From: Pontiella sp.
Lineage (GTDB): Bacteria > Verrucomicrobiota > Kiritimatiellia > Kiritimatiellales > Pontiellaceae
NCBI GenBank assembly: GCA_050290185.1
Contig: JBNKHE010000010.1
Location: 1 to 64,000 of the forward strand
DNA length: 64,000 nucleotides
Reading direction: 5' to 3'
A program made the position numbers and the translations under genes. How positions within the stretch are numbered: the stretch's first letter is position 1; every line of letters begins with the position of its first letter. The notes below the pieces were generated by a model, which was not told the DNA's origin, made no database searches, and saw nothing but the letters and a program-made list of their open reading frames with translations. Shown one piece after another: positions 1-64,000 of this stretch.

Positions 1-1026
1 ATCGATCTGGCTTCCGAAATGGGATGGTCCTACCAATTGCTGGACTGGTACTGGTACAAGAACATGACCTCCTACATGAAGGCGCTCCACGCCGAGCCGA
101 ACGAAGAGCCCGGCGAACTCGAATCGCCGGTTCCGGAAATGGACCTCAAGGAGCTGCTTCAATATGCAAAATCGAAGAACGTCCGGCTGCTGATCTGGGC
201 GCATTCGCTCGACCTCGAAACCTATGGCGTCGAAAAGGCGATGGACCATTTTTCCGGGCTGGGTTTTGCCGGCGTCAAGATCGACTTCCTCAACAGCCAG
301 TCGCAGGAAACCGTCCAGTGGTGTGAACGGGTACTGGCTGCGGCCGCGCGCCACAAGCTGATGGTCGACTTCCACGGAATGTACCATCCCACCGGTCTTT
401 CCCGCACCTGGCCGAACCTGGTGACGCAGGAAGGTGTCTACGGGAATGAATACAACAAGATGGGGACGTCGGTAACTCCGGCGCACCAGCTCAATCTGGT
501 CTTTACCCGCGCATTGCTCGGCCCGATGGACTACACGCCGGGCGGCTTTCTCAACCGCTGGCCGCAGGATTTTGAAATGACCTTCCCGACGCAGGTGCAG
601 GGATCGCGCGCCCGCGAGCTGGCGCTGCCTGTCCTGTATCCGAGTCCGCTCACGGTGTTCTGCGACCATCCCGACAACTATCGCGACCAGCCGGGCATCG
701 ACTACTATCGCAACATACCCACCACGTGGGATGACACCGTCGTGCTGTCCGCCGATGTGGGCGGGCACGTGGCGCTGGCCCGCAAGAAGGGCGACGCTTG
801 GTACATCGCGGCCATCAATCAGGATAAACCGCTGGAGCTGAAGCTTCCGCTCGCGTTTTTAGGCGACGGAACCTGGGAGGTGCAGGCGTATGCGGACAGC
901 ACCGAAGCCGATGCGCCGGCTACGGCCGTCAAGCAGGGGCATTCCAAGGTGAAGGCCTCCGACGAGCTCGATATCCGGCTCTCGGCCGCCGGCGGTTATG
1001 CGGCGATTCTCAAGCCGGCAAAATAG
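1..1026 (+). CDS. Glycoside hydrolase family 97 (alpha-glucosidase/alpha-galactosidase), 5'-truncated by the window edge
   Basis: Frame is open from base 1 (IDLASEMGWSYQLLDWYW). GH97 motifs GVKIDF, DFHG..PTGLSRTWPN..TQEGV.G.E and FTR.L.GPMDYTPG; C-terminal ARKKGDAWYIAA..L.L.L.FL..GGYAA. Confidence 0.9.
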   Translation: MDLASEMGWSYQLLDWYWYKNMTSYMKALHAEPNEEPGELESPVPEMDLKELLQYAKSKNVRLLIWAHSLDLETYGVEKAMDHFSGLGFAGVKIDFLNSQSQETVQWCERVLAAAARHKLMVDFHGMYHPTGLSRTWPNLVTQEGVYGNEYNKMGTSVTPAHQLNLVFTRALLGPMDYTPGGFLNRWPQDFEMTFPTQVQGSRARELALPVLYPSPLTVFCDHPDNYRDQPGIDYYRNIPTTWDDTVVLSADVGGHVALARKKGDAWYIAAINQDKPLELKLPLAFLGDGTWEVQAYADSTEADAPATAVKQGHSKVKASDELDIRLSAAGGYAAILKPAK

Positions 1027-1066
1027 ACGCTTAGTTGAAAAAGAGGATGTTGGGAAACGGAAGGCG

Positions 1067-2752
1067 ATGATGAATATGCGGAAGAAACAGTATTGGGGCT
1101 TGGGCCTGGCTCTGCTGGGCGGTTTTTGGGCGCAGCAGGCCGGTGCGGCCATTCCGAGTTCGGCGGAGCCGAAGGTGATCGTGAACACGGACAAGGAGCC
1201 GATCGCCGAGGGCCTGTTCAAGCCGACGTGGAAGTCGCTGGAACAGTCCGAGGTTCCCGAGTGGTTCCGCGATGCCAAGTTCGGCATCTGGGCCCACTGG
1301 GGGCCGCAGTGCGAGCCGGAGGCGAGCGATTGGTATGCCCGCGCCATGTATCTGGAGGGCCATTGGCAAAATCAGATCCATCTCGACAAGTACGGCCATC
1401 CCTCCGAGTTCGGTTTCAAGGATGTCATCCACGAGTGGAAGGCGGACAAGTGGGATCCGGGAAAGCTCGTGAAGCTCTACAAGCGTGTCGGTGCCCGGTA
1501 TTTCTTCGCCATGGCCAACCACCACGACAACCTCGACCTGTGGGACTCCAAATACCAGCCATGGAACTCCGTGGCCGTTGGACCGAAGAAAAATATCATC
1601 GCCGGGTGGGCGAAGGCTGCCCATGATAACGATCTTCCGTTCGGTATCAGCGTGCATGCCGCGCATGCCTGGAGCTGGTACGAACCGTCGCAGGGGGCCG
1701 ACACGAACGGACCCTACGCCGGTGTGCCCTACGACGGGAAACTGACCAAGGCCGATGGAAAGGGTACCTGGTGGGAAGGCCTCGATCCGCAGGATCTCTA
1801 CGAACAAAACCACGAGCCGAGCCCCAATTTCCAGAATGAAAAAGGACTCTGGGGACGTTGGGACTGGGGCAACGGGGTTTCCCAACCCGACCAAGCGTTC
1901 TGCGACCGGTTCTACAACCGCACGATGGACCTGATCAACAAATACCATCCTGACCTGATCTATTTCGACGACACCGCGCTGCCGCTCTGGCCCGTCAGCG
2001 ACGTCGGCCTCAAGCTCGCCGCGCACTACTACAACAGCAACATGAAGCTGCACGACGGCAAGCTCGAAGCCGTCCTGTTTGGCAAGGTGCTCGACAAGGA
2101 GCAGCGCAAGGCGATCACCTGGGATGTCGAACGCGGCGCCCCGGCCGACATCGTCGAGCCCGCCTGGCAGACCTGCACCTGCATCGGCAACTGGCACTAC
2201 GACCGCGGCCTGTACGAACGAGGCGGCTACAAGAGCGCAAAGACGGTCATTCAGATGCTGGCCGACGTCGTCAGCAAGAACGGCAATCTGCTGCTCGATA
2301 TTCCCGTGCGCGGCGACGGCTCCATCGACGAAAAGGAAGAAGCCATTCTCGAAGGCATCGCCGGTTGGATGGACGTGAACAAGGAATGTATTTTCGCTAC
2401 GCGCCCCTGGAAGATCTTTGGCGAAGGACCGGCCACTGATGGTTCCGAAAGCGACGCGGAGTCATTCAAATTCAACGAAGGCAAGGGCAAGCCGTTGACG
2501 TGGGAAGATGTCCGTTTCACCACCAAGGGCGATACGCTCTACGCGATCATCCTCGACGCGCCCGAAGGCAGAGAGTTGAGCATTAAATCGCTCGGGCTAA
2601 GTTCGGAGCTGGTTGAGGGCCGGAAGATCAATAGTGTCGAGCTGCTCGGTTCTGATCAAAAGCTGGACTGGAAGCAAACCAAGGACGGCCTCAAGGTTAA
2701 GGTGCCGGGCGAGGATATCGCTGTGCTGAAGATTCAAGGTGTTTTGAAGTAG
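1067..2752 (+). CDS. Alpha-L-fucosidase, GH29, secreted
   Basis: Motifs PEWFRDAKFGIWAHWG, MANHHDN, DLIYFD, WQTCTCIG.WHY and DVVSKNGNLLL. Signal peptide follows Met at 1067-1076; the ORF track starts at 998, overlapping the upstream gene. Confidence 0.92.
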   Translation: MMNMRKKQYWGLGLALLGGFWAQQAGAAIPSSAEPKVIVNTDKEPIAEGLFKPTWKSLEQSEVPEWFRDAKFGIWAHWGPQCEPEASDWYARAMYLEGHWQNQIHLDKYGHPSEFGFKDVIHEWKADKWDPGKLVKLYKRVGARYFFAMANHHDNLDLWDSKYQPWNSVAVGPKKNIIAGWAKAAHDNDLPFGISVHAAHAWSWYEPSQGADTNGPYAGVPYDGKLTKADGKGTWWEGLDPQDLYEQNHEPSPNFQNEKGLWGRWDWGNGVSQPDQAFCDRFYNRTMDLINKYHPDLIYFDDTALPLWPVSDVGLKLAAHYYNSNMKLHDGKLEAVLFGKVLDKEQRKAITWDVERGAPADIVEPAWQTCTCIGNWHYDRGLYERGGYKSAKTVIQMLADVVSKNGNLLLDIPVRGDGSIDEKEEAILEGIAGWMDVNKECIFATRPWKIFGEGPATDGSESDAESFKFNEGKGKPLTWEDVRFTTKGDTLYAIILDAPEGRELSIKSLGLSSELVEGRKINSVELLGSDQKLDWKQTKDGLKVKVPGEDIAVLKIQGVLK

Positions 2753-2848
2753 TGGCGGGGCGATCCTGTGCATACCCAATCCCCCTCCAAAACTGCATCG
2801 TCAGGAGGAGGGGGAGCTTCTAGAAGTGAAGGAAATGAATAGGTTTAA

Positions 2849-3871
2849 ATGAAGAAGGTCGTTTCATTGTTCGTGGCGTTGCAGGCTGTCTTTTGTCAGA
2901 CGGCATCGGCTGCGCCATATTCTACCTACACTGGACCCCAAATAACCGTTGTGCCTTGGAATGGCGCGCAATCGGCCGTATCGCTTACCTTTGACGATGG
3001 ACTGGATTCACAGCTGGATCTTGCGGTTCCGGCGTTGGATGCAAAAGGCATGAAGGCTACGTTTTTCATAACGGAAACCGCACTAAAGGGTCGTCGAGTC
3101 GCCGATTGGAAAAAGCTGATTTTGGACGGACATGAAATCGGAAACCATTCCAAACACCACTATCAACCCAGTGACACTCCAACTCAATCCCATCAGAGGA
3201 CGTATGACGATACGTTGGGCCGTGATGAATCCGTCGGAGCTCAACAAGAGATCGAGCAGGCGATGGGCACATCCGTTGTCTCATATGCGTATCCTTACTG
3301 CGCGAACGATCCACATCTTGTAAAATACCTGCCGGACACGCACCTGTCTGCAAGAGGAGGGTGGGGCAAGGACGGAACCTACTTCATGAAACCGTCATAT
3401 GCCCCGGATTGGATGAACCTCCCGACCCAATTTACGTCGAAGGATGGACGCTTCGATACGGACTACAAGGGGTGGGTGGATCGTGCAATCAGCGAAGGGG
3501 CCTGGACCGTCATTACGGTGCATGGTGTAGGGGATGCTTCCACGACCTTGCCTCTGGATCAGATGAATTTATTGTTTAACTATCTGGATGCCCATCGGTC
3601 CAACATCTGGATCGCGCCGTACGGAACGGTCAGCGGATATTGGCGGGCGCAGAAAATAGTTGAAGACCTTACACCGAAAGCGACGGCAACCGGGACAAGC
3701 TATGCCTGGGACGTGCCGGCATGCTTCCGCCATCCGATTAATCTCAAAGTGAAGATAAGGAACGGGGAGGGCTACCGGCTGGTTCAAAAGGGGGTAACTC
3801 TCCAGCCTGATGCCGATGGCACGTATACGATCTCCTTTGGCGCCAAGGCACTTGAATTGATAAAGAAATGA
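2849..3871 (+). CDS. Polysaccharide deacetylase (CE4/NodB domain), secreted
   Basis: SLTFDDG, ATFF, GHEIGNHS.HH and YAYPY motifs; N-terminal signal peptide. Confidence 0.85.
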   Translation: MKKVVSLFVALQAVFCQTASAAPYSTYTGPQITVVPWNGAQSAVSLTFDDGLDSQLDLAVPALDAKGMKATFFITETALKGRRVADWKKLILDGHEIGNHSKHHYQPSDTPTQSHQRTYDDTLGRDESVGAQQEIEQAMGTSVVSYAYPYCANDPHLVKYLPDTHLSARGGWGKDGTYFMKPSYAPDWMNLPTQFTSKDGRFDTDYKGWVDRAISEGAWTVITVHGVGDASTTLPLDQMNLLFNYLDAHRSNIWIAPYGTVSGYWRAQKIVEDLTPKATATGTSYAWDVPACFRHPINLKVKIRNGEGYRLVQKGVTLQPDADGTYTISFGAKALELIKK

Positions 3872-6600
3872 GAGCTATGAAACGTCTGACCTTGAACAGG
3901 AAGTCCACTTGCCTGCAGCATATTGCGATGGAAGCGATGCGGGGCATCGCCGCACCCAAACGGGGACTTGCCTTTGCGTTGGTGTTCGCCGGTGGTCTGC
4001 TGTCGAGCCAGGTGGCCGGTGCTGCGCCGGAGACGATCCGCCAATATCTCTCCGGCCGCGACGCGGAAAACCCGGTACAGTGGGAGTTTCATGCCTCGGC
4101 GGGACGCAACAGCGGAAAATGGACGGAGATTGTGGTGCCGGGATGCTGGGAGTTCCAGGGCTTTGGGGAATTCCGTTACGGCTTCAGTGATCAGTATCAT
4201 GAGCCGGTCCGGGGCGACTACCGTCACACGTTCAAGATTTCCTCCGACTGGAAAGGGCGGCGTGTGATCATCGTGTTCGATGGCGTGATGACGGATGCGT
4301 CGGTGAAGGTAAATGGAAAGGACGCCGGGCCGATGCACCAGGGGGCGTTCTACCAGTTTAAATACGACATCACCGAGCTGGTCCGGTTCGGGGAGGAAAA
4401 CAAGTTGGAAGTGTCGGTGGTCGATCAGTCTTCGAACGAATCGGTCAACAACGCCGAACGCATGGCCGACTTCTGGATCTTCGGCGGCATCTACCGTCCA
4501 GTCTGGCTGGAGGCCGAGCCTCCGCAATTTATGGATCGTGTGGCCATCGATGCGAAAGCCGACGGCACCTTCGCGATGGACTTTTTCCTCGGGGGCGAAG
4601 GCAAGGCCGATACGGTTGCGGTGGCGTTGCTGGATTCGAAGGGGCAGGCCGTGGGCAACCCCGTCAAGGTGTCGGTGAAAAAAGGCCGTGTTGAAATCAA
4701 TCTTTCCAATCCTGAACTGTGGAGCGCGGAAACGCCGGCGCTGTACACCGCCGTGATCCAGCTTCGGCAGGGTGCAAAGGTGCTGCACGAAACCCGGCAA
4801 CGGTTTGGTTTCCGCACCATCGAAGTGCGCAAGGGCGACGGATTCTACGTAAACGGCAAAAAGGTCATGATGCGCGGGGTCAACCACCATGTGGCGTGGC
4901 CGACGCTCGGGCGGGCGTCGTCGGAACGAATTGCCAACCTGGACCTCGATCTGATCCGTGAGATGAATATGAACGCCGTGCGCATGTCGCACTATCCGCC
5001 GGACGAGCGCTTTCTGGAACTGTGCGACGAGCGCGGGTTTTACGTATTGGACGAGCTGACCGGCTGGCAGGCTCCGTACGACGACGAGGTCGGGGCGAAG
5101 CTGGTGAAGGAGATGATGGTGCGCGACGTGAACCATCCGAGCATCGTGGCCTGGTGCAACGGCAACGAAGGCGGCTGGAACACGAACCTGGATCCGCTCT
5201 ATCCCGAACTGGATCCGCAGCAACGCCCGGTAATCCATCCCTGGGCCTGGTTCGAGGATCTTGAAACCAAGCACTACCCGGACTACAAGACGCTCACCGA
5301 CATGCTGGACAGCGGTGCCGTTGTGATGCCGACCGAGTTCCTGCACGGGCTTTACGATGGCGGCCATGGCGCGGGGCTGGAGGATTTCTGGCAGGCGATG
5401 CGCAATGCCAAGAGTTCCTCCGGCGGCTTCCTTTGGGTCTTTGCCGACGAAGGGGTGCAGCGCGACGACTTGGACGGGAAGATCGATGTTGCAGGAAATT
5501 CTGCGCCGGACGGCATACTCGGGCCGTTCCGCGAAAAGGAAGGTAGCTTCTACACCATCAAGGAAATCTGGTCGCCGGTGCAACTGCCCCGCGAGTTGCC
5601 GAAGAATTTCAACGGCACGCTGTCCGTGGAAAACCGCTATGACTTTACGGATCTCTCCCAGTGCAGTTTCCGCTGGCAGCTCCAACGGTTTTCAAAGACG
5701 ACCGAGACGGTGGAGGAGGGAGTGCAAGCCGGTCCTGCGGTTGCGCCGGGGAAAACCGGTACGCTGAAGCTGGATCTTCCCGCCCAATGGCGGAACGGAC
5801 AGGCCGATGCCCTGTCGGTGGCGGCCATAGATTCCGCCGGTCGCGAACTGTGGGCCTGGGTCTACCCGTTGAAGGCGCAGTCGGACTATGTGCCTCAGGG
5901 AACGCCTGTGAAGCCGATGTTATCGGGCGGCGAGCTGCACCTGAAGACCGGATATGCCGAATTGCGCATCGAGCAGAAAACCGGACGGTTGCTGGACGTT
6001 TCCGTGGATGGAGCGCCGTTTTCGCTGCACGGTGTGGGGGCCATCGAGGATGCCCGCTGGCAGGCGCTGGATTCCGGCTGGTTCAAACTCGACTACACCG
6101 TTGATCCGCAGGAAGACCCGAATCGCGTCGGCGTGACGTTTGATTATCCCGAGGACAAGATGGTGAAGAAGAGCTGGCTGGGCAACGGGCCCTACCGCGT
6201 CTGGCGCAACCGGCTCGCCGGGGTTTCGCTGGGTATCTGGGAAACGGACTTCAACCAGACGGGGACCGGCTGGAAGGATTGGGTCTATCCCGAATACGGC
6301 GGCTTTTTCTCCGGAGTGCGCTGGCTGCGGCTGACCACCACCGAGGGTGTGCTGACGCTGGTGGTTCCCGATGAAGACAAGTTCGTGCGCGTCGGTACGC
6401 CGTGCTTCCCCGACGAAAACCTGATGAAGGGCACGAAGATCGCCTTCCCCGAGGGCAACCTGGCCGTGCTGGGCGACATTCCGGGCATCGGCACCAAGCT
6501 CAAGAGCGCCGCCCAAACCGGGCCGCAGGGGGCTACTCCATGGGTCAGCGAGCCATACAAGGGAACCATTTATCTGCGCTTTGAACCTGAAACAGATTGA
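3868..6600 (+). CDS. Glycoside hydrolase family 2 (beta-galactosidase-like)
   Basis: FDGVMTDA, GGIYRPVWL, RFGFRTIE, GVNHH, NAVRMSHYP, NHPSIVAW.NGNE (acid/base) and PTEFLH (nucleophile). Start may be 3868 (ATGA overlap) or 3928/3937. Confidence 0.9.
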   Translation: MRAMKRLTLNRKSTCLQHIAMEAMRGIAAPKRGLAFALVFAGGLLSSQVAGAAPETIRQYLSGRDAENPVQWEFHASAGRNSGKWTEIVVPGCWEFQGFGEFRYGFSDQYHEPVRGDYRHTFKISSDWKGRRVIIVFDGVMTDASVKVNGKDAGPMHQGAFYQFKYDITELVRFGEENKLEVSVVDQSSNESVNNAERMADFWIFGGIYRPVWLEAEPPQFMDRVAIDAKADGTFAMDFFLGGEGKADTVAVALLDSKGQAVGNPVKVSVKKGRVEINLSNPELWSAETPALYTAVIQLRQGAKVLHETRQRFGFRTIEVRKGDGFYVNGKKVMMRGVNHHVAWPTLGRASSERIANLDLDLIREMNMNAVRMSHYPPDERFLELCDERGFYVLDELTGWQAPYDDEVGAKLVKEMMVRDVNHPSIVAWCNGNEGGWNTNLDPLYPELDPQQRPVIHPWAWFEDLETKHYPDYKTLTDMLDSGAVVMPTEFLHGLYDGGHGAGLEDFWQAMRNAKSSSGGFLWVFADEGVQRDDLDGKIDVAGNSAPDGILGPFREKEGSFYTIKEIWSPVQLPRELPKNFNGTLSVENRYDFTDLSQCSFRWQLQRFSKTTETVEEGVQAGPAVAPGKTGTLKLDLPAQWRNGQADALSVAAIDSAGRELWAWVYPLKAQSDYVPQGTPVKPMLSGGELHLKTGYAELRIEQKTGRLLDVSVDGAPFSLHGVGAIEDARWQALDSGWFKLDYTVDPQEDPNRVGVTFDYPEDKMVKKSWLGNGPYRVWRNRLAGVSLGIWETDFNQTGTGWKDWVYPEYGGFFSGVRWLRLTTTEGVLTLVVPDEDKFVRVGTPCFPDENLMKGTKIAFPEGNLAVLGDIPGIGTKLKSAAQTGPQGATPWVSEPYKGTIYLRFEPETD

Positions 6601-6617
6601 AGGACTGGAGACCACCA

Positions 6618-8576
6618 ATGAAGCAATGTAGAAACCTACAGCAAGCCATCGCTACCGCAGTCGTATTGATTATCGTTTCGGCCTGTGCCGCAAACGATTC
6701 GAAGCCTTTTGTGAGTCCGATCTTCGGGGAGCACATGGTGCTGCAGCGCGGCAAGCCGAACACGATGTGGGGCTGGACGGAACCTGGCAAGAAGGTGCGG
6801 GTCAAAATCGGGGCGAAGCAGGCCGTCGCCACGGCGGGCAAGGATGGAAAGTGGGTGCTGAAGATACAGCCGCCGAAGGCGGGCGGTCCCTATACGCTGA
6901 CCATCGACGGGCCGCAGCATGTCGAATGGACCGACATTCTCGTGGGCGATGTCTGGCTCTGCACGGGGCAGTCCAACATGGAGATGGGCATCGGCCAGGC
7001 CTTCGGTGGTCCGGAGGAGATCAAGGCGGCCGACCAGCATCGGACCCTCCGGTTGTGCGTCGTGGAAGACACGGTGGCCTATGCACCGCACGAAGTGGTG
7101 GATGCCGCATGGCGCACCTGTGCGTCGGATACGCTGGGCGCCGGTGGATGGGCTGGCTTTTCCGCTGTCGGCTACTTTTTCGGCTGCCGCCTCCAAGAAG
7201 AGGTCGATGTGCCGATCGGGCTGATCCAGAATTGCTGGGGTGGTACGGCGGCCGAGTGCTGGACGAGCGCCGAATCGCTCCGCCCGTTCAAGGTTTTTGA
7301 TGCGACACTTGAAAAAGAGGCGCACTATCTGAAGCAGGGGGCACCGGAATATGGATTCTCTCTGTATCATTGGATCGACGAGAACGATGCCGGCCTGAAG
7401 GGCGAGACCTGGTTTTCCGCCGACCTCGATGACGACGACTGGAAGAAGGTTGCACTGCCCGACGCGTTCGAGGAACTCGGTGTACCCGAAGCTCCCGCGA
7501 TCTGCTACTTCCGCACAACCGTCGATCTCCCCGATCCGCTGCCCGCAGGCGAGGCGCACATTCGGCTGGGCAACATCGAAAAGCTGGACCTGGTAAAGAT
7601 CAACGGGCGAGAGGTTGGGAGCGATACCTGGGAATGGAACTTCCGCAACTATGCGATCGGTCCGGACATCCTCAAGCCTGGTAAAAACGTGGTGGCGGTT
7701 CGCGTGTTCAAGACGGCCAAGGATGGCGGTTTCCTCGCCAAGCCCGAAGAGATGAAACTGGTGCTCGGCGATGGCACGGATGTTTCGCTCGCGGACGGAT
7801 GGAAGGGCAAGCTCAGCGTGGACACGCAGCATTTCGCGCCCGCCGACTATGCCGTTTGGCCGACCATGCCTTCGGTGCTCTACAACGGCATGATCAAGCC
7901 GGTTGCGCCGTTGGCGATTACAGGGGCCATCTGGTACCAGGGCGAAGCCAATGCGGGCCGCGCCGCGCAATACCGCAAGTTGCTGCCGACCATGATCGGC
8001 GATTGGCGTTCGCTGTTCGATCAGGGCGACTTCCCGTTCTACATCGTCAGCCTTGCCGCCTTCATGGATCACCGCGACCAGCCCGGCGATGATGCCTGGG
8101 CGGAAATACGCGAGGCGCAGGATCAGGTTGCGCAGACGATTGAAAATTCCGGTCTGGCCGTGGCGATCGATGTCGGCGATGCCAAAGACATCCACCCGCG
8201 CGACAAGAAGACGGTGGGGGATCGGCTCGGCCGGGTGGCGCTGGCCAATCATTATGGAAAGAAAATAGTCTGTTCCGGTCCGCGCTTTGTTTCCGCCAAG
8301 CCGGTCGCCGGCGGCGCGCTCCGGATTCAATTCGACCACACGGACGGCGGTTTGGTGGTGAAGGGCGACAAGCTGGGCGAGTTTTCCGTTTGTGGAGACG
8401 ACGGCAAGTGGGTTTGGGCCGACGCAAAAATCGACGGCGACACCGTCGTGGTTTCCTCGAAGGATGTGCCGCATCCGAAGCATGTGCGCTATGCCTGGCA
8501 GTCCAACCCGGAAGCGACGCTCTACAACGGCGCCGGTCTGCCCGCCATTCCGTTCCGCTCCGACGCCCCCAAGTAA
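6618..8576 (+). CDS. Sialate O-acetylesterase family (SASA/SGNH) with inserted sugar-binding domain
   Basis: MVLQRG, GDVWLCTGQSNM, FSAVGYFFG, GAIWYQGEAN, DIHPRDKK.VG.RL and VRYAW..NP...LYN.AGLPA.PFR. GGAG RBS precedes ATG 6618. Confidence 0.9.
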   Translation: MKQCRNLQQAIATAVVLIIVSACAANDSKPFVSPIFGEHMVLQRGKPNTMWGWTEPGKKVRVKIGAKQAVATAGKDGKWVLKIQPPKAGGPYTLTIDGPQHVEWTDILVGDVWLCTGQSNMEMGIGQAFGGPEEIKAADQHRTLRLCVVEDTVAYAPHEVVDAAWRTCASDTLGAGGWAGFSAVGYFFGCRLQEEVDVPIGLIQNCWGGTAAECWTSAESLRPFKVFDATLEKEAHYLKQGAPEYGFSLYHWIDENDAGLKGETWFSADLDDDDWKKVALPDAFEELGVPEAPAICYFRTTVDLPDPLPAGEAHIRLGNIEKLDLVKINGREVGSDTWEWNFRNYAIGPDILKPGKNVVAVRVFKTAKDGGFLAKPEEMKLVLGDGTDVSLADGWKGKLSVDTQHFAPADYAVWPTMPSVLYNGMIKPVAPLAITGAIWYQGEANAGRAAQYRKLLPTMIGDWRSLFDQGDFPFYIVSLAAFMDHRDQPGDDAWAEIREAQDQVAQTIENSGLAVAIDVGDAKDIHPRDKKTVGDRLGRVALANHYGKKIVCSGPRFVSAKPVAGGALRIQFDHTDGGLVVKGDKLGEFSVCGDDGKWVWADAKIDGDTVVVSSKDVPHPKHVRYAWQSNPEATLYNGAGLPAIPFRSDAPK

Positions 8577-8703
8577 TCCTAGATCCGGGAATGGCCGATC
8601 CTACTGCATCTGCTACGGTTCCTGAGCTTCGCGGTAGGTCACTACAGCTTCAGCTCTTGAATCTTGCATCTACAGCATGCTTGGCCATTCCTGAATCTAG
8701 GAT
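8576..8703. repeat. Long imperfect inverted repeat with 21-bp arms
   Basis: ATCCTAGATCCGGGAATGGCC (8576-8596) matches the reverse complement of GGCCATTCCTGAATCTAGGAT (8683-8703) at 19 of 21 positions. Confidence 0.7.
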
Positions 8704-8817
8704 AATGCTTTTTTCAGATAGGTTTGGGCATATTTCTGCAGATAGGCAGAGACGGCAGTGTTGTTTGTTTAACCGCGATAGAACGCATAGAACGCGAAAA
8801 ATCAGGTGTTTTGGTCT

Positions 8818-8867
8818 TTGTGATCATTGCGCGCAATTTATCCTGTTCGTTTCAATTGTGTGGTTAA
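8818..8867. repeat. ~50-bp inverted repeat, left arm (partner at 11633-11681)
   Basis: TTGTGATCATTGCGCGCAATTTATCCTGTTCGTTTCAATTGTGTGGTTAA is a near reverse complement of TTAGCCACACAATTGAGACGAACAGGATAAATTGCGCACAAAATCACAA. Confidence 0.8.
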
Positions 8868-8893
8868 TTAGACAGGATTAACACGATGAACGG

Positions 8894-9036
8894 GATGTTG
8901 GGGTAGGGATGGCTCTCCCGAGTGAGGCCCGCCGCAACCAAAATCTCACCACAGAGCTCACTGAGGACGCGGAGGCATAACTGAATTGACCCCTCCGTGA
9001 ACTCCGTGCCCTCTAGCAAAGCGCGTGGTAAAACGA
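8894..9036 (+). repeat. ~145-bp intergenic direct repeat, copy 1 (family B, REP-like)
   Basis: GATGTTGGGGTAGGGATGGCTCTC...AAAATCTCACCACAGAG.TCACTGAGGAC.CGGAGGCATAACTGAA...CCCTCTAGC...GCGCGTGGT recurs at 10087-10231. Its 5' part recurs again at 11727-11762. Confidence 0.85.
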
Positions 9037-9123
9037 CCTGATAATCACCAGAAAAAGGGTGCGTTGTTGAAATATCGGATCGCTTGTCGGCCATAGCCTC
9101 TGGCGACGGCTGGACCCTTTTGC

Positions 9124-9354
9124 TCACGAGATAGCATCGGTCGGCGGAGACTCGTTCGTGAATTCCAGCAGGTCGCCGGGTTGGCACTCCAGAATTTCGC
9201 ATAGCTTTTCCAGCGTGCCAAAGCGGATGGCTTTGGCGCGGCCGGTTTTGAGCACCGAAAGGTTTTGAGGGGTAATCCCCACCATTTCCGCTAAGGTATT
9301 AAGCCTCATTTTTCTTCGGGCGAGCATCACGTCTAGATTGACTATAATCGGCAT
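9124..9354 (-). CDS. XRE/Cro-family HTH transcriptional regulator (YozG-like)
   Basis: MPIIVNLDVMLARRKM..NLSVLKTGRAKAIRF.TL..LC..L.CQPGDLL is the YozG-type signature. It lies directly downstream of a DUF2975 gene, the usual arrangement. Confidence 0.92.
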   Translation of the reverse strand: MPIIVNLDVMLARRKMRLNTLAEMVGITPQNLSVLKTGRAKAIRFGTLEKLCEILECQPGDLLEFTNESPPTDAIS

Positions 9355-9369
9355 AACGTTTCCGTCCCT

Positions 9370-9918
9370 TTAAATCGTGAGTTCATTCTCTTCGTGCAAT
9401 CCGCGCCCGTTATCCATTACCCATGAGATCAGCACAAAAAACACGCCCAGAAATAGTGATAGAAGCATCGATCCGCCAATATCTACGGACATTGAATTGT
9501 TCCGATATGCACTTAAACCCAAAGCCAGTATCAATGCGAAAATCTCGTAGCCGGTCCATAGAAGAAAAGTGACGCCAATTTGTTTGAGCTGCGCAACGCT
9601 TTCAGCAGTAAAAATTGCTCCCTTCTCATAGTAGAAGAAAAGTTTGATTACATGGAAAAGCCCTTTGAGCACAATGATAAAGGGAACCGCCAAAAAAATG
9701 AGGAACAAAAATATCGTGCCGATTGAGAAAGAATGGACGGGAATTGTAGTTTCTCTAATTGAAAACGTCCCATCGCCTGATGCAAATACCATGCTGACGA
9801 TCATCGCCAATCCGGCATAGGCAAGGATCGACGCTCCGAACAATCCTTTACAGATGCCTCTAACGATTCCGCTGACCTTGCGGATGTTCTCTAATCTCGC
9901 CAATGCTTCTTTGTCCAT
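9370..9918 (-). CDS. DUF2975 family membrane protein
   Basis: Four hydrophobic segments, YEKGAIFT..SV.QLK.IG and C-terminal G..L.EENELTI; paired with a YozG-like HTH gene. Confidence 0.85.
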   Translation of the reverse strand: MDKEALARLENIRKVSGIVRGICKGLFGASILAYAGLAMIVSMVFASGDGTFSIRETTIPVHSFSIGTIFLFLIFLAVPFIIVLKGLFHVIKLFFYYEKGAIFTAESVAQLKQIGVTFLLWTGYEIFALILALGLSAYRNNSMSVDIGGSMLLSLFLGVFFVLISWVMDNGRGLHEENELTI

Positions 9919-10004
9919 GCTTTTCTCCTTGTGCCGCTCTATCGGGTTTCATGTTGCTGGTGTCGAGATTGATAGGCGTATAGTCATCGCACGTCAATAT
10001 AAAG

Positions 10005-10021
10005 TTATCGAAAAACGATAA
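10005..10021. promoter_or_regulatory. Putative operator for the DUF2975-HTH operon
   Basis: Perfect dyad TTATCG-AAAAA-CGATAA about 90 bp upstream of the DUF2975 start, next to a minus-strand TTGACG (-35-like, 9992-9997). Confidence 0.6.
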
Positions 10022-10086
10022 AAAAGCACCGCAAGTCGGTTTGTGTTCGACGGGGTTATTCTGGAAAATGGCACCATGATGAATAA

Positions 10087-10231
10087 GATGTTGGGGTAGG
10101 GATGGCTCTCTGAGCCGTCCGCTCGCCGCAACAAAATCTCACCACAGAGGTCACTGAGGACACGGAGGCATAACTGAACTGGCCCCTCCGTGAACGCTGT
10201 GCCCTCTAGCGAGAGCGCGTGGTGAAAACGA
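10087..10231 (+). repeat. ~145-bp intergenic direct repeat, copy 2 (family B)
   Basis: Aligns by eye with 8894-9036. Confidence 0.85.
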
Positions 10232-10366
10232 GTAGGACGTTCCTCTCGCTAAAAGTACGAATTTTTCCTCCCATACTCCGTCAGCCTGGAATACTTTCCG
10301 GGAAATCAATCCACCGCACGTAAAGGCGGGAAAAATTCAGTCCAATCAATGGTTGAGGTAAATCCG

Positions 10367-10696
10367 ATGCGAGAAAAAATGCCCGGCGAAATCATAGCGC
10401 TGCACGAAAAAAAGGAATTGGATCAATATTCCCCTGCCGAGTTGAAGAAATTCAAATCCACCCTCTCCAAACACATCTCGAAAACCAACGACTTCGTGAT
10501 CAAGTCCAAGGGCAAACGGGCCATTGAATACATCGAGACGCTGACCGGCAAGCGCGACTATAAGGAGAAAGCGGTGGTTGAATATGACAGCCTAAGCATG
10601 AGCCGCAAGGCGCTTGCCTTAAGCGTGATCGCCATCGTAATAAGCTCGATCGGGACGTTGTGGGTGATTTTGGAGCGGTTCATTTTCAAACCTTAG
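10367..10696 (+). CDS. Hypothetical protein with one C-terminal transmembrane helix
   Basis: Lys-rich soluble N-terminus and ALALSVIAIVISSIGTLWVIL tail. GAGG precedes ATG 10367 (ORF track starts at 10349). Confidence 0.6.
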   Translation: MREKMPGEIIALHEKKELDQYSPAELKKFKSTLSKHISKTNDFVIKSKGKRAIEYIETLTGKRDYKEKAVVEYDSLSMSRKALALSVIAIVISSIGTLWVILERFIFKP

Positions 10697-10839
10697 TTCC
10701 TTACATTTTCACTTCCATCATGTTGCGTTTGACCAGCATATGCTGGATATACTGTTCTCATATTTTGAAGCGCGGGCTTTTCGGGTAGGGTATGCGCGGA
10801 AACAGGTGTTCTGACTAATGCCCGCTTTCGGCAAGACCG

Positions 10840-11619
10840 ATGGCACAGAACTTTAAATTGATCGAAACCATGGAACAAAGAAAACCCATATTCACCTACA
10901 TCATCACCTGGCTCAACCCGATCATTCCGCCGACACTCGTTTTTATTCTGGGATCGTGTTTTGTTCTCACCAGCTCTGAGCCGGGAGCCCCGAAAACGAC
11001 ATGGATGGATCTCCACTTTAACGCGATGATCACCGGCTACTATTTCTGCGCCGCGTTGTCGCTGTGGTACTACGTCCAGGTCAGAAAACGCCGTTTCCGT
11101 CCCCGTTGGTGGAGCAATCTGTTGCTCATCCTATGCGCCTACCTGGCCATCCCGGCTTTTGCGCTGCTGATCGGACGGGAAGGAATCAAGAATTCTGCTC
11201 CGGTTGCCGGGGAATTTATTGTTCTGAATCCGATTTTCTTCATCGTAGCCACATGGCTTACCCGAAAAAAGGAAGAGATCCTGGAGCCAAAGAAGGGCGT
11301 GGATCGTTTTAAGTCGCCGCTTTGGATTCTGGCCTTTGCGCCGCTCCATTATGTGATGTTCTTTACTGCGGCGATATTATGCAGCATGGGATTTTATTCG
11401 ATCAGGTGGTTGATGCATAAGATCATGACGGTCCTGCACCAACCGTTGTATAATCACTTCACCTCGGATTATATCATCCAACACTTTCCCGGCCGGAAAG
11501 CGCACCTGATCTTTCTGCTCAATTCATTGATATGGGGCTTTGGCATATGGGTCGCTCTACGGTTGTTCCGGCAAAAGCGGAAGCCCGAACAGGACACGGA
11601 TTATAGATGCGGCAAATAA
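10840..11619 (+). CDS. Hypothetical multi-pass membrane protein
   Basis: About six hydrophobic segments flanked by basic loops. Start is 10840 or 10870. Confidence 0.65.
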   Translation: MAQNFKLIETMEQRKPIFTYIITWLNPIIPPTLVFILGSCFVLTSSEPGAPKTTWMDLHFNAMITGYYFCAALSLWYYVQVRKRRFRPRWWSNLLLILCAYLAIPAFALLIGREGIKNSAPVAGEFIVLNPIFFIVATWLTRKKEEILEPKKGVDRFKSPLWILAFAPLHYVMFFTAAILCSMGFYSIRWLMHKIMTVLHQPLYNHFTSDYIIQHFPGRKAHLIFLLNSLIWGFGIWVALRLFRQKRKPEQDTDYRCGK

Positions 11620-11632
11620 ACGGGGGAGTCCT

Positions 11633-11681
11633 TTAGCCACACAATTGAGACGAACAGGATAAATTGCGCACAAAATCACAA
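11633..11681. repeat. ~50-bp inverted repeat, right arm (partner at 8818-8867)
   Basis: Near reverse complement of 8818-8867. Confidence 0.8.
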
Positions 11682-11926
11682 GAAAAGGGGGATCATTGTT
11701 AAAATATCGGTCCGACACCTTTTGGTGATGAACGGGATGTTGGGGTAGGGCCGCAATAAAATGTTACTATAGGAGGGCTCGCCTCTTGTCCTTTATGTCA
11801 TCTGAGGAAAATGTATTTTTAACTATCATGGCATGTTAAATGCCTGTATAAGCGCGGTTCTTTTGTAACCAGAACAGTTTGACTTTAAAGAAAATTATTG
11901 AGTAACTGATCCCAACGGAGGGTAGC

Positions 11927-12091
11927 ATGAAAACTCTTGATAGGCTGGATTATGCTAATCGAGTGACAGATGAAAAACAGCTTACTCGAATAATGGAAGC
12001 AGTCAAAAAAGGGCAGAGTGCTGCTATTGACGCAATGAAGCAACGTGAGCTTAGAAATAAGCAAACTGATCTTCGGATCTTCCCTTTCTAA
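11927..12091 (+). CDS. Small 54-aa protein, absent from the ORF track
   Basis: GGAGG RBS at 11917-11921, ATG 11927, TAA 12089-12091. Translation: MKTLDRLDYANRVTDEKQLTRIMEAVKKGQSAAIDAMKQRELRNKQTDLRIFPF. It ends 14 bp before the next ATG. Confidence 0.65.
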   Translation: MKTLDRLDYANRVTDEKQLTRIMEAVKKGQSAAIDAMKQRELRNKQTDLRIFPF

Positions 12092-12105
12092 ACTAGCTCT
12101 CACAG

Positions 12106-13620
12106 ATGGGCAACTTTTCCTGCTTCAAGCATATAGAAGACATAGCAGATCTTTGCTTTTTTTCCAGAAGCATAGTTAAAAGTGCCGACTATCCTATTCC
12201 TCTTAACAAAATCCTATTCACCCTGTTCCGGCGCGAATACTTGAAAACGATTCTTGTCGAGGAAGCACCTGCGAATGATCAATATCTTGATGAATGTAGG
12301 GGAACTCATGCCGATCCCAAATATTTAATTCGATATCATTTTTTCAAAACGGCCGATCCTTCCAATCTATCACCCGGTATTTATGGCGGGTATTGCGATG
12401 TGCGTCCTGAAGGATCAATAGCAGAAGCATTTATCACAACCGAAACCATCACAAGCGGGAAGGATGATTCTTATGTATTCATGCCGTGTCATAGCAAGAT
12501 GTCCATTGCAGTGCCGCTGCCCGATCAATCCAGTATGGATTGTGAAATTGTAGGGTTCCCATATACAGAAAAGAATCATAAGGAAACGATGTGCGCCCAA
12601 GCGGCATTGCTTGGCATTGTGCAATACTGGCAAAGAAAAAATCCTGGATCTTTTCTGGATGTTAAATCAGCAAAGGACATCAATCGGTTGGCTGGCGTTG
12701 ATGAAGATCAAACGGGAGGACTGGATGCCAGGCAAATCAAGGAATTTTTTGCGTCTACTGGATTTGATGCTGAGTTTCTTGATTATTCGATGAGGATTTT
12801 TAGTGATGTGGATCGTCTCCACTTGGCGACAGATATTTATAGTTTCATCGAATCGCAGTGCCCAGTTCTAGCTGCAGTGAAAACACATAATGGAGGGCAT
12901 GCCCTAACTTTCATAGGCCATACTTTTGATAAGAATAGTTGGGCTGCAATGGCCGACCCCGGATATTTTGGAAAAACAAACGACTACTTTCATGAAAATA
13001 CGTCGTGGATAGAAAATCTTATTGTTCAAGACGATAATTTTGGCCCCTACTACTTTTTTCCATTTCATCGACTGTCGAAAATCATCAATTGCGCAATCAT
13101 TGCCTTACCATCATCTGCGATAAACATACTTCCGCATGAAGCAGCTAATTTTGCTGTGCGACAAACATTGTACTCCGCTGGTTTTTTGCAATTTCTTCAC
13201 GAAGAAATAGCGAAAACTCCTCTGCTGGATATCAACAAGCAATGGTTTGATGAATTTATCAAACACCTAAGCCCTACATGTGGAGACGGACTGGTTCCTC
13301 GAACGATTTTGCGTACTGGACAGCAGATGCTTGCTGACTATGCTGATCATCAATTTTCAGAAGTTGTAGATGCTTTACTAAATCATCCGGACTCACTAAA
13401 TCAATACTACTGGGTGGTTGAGCTGAGTTGGCCAAGCATCTACTGTTTTGGACAAAGCAAGAGTGGTGCTATCCTTGTTAACGCTAGCAATGCTGAAATC
13501 AGCTTTGTTCATGTCCCTGGCATGTGCATAGCGTTCTCAGGTGGTAAGCCATTTGTGTGTATCGCAGAAGAAGAGGACGCTCCTTTTGTTCATCTGAAGC
13601 CCGGCGTGCTCTCTCATTGA
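12106..13620 (+). CDS. Putative papain-fold (C39-like) cysteine peptidase, 504 aa
   Basis: Ordered motifs FPY..TM-C163-AQAAL, GGL...QI, YSFIES..PV, G-H265-ALTFIGH and IVQ-D309/D310-NFGPY give a Cys-His-Asp triad in papain order. Confidence 0.65.
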   Translation: MGNFSCFKHIEDIADLCFFSRSIVKSADYPIPLNKILFTLFRREYLKTILVEEAPANDQYLDECRGTHADPKYLIRYHFFKTADPSNLSPGIYGGYCDVRPEGSIAEAFITTETITSGKDDSYVFMPCHSKMSIAVPLPDQSSMDCEIVGFPYTEKNHKETMCAQAALLGIVQYWQRKNPGSFLDVKSAKDINRLAGVDEDQTGGLDARQIKEFFASTGFDAEFLDYSMRIFSDVDRLHLATDIYSFIESQCPVLAAVKTHNGGHALTFIGHTFDKNSWAAMADPGYFGKTNDYFHENTSWIENLIVQDDNFGPYYFFPFHRLSKIINCAIIALPSSAINILPHEAANFAVRQTLYSAGFLQFLHEEIAKTPLLDINKQWFDEFIKHLSPTCGDGLVPRTILRTGQQMLADYADHQFSEVVDALLNHPDSLNQYYWVVELSWPSIYCFGQSKSGAILVNASNAEISFVHVPGMCIAFSGGKPFVCIAEEEDAPFVHLKPGVLSH

Positions 13621-13649
13621 TACGTAGGGATAGCTTTTAGTCTGGAAGA

Positions 13650-14003
13650 CTACTTAGATCGCTTTTGACGAAGGAATTCGATGTAGTTCAAGACATCGGT
13701 TACCTCCTCATCGGTCAAATCATTGATTTTGCCTAATGCGGTCTTGGGAAGTGAAGATGTTTGCTTCTTGTTGCTTTTGCATTCTAGGACATATCCTGCC
13801 GCAATCATCAGGTCGTTAACACCAATGTCATAGCAATTGGCTAGTTTTGTTAGTGTTTGTGCAGAAGGGTTTTTAATTTTCCCATTTTCCAATTGCGAAA
13901 GATAGGGGTTTGAAATCCCTGTCTCTGCTTCAACTTGTCGTAATGACATGTCACGAGCCTGCCTTAACAGACGAATTTGTGCTCCTAGCTTTTCCTTGGC
14001 CAT
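13650..14003 (-). CDS. XRE-family HTH transcriptional regulator
   Basis: LG..IR.LR....SLRQV...TGISNPYLSQLENG...NPS...L..LA; short C-terminal dimerisation helix (EVTDVLNYIEFLR). Confidence 0.92.
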   Translation of the reverse strand: MAKEKLGAQIRLLRQARDMSLRQVEAETGISNPYLSQLENGKIKNPSAQTLTKLANCYDIGVNDLMIAAGYVLECKSNKKQTSSLPKTALGKINDLTDEEVTDVLNYIEFLRQKRSK

Positions 14004-14016
14004 TTTCCCTCCAATG

Positions 14017-14121
14017 CTGTTAGTGATGACTAACAGGTATAAATATGAAACGCAATGCTAAGTATATCAAAAAATAATACATTGCAGTGCTTGACAGATT
14101 TAGCATGCGGTGGTTTATTAC
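14017..14121. promoter_or_regulatory. Divergent promoter/operator region between the XRE gene and the Ubl operon
   Basis: Perfect dyad CTGTTAGT-GATG-ACTAACAG (14017-14036). TTGACA at 14091-14096 with TTTATT 17 bp downstream on the + strand. Confidence 0.55.
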
Positions 14122-14196
14122 GTGTGCGATAGACGCAAAAGGATTGCTGTATCCCGAGCAGCAGTAATTCTGGAAACAGCTCGGTGGAGTAATAAA

Positions 14197-14439
14197 ATGA
14201 AAGAAGAAAAAAGTGTTAATGTATTGGTGGATGGCGAGGACGTGACTATTCCGAAGAAAAACGTGACTGCACGTATGATACTGGAAGCTGCGGGCTTAAA
14301 TGTAAACGAACGGTATCTGATCGAAGTGAATGGATCGAATAGAATATCTTATAAAGATAGGCTGGATGAAGAGATCAATGGTATTCATGAGAGTAAAGAA
14401 TTCCTGACTGGTCGGATTGGTCCCGTGACGGTGTCGTGA
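14197..14439 (+). CDS. Ubiquitin-like (beta-grasp, multi-ubiquitin-type) protein, 80 aa
   Basis: V.VLVDGE......VTAR.IL..AGL....YLIE...EEI..IH...EF pattern typical of Multi_ubiq-type domains. First gene of an E2/JAB-E1 operon; GGAG RBS before ATG 14197; ends GRIGPVTVS. Confidence 0.75.
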   Translation: MKEEKSVNVLVDGEDVTIPKKNVTARMILEAAGLNVNERYLIEVNGSNRISYKDRLDEEINGIHESKEFLTGRIGPVTVS

Positions 14440-14822
14440 TGAATGTCAATGAGGGAGCACAAGCTTTTGCTGATCAATTGAGAAGCATTGGTATTCAGAG
14501 TTCGATCAAGCATCAAACATGGGTTGAGTTTGACTATGTTGTCGAGGGCGGAAAATTTGCAGGTACATCAGTCAAGATGGCGATCAATGTGCCGAATAAT
14601 TTTCCTGCAACTCCGCCATCGGGGATTAATTTTTCGCCGCGTTTGATGCCTCAGAATACCAGTGCTCAACATCCTCAAAGAAGCCACCCGTGTCGCCATC
14701 CCGACTGGAAAGCCAATGGCGAGTATTGGAGTAGGCCGCATAGCACGTGGAATAGCGAAGGAAATAAGAATGCCCAGACATACATGGCGTTTGTTCGGCA
14801 ATTATGGGGGGATGTTGTATGA
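14439..14822 (+). CDS. Prokaryotic E2/UBC-like protein
   Basis: F.Y.V.GG.F.G..V..AI.VP.NFP.TPP.G..F.P core and a YWSRP...W motif resembling prokaryotic E2 family E. TGATG coupling to the Ubl gene. Confidence 0.72.
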   Translation: MNVNEGAQAFADQLRSIGIQSSIKHQTWVEFDYVVEGGKFAGTSVKMAINVPNNFPATPPSGINFSPRLMPQNTSAQHPQRSHPCRHPDWKANGEYWSRPHSTWNSEGNKNAQTYMAFVRQLWGDVV

Positions 14823-16189
14823 AGGAGTATAGCGTTGCGCTATCAGACGAAACATATGCAGGCATAGAAAAACACCTAATTAGGGATGATGGTCAGGAAG
14901 ACCTATTATTTGCCTTTTACGTTCCGAGTACGGGAAGCAACAGGTTTTCCGGTATTATCAAAGAGCTCATTCTACCGAAAAAAGGAGAACGCATCCTGCA
15001 TGGTGATGTCTCTTTTACGTCGGATTATTTTGATCGTGTCATAGACATGCACCTGCAAAATCCAGCACGAGGAATTGCGCTCATTCACATCCATCCGATG
15101 GGGGAACAATGGCAAGAACTGAGTTACAATGATCATGTAGCTGAACAGGGTATGGCGGGAGCTGTACACGCACTGACAAAGCTTCCATTGCTAGGCATCA
15201 CGTTCGCTGGAATTACTGGAGCGATAAGCGCCAGGTTTTGGAAGAAGAAAGATGGGGAATGGACGCCGCATCATTGCCACAATACGCGAACGGTTGGTAA
15301 GGCGTTGGACGTATCATATCGTCAATTGACTGAAAGTGATGAGGAATACTTAGATCGTACAATTCAGGCGTGGGGTAATACGCTGCATTCAAAAATTATT
15401 AATGCGCGAGTTGGAATAGTTGGCTTGGGCAGTGTTGGGTCCATTGTCGCCGAGGGGTTGGCTCGGATGGGTATCCATAAATTTGTTTTGGTAGATGGTG
15501 ATGAAATTAAAAAAGTGAATTTGGACAGAACAATAAACTCAACAAGGAAAGATGTCATTGACCGGCGAAAGAAGGTCAGTGTTGCTCGCGATGCAATTTT
15601 AGAAAGTGCTACAACAGCAGATGTTCAGATAGCAACCTTTGAGACCTTTGTTCAAGAGCATGAGGCATATCGAAATCTCATAGACTGCGATGTCATTTTC
15701 TCATGTGTTGATAAACCACTCGCCAGATCGATCGTCAACTTTATTTCATACGCACACCTAATTCCAGTTATAGATGGTGGTATCAATTGTTCCAAGAAAG
15801 ATAATGACACCTTAAGGTCTGCCGATTGGGGAGTGTTTGTGACGTCCCCTGGAAGAGCATGCTTGGAGTGCATTGGACAATACAATCTAGGAGATGTCCA
15901 AATGGAGCAGGAAGGACTACTAGATGATCCCAACTACATTGATTCATTACCCTCTGACCACTTTGCTAAAAAACATGAAAACGTCATAGTGTTCAGTCTA
16001 GCCCTAGCAGGTCAAGAGTTGCTGGCCTTTGTAAACCTTTTTGGCAGGCTCTCAGGAACGAGTGCAGATAATTATTTAAAAGTAAGTTATCCATCAAACT
16101 ATGTTGAGTCGGGTAATGAGCGCTGCAATGAGAACTGCCATTACCTCAATATTCTAGGGATGGGTGATTTAATTTCGCCGCCAATTTGA
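14819..16189 (+). CDS. JAB/MPN metallopeptidase fused to a ThiF/E1-like adenylation enzyme
   Basis: N-terminal domain has QED...IHIHP-x8-SYND (JAB E..HxH..S..D). C-terminal domain has VGIVGLGSVGS, VDGD.I...NLDR, FSCVD, VIDGG and Zn ligands CLEC...CNENC. ATGA overlap with the E2 stop. Confidence 0.88.
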   Translation: MKEYSVALSDETYAGIEKHLIRDDGQEDLLFAFYVPSTGSNRFSGIIKELILPKKGERILHGDVSFTSDYFDRVIDMHLQNPARGIALIHIHPMGEQWQELSYNDHVAEQGMAGAVHALTKLPLLGITFAGITGAISARFWKKKDGEWTPHHCHNTRTVGKALDVSYRQLTESDEEYLDRTIQAWGNTLHSKIINARVGIVGLGSVGSIVAEGLARMGIHKFVLVDGDEIKKVNLDRTINSTRKDVIDRRKKVSVARDAILESATTADVQIATFETFVQEHEAYRNLIDCDVIFSCVDKPLARSIVNFISYAHLIPVIDGGINCSKKDNDTLRSADWGVFVTSPGRACLECIGQYNLGDVQMEQEGLLDDPNYIDSLPSDHFAKKHENVIVFSLALAGQELLAFVNLFGRLSGTSADNYLKVSYPSNYVESGNERCNENCHYLNILGMGDLISPPI

Positions 16190-16249
16190 CTGAACGCGCA
16201 CAGAAGGGAGAGAGGATCATCATATTGTTGATTGTTCATAATTTATATT

Positions 16250-16337
16250 CATCTACGTTCAACATGAGCCGTCACGGGAAATAAACGTTGCCTAAAATAC
16301 GGCGTTGTACCGTGTCGGCTCAATGTTCTGGTTCGAA
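16250..16337 (-). mobile_element. attC-like integron recombination site with degenerate R'
   Basis: Minus strand reads TTCGAAC (R'')-CAGAA-CAT[T]GAGCCGACACGG...CCGTGACGGCTCATG (L''/L' stem with one extra-helical base)-TTGAAC-GTAGAT. It starts 8 bp after the stop codon of the upstream gene. Confidence 0.65.
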
Positions 16338-16345
16338 CAATATTT

Positions 16346-16909
16346 TCAACATTGCAAGTGCTTTCCAAGTAAGACATCTAGCTCAAGGGAAAGAGTTTTG
16401 GTTTTGAAGAAGGTATAGGCGTCATCATCAGCTCCACGATTGATTAGGCTCAGAAATTCCATGACATAAGAGGAAACGTATTTCCAGATAGCGTTTGAAT
16501 CGTACCTTGAATTGGCCCAATTCACTAATCTTAATCCAACGATATAGTAATCATCTAGATCCTGTTTTCTGTCAGGATTATCTGATAAATATATTGTCCG
16601 TTTCCTGAAGTCTCGAAATGCGGTCATTTCTTCGCCATCGTCAGGCAATCCCAAAAAACTAACAACGGAAGAGGTGATATAACATCCCCCCCTAATCGTT
16701 GAGAGTAAGCTCATTAGTTTGACAATCCAGCCTATTAAATTCTGAAGCCAGTCGTGGGCATAATTGTCATCATTGCTGATACGACGCTTTTCAGCTTCAT
16801 TAGCATTTCTAATTCGACTACGAGCCCGGTCTACAATGTCACTTTCACAGGAACTACAATACGTTCCTGAGCCGTATATTTCATCTCCACAGTCTCTGCA
16901 ATAAGGCAT
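16346..16909 (-). CDS. Zinc-ribbon plus CFI-box-CTERM-like domain protein
   Basis: N-terminal CRDCG......YCSSC. GGCYITSSV..FLGLPDD.EEM..FRDFR....YY resembles the GCFIATA..LR.FRD..YY CFI-box pattern. Confidence 0.7.
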   Translation of the reverse strand: MPYCRDCGDEIYGSGTYCSSCESDIVDRARSRIRNANEAEKRRISNDDNYAHDWLQNLIGWIVKLMSLLSTIRGGCYITSSVVSFLGLPDDGEEMTAFRDFRKRTIYLSDNPDRKQDLDDYYIVGLRLVNWANSRYDSNAIWKYVSSYVMEFLSLINRGADDDAYTFFKTKTLSLELDVLLGKHLQC

Positions 16910-16911
16910 GA

Positions 16912-17766
16912 TTACTCCCCAACTATATCGGCTGCGACTGCTTTCTTTCCGAGATCGCTCATGAGCTCAGTATGGTCTTTAATTTCTCTATGGCGTGATA
17001 CTTTTATTTTTTTCTCCTCAGGAAGATACTCCATAAACTTGTCAAACACCTGATCGTGGTTCCAGCGTTTCCTCGCAGAGCAAACAACAATCTGATCTCT
17101 ACTGATCTCAACGTATTCCTCTAGTTTTTCTATGATGTCGCTTGTTCGTTCTTCGATTAATTTCCGCAAAGCTTTAGATGGGCCATTAAAATCCAAATCC
17201 CATCCGACGACGCCTTTAATTTCCATTTCTTGGGATAGAAGTATTTGGTCAACCTTGTTTAGGACAACGACAAGTTTTTTTCGATATCCTGTTCTATCAA
17301 GAATTTTTGCCATGTTCTTTTGGATATGTGCAACATCTCGACTTGAGCCATCGAGGACCCAATAAAGCAGGTCGTGATTAGGAATTTCCTTTACCCATTC
17401 CTCTAGGTATTCTTCTTCTTTTTCTGTTGATTCGCCGAGTCCTGGGCCATCTGTAAACTGGACTCGAAAACCCTCTTCATTTTCAATCATGAATGAGAAA
17501 AACGACTTCGTAACCGACCGAACCGCTCCTGTTTCAAGTCTACTGTAGTCTGCGTCGTTACCATGAAAATGTTGGTGCTCAACAATGTCGGAGTCTGAGA
17601 TTTTAAAAATTGATTTCAACAACTCTGTTTTGCCAACACCAGTTTGACCAATCCCAATGATTTTAACAGGAATCTTTAGATCCTCAGCAAGGAGATCTAA
17701 CTTTTTTTGCTTTTCCTCATCAGGGATATCTAGCATTTCAATTAGTTGTTTTAATTTAGGGTTCAT
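16912..17766 (-). CDS. TRAFAC GTPase, YfjP/YeeP-like
   Basis: G1 GQTGVGKT, G2 SVT, G3 DGPGLGES, G4 NKVD, G5 CSA. AAAGGAG RBS precedes ATG 17766. Confidence 0.85.
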   Translation of the reverse strand: MNPKLKQLIEMLDIPDEEKQKKLDLLAEDLKIPVKIIGIGQTGVGKTELLKSIFKISDSDIVEHQHFHGNDADYSRLETGAVRSVTKSFFSFMIENEEGFRVQFTDGPGLGESTEKEEEYLEEWVKEIPNHDLLYWVLDGSSRDVAHIQKNMAKILDRTGYRKKLVVVLNKVDQILLSQEMEIKGVVGWDLDFNGPSKALRKLIEERTSDIIEKLEEYVEISRDQIVVCSARKRWNHDQVFDKFMEYLPEEKKIKVSRHREIKDHTELMSDLGKKAVAADIVGE

Positions 17767-17784
17767 TACTTCTCCTTTATTAGA

Positions 17785-17848
17785 TTCGAACCGGTGATAG
17801 GCAGAAAAAGTTCCGCCTAGCACATAGGTTTTTGTGTTAGGCGGAATT
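17785..17848 (-). mobile_element. Cassette 5' boundary with attI-like repeated sites
   Basis: Minus-strand GTTCGAA (17791-17785) is exactly complementary to the R'' TTCGAAC of the attC. It is preceded by three TAGGC(A/G)GAA motifs at 17798-17806, 17811-17819 (inverted) and 17838-17846. Confidence 0.45.
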
Positions 17849-17957
17849 GTTTTTCAAGGGAATTTTTATCATTACATGCTTTTAAAGGTGCGCCATTCGC
17901 CATTCGCGCCATTCAGGTCAGCCCGTGAATTGTAGCATTTCTTCTGAGACAGGTGGT

Positions 17958-18123
17958 CGGTCCTACGGCCGTCCGAGCCGACCGCAGGGAGACGGGCTTT
18001 GCTAAGGCAAAGCAATGAGCGCAGCGAGTGGCAACACAGAGCCTGATCAACAAGATCATCCGCCACCGCCAAAGCTAGGGCGGACAAGTGAATTGCGGCG
18101 ACGGATGTTTTCTTTGGGATCTT
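17958..18123 (+). repeat. Family A intergenic repeat, copy 1 of 4
   Basis: Core CCGTCCGAGCCGACCGCAGGGAGACGGGCTTTGCTAA.GCAAAGCAATGAG.GCAGCGAGTGGCAACAC.GAGCC.GAT is shared with copies at about 20284, 23044 and 26880. Confidence 0.92.
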
Positions 18124-18291
18124 GAATCACTCCCTTCGGTCGTTACCGCCTAGCGGCAGTTCATGAGGGCCTTTCTATTATCGCATTGTGCCTGTTTCGA
18201 TCCCCGTTCAGGCATGTGTGCGGATATAATCGTTGACCACCATTGTGGCGGCCGGGCGATTCGATATATACATATGCAAAGCCGGAACTGC

Positions 18292-19569
18292 ATGATGGGA
18301 TTAATCGCTTACAGAAAAAAGACGTGGTACCGCATCGACAGTGCGGCCAAGATTTTTCCTGCCATTGTCACCAACCGTTCATCGACGGTATTTCGCCTGT
18401 CCGCCACTCTGAATGAAGCAGTTGTTCCAGACCGGCTCCAGCAGGCGCTGGATCAAACCATCGAGCGATTTCCCGGGTTTAAGGTCAGGCTGCGGGCGGG
18501 CCTTTTCTGGAACTACTTCCAGGAAGTCCGGCATACGCCGCTGATTCAGGAGGAACGGTATGCTCCCTGCCGGCCCATGCATTTAGGCCGTGATCGAACG
18601 TTTCAGTTCCGGGTACTCTACTTCCGGAAGCGTATCGCCCTCGAATGCGCCCACGTACTGAGCGATGGCACCGGAGCCCGGGAATTCCTGTTGCTGCTGC
18701 TCCAGCACTACCTTCAGAGTGAAACGCCATTCACTTCGCTGGTTGATCCGGCCGGTCCGCCGTCCCCGGAAGAGTGGGAGGATGGATACCTCAAGTACTA
18801 CAACGCGGATATCCCTCCGCCCAGGCGATCCCTGGGGGCCTACCACCTTCCCAATCCCCTCACGATCGACAGTGGGCGCACCATTACGGCCAGGCTGCCT
18901 TGCATGGCCTTGAAAAACCTGGCCAAAGAGAACGGTGTGACCATTACCGAATATCTCGTTGCCACTTGGCTCGCATCCCTGCAGGAACTGCATGCAAACA
19001 ATCCGCGTCGATCCCGCCTGCTGCCGCTCCGCGTCATGGTGCCGGTCAACCTGCGGGCCATGTATCCCTCCAAAACATTACGCAACTTTTTTCTTACCGT
19101 GTTGCCGGGAATCGACTTGCGACTGGGGGTGTTTTCTTTTCGGGAAATCCTCGATACGGTGCACCATTACATGCAGGTGGAGGTGAATGAAAAATACATC
19201 AACCAGCAGATTCGCCAGATGGTGGACGTCGGCACCCTGCCTGCGGTAAAATGGTTGCCCCTGATGGTGAAAGCACCCTTTAACAGGATTATCTATCGCT
19301 ATATTGCGACCCGGAAACATTCGGGTGTAATGACCAATCTGGGATTGGTTCGGTTGCCGGAGGAAGCCCGGGAGGCTATTGAACGGTTTGATTTCATCCC
19401 GAATCCCAACCCGATCACCAAAGCGAATGTCGGCATCATCAGTTATGGAGAATGGACCACGATCACCGTGGGCACACAGGCGCTCTACAAAGATGTGGAA
19501 CGTCTCTTTTTCAGCCGCTTGCGCAAGGCCGGACTCGCCATACGCATTGAAACCAATGAGAAGGAGTAA
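18292..19569 (+). CDS. Alcohol acetyltransferase / CoA-dependent acyltransferase (condensation-like fold)
   Basis: WY.ID..AKIFP, VFRLS, LRAGLFWNY, catalytic HVLSDG (HxxxDG), VPVNLR..YPSKTLRNF and TNLG. Start uncertain (18274-18295). Confidence 0.8.
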   Translation: MMGLIAYRKKTWYRIDSAAKIFPAIVTNRSSTVFRLSATLNEAVVPDRLQQALDQTIERFPGFKVRLRAGLFWNYFQEVRHTPLIQEERYAPCRPMHLGRDRTFQFRVLYFRKRIALECAHVLSDGTGAREFLLLLLQHYLQSETPFTSLVDPAGPPSPEEWEDGYLKYYNADIPPPRRSLGAYHLPNPLTIDSGRTITARLPCMALKNLAKENGVTITEYLVATWLASLQELHANNPRRSRLLPLRVMVPVNLRAMYPSKTLRNFFLTVLPGIDLRLGVFSFREILDTVHHYMQVEVNEKYINQQIRQMVDVGTLPAVKWLPLMVKAPFNRIIYRYIATRKHSGVMTNLGLVRLPEEAREAIERFDFIPNPNPITKANVGIISYGEWTTITVGTQALYKDVERLFFSRLRKAGLAIRIETNEKE

Positions 19570-19571
19570 CC

Positions 19572-20268
19572 GTGGCATATTGTTCAAAGTGTGGAAGTTG
19601 AAGCGGAACGGACAACCTGTCCACTCTGCAACGTGCCGATCCATCGGTACGAAGAAGAGCCTGAACATTCATCGTTGTGGCCGGTTCAGCGGGAACTTCC
19701 GGCGGAAAAAAAGCGGACCAGGCGGTTCCTCGCCCTGTTGCCGCTATTGATCATACTGACCGTTGCCTTCATGATCATTCTGGTAGTTGCCCCGAGGGTG
19801 GAGGGATCCCTGCTTTGGAGCCGGTATACCCTCACGACCCTGGGTGCCCTTTTTTCGGCCTGCACGGGAATCATTATTCTTGGCGACACCAGAATTCTTA
19901 CCCTGGGATGGATCACGGCTTCCGTCCTGGCCATGCTGTGGTTCTTTGATGCCTTCGATGGTGGGCCTAGCTGGTTCTCCCCGGTTGGGCTTCCCATAAC
20001 GCTGATTATTGCCCTCTATGGCAAGCTTTCCCTGATTGGTGCCGACCTGTGGGGGAAGCGCTATGGTATCCAGGCGATGATCCAGTCACTGCTGCTCACC
20101 CTGCTTTGCCTTTCCCTGGACGGAGTTATCAGTACCTATCGCGATACCGGCATCTTTACCTGGTCACCGATAGTTGCCGCCCCGTTGATGGTTTTGTTTG
20201 CCGTCGCGGCATTGAGCAGTTTTGTGTTGAACCGGTTTGTCGACTTTGAAAAATTTTTCCACCGATAG
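19572..20268 (+). pseudogene. DUF6320-like membrane protein with N-terminal zinc ribbon, frameshifted near codon 8
   Basis: AAGGAG RBS plus GTG 19572 gives MAYCSKCGS-stop. The continuation VEVEAERTTCPLC plus transmembrane helices ending EKFFHR is in another frame from 19591. Confidence 0.6.
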
Positions 20269-20283
20269 CCACGGAGCGCTCCA

Positions 20284-20545
20284 ATGACCGTCCGAGCCGA
20301 CCGCAGGGAGACGGGCTTTGCTAAAGCAAAGCAATGAGTGCAGCGAGTGGCAACACGGAGCCGGATCAACACGATCATCCGCCACCGCCAAAGGCTTCCA
20401 CCTTTGCTGAAGGTTGCCAAGATTCTTCGCTATTCGCTCAAAATCATCTTCGGTCATTGTTTTCGCTGGCTCAAACCTCGCTTCGCGTCGGCAGACAAGA
20501 GGGCGGACAAGTGAATCACGGCAACGGATATTTTCATTTTCTTTT
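20284..20545 (+). repeat. Family A intergenic repeat, copy 2, with a ~100-bp internal insertion
   Basis: Core at 20284-20396, then extra sequence, then the AGGGCGGACAAGTGAATC.CGGCAACGGAT tail resumes at about 20500. Confidence 0.88.
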
Positions 20546-20810
20546 GAGGGTCGCCTCCCTCTGTCGGCAGTTCATGGTGAATCGTTATTTGTTATTGGGG
20601 GGGGCTTCGTGGCTGAACATTCGCAGTCAATGACCTGTTCTGCATCGAAAGCGGCGTCAATGCGATGTTCCTACCCCTATCGTACCGCAGGTGGCTTGCC
20701 TGCAGTATTTCTCAATCAAACTGAAGAGGGTTGTGTTAAAAAACGTTGGAGATCTGGATTTGAACAGAAGGGCAAAAGCAGAAAGAATCATCATGAGAGG
20801 AAATTCCAGT

Positions 20811-22910
20811 ATGAAAACAATATGTCGTTCGCTTCGGTATCTGCTTTGCGCGATGATTCTTTCCGGCTGCTCAACCGGCAGCAGCCAGGTCCAGATCCAG
20901 GCCCCCGCGCCTTGCGGCCCGGTTCCATCGGAAAACCAGTTGCGCTGGCAGAAGATGGAAATGTATGCCTTTTTGCATTTTTCGTTGAACACCTATACCG
21001 ACCAGTCGTGGGGGTACGGCAACGAGGATGTCAGCCTCTTCAATCCTGAAAACGTGGACTGCCGCCAGTGGGCCCGGATTTGCAGGGAAGCGGGGATGAA
21101 AGGTATAATCATAACGGCAAAGCACCACTGCGGGTTTTGTCTCTGGCCGTCCAGGTACACGGAGTATTCCGTAAAGAACGCGCCATGGAAAAACGGCAAG
21201 GGTGATCTGGTTCGCGAAATGTCCGACGCCTGCAGGGAATACGGCCTGAAGTTCGGGGTCTATCTTTCCCCCTGGGACCGGAACCGTGTGGACTATGGAA
21301 AACCTGAATACATCACCTATTTCCGGAACCAGCTGACCGAACTGCTTACCAACTATGGACCCGTTTTCGAAGTATGGTTCGATGGCGCCAACGGAGGAAG
21401 CGGATATTACGGCGGCGCCGATGAAACCCGTACCATCGACCGCACCACCTACTACGACTGGTCGAACACCTACAAACTCGTGCGCAAACTGCAACCGGAG
21501 ATCGTCATATGGAACGATGGCGGCGACCGCGCCGATTTGCGCTGGGTGGGGACCGAAGCGGGCTTTGTCGGCGAAACCAACTGGAGTCTGCTGAACGGCA
21601 AGGGCGACGTGGAGTGGGACATGCTGCATTGCGGGCTGGAATCCGGCGATTCCTGGGTGCCTGCCGAAGTCAACACGTCCATCCGCCCGGAATGGTTCTA
21701 CCATCCGAGCGAGGACGGCAAGGTGAAGACCGTGCCGCAGCTCATGGACCTCTATTACAACTCCGTGGGTCGCAACGCGACCATGCTGCTCAACTTCCCG
21801 ATCATGCCCAACGGATTGATCCATCCGACCGATGAGCAAAACGCGCTGGGAATGGCCAAGGTTATCAAGGACACGTTTGACGTAAATCTGGCCGACGACT
21901 CCACGGCGGACGCGTCGAACGTTCGCGGGAACGCGGAGGAATTCGCGGCGGCCAACGCAGTAGACAAAGACCTGGACAGCTATTGGGCCACCGATGATGA
22001 AGTAAAGACCGCTTCGTTGACCATCGAGCTGAAGAAGCCGGCCCTCTTTAACCGTTTTCTGGTGCAGGAACAGATTCGCCTGGGACAGCGCGTGAAGGCC
22101 TTCACGGTTGAAGCGCTCGTCGGCGACGAGTGGAAGGAAGTGGGACGCGGATCGACGATTGGATACAAACGCATCCTGCGTTTCCCGAGTGTCAAGGCCT
22201 CGAAGGTCCGCCTTACCATTACCGACTCGAAATGCTGCCCGGTGATTTCCAATATCGGCATCTACAATGCACCGGTATTCCTGAATGCGCCGTCGATTAT
22301 CAGAAACCAGGCCGGCGAAGTCTCCATTTCAACGGATGATATCGGCCCGTTTTTCTACTACACACTGGACGGCAGCAGGCCGACCCCGAAATCGGCAAGA
22401 TATACCACTCCCGTGCCGACGGACGGAAAGGTTACCGTAAAGGCCATCGCCTGTGATCCCGCCACGGGAGAGAGCAGCCCGGTCGCTCTGGAAGAATTCG
22501 ACATGTGCCGCAAGGACTGGAAGATCGTCGATACGGACGATGGGAAAGCGTACGCCGTCCTCGACGGAAACACCTCGTCGACCTGGCACCAGGGCCGGGA
22601 CCAAGGCATGCCCGTTGATCTGGTCATCGATATGGGAAGCAGGCAACCCCTCTGCGGGTTTAAATACTTTCCGGATCAGGGCAGGTGGGGTCCTGGCATG
22701 ATTACCGAATACACGTTCTATGTGTCGGAGGACGGTAAACAATGGGAGATGGTGGATCAGGGCGAATTCTCCAACATCAAGAACAACCCGGTCTGGCAGA
22801 TCAGGGAATTTTCATCGGTGCCGGCCCGCTACTTCAAGCTGCGCGCCTTGAAGAACACAGGCGACAATGACCATGTCGGCTATGCCGAAGTAGATGTGAT
22901 CACAAAATAA
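20811..22910 (+). CDS. Alpha-L-fucosidase GH29 lipoprotein with F5/8-type C and FN3-associated domains
   Basis: Lipobox ILSGC; Q..WQ..E..AFLHF..NT, TAKHHCGFCLWPS, YLSPWDRN, EVWFDGA and SIRP.WFYH; YYTLDGSRPT; two discoidin-like domains. Confidence 0.92.
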   Translation: MKTICRSLRYLLCAMILSGCSTGSSQVQIQAPAPCGPVPSENQLRWQKMEMYAFLHFSLNTYTDQSWGYGNEDVSLFNPENVDCRQWARICREAGMKGIIITAKHHCGFCLWPSRYTEYSVKNAPWKNGKGDLVREMSDACREYGLKFGVYLSPWDRNRVDYGKPEYITYFRNQLTELLTNYGPVFEVWFDGANGGSGYYGGADETRTIDRTTYYDWSNTYKLVRKLQPEIVIWNDGGDRADLRWVGTEAGFVGETNWSLLNGKGDVEWDMLHCGLESGDSWVPAEVNTSIRPEWFYHPSEDGKVKTVPQLMDLYYNSVGRNATMLLNFPIMPNGLIHPTDEQNALGMAKVIKDTFDVNLADDSTADASNVRGNAEEFAAANAVDKDLDSYWATDDEVKTASLTIELKKPALFNRFLVQEQIRLGQRVKAFTVEALVGDEWKEVGRGSTIGYKRILRFPSVKASKVRLTITDSKCCPVISNIGIYNAPVFLNAPSIIRNQAGEVSISTDDIGPFFYYTLDGSRPTPKSARYTTPVPTDGKVTVKAIACDPATGESSPVALEEFDMCRKDWKIVDTDDGKAYAVLDGNTSSTWHQGRDQGMPVDLVIDMGSRQPLCGFKYFPDQGRWGPGMITEYTFYVSEDGKQWEMVDQGEFSNIKNNPVWQIREFSSVPARYFKLRALKNTGDNDHVGYAEVDVITK

Positions 22911-22974
22911 TCAGCCAATGAGCGAACGAACAGAATCCCATTTTTCGCCTTCAGACTTCATAATCCCGTAATAT

Positions 22975-23033
22975 TGGAATGCGGGGTCAGGTCTGAATAA
23001 TCAACATATGGCCTATGTGGATGTAGAAAATTA
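22975..23033 (+). repeat. REP-like element (family C), partial copy
   Basis: 59 bp identical to 27871-27929. Confidence 0.85.
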
Positions 23034-23043
23034 GGCGCAGGGC

Positions 23044-23209
23044 CGGTCCTATGACCGTCCGAGCCGACCGCAGGGAGACGGGCTTTGCTAAAGCAAAGCA
23101 ATGAGTGCAGCGAGTGGCAACACAGAGCCTGATGAATACGATCATCCGCCACCGCCAAAGCTAGGGCGGACAAGTGAATCGCGGCAACGGATGTTTTCTT
23201 TGGGATCTT
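23044..23209 (+). repeat. Family A intergenic repeat, copy 3
   Basis: Colinear with copy 1 over about 165 bp. Confidence 0.92.
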
Positions 23210-23612
23210 TGCGGGTCTGCGTGGCTAAACATTTGCAGTCAATGACCTGTGCTGCATCGAAAGCGGCGACAATGTCGCGCGCACTCCACAGCGGCTTCGC
23301 CGCACATCGTTTTCCAATCCTTCGAAAGGGTCGTTATCGGAATTCGGCTACGGCTCCCGCTGCCCTCCCAAAACCATGTATGCGTGGTACTGTAACATAT
23401 CATGCAAAGTCAATGTATGTTCAGGTTTTGGGGAAACGCGGTTATACATGTGCTATTAAATGCGTATCAGGAATCGTAAATCCATGGTTGTGCCTTCCGG
23501 TTGCACATTTTCCTCCAAGCTCTGGAAAGATGGGTAGCGACGATGGTTTGGGGTTGCACCCACGCTGGCTTCGAATGTTACGCTTGATGATTCAAAGAAA
23601 AAGAGGAACGAA

Positions 23613-26600
23613 ATGCAGTTAATGAGGTGTTTTCGAATTGGAGCCGTTTTGCTCTTGTCCTCGCTGGCAGTCCATGCCGCCATTCCGGCCGACCAGCCAC
23701 TTCCGACTCCGACCTACGGAATCAACCTGGGCAACACGCTCGAGCCGCCGAATGGCGAGGGCTCCTGGGGGCCTGCCGCCACCCAGGCGGTGATCAACTC
23801 GATGGCGGCTTCGGGATTCAATTGCATTCGCATTCCGTGCGCATGGGACAGCAACGCGGACCCATCCACCTACCAGATCGACCCGGTCTTCATGGCGCGG
23901 GTCAAGCAGGTGGTGGACTGGGCCATTGCCGCAGGCCTGTATGTCGTGGTCAACGACCATTGGGATGGCGGCTGGATGGAAAACAACCTTACGACCAACG
24001 TGGATTCGGTGATCAACGCAAAGATGCAGTCCTACTGGACGCAGATCGCCACCGAGTTCGCCGGCTACGACAACCATCTGGTCTTTGCCGCAGCGAACGA
24101 ACCCAGCGTGGCCAGTCCCGAGGTGATGAACACGTTGCAGGTCTACTACCAGACCTTTGTCGACGCGGTGCGCGGCACCGGCGGCAACAACACCAACCGC
24201 TGGCTGGTGCTGCAAAGTGTGTCGGAACCATCATGGATGGACACCCTGCCGGCGGACCCGACTCCCAGCCGCATGATGGTCGAATACCATCAGTACACGC
24301 CTTCGCTGTTCACGATCATCCACACCGATCAAACGTGGGGCAATGCGATGTACTACTGGGGGGCGGCTTATCATTATTCGGGCGACCCCTCCCGCAATGC
24401 CACCTGGGGGGAAGAAGACGAGATCGACGCGTTCTACCAACAGTTGCATGACCAGTATGTCAGCAAGGGCATTCCGGTCATGATCGGCGAATTCGGGGCG
24501 TGGACATCGTCCCTTAGCGGGACGGCGGCGACATGGAATCGTAATTCCACGCTCTACTGGGACAAGTATGCCGCGGAATCCGCCCGTGCCCACGGAATCC
24601 ACCCCTTTTTCTGGACCATTCAAAGCGATGTATTCGATTGGACCACCGGCGCGGTCCTGGATCCGGACGCGGTTAACGTCTTGACCGGTGGAGACGCACC
24701 GCCGCCTCCGAACGGGGCCCCCTACGCGGTGAGCGGCCTGACCGCCACGACCGCAGGAACCGGCCAGATCGACCTGTCCTGGAACGCCGCCAGCGGTGCC
24801 GCCAGCTACAACCTCTACCGGGCGGTGGGATCCGGGGACGAGTGCAACATCGCCCCGTTCGCCACCGGCGTCACCGGCACATCCTACTCCGATAGCGGCC
24901 TCAACGATGGCACGACCTACTACTACCAGGTGGTCGCCGTCAACGGCTCCGGGCAGTCGGGTTTCACGGCCGAAGCCCATGCGACGACCCCCGGCACCAA
25001 CCCGGATCCGGCGCAATACAACTTCGAAACCGACCCGCAGGGTTGGGCGGCAAGTGGCAATGAAATCGCTGGAGTAGCAACTTCGACCACGAAGCACTAT
25101 GCGGGCAACCAGTCGTTGGCCGTAAACTTCAACGGTACGGCAGGCGGTACATCGACGGTGTCCCTGGACAGTGCGGTCGTGCCCGTAGGCGCGACCGTTA
25201 CCTTCCATGTCTGGATACCGGCCGGACACGCGATCTCCACGGTAGAGCCCTGGATGCAGGATAAAGACTGGAACTGGACCCAAACCTGGTACGGAAGTTT
25301 CACTGCCAACGCTTGGAATACGTTCACCCTGACGGTTCCGTCGACCGCCACGACGCCTTTCAATGCCTTCGGTCTGCGGTTTACGACGAGCGCTGGCTGG
25401 ACCGGTACCTGCTACATCGATTCCATCTCCTGGAGCATCCCGGCGCCTGTAGCGCCGACGGGGCTGACTGCAACCCAGTCGGGTTCGGCGGTATCGTTGT
25501 CCTGGGGTTGGGCTTCCGATGTGGACAGCTACACCGTCAAACGCAGCACCACCAGCGGAAGCGGCTATGCAACGATTGCAACCGGCGTGGCGTCGCCGAG
25601 CTACACCGACAACAGCGTGGTCAGCGGAACGACCTACTACTACGTGGTTTCGGCGGCCAATGCCTCCGGCTCCAGCCCGGATTCAGGCGAAGCCAGTGCA
25701 ACAAGCGGTGTCGCGGACGATCTTGCCAATGCGGACATCGCGGTCAGCGGCACGGTGTCGGGTAGCTATGCGGCCACGCAGGCCAGCGACAACACCTATG
25801 AGACGCTCACGGAAGTTGATGGCGGGAGCGGAAAGCCCTCCAATCACTACTCGTTGCTGGAGCATAAGTGGACGTTCAATGTTACGGGTGGAGATTCCGT
25901 GGTCTTTTCCGTGGAGGCCTACAAACCAGCCAACAGCGACGGGGATGATTTCGTATTCGCCTACTCGACGGACAACGTGAACTACACCGACATGCTGACG
26001 GTAACGAAGACGGCCGACGACAACATTGCGCAGTCGTACACCCTGCCGGCCAGCGTAAGCGGCACGGTCTATATCCGCGTGCGCGATACCGACAGAACAG
26101 CGGGGAACAGAAGCTATGACTCGGTTTACATTGATGAAATGTTCATCCATTCCGTGTCGGCTCCGCCGGTCGCTGCTCCGGCCTCGAATCCATCGCCGTC
26201 CGACGGCGCGACGGGGATTGCGCTTTCGACCGATCTTGGCTGGACGGTGGGGTCCAATGCGGATTCGCACTGGGTCTTCTTCGGGTACGATTCCAATACC
26301 GTGGCCACGGCAACCACCAACTCGACCGAGTTCATGGGCGCCCAGTCCGGCTCCGTGTATGCCGTGGGGCCGCTGGCTTCTAGCGGTCGGTTCTACTGGC
26401 GCATCGATGAAGTAACGGCGGGCGGCTCGGCTACGGTCGGTCCGGTGTGGTCCTTCGCCACCACCAACGTTCCTGCCGAGTTCAATGCCGACACCGTTGG
26501 CACAATCGTCTCAGGCGATACCTTCGATCTGGGCATCCAAAGTAGCCAAGGGCAAACCTACCGCATCGAATCTACTGAAAACCTGCTGGACAATCCTGTG

Positions 26601-26711
26601 GTTTGGACGGTCCTGTCGAACAATGTTCCCGGGACGGGAGGGGTTATCCACATCCAGGATGCGGGTCTTCCTGCCCAGCGGTACTACCGTGTTATTCTAC
26701 TTAACCCTTAA
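23613..26711 (+). CDS. Secreted modular GH5 endoglucanase/xyloglucanase-like enzyme with FN3 and CBM-like domains
   Basis: GINLGNTLE, IRIPCAW, VNDHWDGGW, NEP (acid/base), H.Y.P and IGEFG (nucleophile). Two FN3 repeats (GTTYYY.V.A.N..G.S); C-terminal ..RYYRV tail. Confidence 0.9.
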   Translation: MQLMRCFRIGAVLLLSSLAVHAAIPADQPLPTPTYGINLGNTLEPPNGEGSWGPAATQAVINSMAASGFNCIRIPCAWDSNADPSTYQIDPVFMARVKQVVDWAIAAGLYVVVNDHWDGGWMENNLTTNVDSVINAKMQSYWTQIATEFAGYDNHLVFAAANEPSVASPEVMNTLQVYYQTFVDAVRGTGGNNTNRWLVLQSVSEPSWMDTLPADPTPSRMMVEYHQYTPSLFTIIHTDQTWGNAMYYWGAAYHYSGDPSRNATWGEEDEIDAFYQQLHDQYVSKGIPVMIGEFGAWTSSLSGTAATWNRNSTLYWDKYAAESARAHGIHPFFWTIQSDVFDWTTGAVLDPDAVNVLTGGDAPPPPNGAPYAVSGLTATTAGTGQIDLSWNAASGAASYNLYRAVGSGDECNIAPFATGVTGTSYSDSGLNDGTTYYYQVVAVNGSGQSGFTAEAHATTPGTNPDPAQYNFETDPQGWAASGNEIAGVATSTTKHYAGNQSLAVNFNGTAGGTSTVSLDSAVVPVGATVTFHVWIPAGHAISTVEPWMQDKDWNWTQTWYGSFTANAWNTFTLTVPSTATTPFNAFGLRFTTSAGWTGTCYIDSISWSIPAPVAPTGLTATQSGSAVSLSWGWASDVDSYTVKRSTTSGSGYATIATGVASPSYTDNSVVSGTTYYYVVSAANASGSSPDSGEASATSGVADDLANADIAVSGTVSGSYAATQASDNTYETLTEVDGGSGKPSNHYSLLEHKWTFNVTGGDSVVFSVEAYKPANSDGDDFVFAYSTDNVNYTDMLTVTKTADDNIAQSYTLPASVSGTVYIRVRDTDRTAGNRSYDSVYIDEMFIHSVSAPPVAAPASNPSPSDGATGIALSTDLGWTVGSNADSHWVFFGYDSNTVATATTNSTEFMGAQSGSVYAVGPLASSGRFYWRIDEVTAGGSATVGPVWSFATTNVPAEFNADTVGTIVSGDTFDLGIQSSQGQTYRIESTENLLDNPVVWTVLSNNVPGTGGVIHIQDAGLPAQRYYRVILLNP

Positions 26712-26879
26712 AAGCAGCTCGATTTTAAGCGACCGTTCTCCGGAGCCTGCAAGACGACGCTGACCCAAGGTCGGTTGTCGTCTTGCATGGTGTGGGACAT
26801 GCATTTCCCATTGTCATGTATCAGGGGTCAGTCCTGAATGGCACTAAGTTAAGTCTGATTTGAGTGAACGGGCGCGGGG

Positions 26880-26980
26880 CCGGTTCTAGGACCGTCCGAG
26901 CCGACCGCAGGGAGACGGGCTTTGCTAAAGCAAAGCAATGAGTGCAGCGAGTGGCAACACAGAGCCTGATCAACACGATC
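26880..26980 (+). repeat. Family A intergenic repeat, copy 4 (3'-shortened)
   Basis: Core nearly identical to copies 2 and 3 through GAGCCTGATCAACACGATCA. Confidence 0.92.
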
Positions 26981-27109
26981 AGGAGCATCGCGGCAGGGGA
27001 TGTTTTCATTTTCTTTTTCGGATCGCCGCCCGCTAAGAAGGAACCCTTTGTGTTCTTTGTGGCTTTGTGAGCGTTAATTCATTGGGCAATGGGGGTGGGG
27101 GTACAGCTT

Positions 27110-27167
27110 TGAATAATCAATACAAGGCCTATGTGGATGTAGAAATTCTGACCTGAGCCCGACTTCC
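27110..27167 (+). repeat. REP-like element (family C), 3' half
   Basis: TGAATAATCAA...GGCCTATGTGGATGTAGAAA...GACCTGAGCCCGA.TTCCC matches 27890-27948. Confidence 0.8.
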
Positions 27168-27183
27168 CTCCATGTCGAAAAAG

Positions 27184-27217
27184 AAAAACGCCGCCCATAA
27201 AACTGGGGCGGCGTTTT
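27184..27217 (-). terminator. Rho-independent terminator, likely bidirectional
   Basis: AAAAACGCCGCCC-loop-GGGCGGCGTTTT, about 20 bp past the stop of the minus-strand lipoprotein gene. Confidence 0.75.
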
Positions 27218-27239
27218 GTATCCAGACGGGTATGGAGAC

Positions 27240-27752
27240 TTACTTCATGCGAATCATGGGAATCGGTCCCTCTTCAGGAGATATGCTATTTCCATCTTCG
27301 TCCAAGAGGGTAAGCTCGATGACATCCTTGTCCACGAAGGTCACGTAGGCCCCCGTTGCCCAGCCGAACTCCACGGTGGCTTGGCCATTGTCCACACGGG
27401 TGATTTTCCAGTCGGTTTCCTGGGTCTGGTCTTGGCCGGCCACGCGTTGTGTCGTCGATACCTTCCCGTTATTCTTGAACTCAAACGTCATTTCCACTTG
27501 CGCAACCTCGTCAATCATTGCCGCCATCGCCGCCGAGTTGTTGTCCAGGGAGTTTCCAGCCTTCTTTTCCTTTTCAGCCTTCTTTTCTATTTCGGCCTTC
27601 TTGGAAGCTATCATTTGCTCCTTATCCAGCTTCCATTTGCCAATTAGGTTTTTTTCGATATCGGGCTTGGTCATGGGCTTGCCGCCGCAACCTGTAATCA
27701 CTGCCGTCATCAATGCAAGTGCAGGTACAACAGCCAAATATGAACGTCTCAT
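27240..27752 (-). CDS. Hypothetical lipoprotein (lipocalin-like LIGKWKL motif)
   Basis: MRRSYLAVVPALALMTAVITGC lipobox; GGAGG upstream of ATG 27752. Confidence 0.75.
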   Translation of the reverse strand: MRRSYLAVVPALALMTAVITGCGGKPMTKPDIEKNLIGKWKLDKEQMIASKKAEIEKKAEKEKKAGNSLDNNSAAMAAMIDEVAQVEMTFEFKNNGKVSTTQRVAGQDQTQETDWKITRVDNGQATVEFGWATGAYVTFVDKDVIELTLLDEDGNSISPEEGPIPMIRMK

Positions 27753-27870
27753 CTCTTCTTCCTCCTTGTGCTTTTTGTGTCGGTCCAGACGACTGGAGCA
27801 CTCACTCCTCAAAGACGAATTGACATTTCACATGTTGAAAAAATCATAATGAAATATCAGGTTTCGTCAA

Positions 27871-27948
27871 TGGAATGCGGGGTCAGGTCTGAATAATCAA
27901 CATATGGCCTATGTGGATGTAGAAAATTAAGACCTGAGCCCGATTTCC
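27871..27948 (+). repeat. REP-like element (family C), complete copy
   Basis: Terminal inverted repeats GGGGTCAGGTCT ... AGACCTGAGCCC around a conserved spacer. Confidence 0.85.
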
Positions 27949-27976
27949 CGCTGTTTGTTATTGGGGTAGTGCGTTC

Positions 27977-28054
27977 CATTGCGCCCATGTTTCATACCTG
28001 TATTCCGAGTTAACCGGTGTTCATCCGTGGCGATGATCCTGCAGGTGTCCGGTT
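27977..28054 (+). repeat. 78-bp direct repeat (family D), copy 1
   Basis: CATTGCGCCCA.GTTTCAT...ATTCCG.GTTAACCGGTGTTCATCCGTGGC.ATGATCCTGCAGGTGTCCGGTT recurs at 28784-28861. Confidence 0.88.
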
Positions 28055-28317
28055 TTCTGCCTTGCCAAGGGGATTTAACCACAAGATGCACATCATTCAC
28101 AAAACCACGTCAAGACGCCTGCTTGGGCTTCTGGTGCATTTTGTGGCTAATTCCGACGGTAGGCCGCCAGCCTGGCCGATCGGCATGAAGATGAATTGTG
28201 CTGTAAACTAAGTAACCCGAATGCGGGTTGAATTCCAAACCTCCTCTGCGACTTTGTCATGAACACGGTCGCTGTGAGCCGATGCAGCGTATCCTAAAGA
28301 TTTTGAAAGGAGCGCCA

Positions 28318-28614
28318 ATGAAAGAGATTGATTTGGTTGTGCCAGCCCGGGCCGACGAAATTTTTTTCGCAGCCCTTGATTATGAGACGGATAATGAAAG
28401 ACGTGCTTTCGTGGAGGCCGCATGTTTGGGCGATGCGGAATTGCGCCGGGAAGTTTATGGTCTGATTGAATTGGTTGCCGCTTCAGAAGCATTTTTCGAG
28501 CATGCTTCTGCACAACTCATGATTCCAGCTAAGGATCTCGTCGAGATTCTCGACAATCACCTTGAAGATTTTAGAACACAGGGCAGGGGTCCGTCCTCTG
28601 ACCTGAGCCTATAG
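28318..28614 (+). CDS. Small protein resembling the N-terminal helical domain of PVC-type Ser/Thr kinases, with no kinase domain
   Basis: EIFFAALD....ERRAFVEAAC.GDAELRREV..LI; AAAGGAG RBS precedes ATG 28318. Confidence 0.65.
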   Translation: MKEIDLVVPARADEIFFAALDYETDNERRAFVEAACLGDAELRREVYGLIELVAASEAFFEHASAQLMIPAKDLVEILDNHLEDFRTQGRGPSSDLSL

Positions 28615-28783
28615 GCGAAAGAGGCTGATGTTACTGCGCCGGCAACGAGCTTGGCGAAGTGGAAAATGATGCTTTCAGGCTGCTTTTGGGGGATCGCCTC
28701 CCGCTCTTTTCACGCTCTTTGATCGTTGCCGCCTAGTGGCAGTTCATGGGAAATCGTTGTTTCTTATTGGCGTTGGTGCATTT

Positions 28784-28861
28784 CATTGCGCCCAGGTTTC
28801 ATGCCAGCATTCCGCGTTAACCGGTGTTCATCCGTGGCCATGATCCTGCAGGTGTCCGGTT
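28784..28861 (+). repeat. 78-bp direct repeat (family D), copy 2
   Basis: Aligns with 27977-28054. Confidence 0.88.
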
Positions 28862-28873
28862 GCCTAAACCCGT

Positions 28874-31582
28874 CTACCTCCCTATGCGATAGAAGGCCTT
28901 GTCCCCGGGCAAGGGCATCGTCACGTGCAATCCGTTCGTTGAGTTCTGCAACGTATTGGTCACGGCCGTCCAAACGGTGTTGGTGCCCAGTTCGCCGGTT
29001 TGCTGCAGCATGCCAATGGTATTTCCGGGCCACGTGACGGTCGTCTTGCCTCCTGCAACCGAAATGCCCATGATCGATGATTCGCTGGCCAAAACATCCG
29101 GCCCGGCAAGGTAGTGCCCGTAAATGTCGTACCAGGATAGTGCCGCGGAATAGATCCGCACTTCGTCATACTCCACGTTGGAGTTGGAATCCGCGCTCCA
29201 TTGCGAACGACCCAGCCAGTTATTGACGTCGTCCAGGTTCTGCAACCGGAAGGGGACATCGCGCCAACCGATCTGGTAGCCGTCGCGGTAGAAGGTCATG
29301 CGTCCGCCCGTTGCACCGAAGAAGCCGACCCCGTCCTCGAAGGTGAAGACATAGTGGTAGCGCGTGCCTGCCAGGGTATCCATGCATGTGCCGGAAGCGG
29401 AGTCTTTGATGGCATCGGCGTCATTGCGCATCACACACAGCTGCTTGCTGATGTCGGTCCCGACGTTGATGGTCCAGTACATTGCATTCTGGGCCGAGGT
29501 TCCGCCCGCCGCCGGACCGTTCCATTCGTCGCCGCCATCGCCGGCTTCAACGGTTCTGCCGAATGAAAAGAGGCGCTGCCAGTTTTTCGAGGCAACCGGA
29601 GTGGCCCAGATTTCCACGGTCAGGTTGGTCAGCGACGAAACAATGCCGTTGGGCAGGTCAAGGTAGGCCGCATCGCCCGTTCCGTCCGTGTCGCCGGGAA
29701 GTAGCAGCCCCATTCCAGTAAAGCTCGCGCCGTTGCCGTTTACGATGGCTTCCACGCCGGAAACCGAATCCGTGACCACTGCAGCGGATGGGATCGAAGC
29801 GGCCGGCTCGTCGAAGGACCAGCGGTAGACCAGCGCAGACAGGTTGGTTGCATTATCCTGATACGGCTCGACAAAAGCGTCCAGCGCGGCGAGCGGTGCG
29901 GCGAAAACGGTGCAGTGGTGCGGTGGTCCGCCATCGTAGCCGTAGTCGGGCACATCCGCCTTCGCCGGCAGGTCGGTCTGAGCCGAAACTTCCGTCCAGT
30001 TGGTGGTGTTCGACGAAATAGCCATTCGAAAAACATCGTCACTCAGTCCGGAATAGTAGTCGGCGTACAGATGCCATGTATCGCCGATCCTGATCAAGGC
30101 CGGCCCTTCGCGCGGGGTAACCATGGAGCCGCTGGAACGGGTAGCCCACGGTCCATACGGGGTGGGGGCATCCGCAAGCCAGGCGGTGTTGTTCTGCGCT
30201 GTGGCAATGATGTAGTGGTTGGTATCCACCTTGGCTACAAAACCATCAATCACTGTGGCGTCGTCCGGCCTGCGATAGAGGTCCTGCGGCTCGGTCCACG
30301 CATCGAAATCGGTGGTCAATGTATAGTAGACGTGCAGCGAGTCGCTCCCGACATCCGAGGAGAAGGCAATCTGGTAGGCATTGGAGAAATCGGCGTCGTA
30401 ATAGATTTCCGGGGCCCAGGTGCGGCCCACTTCATTGGTATTGTTTTCCCAGATCTGCACCAGCTTGACGTTCGACCAATGAACCAGATCCGGCGATTCC
30501 GCATAGCCGAAAGAGCGTGAAAAGATGTCCGAGGTAAAGACCAGGTGGAAGAGGCCATCCGGTCCGTAGACCATGGAGGGGTCGCGCACCAGGTTTGGCA
30601 AGCTGCTTCCGTTGTCGTAGTCGTCGCCCGGAAACTCCGGGGGAACGAAGACCGGGTGACCATCGTTCAACGGCTTGAAGTCGTATCCATCGGTGCTCCA
30701 GCTGATGAATACCCCGCTGTTGCCGCCTGCCGGATAGTAGCCTTCGTGATAGCACATGAGATAGACCGTTTCATTCGTCACCCCGGCCAGCGCGCCGCCC
30801 ACCTGGCTCGGCTGTGGAGCTGGCGGCGGATCGATCACGATGTTTGTCGACGGGAACGAGGTGTCCACGCCAGGGGTTCTGTAGAGATTGTCGACATGAA
30901 CCGTGGAGCCCATGTTCTGCGAAAATGCAAAGGCTTCCAGGTTCAGCGGTGCGGTAACACGTCCGAAGGTAAGCCCGGAAAGGGCCAACGTGCTGTTCGT
31001 GGTTCCGGTGGACCAATACACGTCGAACTGCTTGGCATTGTTGTCCACGACCAGCCATACGTTGTACCATTGGCCGGTATTGATGGATCCGATCGCCATG
31101 TCTCCGGTATTTTCTCCATGAGCCTTGAACTGACCCCCGGCAATAAACGGCATGACCGAATAATCCGCCCATGCATTGAATTCATCCACCGAAGCGGTGC
31201 TTTCAGCCAGGCCGAACATGCAGTCGTAGCTGTCGGCTTCGGCCATGAACTGGAAAAAATAGGTCGCCGTTGCGCCATCGGCCAAGCTGAAGTCGGAGGC
31301 GAAGTTGTTTTTTAGATCGGTTTCGGCCCCGCGCCAACCGGTGCCGTATGCCGCCAGGGACTGGTCGCCGGAGGTCGTGTCGTCGTAGATATGGGCATTG
31401 CCCGCACCGGTGGGAATCTCGGTCCAGACCTTCCCCCCGATTCCGGCACTGTAGGTGATTCCGTCGGAAAGAAGGGTGCTCGACGCATTGTCGTAACCAT
31501 CGAAACCGTCGATGCGCGTCCAGGCCGCGTAGGAAGGCAGGCAGATGCCCATTACCATGATGATGTTAAGTACTGTTTTCAT
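28874..31582 (-). CDS. Secreted modular protein: lectin-like domain, GH43-like five-bladed propeller, LamG domain, FYR tail
   Basis: Signal peptide from MKTVLN. VRDPS..GPDG.FHLVFT, WAPE, VIDG and EGP; LamG motifs WQRLFSFG..NNWLGRSQW..YDEVRIY; ends KAFYRIGR. Confidence 0.8.
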   Translation of the reverse strand: MKTVLNIIMVMGICLPSYAAWTRIDGFDGYDNASSTLLSDGITYSAGIGGKVWTEIPTGAGNAHIYDDTTSGDQSLAAYGTGWRGAETDLKNNFASDFSLADGATATYFFQFMAEADSYDCMFGLAESTASVDEFNAWADYSVMPFIAGGQFKAHGENTGDMAIGSINTGQWYNVWLVVDNNAKQFDVYWSTGTTNSTLALSGLTFGRVTAPLNLEAFAFSQNMGSTVHVDNLYRTPGVDTSFPSTNIVIDPPPAPQPSQVGGALAGVTNETVYLMCYHEGYYPAGGNSGVFISWSTDGYDFKPLNDGHPVFVPPEFPGDDYDNGSSLPNLVRDPSMVYGPDGLFHLVFTSDIFSRSFGYAESPDLVHWSNVKLVQIWENNTNEVGRTWAPEIYYDADFSNAYQIAFSSDVGSDSLHVYYTLTTDFDAWTEPQDLYRRPDDATVIDGFVAKVDTNHYIIATAQNNTAWLADAPTPYGPWATRSSGSMVTPREGPALIRIGDTWHLYADYYSGLSDDVFRMAISSNTTNWTEVSAQTDLPAKADVPDYGYDGGPPHHCTVFAAPLAALDAFVEPYQDNATNLSALVYRWSFDEPAASIPSAAVVTDSVSGVEAIVNGNGASFTGMGLLLPGDTDGTGDAAYLDLPNGIVSSLTNLTVEIWATPVASKNWQRLFSFGRTVEAGDGGDEWNGPAAGGTSAQNAMYWTINVGTDISKQLCVMRNDADAIKDSASGTCMDTLAGTRYHYVFTFEDGVGFFGATGGRMTFYRDGYQIGWRDVPFRLQNLDDVNNWLGRSQWSADSNSNVEYDEVRIYSAALSWYDIYGHYLAGPDVLASESSIMGISVAGGKTTVTWPGNTIGMLQQTGELGTNTVWTAVTNTLQNSTNGLHVTMPLPGDKAFYRIGR

Positions 31583-31675
31583 CCTACCGCCTTCGTTTTT
31601 CAACCTGTTCGCTTAAGGGCTCTCGAAAGCAATCGATCCGTGTCCCCTTGATCCACATCATCGAGCTATAACAAA

Positions 31676-31709
31676 CACGGCCCATTCCCGCTATGGAAAT
31701 GGGCCGCGT
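31676..31709 (-). terminator. Hairpin downstream of the PEP-CTERM gene
   Basis: CGGCCCATT.CC-loop-GGAAATGGGCCG followed on the minus strand by TGTTTGTT. Confidence 0.5.
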
Positions 31710-31764
31710 TATTGACGGGCCTGGCCGGCCCCGATTCCTTTCCTTGAAGGAGGAAGGAATTGAT

Positions 31765-32601
31765 TTACATCATCAGACGACGACGTATAAACAGCATGCC
31801 GAGACCTGCCGCTACAATCGTACCCAGAGTGGCCGGTTCCGGGATGTTGGTGATGGTGACGTTGTCGATATAACCGTCAAGCTTGTCGCCATGATTGTTG
31901 CCGTACAGGCCGCGGCCAACCGTCCATTGATAGTCGCTGTTGTTGCCAGGACCGGCCTGCAGCGCAACCAGAGAGGAGTCGGCGGAAGCGCTGATATCAA
32001 GGGTGCCTTCCAGTGAATTGTTTAAATAGAGGCTCAGCGTATTCCCATCACTAACCGCCTTCACCGTGTACCATGTGTCAGCTGCGTTAACGGTTGTACC
32101 GTCTAGTATCCAGCGGTTACCGGCCGTATCTGCAAAGTTGATGCGCATGATGTTGCCAGCGGTCTTCTGCAGGTACAGTGCGGCCGCATTCACGTCACCG
32201 CCTAAATTATAACCGTCTTTACCGACGACTGTTTTGTACGCGCCGATGTCGGATGAAGCAAAGACAACGTCGGCTTCGATTGACCATTGGGCCAAAGCAC
32301 CAACGTTACTGCCTCCGAGCTGCAGGTCGCCGGTGGTATGGAGGCCGTCCCAGCTTGAGACCTTATCGGCTGACAGGGTTGTGTTTCCGAATATGTTCTG
32401 GGCTACGGAATAATCAGCACCGTAACTATAGAGATTATTGCCATTACCCGAACCGTCATCGAAATAACCACCACTCAGCGCTTGTCCATCCGTGGCGGCG
32501 CTGCCATTGATGCTTTCAAAATCCCAGCTTGCGATCACCGCAGCATGGGAACTTACCGCAGCGAAGGCCGTTACCAGCCCCATTGCTATTAGTTTCTTCA
32601 T
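31765..32601 (-). CDS. PEP-CTERM exosortase substrate with a LamG-like domain
   Basis: Signal peptide; W..V..V.DG....LYLN..L...VGRG......LDGYIDNV.I; C-terminal IPEPATLG-TM-RRR. Confidence 0.9.
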   Translation of the reverse strand: MKKLIAMGLVTAFAAVSSHAAVIASWDFESINGSAATDGQALSGGYFDDGSGNGNNLYSYGADYSVAQNIFGNTTLSADKVSSWDGLHTTGDLQLGGSNVGALAQWSIEADVVFASSDIGAYKTVVGKDGYNLGGDVNAAALYLQKTAGNIMRINFADTAGNRWILDGTTVNAADTWYTVKAVSDGNTLSLYLNNSLEGTLDISASADSSLVALQAGPGNNSDYQWTVGRGLYGNNHGDKLDGYIDNVTITNIPEPATLGTIVAAGLGMLFIRRRLMM

Positions 32602-32617
32602 TTTCTTTCTCCTTATT

Positions 32618-32656
32618 TTTTCGCCCGCCGCCGGACCATCCGGCGGCGGGAAAAAT
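32618..32656. terminator. GC-rich hairpin between co-oriented secreted-protein genes
   Basis: TTTTCGCCCGCCGCCGGA-CCA-TCCGGCGGCGGGAAAAA. Confidence 0.55.
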
Positions 32657-32669
32657 TATTTGGGTTGGA

Positions 32670-34385
32670 TTATTCGCCGTAGACGCGGAAGAATTCCGCC
32701 GGGTCTCCGCTGACCGGGATGATGGTGCTCTTGCCCGCCCCGCCGCTCAGACCAGTTGCGCCGGCAACCGGATTCCAAGTGGGCGAAGTCAGGCTTGTTT
32801 TGCTCTCGATCCGGTAGGTACCGACGGTGTCGGAATCCCAGTTGATCGTCACGTTTCCGCCGGAAACCGCAACCGAGTTGATGGTCGGGGCGAATCCGGG
32901 ACCGCCGGAATGTTCAACCACCTGTATGGCTGCGAATCCCCCGTTGGCACTAACCATTTTGATGTCGATCTGTCCGGCGACGCTGGGTGTCAGGCCGGTG
33001 AAGACGACATAGTTGCCGTTGGAGTTACTGCCATCGACGATATGCGAATAGTCTTCGTCGGAATACTGGATGTTGGCTCGCACCGGTGTCATGGTGAGGT
33101 TCGTCACGGAGCCCGTTCCTTCGGTAATGGTGAAGGTGGCGGGATCCTCAGTCCATCTCCACGTGGAGTAGACATAGAGGTCGTAGGTGGCATTGGGCTT
33201 AAGTCCGGACAGTTCCACGTTTCCGCCGTTTGTGAATGCCACCGAGCCATACCATCCCTGGAAGAGGCTCAGGTATGCCGCATCCGTATTTCTGGCAAAG
33301 TCGTGCTCCGCGCCATACCAGCTCAGGCCGATTGCATTGTTGGTGTTTCCGTCCGCATCGTACATCTCATAGGGCGTAGCGGGCGTGGAAGCCGTGACGC
33401 CAGGGGCGAGGAAATTGTTCCACACATTGGAGCCGGAAGTTCCCGCCGCGAGAACCAGTCCGTCGGCAACTTCTCTTGCGTTGCCTGTGCTCCCTGCGAA
33501 ATTGATGTTGTACAACACCCCTGCGGCCTGCGGAGGAATGGCAGCGACCTGGAAGGTCCAGGTGTTGGTCATTGATTCCGTCGAACCGACAGCTACTACT
33601 TGCCCCGTGTGAACGCCGATACTGAGTTCGGTTGCCGCGTAACTAACGGTATTCGTAGTTCCGGAAGGCGTACTGTTCGTTGCGACGGCCATGCCATCCA
33701 GAGACAACGTTGCCGAAACCAATGCGTCGTTTACGTCAACGATGGTGGCCTCGACGGTCTGGTTTGTTTCGGTCGACTTTTCCGTAGGGGAAACCGAGAT
33801 CGCGAACGGATCGAGACGGATCGAAAGCTCATCGAAGTTCACATGGTTATCTACACTCACAACGCGAACACCGAGTGTCTGACCAACAGACCCGGGAGTC
33901 GCAACAATGCGGTCGGTATATTCGGTCCAGTCAGAGGTGAGCGTGGGAGTCGTGAACGAGCCGATCACATTGGTAGAAGGGTCCGTGCCATAGAACAGAG
34001 TGACGGTCATGCTTGGTGTCTGAGTTGTATTCCATCTTTTTGCAAAAGCACTAATGGTATACTCATCCCCTGCCTGAATCACATAGGAACTGAGGTTATA
34101 AGCCCCATTTCCAGCGGCCATAAAGGCAGCATATTCTTGATAAGGTCCCCACCAGGCTCCTTCGTATTCAGTCCCTGCATCGGTAATTGTGCCGTAATCC
34201 TGCCAGCCAGGAACGTCATAAGCAGAGCCATTCAAGCCATCAAAGCCTTTGAATGCGGGACCACTCGCGGAAGTAGACGCATCAAAATCAAGGTTTGTAA
34301 ACGTCGACGAGATGTCTGTTGCCTGCGCGCTTGATATCGCAAAAAGCGCGCCCGCCAATAATGTTGCATAAGTACTTCGCTTCAT
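32670..34385 (-). CDS. Secreted Ser/Thr-rich protein with CBM-like domains and FFR tail
   Basis: GGAG RBS then MKRSTYATLLAGALFAISSAQA signal peptide at 34385; the ORF track extends spuriously to 34901. Ends ..W.PV...G.....IPV.....EFFRVYGE. Confidence 0.75.
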   Translation of the reverse strand: MKRSTYATLLAGALFAISSAQATDISSTFTNLDFDASTSASGPAFKGFDGLNGSAYDVPGWQDYGTITDAGTEYEGAWWGPYQEYAAFMAAGNGAYNLSSYVIQAGDEYTISAFAKRWNTTQTPSMTVTLFYGTDPSTNVIGSFTTPTLTSDWTEYTDRIVATPGSVGQTLGVRVVSVDNHVNFDELSIRLDPFAISVSPTEKSTETNQTVEATIVDVNDALVSATLSLDGMAVATNSTPSGTTNTVSYAATELSIGVHTGQVVAVGSTESMTNTWTFQVAAIPPQAAGVLYNINFAGSTGNAREVADGLVLAAGTSGSNVWNNFLAPGVTASTPATPYEMYDADGNTNNAIGLSWYGAEHDFARNTDAAYLSLFQGWYGSVAFTNGGNVELSGLKPNATYDLYVYSTWRWTEDPATFTITEGTGSVTNLTMTPVRANIQYSDEDYSHIVDGSNSNGNYVVFTGLTPSVAGQIDIKMVSANGGFAAIQVVEHSGGPGFAPTINSVAVSGGNVTINWDSDTVGTYRIESKTSLTSPTWNPVAGATGLSGGAGKSTIIPVSGDPAEFFRVYGE

Positions 34386-34569
34386 ATTCCACTCCTTTTT
34401 CCTTTTCCACTCATCGCTCAACCTTCCAGGGACCATCCGTTGGAAGCCATCTCTATCTAAATCCATTGTCGCTTTTAGATTTCCTCTTGGAGGTTTTCCA
34501 TCTCTTTTCGAGTTACCTAGTTTACGCGTATGAACGTCCGGTTCTGTTTTCACGGTCTTGCTGCGTGTA

Positions 34570-35718
34570 TCAACCCCCGGGCTCGATCGTCTGCAGTGTT
34601 GTGGTTTGGGCGGCTTGAACCGCATTGCCAAAGACGTCCAGATCCCACTCGTTGTGCCAAACGACCTTGATCGTTTCGCATCCATCGGGATGGTGGTCGA
34701 ATTCGATGGGCAACCAGAGATAGCGGCCGTTGATGGCGTTTTCGGGGGTCCAGCGGTCGGCCATGAAGATAAAGGCGTCGGGATTTCCCGCAACGGGCAG
34801 AACAAAGGTTCCCTGTCCGCAGAAGGTGCGGTAGTCGTCGTGTCCCGTGCAGGGGTTGTCGCGCTCCATCCAGGGGCCGAAGATTGACGTGGCAACGGCA
34901 TAGCGGGCGGCGTTGGGCTTCCATCCGGTGCAGCCGGAGGCGATGAAGTGGTATTTTCCCTGGTGCTTGAAGAGGGTCGGCGCCTCCATCCAGCGGCCCA
35001 CGAAGGCGCGGGCGAATTTTCCGGTATGGTCGAGATAGTCGTCCGTCAGCTCGGCGATGTGGGTCGTGCTGTTAAACTCGGAGGAGTAGATGTGGTAGGC
35101 GGTTCCATCGTCGTCGACGAACAGGGTCATGTCGCGCGACATCTGTCCTTCGAGGTAACCACGTCCAAGCAGGTTAAGTGAATCGGGGTGGTCGGGCAGG
35201 GCTGCTCCGCCGTAATAGGTTTCCATGACTTCCGGTCGCACCGGTTCCTTGTGGAAATCCTGCACGTTGATCGGCCAGACGCCTTGGTTGGGTCGGAAGC
35301 TGCGGACATAGGTGTAGGGACCGGTCGGGGTGTCGGAGACGGCGATGCCGCACAGGGCTGCCCGGTATCCATAATCCTTCAGTTCGTGATGGAACCACAT
35401 CACGAACTTGCCGGTATTGGCATTATGGATCACTTTGGGGCGTTCGATAATGCATCCAGCGGTCAATGGGTGATCCGGATCGTCGTTGACGACGGGAAGG
35501 GCGATGCCTTCGTCGGTCCAGTTGTAGAGATCGGTGGAGCTGTAGACATGGACTCCGACATGGGCCACGTTGCCGGCTTCGCCAGCGATCTTGTGCTCGC
35601 CGAACCAGTAGTAGGTTCCGTCGTGAAAGAGTACTCCACCTCCGTGGGCATTGATGTGCTCGTTATTGTTGTCCAGCCAAAGATGATCGGGTTTAAAGTT
35701 GTAGTATGGATGTGCCAT
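34570..35718 (-). CDS. GH43 glycoside hydrolase (subfamily 24-like exo-beta-1,3-galactanase), no signal peptide
   Basis: INAHGGG, YYWFGE, YSSTDLYNW, IERPKVI.N, SRDMTLFVDDDG.AY, EAP, SGCTGW.PN and MADRW. Confidence 0.85.
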   Translation of the reverse strand: MAHPYYNFKPDHLWLDNNNEHINAHGGGVLFHDGTYYWFGEHKIAGEAGNVAHVGVHVYSSTDLYNWTDEGIALPVVNDDPDHPLTAGCIIERPKVIHNANTGKFVMWFHHELKDYGYRAALCGIAVSDTPTGPYTYVRSFRPNQGVWPINVQDFHKEPVRPEVMETYYGGAALPDHPDSLNLLGRGYLEGQMSRDMTLFVDDDGTAYHIYSSEFNSTTHIAELTDDYLDHTGKFARAFVGRWMEAPTLFKHQGKYHFIASGCTGWKPNAARYAVATSIFGPWMERDNPCTGHDDYRTFCGQGTFVLPVAGNPDAFIFMADRWTPENAINGRYLWLPIEFDHHPDGCETIKVVWHNEWDLDVFGNAVQAAQTTTLQTIEPGG

Positions 35719-35944
35719 TGTGTCGTTTCCTATCGTTTGAGGTGGCGTGGGATATCTCTATTACAAAAGGTGTGTTATTCATAGCGAACCGGCGGTTACC
35801 AATTTTACACCACGTCATGAAACAGGGTGGCGGTTGATCGCCAAGATGGATTGCAATCGTGTGGTAAACTTGTTAACTTGGTCTTTGGTTCGGGAGCAAA
35901 CGTTCATGAATAACCGTGCTCCCAGGCAGGGAAAGGAAGAAAAG

Positions 35945-38104
35945 ATGCCACCACATAGGGTTAAGCTGCGTGATATAGCCGAAGCACTTGGGGTGTCGCT
36001 GGCTACGGTTTCGTTGGCCTTGCGCGACCATACACGGATTTCCGATGCGATGCGTGAGCGCGTGCGCAAAAAGGCGGAGGAGATGGGCTATGTGCCGGAC
36101 CCGCGCATGGCAGCGTTGGCGAGCTACCGCAAGGATAGCAAGGCAAAGCCGAATCCGGTGACCTTGGCCTGGCTGAATCCATCGGCTAATCCCGAGAGTT
36201 TATATCGGTTTAAGGAATTTGCGCTGTACCGGGAGGGTGCATCCGAAGCTGCAAGCCGGCTTGGATTCCACTTGGAGGAGTTTGTGCTCACAGGGGGAGT
36301 GACTCCCCGTTCATTTGTGGATGACTTGAAGGCGCGATGCATCGAGGGCATTCTCGTGACCCCCCATCCTGATTCCGTGTTCGACTTGTCGGAGATCCCG
36401 GCATCGGATTTTACCATTGTTCGGCTCGGGCTTGCGTTGGATAAGCCTATGTACCATTCCATTACGGCGAACCATGAGGGCAACGGGGAGCTGGCGTTTA
36501 GGAAAGTGCGCGAAAAGGGGTACGAGCGCATCGGGTTTGTTACCGAGCAGCAAATACGGCTGCCGTTTGGTGCAGGGGTGTATTGGGAACAGAAGGAATG
36601 TCCGAAATCGCAGAAGGTACCGCTGCTTCTGTACCCTTCGGCGGATGAATCGGAGCAACTGGCGTTGTTATCCGGCTGGATTGACAAAGAGCAGCCTGAC
36701 GCCATCATAACGGATCTTCCACAGATCGTGGCGATGCTTGCCCAATTGGGAATCCGTGTTCCAGAGGATATCGCATTGGCCACCACCAGTATTCACGACA
36801 CCCCGATCAATGCAGGCATTGAGCAGCATTCCCAGGAAGTCGGGCGCTTGGCATTGTTGACCTTGGTATCGCTGTTGAATGAAGCGGATCGAGGGAGAGA
36901 CAGTATCCAAAAGCAGACCGTGGTGCAGGGCGAGTGGGTGGATGGAAGCATGTTGCCGTCGCGTATTCCGGAGAAGCAGGGTGCGGTGGAGAAGTCTTCA
37001 CCGGTGAGGGCGCAACCGAAGGCGGTGAAACGAAGGGATGTGCCAGCGAAAAGGGTGACGATGCGCGACATTGCCAGGGAAGTGGGGGTGACGCATGTCA
37101 CGGTTTCGCTGGCCTTGCGCAACCACCCGCGGATTTCGGAATCGATGCGCACCCGCATCCGCAGCAAGGCGGAGTCCATGGGGTATGTTTCCGATCCGAT
37201 GCTTGCGGCGATGCAGAATGTTTGCCGGGCCGAGAGTGAAAAGAACATCCAGTCGGAGCTGGCATGGTTCAACGTGTGGAAAGATCCGGAGAAACTGTAT
37301 TCCTACCACGAATTCGAACAGTACTGGAAGGGTGCGCAGGAAAGTGTCCGGCGGTATGGGTTCCATCTGGAGGAATATGTCGTCAAGGACTATTCCCCTC
37401 AACGGCTTGACCGGATTTTGAAAACCCGGAACATCCGGGGCATTCTCGTCCCACCCATACCACAGCCGTCCATCATCGATCTGAAGTCCTTCCCCTGGTG
37501 CGACTACACAACGGTCCGGTACGGTACGAACAACGATGTGCCTACGCCTTTTTCCATCGCGAGCGACCAGGAGGCCAATGGGGAAATTGCGCTCAACCAA
37601 GCGTGGCAACTCGGATATCGCCGGATCGGATTTGTCGGCGATCATGCCGTGCAGCGCACCTTTGGCGCTGGTTTCTACTGGGCATTGCGTATGCTGCCCC
37701 GGGATAGCCAACTGCCGCTGTTCTTCCTTCCGCTGGCCGATCCGGCACAGTACCGGAAGAAGCTGGCCGCCTGGATCGATAAGGAACGGCCTGACGCGAT
37801 TATCACCGACAATAGCGAACTTCCGCAACTACTCAGCGATCTGGGGATCCGCGTTCCCGACGACATTGCCTTGGCGACCACCAGCATTCACGACACCCCC
37901 ATAGATGCGGGAATCGACCAGCATTGCAGCGAGATTGGCCGTATGGGGGTGGTCTCTCTGATGTCGCATCTCAACAGTGGTCGATCGGGCGGATGCCCGA
38001 TCGAAAACCAGATCCGGGTAGAGGGAGAGTGGACCAACGGCGGCATGATGCCATCCCGGTTGTCGTCCGAGCCTGTCGTGCCGGAAATCCAAGGGACATC
38101 ATAG
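35945..38104 (+). CDS. Tandem LacI-LacI fusion transcriptional regulator
   Basis: Two complete units, each an HTH (RV..RDIA...GV...TVSLALR.H.RIS) plus a sensor ending PDAIITD..RVP.DIALATTSIHDTPI.AGI.QH..V.GEW..G.M.P. Start 35906 or 35945. Confidence 0.88.
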   Translation: MPPHRVKLRDIAEALGVSLATVSLALRDHTRISDAMRERVRKKAEEMGYVPDPRMAALASYRKDSKAKPNPVTLAWLNPSANPESLYRFKEFALYREGASEAASRLGFHLEEFVLTGGVTPRSFVDDLKARCIEGILVTPHPDSVFDLSEIPASDFTIVRLGLALDKPMYHSITANHEGNGELAFRKVREKGYERIGFVTEQQIRLPFGAGVYWEQKECPKSQKVPLLLYPSADESEQLALLSGWIDKEQPDAIITDLPQIVAMLAQLGIRVPEDIALATTSIHDTPINAGIEQHSQEVGRLALLTLVSLLNEADRGRDSIQKQTVVQGEWVDGSMLPSRIPEKQGAVEKSSPVRAQPKAVKRRDVPAKRVTMRDIAREVGVTHVTVSLALRNHPRISESMRTRIRSKAESMGYVSDPMLAAMQNVCRAESEKNIQSELAWFNVWKDPEKLYSYHEFEQYWKGAQESVRRYGFHLEEYVVKDYSPQRLDRILKTRNIRGILVPPIPQPSIIDLKSFPWCDYTTVRYGTNNDVPTPFSIASDQEANGEIALNQAWQLGYRRIGFVGDHAVQRTFGAGFYWALRMLPRDSQLPLFFLPLADPAQYRKKLAAWIDKERPDAIITDNSELPQLLSDLGIRVPDDIALATTSIHDTPIDAGIDQHCSEIGRMGVVSLMSHLNSGRSGGCPIENQIRVEGEWTNGGMMPSRLSSEPVVPEIQGTS

Positions 38105-38350
38105 GACTCTTCAAGGAACGGAAACATTCTGTAAACTAGGTAACTTTCATTATGTTCGCGTCGGCAAGCCTATTTGATATACATCTGTTTTCTCATAGGT
38201 TTTCTTCCTCCATAATGGAGGGGCTGGCCCGGTTATCGTTGGATAGCCGGGTTCGTTTTCCTATTGAAGGAAATCCGGGATGCCCGGCAAGTGACACTAT
38301 AGGGGCTCGTTTTTTGGTGATTCGAAAACGGATAAGGTGGGGTAGATTAA

Positions 38351-40888
38351 ATGAATGATGCAAAGCGCTTCAAAATCAAGGCAGGGCTTTTCGCAGGTAT
38401 CGGTCTTTCGATGGTGTTTGCGGCGACTTCAGCATGTACTGCGGATAAGGCGAATGGTCTGAATAGGCCATCGGGCGTAGCCCAGTATCTTCCGCATCCG
38501 GAACGCATCCGTTACGACGGACACTGTTTCACGATCGAAGGGCAGGACGTGTTTATCCGCAGCGCGGAATTCCAATATTTCCGCACACCGCGTGCGTTGT
38601 GGCGCGACCGTTTCCAGAAAATCAAGGACGCCGGCTTCAACACCGTCGATACCTATGTGCCATGGAACTGGCACGAGCAGCAGATGCCCGACAGTCTCGA
38701 TGACTATTCCAAGGTGGACCTGTCCGAAATCGAAGCCTGGCTGGACATGGCGCAAAACGAGTTTGGCTTCTACACCATTGTCCGCCCTGGACCATTCATC
38801 TGCGCCGAGTGGGCCGGCGGCGGTTATCCGCGCTGGCTGGCGAAGTTCTGTCCCTTCACCGGCAAGGATTTCTGGTTGCGCAGCGGCGATTCGGAGCATA
38901 TTGCCTGGAGTGTCCATTGGTACAACGCCGTTTGCAAGCTGTTTGCCAGGGAACAGCTCACCCGCAAGCCGGTAGGCGACAAGGGCATCATCATGGTGCA
39001 GATCGAAAACGAATTCGACCATTACAAGGGCCCCGATAAACCCGACCTGATGCGCGCCCTGTACAATGCCGTGAAGGATTCGGGCGTCGACGTTCCGATC
39101 TTTACCTGCATGACTCGCGAGTGCCGCGCAAGCAATGATCCGGTGCTGTCGCAGGTGTTCGATTCCGACAACTACTATGTGGGTCTTTCCGATGCCCCGA
39201 CCTGTGCGCATCGCATGATGACGCTGAAAGCAACCCAGCCGGACGTGCCGGGTTTCGTCACCGAACTGCAGGGCGGCTGGTTTTCGCTGGTCGGCGGTTC
39301 ACTCGCCGAAGAGCACTATTCCGACGAACGTCACTACAACGCCATCAGTTTAATGTCGTTGCTCGGCGGCGCAGCTGGACTGAACTCCTACGTGTTTGTC
39401 GGCGGAACGCATTTCGGCGGCTGGCAGGCCCGTGGACAGACGACGACCTACGACTACAACGCCGCCATCCGCGAGAGCGGTGCGCGCAGTCCAAAATACG
39501 TTGCAGCCGCCGGCGTCAACGAGTTCATCCGCGACAACGAGGCGCAACTGTTACGCGCCAACGGCGGGCCGTGCGAACTGCAGGGTGCGTCGACCAATCT
39601 GTTCGGCGGCGTGCGCGTCGGACCGGACGGAACGATGTTCGTTTTCCTCAACAATACCGATCCTGAAAATCCCGTTTCCGGTGAAGTCACGGTCGTGCCG
39701 GGAAAAATCGTAATGTCGGGCGAACCGGTCTACAACATCGACCAGGAAGGACACCGCGAACTGATCAAAACGGATGACGCGTCGGCGCATTCCATCGATG
39801 TTCCGCCCTTCGAGGTGGAGTACGAACTCGGCGCGCTCGGCACAAAGGTGCTCGTCATTCCTCCGGAGAAAACACCGGCGGAAGGCGTCTGGTATCCCAA
39901 GCCGCAAGAACCCATCGCGCGTCCGGCCGTGTTGCCCGCGCCAGTGCGCATCGCCGCGGCGCTCAAGCGCAACGACCCGCTCGACGGGCAATGGATGCCG
40001 TTGGACGGAAAATCGCTGCCGGAACTCGGCGTGAATGATCAACGATACGTGCTCTACCGCGCCCGGTTTTCACTGGCATCCGGCCAGGCGGAGAAGCTGA
40101 ACAAACTGTTGATCAACATGTATACCCGCGACCTGGTTTTCGCGCAGGTCAACGGCAAGATCGCCAAGCGGCTTCATCCGAGCGATGAATATGCCGCCGC
40201 GGCCACGCGTAACAAGGCGACCTCGTTCGACCGCATCCGGCCCGACGACTTCGACAACCGTTTCGATACCGAAGGCCTGCTGCATACCGGCGATAACGAA
40301 ATCGTACTGCTCTACGAAAACATCGGGTTCGAGCACGGCTACATCCCGATGGAAGAGCTGAGCGGTATCCGGATGGCGGGCCTTTCGGAAAACGAAACGG
40401 CCATTGAACAACCGCTCGACTTGCAGGTTGCGCTGCATACCGGTGGCGTCGCCGCCGGCTGGACGCAGGCAGGTTTTGATGCAAAGGATTGGGCGAACGT
40501 CGCGCTCGACATCAAGGATTTCATTCCGCGCAAGGGCAACAATATCCAGCCCAAGGGGAATCACGATGCCCTGATGACGTGGTACCGACTGGAGTTTGAA
40601 TTGCCGGCTACTCCCGAAGGCAAATGGATTCCCTGGCGGTTGCTGATCAATGCTTCCGGAACCGGTTACATGTGGCTCAACGGCCATGACATCGGCCGCC
40701 ATTGGGGGGTCGGTCCGCAGCGGGAATTCTACCTGCCCGAATGCTGGCTAAATTTCGGAAAAGGGAATAAAAACGTGCTCGTGATGGGCCTGAGCCAAGC
40801 CATGAACGGCGCGGTACTCCACGCCGCCGAGGTTTCACCCTATCCCGATGCCGCTGAACTCTTGCCATACAAGGATGAGGAAAAATGA
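38351..40888 (+). CDS. Beta-galactosidase, GH35
   Basis: EFQYFR.P..LWRDR..KIK.AGFN.V.TYVPWN.HE, RPGP.ICAEW..GG.P.WL, VQIENE, TELQGGWF and YDYNAAIRE.G. Confidence 0.9.
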   Translation: MNDAKRFKIKAGLFAGIGLSMVFAATSACTADKANGLNRPSGVAQYLPHPERIRYDGHCFTIEGQDVFIRSAEFQYFRTPRALWRDRFQKIKDAGFNTVDTYVPWNWHEQQMPDSLDDYSKVDLSEIEAWLDMAQNEFGFYTIVRPGPFICAEWAGGGYPRWLAKFCPFTGKDFWLRSGDSEHIAWSVHWYNAVCKLFAREQLTRKPVGDKGIIMVQIENEFDHYKGPDKPDLMRALYNAVKDSGVDVPIFTCMTRECRASNDPVLSQVFDSDNYYVGLSDAPTCAHRMMTLKATQPDVPGFVTELQGGWFSLVGGSLAEEHYSDERHYNAISLMSLLGGAAGLNSYVFVGGTHFGGWQARGQTTTYDYNAAIRESGARSPKYVAAAGVNEFIRDNEAQLLRANGGPCELQGASTNLFGGVRVGPDGTMFVFLNNTDPENPVSGEVTVVPGKIVMSGEPVYNIDQEGHRELIKTDDASAHSIDVPPFEVEYELGALGTKVLVIPPEKTPAEGVWYPKPQEPIARPAVLPAPVRIAAALKRNDPLDGQWMPLDGKSLPELGVNDQRYVLYRARFSLASGQAEKLNKLLINMYTRDLVFAQVNGKIAKRLHPSDEYAAAATRNKATSFDRIRPDDFDNRFDTEGLLHTGDNEIVLLYENIGFEHGYIPMEELSGIRMAGLSENETAIEQPLDLQVALHTGGVAAGWTQAGFDAKDWANVALDIKDFIPRKGNNIQPKGNHDALMTWYRLEFELPATPEGKWIPWRLLINASGTGYMWLNGHDIGRHWGVGPQREFYLPECWLNFGKGNKNVLVMGLSQAMNGAVLHAAEVSPYPDAAELLPYKDEEK

Positions 40889-42726
40889 TGAAACATGCTG
40901 CCAGACTCAAATATCTGTTCCTTCTGATGCCGTGCTTGCTCGGGTGCACTCTGCATGCGGCGGATCGGCTGCCTACGACCGTGGCCTCCCCGGACGGGAA
41001 GCTGGAGGTGACCTTGACCGCCGCTCCCGACGGAACCCTGTCATATTCCTTCAAGGCGGAGGGAAAGGAATGGGTCAAGCCCTCTCCGACGGGATTGGCC
41101 GGCGGTGCTTTTAAAAAGCTGGCCCGTCGTTCGGTGGACTCCGTTTGGAAGCCGCTCTGGGGCAAGCGTACGCAGGTTCCGGAGATGTTCAACGAGATCG
41201 CGGTGGACATGAAATCCTACAAGTTCTTTGTCCGGGTCTACAACGACGGCATGGCGTTCCGCACGGAAGGGGAGAGTGGCGGTCCGGAAATGACCCGCTT
41301 CAATTTCTCCGGGGACTATACGGCTTGGTACACCAACCTTGAACGCCACAACATCGGTCCCGAAAAACTCTCCGAGGGCAGGGGGAAACGGTTGCCCGTC
41401 ATGACGATCCAGGCGGACGGCCGGGTATTCATGGCCGTGCACGAGGCGGATCTTCCGGATGGCGCCGAGCCGATGCTGCTCGAAGTCGTGCAGGGCGAAA
41501 ATGCCGTCAAGGTGTGCACCCGCCAGAGTTCGGCCTGGCGCGTGATCATGTTCGGGCATACGCCCGGCGCATTGGTCGATTCCGATCTGCTCGAGCTGCT
41601 CAATCCGCCGCCCGAAAAAGGGATGGACTTTTCGTGGGTCAAGCCCGGCATCGTGCTGTGGGACTGGCGGATCAACGGGGCCAAGGTGGACGGCTTCGAC
41701 TACCACATGGATTATCCCTCCTGGATCCGGATGGTCGATTTTGCGGCGGAGGAAGGCTTTCCGTACCTGATGCTCGACGCCGACTGGTACGGCAAGGAAT
41801 TTGCCCGCGAGTCCAACCCGACCACGGGGGGCTACGCAGGGGATGCCCGGAAGCTGATCAAGTATGCCAAATCGAAAAACGTTGGTATCTGGCTCTACAT
41901 GAACGATGTTGCCGGCAAGAACTACCCGATCGAAGAGACGTTGGCAACCTACCACAAGTGGGGAGCAGCCGGTGTCAAATACGGGTTTATGAGAGGGAAC
42001 GAAACCGAGAAGAACGCCTGGACGCAGAAGATCACGCGTCTGTGCGCCGAGAATGAGCTTTTATGCGACTTCCACGACGGACCCGTCCACCCCTTCGGCC
42101 AGTACCGGACCTGGCCCAATGCCCTGACCCGCGAGTTCTGCCAGGCGCAGCTCGACGGCCACAAGGTGTTCCAACCCAAGACCTTCGTCACGAGCGTCTT
42201 CGTCAACATGCTCGCCGGCCCGATCGACATGAACAACGGTCTCGCAGACCTCACCCAGAAAGGCCGCGTGGACCATGGCGTGCCCGTGCCCTCCACGCTC
42301 ACCGCCGAGATCGCCCGTACGCTGATTGTTTTTTCGGGGGCGACCGTTATTCCGGATATCCCGGAATACTACCGGAAGCATCCTGAACTGCTGGCATTTC
42401 TCGCAGCCGAAAAAATGCCGTGGCGCGAGAGCAAGACGCTCGACGGCGTCATTGGCGAATACATCGTCATGGCGCGACAGGCCGCCGACGGCGCCTGGCT
42501 GGTCGGAGCCGCTACCAACGAGGATGCGCGGGAGCTGGATGTATCGCTCGGGTTCCTGCCCGAAGGCCGGTACGCAGCCATGGTCATTCAGGACGGTCCG
42601 GAATCCGACTACCGCACCCACGCCGAAGACTATCGGGTGGAGAAGCAGGAAGTCTCTTCCTCTACCACGCTGCATTTGAAACTGGCCCCCGGCGGCGGTG
42701 CGTGCGTTTTGATCAAGAAACGATAA
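40885..42726 (+). CDS. Glycoside hydrolase family 97
   Basis: SPDGKL.V, SWVKPG, DADWYG, GVKYGF, DFHDG..HP.G..RTWPN..TRE, NMLAGPIDM.NG and LAPGGG. Confidence 0.88.
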   Translation: MMKHAARLKYLFLLMPCLLGCTLHAADRLPTTVASPDGKLEVTLTAAPDGTLSYSFKAEGKEWVKPSPTGLAGGAFKKLARRSVDSVWKPLWGKRTQVPEMFNEIAVDMKSYKFFVRVYNDGMAFRTEGESGGPEMTRFNFSGDYTAWYTNLERHNIGPEKLSEGRGKRLPVMTIQADGRVFMAVHEADLPDGAEPMLLEVVQGENAVKVCTRQSSAWRVIMFGHTPGALVDSDLLELLNPPPEKGMDFSWVKPGIVLWDWRINGAKVDGFDYHMDYPSWIRMVDFAAEEGFPYLMLDADWYGKEFARESNPTTGGYAGDARKLIKYAKSKNVGIWLYMNDVAGKNYPIEETLATYHKWGAAGVKYGFMRGNETEKNAWTQKITRLCAENELLCDFHDGPVHPFGQYRTWPNALTREFCQAQLDGHKVFQPKTFVTSVFVNMLAGPIDMNNGLADLTQKGRVDHGVPVPSTLTAEIARTLIVFSGATVIPDIPEYYRKHPELLAFLAAEKMPWRESKTLDGVIGEYIVMARQAADGAWLVGAATNEDARELDVSLGFLPEGRYAAMVIQDGPESDYRTHAEDYRVEKQEVSSSTTLHLKLAPGGGACVLIKKR

Positions 42727-42777
42727 GCGAAACAATCCAATGACGCGTGTGAAAACAATCCGCATGAGGGCGGTTGA

Positions 42778-45700
42778 ATGAGTAGACGTTTCGGCATTTT
42801 TTGCTTGGTTGCCGGGACGGCCCTCCTTTCGTTCGCCGCGCCGGCGGAGTCCGCTTCGACGATCCTGACGGACAACGTGGTCGAACTGCGCGAGACGGTT
42901 TCGCCGCAGGGTTTCGTGCATCCGGGTATCAGTTGCAACGCGGAGACGCTCACTGTCATGCGCGAGAAGGTGATTGCGGGCGTGTCGCCGTGGGTCGACT
43001 ACTTCGAGGGAATGCGCCGTACCCGTTATGCCGACCCGAATCGCAGGCCTGCGCGTGTCGAGCAAATCCTCAATGATGGTGGCATCAATGGTCTGGCTCA
43101 TGATGCCCAGCTCGCATGGGTGCAAACCATTCTCTACATCGTCACCGGCAACGAGGAATACCGGAAACTCCCGGTGGAAATCATCAACTGGTATGGCTCG
43201 CGGACGGAGGTTGATTTCTTCCCCGAATACTTCACCGACAGTCATATCAAGATCGGGAAATACGTCTACACCCTGTGCAGCGCCGCGGACATCCTGCGGG
43301 CCACTTCGCCGAAGGATGAACGGCTCGCCGTGACGCCGGCGATGATCGACGCGCTTCAGAAAAACTGCATCCATTCGATCCGGAAGAACTGCATCGAGCG
43401 CAACGACTACTTCATGAACCAGCATACCTATGCGATCATGGGCTTTCTCGCATCCACGATCCTTGGTGATGAGGTGGAGGACTATAGGAAAGCTGTGGAG
43501 TGGACGACCGTCAACTCGACCACTCCAAACCGGGGACGGAGCGGAGATATCAAGAATCAGATCCGCCTGGTCACGCGCAATGACAAAACCGGCGAAGCCG
43601 TCGCACCGAATCTTCAACTGATGGAAATGGGCCGCGACATGCCCCACGCGGAGGGCAACATCAATAATTTGATGATGATGTCGAAAACGATCGATTTTCA
43701 GAAAACGAAAGTGGATCCGGTGGCCGGCACGGTCACCGACAAAGCGGATGGGATTGCGTGCATTCATTTTCTGAACGACCGCCTGCCCAAAGGGGCGGCG
43801 TTGTATGCGAAGTTTAATCTGGGGTACGGACTGCCCTGGGTGCCGAGCTATTCCGAGACCGATCCCGATCATCCTGACTATGGGGGGCGCTATGACTATA
43901 TCAGTCCCCGGGGACGCGGCGCGTACGGCAAGGCTTTGCATTACTATTATCTTAAAGGGGTCGGGATCGATATGGAGTCGGGGCCGTGTCGCTTCGTCAA
44001 AGTGGCGTTTGATGCCACGGCGGCCGGCCATGAGCGGGCACGCTCCGGTGTCTATTTGGACAGTATCCATAATTATGGTTTCGATTTCTGGATCGGGCTC
44101 CCCGCGGCCGCATCCGACGCTGCGCCTGACCCAAAGAAAGCGAAGCGTGCGCTGTCGACCGTGCTTCCGCCGTTGGAAGTGACCTATGAAGGCAAGCCGG
44201 TGGAGGGTCAGCAATTCGAGTATCAATTCGTTGATTTGTCGGCTCACGCCCAGCCTGGAGACATTTATCCCGGTTCGCCGGACGACATCCCCTTGCAGGT
44301 TCGACATGATGCCGATGATACCGGTTATGTCCGCATGACGATCAAAAAGGAACCGCGTACCATGGTGCTCTCCAGCCGGTTCCCGCGGGGTTCCGCGTTG
44401 CGGGTGCGCAGCGACGCCTTCGTGAAGGTGGGTTTCTACCACGACGAGAAATCTGCCATGCGCGGCGGAGACAACCGGGATCTCTACATTCCAGATACGA
44501 AGGGCGAGTGGATCGATGTGATCCCCGACGTTGACGGAAACGGCCTGCTCTACATCCAGGTTACGCCTCTGACGGGGCCGGGGATCATCGATTTCGATCG
44601 CATTGATACCGAAACGGAGCAGATATCGCAGGTCAAATTTGATGCTCCCGGAGCATCGGAGCCGATTACGACATACGTTGGCGCACCCGTTGTGAAAAGC
44701 TACAAGGCCACCCCTAACAAGCACCTGCATGGCGGGGCTGGTTGGATGGCAGGCCGGTCCGGACCGGCCCTGTGCCTGAGCGGCAACCGGCAGTTTGCCA
44801 GTCTGAAAGAGGGTGTGGTCAGCGATTTGAACTCCTTCAGCATCAGCGCATGGGTGAAACTCGATAGGGTCGCACGCTGGGCGCGTATTTTCGATTTCGG
44901 AGACGGCCACGACAATTACATGTGTTTAGCAGCATCAGATGGGCGAGGGCCGAAATTCGTCATTCGAACCCAGGACGAGGGAGAACGGTCTGTGTCCGGA
45001 ACGAAGTCGCTTGAAGCGGGCGTCTGGGAGCATGTGGTGGTGACTCTTTCCGGAAACACCGGGACGCTGTATGTGAATGGCGAAGAAACGGGCCGGAATT
45101 CGAATATCACGCTGCGGCCATCCGACTTGGGTAAAACCAGCCAAAACTATATCGGCAAATCACAATGGCCGGATCCGTTCCTGGCCGGGATGGTGGAGGA
45201 TTTCACGATCTTCAACAAGGCGCTGAGCGCAGATGAGGTCAAAGACATTTACGCCGGCAAAGCGCGCATTAAGGCGACGAAACGGCGGGTGCATTACAGG
45301 TTTGACCCTGCCACGCTTCGAAGCGTGGGCAGCAAGGACGAGGTCCGGCACGCGGTCGTGAATCGGCCTGCAGGGGCCATCTTCGATCAAGAGACCGGCA
45401 GGTTTGGATGGAAACCCACCGCAGAGCAGGTGGGCGATCATGCGTTCTACATCATCGCCCGGGCTGACGATGTTGTTCAGACTCTTCCTGTGCAGATCCA
45501 TGTCGCTCGTGACGAGCAGGCGGCGCTGGACTATGTGGCTCGCGCCTATGATTCGACGCAGCAGTATGTTTCGGCTACCGAACAGGCGTTCAAGGCGGCG
45601 CTGGAATCCCGTGACACGCCCGCGCTGCGGCGGGCCGTGGATGGATTGAAGCTTTTGAATCCGCGCCTGCCCGATGGCACATTGGATTACCGTGTGGCGA

Positions 45701-46764
45701 AGTGTACGCGGCCACAACTGATCAAGATCGATAAGATGGCTGATGACGACCCGTTTACCTGGGGCGGGATCTGGGGATTTGATAAGAACATCACCATGGA
45801 TTTCGGGAATCACTTCAAGGTGAAATCCGAAGCGTTCCGCCTCCTGACCCGCGATGGTTTTCCTGCCCGCATGGCGGAAACCGTAGTCTATGGATCGAAT
45901 GACCGCCGGCACTGGACGTTGTTGACCGAAACCAAGACCGTAAAATCCCCTGATTTCCAGAGTTTGACGGTCAAGGAGGAGGAGCGGAACAAGGCGTATC
46001 GGTATCTCCGCCTGTTCATGCCGGCCAAGCCGCTTCCCATTTTCGAGGTCGCGGAGTTTCGCATTATCGGCGAACGCATCGAGGATTACAGCCCGGACTA
46101 CTCTGTCGCGTATATCAAGGGATATGACGACGGCACCTTCCGCCCGGATCGGAACATGACGAAGGCCGAGGCGATCTGCGCGCTGGCCAATCTGGTGGAC
46201 TTCTACACGGACCGGGGCGTGTACACGTGTGATTTTACCGATGTGCCCACGAATGCGCCGTACTACGATGATGTGGCCTATATGTCGAGCAAGGGCATCG
46301 GGGATACCTGGGAACAGCCGGTGAAGTATGTCACCGGCGACGCGGAAAACCGCTTCCATCCAGAGGAACCGATTACACGTGGAGAGCTGGCAGGCATTAT
46401 GTCCCGGATGCAATGGTTGAAGGGGGCTGATGGCCCTGAATTGAATGACGTTGGCGACGACACCCCGCATGCCGCCGAGATCCGGCGCGTCGCGCGGGAA
46501 GGATGGCTGACGGCCGATGAAAACGGTGCCTTCCATCCCGATGCTCCGGTGACCCGTGCGGAGTTCGTCGTGGCCGCCAACTGCATGACCGGGCGGAACA
46601 CCTCTCAACCACCGGGCGAGGGCATGCCGACATTCTCCGATGTGAACGCCGCACACCCCGCCTATGTCGATATCATGAAGGCCACTACCACGTATCCGGT
46701 GCAGGCGGGCCCAGTGGAATCTTCTTTCGTAAAGGACTCAAACAAAATCAAAGGACACCAATGA
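42778..46764 (+). CDS. Large secreted modular protein: alginate-lyase-like helical domain, LamG, Ig-like, F5/8-type C and three SLH domains
   Basis: GFVHPGI, Y.VTGNEEYR...I..W, MNQH and EMGRD..HA; LamG WARIFDFG..NYIGKSQW; SLH motifs IKGYDDGTFRPD..MT.AE, FHPE..ITRGE and FHPDAPVTRAE. Confidence 0.7.
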   Translation: MSRRFGIFCLVAGTALLSFAAPAESASTILTDNVVELRETVSPQGFVHPGISCNAETLTVMREKVIAGVSPWVDYFEGMRRTRYADPNRRPARVEQILNDGGINGLAHDAQLAWVQTILYIVTGNEEYRKLPVEIINWYGSRTEVDFFPEYFTDSHIKIGKYVYTLCSAADILRATSPKDERLAVTPAMIDALQKNCIHSIRKNCIERNDYFMNQHTYAIMGFLASTILGDEVEDYRKAVEWTTVNSTTPNRGRSGDIKNQIRLVTRNDKTGEAVAPNLQLMEMGRDMPHAEGNINNLMMMSKTIDFQKTKVDPVAGTVTDKADGIACIHFLNDRLPKGAALYAKFNLGYGLPWVPSYSETDPDHPDYGGRYDYISPRGRGAYGKALHYYYLKGVGIDMESGPCRFVKVAFDATAAGHERARSGVYLDSIHNYGFDFWIGLPAAASDAAPDPKKAKRALSTVLPPLEVTYEGKPVEGQQFEYQFVDLSAHAQPGDIYPGSPDDIPLQVRHDADDTGYVRMTIKKEPRTMVLSSRFPRGSALRVRSDAFVKVGFYHDEKSAMRGGDNRDLYIPDTKGEWIDVIPDVDGNGLLYIQVTPLTGPGIIDFDRIDTETEQISQVKFDAPGASEPITTYVGAPVVKSYKATPNKHLHGGAGWMAGRSGPALCLSGNRQFASLKEGVVSDLNSFSISAWVKLDRVARWARIFDFGDGHDNYMCLAASDGRGPKFVIRTQDEGERSVSGTKSLEAGVWEHVVVTLSGNTGTLYVNGEETGRNSNITLRPSDLGKTSQNYIGKSQWPDPFLAGMVEDFTIFNKALSADEVKDIYAGKARIKATKRRVHYRFDPATLRSVGSKDEVRHAVVNRPAGAIFDQETGRFGWKPTAEQVGDHAFYIIARADDVVQTLPVQIHVARDEQAALDYVARAYDSTQQYVSATEQAFKAALESRDTPALRRAVDGLKLLNPRLPDGTLDYRVAKCTRPQLIKIDKMADDDPFTWGGIWGFDKNITMDFGNHFKVKSEAFRLLTRDGFPARMAETVVYGSNDRRHWTLLTETKTVKSPDFQSLTVKEEERNKAYRYLRLFMPAKPLPIFEVAEFRIIGERIEDYSPDYSVAYIKGYDDGTFRPDRNMTKAEAICALANLVDFYTDRGVYTCDFTDVPTNAPYYDDVAYMSSKGIGDTWEQPVKYVTGDAENRFHPEEPITRGELAGIMSRMQWLKGADGPELNDVGDDTPHAAEIRRVAREGWLTADENGAFHPDAPVTRAEFVVAANCMTGRNTSQPPGEGMPTFSDVNAAHPAYVDIMKATTTYPVQAGPVESSFVKDSNKIKGHQ

Positions 46765-47762
46765 AAAAGCTTAGAATCCCCATGAACCTGGCCGCAATCC
46801 TCGTCGCGGCCTTCTGCTTATCGCTTCTGGTTCCGACGGCGGCCTCCGCCGCGACCCTCGGCGGCTACCTGTTCGTCACCTTCCATGGGCAGGAAACCCC
46901 CATGGACGAACAGATCTACTTTGCGCTCAGCAAGGACGGCCGCAACTGGAAAGCCCTAAACGACACCGAGCCCGTCCTCGTGAGCCAGCTCGGCGAAAAG
47001 GGCGTGCGCGACCCCTATATCCTGCGTTCGCACGACAACAAAAAGTTCTTCATTGTCGCGACCGACCTCTCCTGGGCCATTAACCGCAGCGTAAGCCGCG
47101 CCATCCGCGCCGGCAGCAAATCCCTTGTGATCTGGGAGTCCCCCGACCTGGTCCACTGGTCCGAACCGCGCCTCGTCAAGGTTGCCCCCGACGACGCGGG
47201 CTGCTCGTGGGCGCCCGAAGCCGTCTACGACGTGGAAAAGGGCGACTATCTTGTCTTCTGGGCCTCCACGACCGGGAGCGACAACTTCGCGAAACACCGC
47301 ATCTGGGCTGCCCGCACCAAGGACTTCAAGACCTTCGGCGAACCCTTCATCTACATCGAAAAGTCCAACACCGTCATCGACACGACCATCATCCACGACG
47401 GTCGCAATTACTACCGCTTCACCAAGGACGAAAGAATCAAGGCTGTCAGCATGGAAACCAGCCCGAAGCTGATGGGACCGTGGAAGGACATACCCGACTT
47501 CTCCCTCAATAACCTCCGCGGCTATGAGGGCCCCACGTGCTACATCGTCAAGCCCGCCCGCAAAGGGAAGCCGGCGACCTGGTGTCTTGCCCTCGACCAT
47601 TATGCCGCCAGGGGAGCGGGCTATGAGCCGTTTGTGACCGACGATCTCGCCTCGGGCCAATTCACCACCGGCGAAGGATTCACCTTCCCGTTCAAATTCC
47701 GCCACGGCTCGGTCATTCCGGTGACGAAAGAAGAATATCGACGCCTGGAAGCCGCCTATTGA
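46761..47762 (+). CDS. GH43-like glycoside hydrolase, secreted
   Basis: YLFVTF, EQIYFA.S.DG, GVRDP, WAPE, VIDTT, YEGP and RHGSV. Confidence 0.85.
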   Translation: MKKLRIPMNLAAILVAAFCLSLLVPTAASAATLGGYLFVTFHGQETPMDEQIYFALSKDGRNWKALNDTEPVLVSQLGEKGVRDPYILRSHDNKKFFIVATDLSWAINRSVSRAIRAGSKSLVIWESPDLVHWSEPRLVKVAPDDAGCSWAPEAVYDVEKGDYLVFWASTTGSDNFAKHRIWAARTKDFKTFGEPFIYIEKSNTVIDTTIIHDGRNYYRFTKDERIKAVSMETSPKLMGPWKDIPDFSLNNLRGYEGPTCYIVKPARKGKPATWCLALDHYAARGAGYEPFVTDDLASGQFTTGEGFTFPFKFRHGSVIPVTKEEYRRLEAAY

Positions 47763-47812
47763 CCCGGCGGAAAGCTAACGATTTAGACTGGATTGAAAAA
47801 GAGGAGCAATGG

Positions 47813-49432
47813 ATGAAAAGCAAGTATAGGTTGGCCGCATCCGCGGCATGGCTCGTTCTGGCAGGCGCAGCAGGGTGCTCGGCCGGCGATATCTCTCCGC
47901 CCGATCCGTGGGGCAATTGGCCGCAGTGGGGCGACCAGGGCAACGGAACCTACCGCAACCCCGTTCTTCCCGGCGACTACGCCGACATCGATTGCATCCG
48001 CGTCGGCTCCGACTACTACGCCATCTCGTCCACCTTCCAGTATTCGCCGGGCATGGTGATCATGCACTCGAAGGATCTGGTCAACTGGACGATCGCCGGC
48101 CACGCGATTAACGATGTGACCGAAATCAGTCCCCGATTCAACTGGGACCGTATGAACGGCTACGCCCGCGGGGTGTGGGCCGGGGCGATCCGTTACCATG
48201 ACGGGAAGTTCTGGGTCTACTTCGGCACGCCGGACGAAGGCTATTTCATGACCACGGCGAAGGATGTGGCAGGGCCGTGGGAGCCGCTCCACCAGATGAC
48301 GAGGGAGAGAGGCTGGGACGATTGCTGTCCGTTCTGGGACGACGATGGCCAGGGCTATTTCGTTGGCACCCATTTCAGCGACAACTGCAAGACCTGGCTC
48401 TACAAGCTCACGCCCGACGGTCGCGACATCATCCCCGAGTCGCGCGTCCTCATCAACGAGGGTGCTCACCGCGAGGCCAACAAGCTCTTCAAGGTCGGCG
48501 ACACCTATTACCATTTCTACAGCGAAGTCGATCGCGGCTACCGCTACATAATGATGCAGCGCGCGAAGAGCATCACCGGCCCCTATACCGAAAAACAACA
48601 GCTTAGCCACATCCAGGCCGAATTCCACGAGCCGAATCAGGGCGGCATCGTGCAGACCGAAAAGGGCGACTGGTATTTCCTGACCCACCACGGCCACGGT
48701 GATTGGGAAGGGCGCCCCGGCAGTCTGCTTCCGGTCAATTGGGTTGACGGATGGCCGGTTCTCGGCAAGGTCGGCGAGGACGGCATCGGAACGATGGTCT
48801 GGGGCGGGGAAAAGCCGATCAAGGGAACGCCCGCCGTCGTACCGCAGTCCAGCGACGACTTCGACGGCCCGGCGCTCGGCCGCCAGTGGGAGTGGAACTT
48901 CCAGCCGCGCATGGACAAGTGGTCGCTCTCCGAGCACCGCGGCTTCCTGCGCCTGCACGCCTTCAAGCCGCTACGCGAGGACCAGCTCAAGACCGCCGGC
49001 AACACGCTTACGCAGCGTTCCATGCGCACCACCAGCAACGTCGCCACCCTCGCGCTGGACATCTCACACATCGCCGACGGCCAGGTCGCAGGCCTCTGCC
49101 ATTACTCGGGCCCCAACTCCACCATTGGCGTGCGTCGCGAGGGGAAAACCATCAAGATTGAGTTTTCAGTGAACGGAACGTTCACCCAAGGTCCGCGCAT
49201 CACCTCCCGCAAGCTCTGGCTCCGTTCCACCTGGGGTCTCGACGGCCTCAGTCGCTACGCCTACAGCACCAACGGAAAAACCTTCACCGAGTTCGGCGAG
49301 CCCTACCAGCTCACCTGGGGTGATTATCGCGGCGACCGGATCGGTATCTTCACCTACAACAACAAGGACGAGGAGGGGTATGTGGACTGCGATTCCTTCA
49401 CCTACCTCTACGACTCGCTGGCAACACGATGA
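47813..49432 (+). CDS. GH43 beta-xylosidase/arabinofuranosidase with C-terminal ConA-like domain
   Basis: NPVLPGDYAD, HSKDLVNW, WAG.IRYH, DDCCPFWDDDG, QGGIV.T..G.W and WEWN; GAGGAG RBS. Confidence 0.88.
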   Translation: MKSKYRLAASAAWLVLAGAAGCSAGDISPPDPWGNWPQWGDQGNGTYRNPVLPGDYADIDCIRVGSDYYAISSTFQYSPGMVIMHSKDLVNWTIAGHAINDVTEISPRFNWDRMNGYARGVWAGAIRYHDGKFWVYFGTPDEGYFMTTAKDVAGPWEPLHQMTRERGWDDCCPFWDDDGQGYFVGTHFSDNCKTWLYKLTPDGRDIIPESRVLINEGAHREANKLFKVGDTYYHFYSEVDRGYRYIMMQRAKSITGPYTEKQQLSHIQAEFHEPNQGGIVQTEKGDWYFLTHHGHGDWEGRPGSLLPVNWVDGWPVLGKVGEDGIGTMVWGGEKPIKGTPAVVPQSSDDFDGPALGRQWEWNFQPRMDKWSLSEHRGFLRLHAFKPLREDQLKTAGNTLTQRSMRTTSNVATLALDISHIADGQVAGLCHYSGPNSTIGVRREGKTIKIEFSVNGTFTQGPRITSRKLWLRSTWGLDGLSRYAYSTNGKTFTEFGEPYQLTWGDYRGDRIGIFTYNNKDEEGYVDCDSFTYLYDSLATR

Positions 49433-49470
49433 GGCTCCGAATCAGCCGCAGCTTTGAACAAAGGAAAATC

Positions 49471-51408
49471 ATGAAAACATTTCAGACCGCTATAAAACTA
49501 ATCGCAACATTCGCCATGGTATCGGGTGCGCCGCTGCGGGCCCAGACGGCCGAGCCGGCTCCCGGCGCCAACGGCGTGATCCTCGGCTCGTGGAACTCGC
49601 AGGTCGAGTTCGACGCCATCCAGGTGGTCTGCGGGAAAAAGACCGTGCTGAAAGATGCCTTTTCTCGGGAAAATTCCGGATGGAACCGGGAGGGCGGCGA
49701 GTGGAAGGTCAAAAACGGCGTGCTGCGTCAAAGTTCCTCGGCCGCTCCGGCTCTCATACGCTACCCCTTCACCTGCGACAACCCCGACTACACCGTCCAG
49801 GTGCGCGCACGAAAAACCGGCGGTGCAGAAGGGTTTCTCATTGGCTTCGGCGCGCAGGATGAAGAAAACTACTACTGGCTGAATCTCGGCGGCTGGGGCA
49901 ATGCCCGGCACCAGTTGCAAAAAACCTGGGTAGGGAGCCGTTTGGAAATCGGACCGGCAGTCAATGGAACCATCGAAACCGACCACTGGTACGAGATCCG
50001 TATCGAGGTCCGGGGCGACCTGATCACCTGCTTCCTCGACGACCAGAAGATCATCGAGACCCGCGACGAGAATGGATTCGAAATGCTGTCGTATGATGAT
50101 CTCGGTTTCGGCCGGCCGCTGATTCCCGATTTTGTTGCCGATCCCAGCATCGTGGACATCAATGGCGTCTTCTATTGTTACGGCACGACGGACGGCTGGG
50201 GCCAGCACCTTTCCACCTCCGGAACGCCCGTGGTCTGGACCTCGCGCGACTTCGTCAACTGGAGCTTCGAAGGCTCGATCTACCCCGACAACTTTGATTC
50301 CAAATACTGGGCGCCCAGTGCCCCGTTCGAACACAACGGCCGCTACTACCTGTTCCCGACGCTGGACGGGCAAATCACCGCCACCGTGTCCGACAGCCTG
50401 ACTGGTCCCTTCAAGACCCTCGATGGCAAGGACATCTATCCCGGCTCGGGCTGGAAGCCGTATCCTATCCATCAAATGTCTTCCATTGACGCGGAAATCT
50501 TCCGCGACGATGACGGTCAAATTTATATGTTCTATTCCCGACGCCGCGTGGTGAAGCTCAAGCCCGACCTGTCCGGCCCCGACGGTCCGGTCATCACGAT
50601 TAACACGGGCGAAGGCAACTATTCCGAAGGCCCCTGTATTTTCAAACGCAAAGGGATCTACTACTACCTCTACACCCTCGGCGGGGGAGAGAGCTATACC
50701 TACGCCTACCTGATGAGCCGCGAGTCGCCGATCGGCCCCTGGACCATACCAGAGAACAAAATCATCTCGCAAACCGATCCTTCGGTCGGCATCTATGGTC
50801 CGGGCCACGGCTGCTTCCTAAACCCGGACGGCACCGACGACTGGTATTTCATCCACCTCGAATTCGGCCGCAGCAGTACCTACCGCCAGACCTTCGCCCA
50901 GAAGATGGAGTTTAACCCGGATGGTACGATCAAATCGATTAAGCTGACCAATCAGGGGATTGGCGCGCTGCGCGAAGGTCCTGCGCGCGGGCCTAATCTA
51001 GCGCTTGAAAGCTCCGCCACGGCCTCCTCCATCCGTCCAGATTCGAAGATCCGTTTCACGCCTCCGGCGCCCGGCCGCACCGAGACCTTCTCTCCCGAGC
51101 TCGCGCTTGACGACTCCAACGGCACCCGCTGGATGGCCGAGCCCGGCGATGCAAACCCCTGGTTCCAGGTGGATCTCGGCGAGCCGCGCAGCATTTCGAG
51201 CACGGAGGCCTATTTCGTGAAGCCGGCTGCCGGCCATGCCTACAAGCTCGAATGGTCACTCGACGGCAAATCCTGGAAACCGTATGGCGGTCACGACGAT
51301 GTGATCCTTCGTTCGCCGCATCGGGATGAAAAGAAGGTCCGTGCACGCTATCTGAAGCTGACCATCCTGAAAGGCGAACCGGGCCTCTGGGAGTTCCGGG
51401 TATATTGA
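49471..51408 (+). CDS. GH43 enzyme with N-terminal lectin-like (DUF1080-like) and C-terminal F5/8-type C domains
   Basis: ADPSI...G.FY.YGTTDG, WAPS, IDAEIF.DDDG, SEGP and GPGH; discoidin-like tail. Confidence 0.85.
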   Translation: MKTFQTAIKLIATFAMVSGAPLRAQTAEPAPGANGVILGSWNSQVEFDAIQVVCGKKTVLKDAFSRENSGWNREGGEWKVKNGVLRQSSSAAPALIRYPFTCDNPDYTVQVRARKTGGAEGFLIGFGAQDEENYYWLNLGGWGNARHQLQKTWVGSRLEIGPAVNGTIETDHWYEIRIEVRGDLITCFLDDQKIIETRDENGFEMLSYDDLGFGRPLIPDFVADPSIVDINGVFYCYGTTDGWGQHLSTSGTPVVWTSRDFVNWSFEGSIYPDNFDSKYWAPSAPFEHNGRYYLFPTLDGQITATVSDSLTGPFKTLDGKDIYPGSGWKPYPIHQMSSIDAEIFRDDDGQIYMFYSRRRVVKLKPDLSGPDGPVITINTGEGNYSEGPCIFKRKGIYYYLYTLGGGESYTYAYLMSRESPIGPWTIPENKIISQTDPSVGIYGPGHGCFLNPDGTDDWYFIHLEFGRSSTYRQTFAQKMEFNPDGTIKSIKLTNQGIGALREGPARGPNLALESSATASSIRPDSKIRFTPPAPGRTETFSPELALDDSNGTRWMAEPGDANPWFQVDLGEPRSISSTEAYFVKPAAGHAYKLEWSLDGKSWKPYGGHDDVILRSPHRDEKKVRARYLKLTILKGEPGLWEFRVY

Positions 51409-51497
51409 CGAAGAGCAATCTGGAGCCAAGTCTTCAGGCTATTGCAACGTGACGAAAATCCGATTTTACAGAAGATGATAAAAAGAGGTTCGAATTC

Positions 51498-52505
51498 ATG
51501 AAGAAAAACCATGTTTGGTTGTTGGGTAGGCATTGTCTGGTGGCGGTATTCTTTTTCACACTGACATTCAGTGGCTATGGAAAGAATGGTGCCGACATTG
51601 CCGGAACCGCATATCTCTTTTCATCTTTCCGGGGGAACGGCGAGGATGGATTGCATCTGGCCTACAGTCATGACGGCCTGAAATGGACGGCGCTCAAGGG
51701 CGATACTTCGTTTCTGAAACCGCAGGTCGGGGGAAGGCTCATGCGCGATCCGTGCGTCGTTCGGGGACCGGATGGTACCTTCCATATGGTCTGGACGGAC
51801 AGTTGGACCGGCACGACGATCGGCTATGCCTCGACCCGGGATTTCATCCATTGGTCGGAGCAGAAGTCGATTCCGGTCATGGCGCAGGAGCCGACGTCAA
51901 AGAACTGCTGGGCGCCCGAAATCGTTTATGACCGCAAGCGCGATCGGTTCATGATCTTCTGGGCCACAACGATTCCTGAAAAATTCACCGAAACCTGGTT
52001 CGATGGAAAGAACGACAACAACCACCGTATCTACGCCACCACCACGAAGGACTTTGAATCGTTTACGCCCACAAAACTGTTTTTCGAGCCCGGCTTCAAC
52101 GTCATTGATTCCACGCTGCTTGTTCTGAAGGGCAAGGTATTTATGTTTTTCAAGGACGAGACCCGCTACCAGGATGCGAAGAAAAACCTTCGTCTTGCGG
52201 TGGCGAACGATATTGCGGGCCCCTACAAGGTGGCGTCCAAACCTGTCACGTCACCGGGCGAGTGGGTCGAAGGGCCGACTGCGATCCGGATCGGCGACTA
52301 TGTCTATGTCTATTATGATTCGTACAAGAACAAGCATTATGGTGCGCTCCGCTCGCGCGACATGCGGAACTGGGAGGATGTGACCGGGCAACTGATCATG
52401 CCCAAGGGCATCCGGCACGGGACGGCATTTGCAGTTTCCAACGATATTTTGGATGCATTGCTGGCGGGGGATACCTCCGATGTAAACGGCCACGTAGATG
52501 ACTAG
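51498..52505 (+). CDS. GH43-like glycoside hydrolase
   Basis: GEDGLHLAYS.DG, MRDP..GPDG.FHMVWT, WAPE, VIDS, EGP and RHGT. Confidence 0.85.
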   Translation: MKKNHVWLLGRHCLVAVFFFTLTFSGYGKNGADIAGTAYLFSSFRGNGEDGLHLAYSHDGLKWTALKGDTSFLKPQVGGRLMRDPCVVRGPDGTFHMVWTDSWTGTTIGYASTRDFIHWSEQKSIPVMAQEPTSKNCWAPEIVYDRKRDRFMIFWATTIPEKFTETWFDGKNDNNHRIYATTTKDFESFTPTKLFFEPGFNVIDSTLLVLKGKVFMFFKDETRYQDAKKNLRLAVANDIAGPYKVASKPVTSPGEWVEGPTAIRIGDYVYVYYDSYKNKHYGALRSRDMRNWEDVTGQLIMPKGIRHGTAFAVSNDILDALLAGDTSDVNGHVDD

Positions 52506-52602
52506 GAGTCAGGCGCATTCAGGTGAATCGGAAAGGGCCGGGTCTCTGCGGCTAACCATCCGAAGGGGAACTGTGAATATGTATAAAGGAGGGGCAATAC
52601 CG

Positions 52603-53559
52603 ATGAAAGCAGCCCGGTTTATTTTGTTGTGCGGATTTATCGGATCCGCCGTTGCGGCCCACGCGACCAACCCGATCTTTACCGATATGTTCACCGCAGA
52701 CCCGGCCGCGACGGTCGTCGGGAATACGGTTTATGTCTACGTGGGGCATGATGACGCGAGTCCCGGGCAAATGTTCAATATGCCGGAGTGGCTTTGCTAC
52801 TCGACGAGGGATATGAAGACGTGGACCGCGCACGGCCCTATCATGCGGCCCGAAGACTTCAAGTTTGCCCGCGCAGGAGTGGCATGGGCCGGGCAAATGG
52901 TGGAAAAGAACGGGAAATACTACTTCTACGCCACGCTCCGTCGTAACAATAACAACGAACACTGCATTGGTGTGGCCGTAAGCGACAAGCCGACCGGCCC
53001 GTTCAAGGATGCCCGTGGAACACCCCTCATCACCGACGGCATGACCACCGATTCTCGTCGCCCAAATGCCGACATCGATCCGACGGTCTTCATCGATGAC
53101 GACGGCACTCCGTGGATCATGTGGGGCAACGGCGACTTCTATTTGGCGAAACTGAAGCGCAATATGATCGAGCTGGACGGCCCCGTCCAAAAGATGCCGC
53201 ACGAGAACGTTGCGGAAGGCCCGTGGCTCTTCAAGCGCAACGGCATATACTATAATGTCTACGCTGCCGACGTACCGGGCACGAAGCCGGAGCAGATCGC
53301 CTATTCAACGGCCCCTGCGGTCACCGGCCCCTGGACGTATCGCGGGCTGGTCACCGGTCCCGCGAAGCGTGGTTTTACGATTCATCCAGCCGTCATTGAG
53401 TTTAAAGGCCAGTGGTACTTTTTCTACCATGATGGTTCAACGTCCTTGAACGGCACACCAGGCGCCGATGGACGCCGGTCTGTCTGCCTCGAATATCTTG
53501 AATTCAACAAGGACGACTCCATCAAGCCTATTGTTCAGACCCGTGAAGGCGTTAAGTAG
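52603..53559 (+). CDS. GH43 glycoside hydrolase (xylosidase/arabinofuranosidase-like)
   Basis: NPI....TADPA, WAGQ, IGVAVS..P.GPF.D, IDPTVFIDDDG, EGPW and RSVC; AAGGAGG RBS. Confidence 0.88.
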   Translation: MKAARFILLCGFIGSAVAAHATNPIFTDMFTADPAATVVGNTVYVYVGHDDASPGQMFNMPEWLCYSTRDMKTWTAHGPIMRPEDFKFARAGVAWAGQMVEKNGKYYFYATLRRNNNNEHCIGVAVSDKPTGPFKDARGTPLITDGMTTDSRRPNADIDPTVFIDDDGTPWIMWGNGDFYLAKLKRNMIELDGPVQKMPHENVAEGPWLFKRNGIYYNVYAADVPGTKPEQIAYSTAPAVTGPWTYRGLVTGPAKRGFTIHPAVIEFKGQWYFFYHDGSTSLNGTPGADGRRSVCLEYLEFNKDDSIKPIVQTREGVK

Positions 53560-53594
53560 TCTCCCGGAACGGTATGAAAAACAAGGAATTTTAA

Positions 53595-53876
53595 ATGAAT
53601 GGATTAACAAAAGCAGGTCTGCTGATCACCATGTTCTGCGGGTTGATCGCAACGGCGGATTCGGAGACCGTAACGATCGATCTGAACAAAAGCAAAGAGA
53701 TCAGCCCGCTCCTGATGGACGTTTTCTTCGAAGACCTGAATTATGCCGGCGATGGCGGGCACGACGAAGTGATCCTTCGCACGCCGCATCGGGATGAAAA
53801 AACGGTCCGTGCACGCTATCTGAAGTTGACGGTTTTGACAGGCGAGCCGGGGCTCTGGGAATTCCGGGGTTACTAA
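53595..53876 (+). pseudogene. Internally deleted CAZyme remnant: GH51-type N-terminus joined to an F5/8-domain tail
   Basis: Signal peptide plus TIDL.....ISP.L...FFEDLNYAGDGG resembles the start of the 60095 protein. It is joined directly to HDEVILRTPHRDEKTVRARYLKL..GEPGLWEFR.Y, nearly identical to the end of the 49471 protein. Confidence 0.75.
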
Positions 53877-53935
53877 TGGAGGATCCCTGCGGAAGCCATT
53901 CAATGCAGGGGCATAATTTTAGAAGGAGAAGTTTG

Positions 53936-56044
53936 ATGTATACGACGACCCGAAGCGGGAAGGGAGTTCTGGTTGCTGCGGCTTTGCTGGCGTGGTTCGC
54001 TCCCGTGTGCCCGACCCAGGCTCAGCACCGGGATGTGAAACGTCCGGACGAATGGAAAAACCTGGCGTTGGGTGCACGCTTCATGGACCGCATTGCGCCG
54101 ATGCCCTACATTGGAAAACCCGTGGATGACACGTGGGGGAATCCGGAAGTGCGGCCGCGCGACATTCTCAACGGTATCGAGGATCCGGCATGGTCCTACT
54201 GGGGCGGAAACATCCTGCTTGGCCCCGACGGGCTCTACCACCAGTTTGTGTGCCGGTGGGCCGAAGACAATCCGCAAGGGCATTGGGCGTGGCGGGGATC
54301 GGAGCTGGTCCATGCGGTTTCGGAGAATAGACTGGGGCCGTTCAAGGCCGGACCGGTTATCGGCCCGGGACACAACCCGGAAGCCTATGTCGCCAAGGAC
54401 GGTCGCTATGTCTGCTATGTGATCGGCGCCTACTACATCGCCGACCGTCTGGAAGGGCCGTGGGAAAGACGGGAATTTGAATTTGACGCACGGGATCGCC
54501 GCATTGTGGAAGGACTGTCGAACCTCAGCTTCACCCAGCGCGAGGATGGATCTTACCTGATGGCCTGCCGCGGCGGCGGGATCTGGTGCAGCAAGGATGG
54601 CCTAGGCCCCTGGGAACAGGTTACTCAGGGCAGCAACTATCCCAAGGTGCGGGGGCGTTTCGAAGATCCCGTGATCTGGCGCGGCCCGGTGCAGTACCAC
54701 ATGATCGTGAACGACTGGATGGGCCGCATCGCCTACCATCTGCGCTCCAAAAACGGCGTGCAATGGAAGGTCGATTCCGGCGAGGCCTACATGCCGGGCG
54801 TGTCTGTCTATGAAGATGGAAAGAAGGAGTTGTGGTACAAATACGAGCGACCCAAGGTATTCTTGGACGAGTACCGGCGTGCCGTTCAGATCAACTTCGC
54901 GGTCATCGACTCGCCGAAGGGCGATGACAAACCAAGCGACAACCACAACTCAAAGAACATCGGCATTCCGCTCGTCAAGCCCCGGCTGCTTACGTTGCTG
55001 ACGCCCGAAATCACGTCCGTGACCAAGGAGATCCGTGTGCGCGTCGCCGCCGAAAAGGATTTCAACCCCCGAACCGATATGGACTTGGAATCGCTGCGGT
55101 TCGGTGCGCCTGAGGAAGTGGATTACGGGCGGGGCTGCCGTCTGTTGAAAACGGAGCCGGCCGGCGACGGCCTGGTCCTGGTCTTTGTGACGGAAGGGAA
55201 TGGCTTCGATGCGGACAATTTTTCCGGCAAGTTGCTGGGACGCACCGCCAAGGGCGGTCTCCTGTTCGGCTATTCCCGGTTGCCGTGGGTTGAATATGAA
55301 CTGCCCATCCTATCCACCCGCAAGGCCGCGATCACCCGGAAGGACAACAAGCACCTGAAGGCTGCGGTGGAGGTGAGCAATTTTGGTCCGGTGGCCTCCG
55401 ATGCCGCCCGGCTGGATATCGATGTGCTGGATTCGGAGGATCAGCTGGTCTTTAAGGCGAGCGCACCCTGTCCCGCCTTGCAGCCGTATGAAAAAACAAC
55501 GGTTACGATCGCCCTGGATGCAGCCAAACTCAAGCTTTTGGAAAGCTACACCCTGCGCAGTTCGGTCGCCTACCGGCACGAAGAGCCGCTGGTCTATGAG
55601 GAGCAACGCGTACTGCTCGACAAGCCGTCCGTGCGGGGCGACGCAACCTTCGAGCTGGCCAGCGGGCAGCATCCCGGCGACAAGGAAGGGGTGGACAAGC
55701 TGACGGACGGCGATGTCGGCACGAAACTCTGCGTCGAGACGGACGGCGATCCCGTTGAATTGACGATCAAGCTTGAAAAGCCGGCCGCGGCGACGTGCGT
55801 TTCTCTGGAGACGGCCCGCGATACCCCCAACCGCGATCCGCGCCAGTGGTCGGTCGAAGGAAGCCGGGATGGACATGCCTGGCGGAAATTGGGGGACTTT
55901 ACGTTCGAGAAGCCGATCAACAAGCGATGCTGGCGAGTGTCCGTCAAATTCAGGAACACGGTGCGATACCGGTATTATCGGCTGGTGTTCCAAGATACCC
56001 AGGGCGATTCACTGTTCCAGCTGGCCGAGCTGGACCTGCATTGA
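53936..56044 (+). CDS. Five-bladed-propeller glycoside hydrolase (GH43/GH117 clan-like) with CARDB-like and F5/8-type domains
   Basis: WGG....DG.YH.F..RW, HNP, FEDP.IW and YERP; C-terminal RDP..W.VEGS.DG..W...YRYYRL. AAGGAG RBS. Confidence 0.7.
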   Translation: MYTTTRSGKGVLVAAALLAWFAPVCPTQAQHRDVKRPDEWKNLALGARFMDRIAPMPYIGKPVDDTWGNPEVRPRDILNGIEDPAWSYWGGNILLGPDGLYHQFVCRWAEDNPQGHWAWRGSELVHAVSENRLGPFKAGPVIGPGHNPEAYVAKDGRYVCYVIGAYYIADRLEGPWERREFEFDARDRRIVEGLSNLSFTQREDGSYLMACRGGGIWCSKDGLGPWEQVTQGSNYPKVRGRFEDPVIWRGPVQYHMIVNDWMGRIAYHLRSKNGVQWKVDSGEAYMPGVSVYEDGKKELWYKYERPKVFLDEYRRAVQINFAVIDSPKGDDKPSDNHNSKNIGIPLVKPRLLTLLTPEITSVTKEIRVRVAAEKDFNPRTDMDLESLRFGAPEEVDYGRGCRLLKTEPAGDGLVLVFVTEGNGFDADNFSGKLLGRTAKGGLLFGYSRLPWVEYELPILSTRKAAITRKDNKHLKAAVEVSNFGPVASDAARLDIDVLDSEDQLVFKASAPCPALQPYEKTTVTIALDAAKLKLLESYTLRSSVAYRHEEPLVYEEQRVLLDKPSVRGDATFELASGQHPGDKEGVDKLTDGDVGTKLCVETDGDPVELTIKLEKPAAATCVSLETARDTPNRDPRQWSVEGSRDGHAWRKLGDFTFEKPINKRCWRVSVKFRNTVRYRYYRLVFQDTQGDSLFQLAELDLH

Positions 56045-56136
56045 GCCCTTTACGGAGAGATAGAGCGCGTGAATGCGCTTCCGCCCTGAACGGGCAATGA
56101 ATGGCAGTAGGTTGTATGGGGCAGGTTGCATAGCGG

Positions 56137-57375
56137 ATGCAATCAACCAAAAAAATGGAGACGAATACCGATATGGAAAAGAAAACGAAAAAACGGTTTT
56201 TCCTTAATCACAGGAAATCAAGCGCACTGGTGGTCAGCATCGCGATCCATGCCGTGTTTATTGCAGTGGCGCTGGTCTGCGTGGCGGTATCGGTGGTTCA
56301 ACGGAATGAAGTGGAGTTTGTGCCCGAGCCGGTAAACCGCCCGAAGTTGAGGCTTCGTACGCTACAGGTTCCGGCCAACATGAAGAAGCCCCAGCGGGCG
56401 CCAAAGCTTCGACAAAATCTTGTCGCCAAACCCAGGACGCCGACCATGGATATCAAGATGCCGGAGATTGTCGGCGTCAAGGGCGGTCTGGGCGGCGGTT
56501 CCGGCACCGGTGGTGGCAGTCTGGGTTTTGGATTCGAAATGCCGAGTCTGTGGGGCGGCGACCAGCCGGGCAATGGAAACGAGTTTGTCGGGACGTTCTT
56601 CGATCTCAAGCAGTTCAAGGATGGTAGTCCGTCGGAGATTGGAGCCTTGCTGCAGGAAGAAAAAAGGGGGGACGCGACCGGTATCTGTAACGAAATAATC
56701 GGCCGTTTCATCCGGACCGGCTTCAATCCGAAGCGGTTCAGTGACTATTTCAAGGCTCCCAAGTTGAAATATGCAACGGCCTTTTCGATGCCCTATATGC
56801 CGGCCGACGAGGCGCCTAAGGCCTACGATGTCGCGCAGCAGGTTCAACCCGGCTACTGGGTTTGCCAGTATAAGGGACGGATAGCAGCGCCGGAAGACGG
56901 TAAATACCGTTTCTGGGGGTTGGGGGACGACGTGCTGGCCGTCAGGATCGGAACCCAGCTCGTCATCGATGCCTGCTGGGCTGCCCACGAAGGCGGGATG
57001 AGCGATTGGCACAGTCGCGATCCGGACAACCGCAAGTTTTCGAGCGACACGGGTTATAGGGGGGCGGACGCCGCGTACATGAACGCCGACTCCAGGCTGG
57101 TGATCGGCGACTGGTTCGATCTCAAGAAAGGCAAGCCCGTCGATATCGACATCCTGATCGGCGAAATACCCGGGGGATGGTTTTCCTGCCGCCTGCTCAT
57201 TGAACAGAGGGGCAAGGAGTACCCCATGGTGGAATCGGACGCGGGGCTGCGTCCGGTGCTGCCTATCTTCAAGACGGCTCCGATCGACGAAAAGCTTTTG
57301 TCCCAGATGAAAATCAATCCCGACATCGCAACGGCCGAAGGCCCCGTCTTCGGGGTACTGACGAATACCAGATAG
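56137..57375 (+). CDS. Membrane-anchored protein with PA14-like domain
   Basis: N-terminal TM SSALVVSIAIHAVFI, Pro/Lys-rich linker and Gly-rich stretch; GTFFDLKQ, Y.G.I.AP.DG.YRFWG.GDD.L.V and IDILIGE.PGG.F. Confidence 0.65.
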   Translation: MQSTKKMETNTDMEKKTKKRFFLNHRKSSALVVSIAIHAVFIAVALVCVAVSVVQRNEVEFVPEPVNRPKLRLRTLQVPANMKKPQRAPKLRQNLVAKPRTPTMDIKMPEIVGVKGGLGGGSGTGGGSLGFGFEMPSLWGGDQPGNGNEFVGTFFDLKQFKDGSPSEIGALLQEEKRGDATGICNEIIGRFIRTGFNPKRFSDYFKAPKLKYATAFSMPYMPADEAPKAYDVAQQVQPGYWVCQYKGRIAAPEDGKYRFWGLGDDVLAVRIGTQLVIDACWAAHEGGMSDWHSRDPDNRKFSSDTGYRGADAAYMNADSRLVIGDWFDLKKGKPVDIDILIGEIPGGWFSCRLLIEQRGKEYPMVESDAGLRPVLPIFKTAPIDEKLLSQMKINPDIATAEGPVFGVLTNTR

Positions 57376-57479
57376 TTCCAGAATGTCAGGGAAGTCGAAT
57401 ACTGCGGGAGTGGAATTGCCGTACATTTATAATAAACACGCCAGTCTCGGATGCTGTTCCGGCTGAGAAAAAGGAAAAC

Positions 57480-60077
57480 ATGATTAAAAGATATATGCTC
57501 TCCCTGATTGCGATCGCAACCGCTATGGGAACCTATGCGGCCGGTCCGGCCGGTTACCTGTTCGTCACCTTTGGCGGCCAGCCCAACGAACTTAACGAAC
57601 AGATCTATTTTTCGACCAGCCGCGACGGACGCGAGTGGACTCTGCTGAATAACGGGGATCCCGTGCTCGTTTCCGACATTGGCACGAAAGGCGTGCGCGA
57701 TCCCTATCTGCTGCGTTCCCACGACGGCAGAAAATTCTATATCATTGCCACCGACCTCTCGACGCACTATCTCCATAACTGGGGCCGCGCTGTGCGCGAA
57801 GGCAGCCATTCCCTAGTGATCTGGGAGTCGAGCGATCTGGTAAACTGGTCCGAGCCGCGCCTGGTTGACGTCGCTCCCGATGACGCCGGCTGCACCTGGG
57901 CACCCGAGGCAATCTACGACGAGGAAAACGGCGACTACCTCGTCTTCTGGGCCTCCACCACCGCGCGCGACGGCTTCCGGAAACAACGCATCTGGGCCGC
58001 CCGCACCAAGGACTTCAAGACCTTTGGCGAACCTTTCATCTACATCGAGAAACCCAACGCAGTCATCGATACCACCATCGTCCGCGACGGCAAGGCCTAC
58101 TACCGCTTTACCAAGGACGAGCGGCATAAGTCCATCTTCATGGAAACGGCCCCGCGCCTCTCCGGTCCCTGGACCGACGTCCCCGGCTACAACCTCGGCA
58201 AGCTTACCGGCTACGAAGGGCCGGAGATCTATCAACTTGAAGCCGCGCGTCCCGGCAAGCCTTCCGTCTGGGGCCTCATTTTCGACAACTACGGAGACCG
58301 GGGCTATGTCCCCTGGATCACAACCAATCTAGCCGAGGGTAAATTCCAGCCTGCCGAGGGCTTCAGCTTCCCCTTCAAGTTCCGGCACGGCTTCGTTCTT
58401 CCCCTGACGGCCAAGGAATACAAGACCATCATGGCCCGCTGGCCCGGCAACCCCGTCGTGAGCCTCTCTCCCTACGGACAGCCGGAACGTACCGTCCGCC
58501 ATGGCCGCTTCCATCTGCGGCTCGACGAAAACGTCAGCCCCGCCGAGGACGGTCGCTGGCTTCTCGCCTCCGGCCTCGACGGCGGCAGCGACACCGTCTC
58601 CTTCCGCTCGGCCAACTTTCCCGACCACTACATCAACCCGGCCGCCGAAGGCATCAATGTCCTGCCCAACGACGGTACGCGCGACTTCGCCGAGCAGACC
58701 AGTTTTGTCCGCGTGCCTGGTCTGGCTTCCAAGGAAGGGGTTTCGTTTCGCCTCAAAGCCGAACCCGACCATTATCTCAAGGCCGGGCCTTCCGGCGTGA
58801 CCATCGGTCCGGTCTCCACCAGCGCCGACCGCGAGTCCGCCACCTTCAAGCTGTCCACCGGCGAAAAACAGCAGGCGGGGCAGGGCGATCAACCGCCGGC
58901 CCTCGTACCGACCGCTGAGGAAGCCCGGCCGATCAACGTCGAGGCCTCTTCCGACGCCGTCGTTGTGCCGGTCCAGGGCAATACCGACCTGCGCGCCTTC
59001 GACCCGCTCTTCGCGCCCATACCCAATTGCGAGGTCGCGCCCATAGGCCCGCAAAACTTCTCAGCCGGGCCCGTGTCCTACACACTCACGCCCGCCGACG
59101 GCAGCCCTGTCAAAAAAATCAACGTTTCCGTCGTAGCGCGCAACAATCCGGTCATCCCCGGCTACTTCGCCGATCCTGACATTATCTATTCGCAGAAGAA
59201 CAAACGCTTCTATCTCTATCCCACCACCGACGGCGTCACCGACTGGAACGGTTCGGTCTTCCACACCTTCTCCTCCGGAAACCTGGTGGACTGGAAGGAT
59301 GAAGGCGTGATCCTTGATCTCGGCCCCGACGTTTCCTGGGCCAACCGCCGCGCCTGGGCTCCCTGCATCATCGAAAAGAAGGTCAGAAACGAGTACCGCT
59401 ATTTTTATTACTTTTGCGGCGAACAAAAAATCGGTGTGGCCGTCGCCTCCGACCCCGCCGGTCCCTTCAAGGACAGCGGTCGACCCATGATCGATAAGCT
59501 CCCGGCTGGCGTTCGCTGGGGCCAGCAAATCGATCCCGCCGTCTTCCGGGATCCGAAGTCCGGCAAGTATTACCTGTACTGGGGCAACAATTACCTCGCC
59601 GTTGCCGAGCTTTCTGACGATATGCTCTCGATCAAGGAGGACACGATCAAAATCATGACTCCCGACAAAACCTTCCGCGAGGGCATCACCGTCTTCTTTC
59701 GCAAAGGCCGTTACTACTTCCTCTGGTCGGAAGACGACACCCGCAGCCCCAACTACCGCGTGCGCTATGCGGTTTCCAAGTCGCCGACGGGCCCGTTGAC
59801 GATTCCCGAAAACAATATCGTGATCGAAAAGAAGCCCGAGGACGGCATCCACGCCACCGGCCATAACTCGACGATCCAGATTCCCGGCCGTGACGAATGG
59901 TATATCGTCTATCACCGCTTCAACTATCCTAAGGGCATCGATATGGGCCGCGAAGCCGGCTACCATCGCGAGGTCTGCATCGACAAAATGGAGTTTGATG
60001 CAGACGGCCACATTATTCAGGTAACGCCCACCCACAAGGGCATTGAGCCGGTCGAACTGAGGGGTTCGTCGCATTAA
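57480..60077 (+). CDS. Bifunctional GH43 + AbfB (CBM42) + GH43 glycoside hydrolase
   Basis: N-terminal GH43-like domain paralogous to the 46761 gene; AbfB motifs GL.....VSFRS.NFP.HY and F....GLA...VSF; second GH43 with ADP, WAP, IDP, EG and TGHNS. Confidence 0.88.
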   Translation: MIKRYMLSLIAIATAMGTYAAGPAGYLFVTFGGQPNELNEQIYFSTSRDGREWTLLNNGDPVLVSDIGTKGVRDPYLLRSHDGRKFYIIATDLSTHYLHNWGRAVREGSHSLVIWESSDLVNWSEPRLVDVAPDDAGCTWAPEAIYDEENGDYLVFWASTTARDGFRKQRIWAARTKDFKTFGEPFIYIEKPNAVIDTTIVRDGKAYYRFTKDERHKSIFMETAPRLSGPWTDVPGYNLGKLTGYEGPEIYQLEAARPGKPSVWGLIFDNYGDRGYVPWITTNLAEGKFQPAEGFSFPFKFRHGFVLPLTAKEYKTIMARWPGNPVVSLSPYGQPERTVRHGRFHLRLDENVSPAEDGRWLLASGLDGGSDTVSFRSANFPDHYINPAAEGINVLPNDGTRDFAEQTSFVRVPGLASKEGVSFRLKAEPDHYLKAGPSGVTIGPVSTSADRESATFKLSTGEKQQAGQGDQPPALVPTAEEARPINVEASSDAVVVPVQGNTDLRAFDPLFAPIPNCEVAPIGPQNFSAGPVSYTLTPADGSPVKKINVSVVARNNPVIPGYFADPDIIYSQKNKRFYLYPTTDGVTDWNGSVFHTFSSGNLVDWKDEGVILDLGPDVSWANRRAWAPCIIEKKVRNEYRYFYYFCGEQKIGVAVASDPAGPFKDSGRPMIDKLPAGVRWGQQIDPAVFRDPKSGKYYLYWGNNYLAVAELSDDMLSIKEDTIKIMTPDKTFREGITVFFRKGRYYFLWSEDDTRSPNYRVRYAVSKSPTGPLTIPENNIVIEKKPEDGIHATGHNSTIQIPGRDEWYIVYHRFNYPKGIDMGREAGYHREVCIDKMEFDADGHIIQVTPTHKGIEPVELRGSSH

Positions 60078-60094
60078 AAAAAGAGGAATGAACA

Positions 60095-63000
60095 ATGAAG
60101 ATAAAAATTAATTCGTGGGCCGTCGTTGCCGCATCGGGTTTTTTGGCCATGGGGGCTGGCGCCGCCGGCAAGACGACGATCGAGATTGATCTGCAAAAGG
60201 GCAAGGCCATCAGCCCCGATCTCGTCGGCATCTTTTACGAGGATCTCAGCCATGCCGCCGACGGCGGACTCTATGCCGAGCTCGTCCAGAACCGCGACTT
60301 TGAATACTCCGCTGCCGATAAACCCGAATGGAACGCGCTGACTACCTGGGAACTCGTCGAACGCGACGGGGGCCGGGGCTCGCTCGACGCGGAATCGGCC
60401 TCGCCGCTCAATGCCAACACGCCGAACTACGCCGTGCTCGCCATCGATTCGTCCTCTGGCCAGGTCGGTCTCAGGAACGAAGGTTTCGACGGCATTCCCG
60501 TCAAGGCCGGCGAACACTACGACTTTTCGGTCTTCGCCCGGCGTATTTCCGGAAACCTCGGCCCGATCACGGTTCGCATCGAAAGCAAGGCGGGCGACCT
60601 CCTCGGCGAAGCCGTCCTGCCTAAGCCGAATGGATCGTGGAAGAAGTACACCGCGAGCATCGACGTCAAGACCACTGATGACGACGCCCGCCTTATCGTC
60701 TTGAGTTCCGGGCGTGGAAAACTTGCCCTCGACTTCATTTCCCTCTTCCCGGGAAAAACCTTCCACAACCGGCCCAACGGCCTCCGCGCCGATCTCGCCC
60801 AGGTCATTGCCGACCTCAAGCCGAAGTTCATGCGCTTCCCCGGCGGCTGCCTTGTTCACGGCGACGGCATCGACAACATCTATCATTGGAAAGACACGAT
60901 CGGTCCCGTCGAGCAGCGCAAAGGCCAGCCCAACATCTGGCGCTATCACCAGACCGTCGGCCTCGGCTACTTCGAGTATTTCCAGTTCTGCGAGGACATC
61001 GGTGCCAAGCCCGTCCCCGTCGTTGCCGCAGGCGTGTGCTGCCAGAACTCCAACTTTCTCGTCACCCGTAAATACGGCGTCGGCCAGGAAGGCATCCCGA
61101 TGGATGAGATGCCCGCCTACGTGCAGGACGTGCTCGACCTCATCGAATACGCCAACGGCCCCGTCGACTCCGAATGGGGTTCCAAGCGTGCCGCGGCAGG
61201 CCACCCCGAGCCCTTCGGCCTGGAATACCTCGGCGTCGGCAACGAAGACCACATCACCCCGGTCTTCAAAGAACGCTTTGAGATGATCTACAACGCCGTG
61301 AAGGCGAAGCATCCCGAAATCACCGTCATTGGCACCGTCGGCCCCAATACCGATGGCTGGGACTATGATGAGGGCTGGAAAATCGCCAACGAACTCAACC
61401 TGCCCATGGTCGACGAGCACGGCTACAAGTCGCCGCAGTGGCTCTGGGAAAACATCGAGCGCTACGACGCCTACGACCGCAGTAAGTCCAAGGTCTACCT
61501 CGGCGAATGGGCCGCCTTCGACGCTGGCCGCCGCAGCACCCTGCGCGCCGCGATTGCCGAGGCCGCCTATCTCACCGGGCTCGAACGCAACGCCGACATC
61601 GTGCACTTCGCCTCCTACGCTCCGATGCTCGCCAAACGCGACAATACCCACTGGAGTCCCGATCTCATCTACTTCAGCAACACCGAGGTGTTCCCGACCA
61701 TCAGCTACCATGTGCAGCAGTTGTTCAGTGTGAACAACGGCGACACCTATTGCTCGACAACCGTCACGCCGCCGACTGATGCCAACGGCCGGCGTACACT
61801 TGTTCTGGGTACTTGGAACACCCAGGCCGAGTTCGACGACATCCGCCTTACCCGTGGATCGAAAACCCTGCTCACCGAAAGCTTCAGCTCCGGCACCTCG
61901 GATTGGAAGGCCGCCTCCGGCGAGTGGCAACGCAGGGGAGGGCGCTACACCCAGGGGTCGTCGCACCAACCCGCGGTCAGCCGCCTCGAAGTTCCGCTCG
62001 ACGGTTCCGTCTACACGCTCACTCTCAAGGCCCGCAAAACCGGCGGCGCCGAAGGCCTACTCGTCGGCGTCGGCACAACCCCCGACAACTATTACTGGTG
62101 GAACCTCGGAGGCTGGGGCAACTCCCGGCACGGCGTCGAACGGAGCGTCTCCGGTGCCCGCAGTCTCGTCGGAGGAAACGTCCCCGGTCACATCGAGTCC
62201 AACCGCTGGTATGACATTAAGATCGAGTCCGATGGACAGCGCGTCCGCTTCTATCTCGACGGCGAGCTGATTCACGACATCCCCGGGACGCTGGAGTCCA
62301 CGCCCAAGACCTTTGTCGCCTCCTGCGTGAAGGATTCGGTCAGCGGCGACATCATCGTCAAGCTCGTTAACGGCGCCAACACCTACACGCCCGTCCGCGT
62401 TAAGCTTGCCGGCGTGAAAGGACTACCCGCCACCGCCGAGGCCACCGTCCTCGCCGGCGCCAATCCAGAGATGGCCAACGATTATGACAACCCCGACAGC
62501 GTGCTTCCCCATACCGTGTCGCTACCCATCGCGACGGCCTTCAATTACGAAGCCCCGCCCAACTCGCTCACCGTCATCCGCATCGCCCCCGGCAAGGGCC
62601 CGGACGTTTCGGTCCGCGCGGAAAATGACCCGCTGCAGTGGATGAATCCCATCGTGCTGAACCGCGCCGATCCGCACGTCTATCTGCACACCGACGGCTA
62701 CTACTACATGACCGCGTCGCATCCGCAATACGACCGTGTCGAGCTGCGCCGCGCCCGCACCCTCGGCGGCCTTTCCACCGCCGAGCCCAAGGTCATCTGG
62801 CGCAAGAATGAAAGCGGCCCCATGAGCAAGCACTTCTGGGCTCCGGAAATCCATTTCCTCGATGGAAAGTGGTATGCCTACTTCACCGCCGCCCGCATGG
62901 AATCGCAGTGGGACCTGCGCCTGTACGTCCTCGAAAACGACTCCGCCAACCCGCTGGAAGGCGAGTGGACCCTGAAGCCCCGCATCGTCCTGCCCACCGA

Positions 63001-63580
63001 TGTCCCATCGCTCGACGCAACTGTCTTTGAGAACCGCGGTGTGCGCTACCTCGTGTGGTCGCAGCGCCCGCCCGGAGCACCTGGCAGCGAGACCTTCATC
63101 GCGAAGATGGATACCCCCTGGTCGGTCATCGGCGACCAGATCTGCCTGAGCAGGGCGACGCTGCCGTGGGAGCTTCGCCAGCACCATGTCCAGGAAGGCC
63201 AGGCCGTGCTCATCCGCAACGGCCGCGTTTTCATGACCTATTCGACCAATTCCACCGACTACAAATACTGCATGGGCCTGCTCACCGCCGATGCCGACGC
63301 CGACCTGCTCGATCCGAAGTCTTGGACGAAGTCGCCCGAACCGGTCCTCGAAACCGATCAGGATGCCGGACAATGGGGCCCCGGCCACAACTGCTTCACC
63401 ACCACGCCGGATGGCAAGACCGACATTCTCGTGTACCATGCCCGCAACTACAAATACGACGGCAACGATCCGCTGAACACCGGCGACCGCGCCACCCGCG
63501 CCCAGATCGTCCGCTGGCGGTCCGATGGTACCCCCGACTTCGGTACGCCCGTTCCCAATGGGCTCTACGCCGCCCGTTGA
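60095..63580 (+). CDS. Alpha-L-arabinofuranosidase GH51 with inserted lectin-like domain, fused to a C-terminal GH43
   Basis: GIFYED..HAADGGLYAELVQNR.FE, RFPGGC, GVGNE, VDEH.Y, GEWA and YAPML; GH43 motifs RADP, WAPE.H, LDAT, EG and GPGHN.F. Confidence 0.9.
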   Translation: MKIKINSWAVVAASGFLAMGAGAAGKTTIEIDLQKGKAISPDLVGIFYEDLSHAADGGLYAELVQNRDFEYSAADKPEWNALTTWELVERDGGRGSLDAESASPLNANTPNYAVLAIDSSSGQVGLRNEGFDGIPVKAGEHYDFSVFARRISGNLGPITVRIESKAGDLLGEAVLPKPNGSWKKYTASIDVKTTDDDARLIVLSSGRGKLALDFISLFPGKTFHNRPNGLRADLAQVIADLKPKFMRFPGGCLVHGDGIDNIYHWKDTIGPVEQRKGQPNIWRYHQTVGLGYFEYFQFCEDIGAKPVPVVAAGVCCQNSNFLVTRKYGVGQEGIPMDEMPAYVQDVLDLIEYANGPVDSEWGSKRAAAGHPEPFGLEYLGVGNEDHITPVFKERFEMIYNAVKAKHPEITVIGTVGPNTDGWDYDEGWKIANELNLPMVDEHGYKSPQWLWENIERYDAYDRSKSKVYLGEWAAFDAGRRSTLRAAIAEAAYLTGLERNADIVHFASYAPMLAKRDNTHWSPDLIYFSNTEVFPTISYHVQQLFSVNNGDTYCSTTVTPPTDANGRRTLVLGTWNTQAEFDDIRLTRGSKTLLTESFSSGTSDWKAASGEWQRRGGRYTQGSSHQPAVSRLEVPLDGSVYTLTLKARKTGGAEGLLVGVGTTPDNYYWWNLGGWGNSRHGVERSVSGARSLVGGNVPGHIESNRWYDIKIESDGQRVRFYLDGELIHDIPGTLESTPKTFVASCVKDSVSGDIIVKLVNGANTYTPVRVKLAGVKGLPATAEATVLAGANPEMANDYDNPDSVLPHTVSLPIATAFNYEAPPNSLTVIRIAPGKGPDVSVRAENDPLQWMNPIVLNRADPHVYLHTDGYYYMTASHPQYDRVELRRARTLGGLSTAEPKVIWRKNESGPMSKHFWAPEIHFLDGKWYAYFTAARMESQWDLRLYVLENDSANPLEGEWTLKPRIVLPTDVPSLDATVFENRGVRYLVWSQRPPGAPGSETFIAKMDTPWSVIGDQICLSRATLPWELRQHHVQEGQAVLIRNGRVFMTYSTNSTDYKYCMGLLTADADADLLDPKSWTKSPEPVLETDQDAGQWGPGHNCFTTTPDGKTDILVYHARNYKYDGNDPLNTGDRATRAQIVRWRSDGTPDFGTPVPNGLYAAR

Positions 63581-63618
63581 TCCCTATATGCCCTTAAAGC
63601 CTGACTGGAACATAGCCC

Positions 63619-64000
63619 ATGCAACTAAAAAAAATCTTCCAAGCCTTCTTGATTCTCTCGGCCCTCTTGACCGGTTCGGTCTTCGCCGCTCCGTCTGCGT
63701 CCGAGCCGACGAGCGCGTATCTTTTTGTCCACTTCATCGGTGAGTCCGAAAAGGGTGAACAGATCTACTTTTCCGTGAGCGAGGACGGTTTTCACTGGAA
63801 AGACCTGAACGACTCCACGCCCGTCCTCTTCTCCACGCTCGGCGAAAAGGGCGTGCGCGATCCCTCGATCATCCGTTCGCACGACGGGAAAAAGTTCTAC
63901 ATCCTCGCCACCGATCTCCGTATCGCGAATGGCAAGGGCTGGGACGACGCCCGCTTCGGCAAAAAAACGTCGCTCGTCATCTGGGAATCCACCGACCTGG
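63619..64000 (+). CDS. GH43-like glycoside hydrolase, 3'-truncated by the window edge
   Basis: Translated by hand: MQLKKIFQAFLILSALLTGSVFA..AYLFVHF.GE...GEQIYFSVSEDG...GEKGVRDPSIIRSHDGKKFYILATDL. Paralog of the 46761 and 57480 genes. Confidence 0.85.
   Translation, partial: MQLKKIFQAFLILSALLTGSVFAAPSASEPTSAYLFVHFIGESEKGEQIYFSVSEDGFHWKDLNDSTPVLFSTLGEKGVRDPSIIRSHDGKKFYILATDLRIANGKGWDDARFGKKTSLVIWESTDL

Follow-up and report, generated by a model that had tools for sequence, protein, structure and literature searches.

Do the six genes at positions 11,927 to 16,189 of the window (the whole 64,000-nucleotide stretch analysed here) form one conjugation system, or did separate units come to lie side by side? 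A re-reading bore out the preliminary description in its six open reading frames (ORFs), its two overlaps between genes and its catalytic residues. On the forward strand, a 54-aa ORF (11,927-12,091; hereafter, the small partner) is followed by a 504-aa peptidase ORF (12,106-13,620). A 117-aa XRE ORF (13,650-14,003) lies on the reverse strand, and three more forward-strand ORFs encode a ubiquitin-like protein (Ubl; 14,197-14,439, 80 aa counted from the ATG), an E2-like protein (14,439-14,822, 127 aa) and a JAB-E1 protein (14,819-16,189, 456 aa). The Ubl and E2 genes overlap at TGATG (14,437-14,441) and the E2 and JAB-E1 genes at ATGA (14,819-14,822). GGAGG/GGAG-type sites lie ahead of the small ORF, XRE and Ubl; promoter and terminator scans gave scores no better than chance. 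The region is AT-rich as first described: 1-kb bins between 12 and 18 kb have a G+C of 0.42-0.44, whereas those between 18 and 64 kb range over 0.48-0.63, most of them lying at 0.52-0.62. The block spans about 9-18 kb, however, and is wider than the six genes. As a candidate single integron cassette the six genes were rejected, with one attC-like site found, on the right side only.

Judged by their sequences, the Ubl, E2 and JAB-E1 genes are a Bub/6E-type operon, a variant of the known bacterial ubiquitin-like tagging operon, in agreement with the Bub-type core proposed earlier. The nearest solved protein to JAB-E1 is Citrobacter BubCD (E 9e-38, profile positions 7-418). The JAB site of the window's protein is intact (E27, H90, H92 and D105) and, like Y373 in the crossover loop, invariant in 24/24 sequences; Cys is absent between the CxxC (348-351) and residue 436. 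The equivalence of Y373 to BubCD Y370 is putative, because the automatic alignment sets Y373 eight residues before Y370. The BubB-like E2 protein (Pfam Prok-E2_E, E 0.009; UQ_con, E 0.017) has no conserved Cys; S98 is invariant in 9/9 sequences, and H78 and the YWSRP motif that holds S98 are invariant too, giving S98-R-P rather than Ser-x-His. The Ubl is a BubA-like single-domain protein that matched Pfam Multi_ubiq at E 0.0012, under the curated cut-off, and it finishes in Ser without a terminal Gly; related Ubls finish in Ala or Ser. Ubl and E2 are separate genes with a stop codon between them, not a BubAB-type fusion. bubE (DUF6527) had no match among the flanking ORFs, nor did a tblastn search of the genome with one BubE query return any.

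A survey covered 84 non-redundant peptidase loci other than the window's, for which the flanking sequence reaches 3 kb or more on one side. In 81 of them the available flank contains no Ubl operon, and none turned up in the 40 loci of the latest set; conversely, none of nine JAB-E1 loci examined contained the peptidase. One conserved six-gene system is rejected, and the preliminary reading of the six genes as a single system is not supported; the gene content across loci indicates that two separable modules, a Bub-like operon and a peptidase-partner pair, very probably share one AT-rich island. The refuting finding named in the preliminary description, that peptidase and Ubl operon never co-occur, was not obtained either, since in three other records the pair adjoins Ubl operons. 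These represent three different operon types, with a different gene orientation at each: a Type II Bil-like operon with CapP also present (L052), a Type II Bub operon with both BubE and CapP (L094), and a JAB-E1 operon of three genes that has an XRE but no BubE (L092), whose JAB-E1 belongs to another clade (profile E 1e-31). One of the three, a Mesorhizobium plasmid, has all six gene types. Restriction-modification (RM) is far commoner than Bil and Bub, so three independent Ubl adjacencies look many against 13 RM-adjacent loci, which favours a functional link.

Such a link could mean that Ubl operons use the peptidase as an optional protease arm, a deconjugase or maturase replacing BubE that the small protein regulates. 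The adjacency in the window and at L052, L094 and L092, the lack of BubE in the window and L092, and fold relatives that include ZUFSP/UfSP are consistent with this. We consider it unlikely, however, given the rarity of Ubl operons in the survey, the BubE retained in L094, the varying orientation, the distinct clade of the L092 JAB-E1, and seven BubE-less three-gene operons on plasmids, none of which has the peptidase. The XRE protein raises another possibility. It is CapH-like (Pfam HTH_3, E 8e-14; PADLOC capH, E 8e-11), and its gene is divergent from the Ubl operon and meets the peptidase gene tail to tail; an imperfect 16-nt inverted repeat (14,055..14,106, no strand) between XRE and Ubl is a candidate operator. 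No CapP or IrrE-M78 metallopeptidase was found in the locus, and the peptidase might stand in for CapP by cleaving the XRE to turn on the operon, as neither the window nor L092 has an ImmA/IrrE gene adjoining XRE and the peptidase gene occupies the place that capP has in L052. But L052 and L094 contain both CapP and the peptidase, XRE relatives were found in only three first-set peptidase loci, and the genome's sole M78 match sits on another contig (C16, E 3e-5), making this explanation highly improbable. Of the roles first suggested, deconjugase and XRE-cleaving protease are less likely than one tied to the small partner.

The peptidase has the papain-like Cys-His-Asp site that had been recognised at the outset. 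Its catalytic domain (about residues 110-338) bears C163, which all 130 relatives share, and H265 and D309, each of which 129 of the 130 have. The structure model (pLDDT 95.5) has a papain fold and matched C39-like folds at Z 13-14. The nearest was phytochelatin synthase Alr0975, a transpeptidase (Z 13.9, rmsd 3.3, 166 aligned), nearly tied with leader-cleaving C39 domains (Z 13.0-13.3) and the Ubl proteases Mug105 (Z 12.8) and UfSP2 (Z 11.8). For the C-terminal domain (about 340-504), the predicted partner-docking domain, no fold stood out: the best match reached Z 5.9, with weak PepSY-like rows (YpmB, YpeB) at Z 5.4-5.6, and Foldseek gave no match at E 0.001. A profile search against the sequences of solved structures returned only chance ribosomal matches (E 0.25 or worse). 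The family is large and unnamed, with 2891 representatives at 50% clustering; NCBIfam matched 0/62 members and Pfam Peptidase_C39_2 only 6/62 (E 0.001 or better). Atlas look-alikes are likewise unnamed, one cluster having C39_2 in 11% of members, and neither the window's peptidase nor its partner has a profile match in PADLOC 2023 or NCBIfam 2026. Literature searches found no description of the pair, in line with the preliminary description, in which a large papain-like peptidase plus small protein was not a known part of Bub-type operons; operon tables in the supplements of PMC11601596 and PMC13373217, like paywalled papers, lay beyond these searches and could record neighbours or three-gene operons of this kind.

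That the 54-aa ORF is a real protein, as had been assumed, is supported by locus L022, where a relative with 61% identity to it immediately precedes a peptidase with 67% identity to the window's; an atlas search gave no usable match. It has charged helices and a hydrophobic C-terminal tail, LRIFPF. Family members are accompanied by partners of 52-80 aa, encoded upstream, downstream or convergently, and a hand-picked partner was present in 40/41 non-redundant loci having both flanks. The exception is the one prophage-like peptidase locus in IMG/VR; phage records gave no match. With a leave-out profile the partner was top-ranked in 41/51 loci (1.8 expected), the window's own ranking only 4 of 147, and a blind test on later loci found 16/38 (3.65 expected) and missed 22. 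Enzyme and partner similarity were correlated (Mantel rho 0.33, 0/2000 permutations; 0.11 among distant pairs), which we do not count as co-evolution because kinship alone would yield such a correlation.

In the predicted peptidase-partner complex the score was 0.68 and the best of three controls scored 0.00; the mark for this score was reached by 116/157 solved pairs and 2/215 mismatched pairs. Runs had at least 82% of contacts in common, with a partner pLDDT of at least 71. On the strength of this model, the small partner likely binds the peptidase physically. The predicted interface joins enzyme residues 162-164, 204-209 and 263-266 to partner residues 49-54, and its residue lists would place the partner's tail at Cys163/His265, a placement that is less certain because the 25 best-resolved contact pairs are all in the helices and none in the tail.

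A tail in the cleft is equally compatible with the partner as inhibitor or as substrate. We hold the chance that it inhibits the peptidase to be a little short of even. As a dedicated substrate, its helices would be read by the enzyme like a leader peptide and its tail cut, with either an active peptide freed or the acyl-enzyme moved to a target amine, an ATP-free tagging by one enzyme. The nearest folds (Alr0975, C39, Mug105/UfSP2), the modelled docking and tail geometry, and tails that run 0-10 or more residues beyond the hydrophobic motif all fit. In many partners, however, the hydrophobic residue is the last one, and there is nothing beyond it to remove. No scissile motif is conserved: the last residues vary (F in 14, R in 9, Y in 8 and others in 20 of 51 partners), and Gly-Gly is absent from the last 12 residues of all 51. 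Moreover, the neighbour-gene survey found no transporter or modifying enzyme conserved near the pair, and we regard a substrate role as rather unlikely. A bolder form, which we think has little chance of being right, is that the pair is a minimal ATP-independent tagging or tag-removing system in which a papain-fold transpeptidase takes the tail of a helical tag into its active site, acts on phage proteins and was repeatedly recruited beside the ATP-dependent Bil and Bub operons.

The genomic context points to defence. PADLOC matched 17/128 neighbour genes and 3/129 control genes (Fisher p 0.001), although the enrichment was not significant per locus (11/40 vs 3/20, p 0.35; for RM, 6/40 vs 0/20, p 0.17). 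RM genes were among the nearest genes in 7/54 earlier loci, and once the pair sits between hsdS and hsdR. Its distribution is also patchy (18/401 genomes in its own phylum, 0/7 other genomes in the genus). Many loci, on the other hand, lie amid housekeeping genes. Alternatively, the pair could be a selfish addiction or stress module on mobile DNA, without anti-phage activity. Integrase, prophage or transposase genes adjoin L016, L053, L091, L021 and L048, four plasmid records carry the pair, its insertion amid housekeeping genes is sporadic, and the per-locus result above fits as well. Yet those four records are just 4/72,556 plasmid records, and the pair lies inside or beside RM operons at L076, L082, L086, L090, L129-L131 and L161; a purely selfish module seems a poor bet. 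A defence role, proposed from the start, is probable.

Our best reading, a tentative one, is that the pair is a defence module built on a self-plugged protease, resembles a toxin-antitoxin system and lies alongside a Bub-like operon. In the operon, the divergent XRE would repress expression. By analogy with Citrobacter Bub, from which the chemistry at the observed residues is taken, E1 would adenylate the Ubl tail, the Ubl would pass via Tyr373 to E2 Ser98 and then to target lysines, and the JAB domain would trim or remove the tag. In the portable two-gene unit, the partner's helices are modelled to dock on the peptidase C-terminal domain while its last six residues occupy the catalytic cleft. 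Most likely the partner would act as a cognate plug or antitoxin: it would hold a cytoplasmic protease inactive, and once infection or stress had removed it, the protease would cleave a target of host or phage origin.

Together, peptidase and partner mark out a large protease family without a name, whose cognate small protein is overlooked by gene callers and defence-system libraries. Often found among anti-phage genes, the pair is a new defence candidate, and two genes plus a single point mutant are enough to test it. If the plugged protease is true, bacterial immunity gains a protease-based sensor or effector; if the enzyme instead ligates its partner, proteins would be conjugated by a new route. 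With three genes and no BubE, the operon offers a simple Bub-type chassis.

Compared with known systems, the operon shares with Type I Bub (Citrobacter BubAB, BubCD and BubE; PMC11601596) the JAB-E1 fusion, the Tyr replacing the E1 Cys, a Ser-type E2, a multiubiquitin-family Ubl and the divergent CapH-like repressor. It differs in its split Ubl and E2, its lack of BubE and CapP, its S-R-P rather than S-x-H motif and a Ubl finishing in Ser. Bub (6E/DUF6527) operons are class 6e of PMC1779556, and according to PMC13373217, their phage protection had not been demonstrated. In Bil (BilABCD) and CBASS Cap2-Cap3, either JAB has a gene of its own alongside E1 and E2 that depend on Cys, or E2 and E1 are fused and accompanied by a CD-NTase, whereas here JAB is fused to E1, the E2 is Cys-less and a cyclase is absent, which places the operon in neither. 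As in CapH-CapP, an XRE gene is divergent from an immune-type operon and adjoined by a peptidase gene, but this peptidase is a cysteine enzyme with its own partner, not an IrrE-type metallopeptidase. The ZUFSP/Mug105/UfSP proteases share the papain fold, with 177-201 residues matched at Z 10.9-12.8; the partner here is helical, not beta-grasp, and the peptidase family is mostly without any Ubl. Peptidase C39/Peptidase_C39_2 (ComA, PCAT1) and Alr0975 have the papain fold and Cys-His-Asp in common with it. C39-type enzymes recognise their leader peptide as a short helix whose tail enters the cleft, much as in our model, whereas C39 proper differs in having a transporter and a double-glycine motif and in lacking the extra N- and C-terminal domains. 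Unlike Type II toxin-antitoxin systems, the pair has no sequence match to known toxin-antitoxin families, its partner lacks a DNA-binding domain, and the partner is at times coded on the opposite strand. It does share with them, and with protease-inhibitor pairs, two linked genes, with the smaller product predicted to obstruct the enzyme's active site. Staphopain and staphostatin are such a protease-inhibitor pair and provide an analogy for the peptidase and its partner, and staphopain was among the fold-search matches of the peptidase.

All six ORFs of the locus (11927..16189) were found as the preliminary description gave them. On the forward strand are a 54-aa ORF (hereafter, the partner; 11927..12091), a 504-aa papain/C39-like peptidase (12106..13620), and Ubl (14197..14439), E2 (14439..14822) and JAB-E1 (14819..16189) genes; an XRE repressor gene (13650..14003) is on the reverse strand. 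The Ubl, E2 and JAB-E1 genes indeed overlap in turn (TGATG at 14437-14441, ATGA at 14819-14822), and the block is AT-rich, with a G+C content of 0.42-0.44 over 12-18 kb versus mostly 0.52-0.62 for the remaining window. Directly 3' of the JAB-E1 gene lies an attC-like hairpin (16261-16327; AAC...GTT, one bulged base) with five related copies on other contigs, and the genome encodes two integron integrases scoring above the family cut-off, both on other contigs. A pair of AT-rich genes on the reverse strand (16346-17823) may form a further defence cassette; one encodes a GTPase (MMR_HSR1) that matches DolB/LeoA weakly, the other a 187-aa protein whose N-terminal part holds a zinc ribbon. Two related imperfect palindromes (8953-9014 and 10146-10207) were detected around a DUF2975 and HTH_26 gene pair (9124-9918).

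The peptidase had no match above cut-off in Pfam, NCBIfam or PADLOC. A profile search retrieved 2891 representatives at E 0.001 and 369 at 1e-30, the nearest named relatives being from Pontiella (69%) and Kiritimatiellia (42%) assemblies; among 62 members scanned, none matched NCBIfam and six weakly matched Peptidase_C39_2. The predicted structure (pLDDT 95.5) has a papain-fold centre at approximately residues 110-338, to which phytochelatin synthase, PeiR, C39 domains, staphopain and Mug105 were almost equally similar (Z 12.8-13.9). The proposed papain-fold Cys-His-Asp assignment held in a Foldseek search of the model, with C39 domains as top matches, and the catalytic residues are conserved (C163 in 130/130, H265 and D309 each in 129/130). 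The C-terminal domain, which gave no clear match in fold comparison, has near-invariant residues outside the predicted partner interface (R399, W436, E439, S441 and P443; window 13300-13435), which may mark another binding site or belong to a structural core. In plasmid members from Pseudomonas (L094:6827-9007) and Shewanella (L095:6851-9010), the protein is extended by a further C-terminal domain of ~200 aa (GHP...ARI.GE...SGRYS), which lacks a Pfam match and may be a fused effector.

In the first 70 peptidase loci, a charged ORF of 52-80 aa, combining a helix with a hydrophobic tail, adjoins the peptidase, lying upstream, downstream or convergent. Such an ORF was chosen by eye in 40 of 41 loci (exception, L021), 9 duplicates and loci truncated less than 400 bases from the peptidase gene having been left out. 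When all 40-115-aa ORFs per locus were ranked with a profile trained without sequences at least 35% identical, the chosen ORF came first in 41/51 loci versus 1.8 expected, although composition alone may favour real ORFs; the window's own partner ranked 4th of 147. In later-retrieved loci the top-scoring small ORF adjoins the peptidase in 16/38 (3.65 expected; 6 truncated loci excluded), and a second partner subfamily was visible by eye in several of the missed loci. All four plasmid records with a peptidase annotate a 52-60-aa gene upstream. The small protein is a conserved partner of the peptidase, and the two-gene module is well supported as a unit. At L008, L012, L018, L032 and L037-L040, the two genes converge, the partner being encoded on the other strand, and the linkage is still kept.

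The predicted peptidase-partner complex scored 0.68 and the best of three controls 0.00; the mark for this score was reached by 116/157 solved complexes and 2/215 mismatched pairs. At least 82% of contacts agreed between runs (partner pLDDT at least 71), and the modelling supports binding, short of showing it. Partner residues 3-44 are predicted to contact the C-terminal domain of the peptidase. The partner tail probably sits in the catalytic cleft, because the modelled interface lists include residues 162-164, 204-209 and 263-266 on the peptidase side and residues 49-54 on the partner side; the tail is absent from the 25 best-resolved contact pairs. We tentatively propose that the partner would hold the peptidase silent until infection or stress takes the partner away. 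That the partner is a substrate or tag of the peptidase appears doubtful; a partner that plugs the peptidase is preferred since no scissile motif is conserved across the 51 partner tails.

The pair is mobile. The peptidase family is patchy: four phylum samples gave 18/401, 12/301, 10/301 and 15/135 genomes, the genome at the centre of each sample being counted in, and the family occurs in 4 of 72,556 plasmid records. Up to three genes per side were scanned at 54 loci (225 of 237 listed ORFs); restriction-modification genes were present at seven (L005, L039, L076, L078, L082, L086 and L090), the pair being inserted between hsdS and hsdR at L090. Other neighbours included nSTAND3, AbiEi, Panacea, WYL-type, integrase and prophage genes, and many other loci were surrounded by housekeeping genes. 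PADLOC matches at 1e-25 were found for 17/128 neighbour genes (40 new loci) versus 3/129 control genes (20 arbitrary regions from 7 genomes), an enrichment with p 0.001 per gene, neighbours inside one locus not being independent, but p 0.35 per locus (restriction-modification per locus, p 0.17). A purely selfish module is quite improbable.

The six genes had been put forward as one system, which the loci do not support. The 116 peptidase loci formed 103 clusters at 90% identity, 84 with a 3 kb flank on one side and 48 on both, and all were searched with Ubl, E2, JAB, E1, BubE and CapP queries. A Ubl operon adjoins the peptidase at 3/84, a lower bound as flanks are truncated: L052 (peptidase, CapP, CapH, Type II Bil-like operon), L094 (CapP, CapH, Type II Bub, partner, peptidase) and L092 on a Mesorhizobium plasmid (partner, peptidase, JAB-E1, E2, Ubl, XRE), which has all six gene types of the window but in a different order and with a different JAB-E1 clade. 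The adjacency is thus recurrent yet optional, given no Ubl operon in the 40 last-retrieved peptidase loci and no peptidase in the nine JAB-E1 loci examined; the suggested co-occurrence was not seen among those nine and was seen at the three adjacent loci. On the same counts, it is unlikely that the peptidase serves as the protease arm of Ubl operons.

The peptidase and small protein had been suspected to be new, and no published account of the pair was found in the literature, supplementary operon tables aside, the accessible text of PMC12839542 has no bearing on it, and we regard the two-gene module as undescribed so far. The Bub-like core was also borne out. A profile of the 456-aa JAB-E1 fusion, built from 24 relatives among 120 listed of 1909 matches, found its best match to a solved protein in Citrobacter BubCD (E 9e-38), the next family following at 2e-15. 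The JAB site is E27, H90, H92 and D105; in this profile Y373 is invariant and no Cys occurs in the crossover loop, the arrangement described around Y370 of BubCD in the sections seen of PMC11601596. H78 and YWSRP of the E2 are invariant in 9/9 relatives, and no Cys is conserved. The Ubl was matched weakly (E 0.0012) and has a C-terminal Ser (Ala or Ser in related Ubls). We infer Bub-type chemistry. The XRE resembles CapH and no CapP was found beside it; CapH and CapP accompany 168/544 Bub operons in the same sections of PMC11601596. A peptidase substituting for CapP is highly improbable, and CapP accompanies the peptidase at L052 and L094. A complete Type I Bub operon with CapP lies within the head gene region of a Mu-like prophage on an IMG/VR contig (L074).

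Phage blocking by Bub operons is not yet demonstrated according to the portion consulted of PMC13373217. Unlike Type I and II Bub, the window operon has separate Ubl and E2 genes and no bubE, a gene that the sections seen of PMC11601596 place in all Bub operons; the excerpted PMC11601603 adds no third type. The same three-gene form was found in 7/7 plasmid records examined of 18 matching, one without an annotated E2. These operons (L096-L102), on actinobacterial and haloarchaeal plasmids, neighbour HigBA-like or ImmA/IrrE regulators, DarTG, AbiE and restriction genes. Class 6e of PMC1779556, in the part available, allows two or three genes besides E1, so the window Ubl operon is a variant of an already known type.
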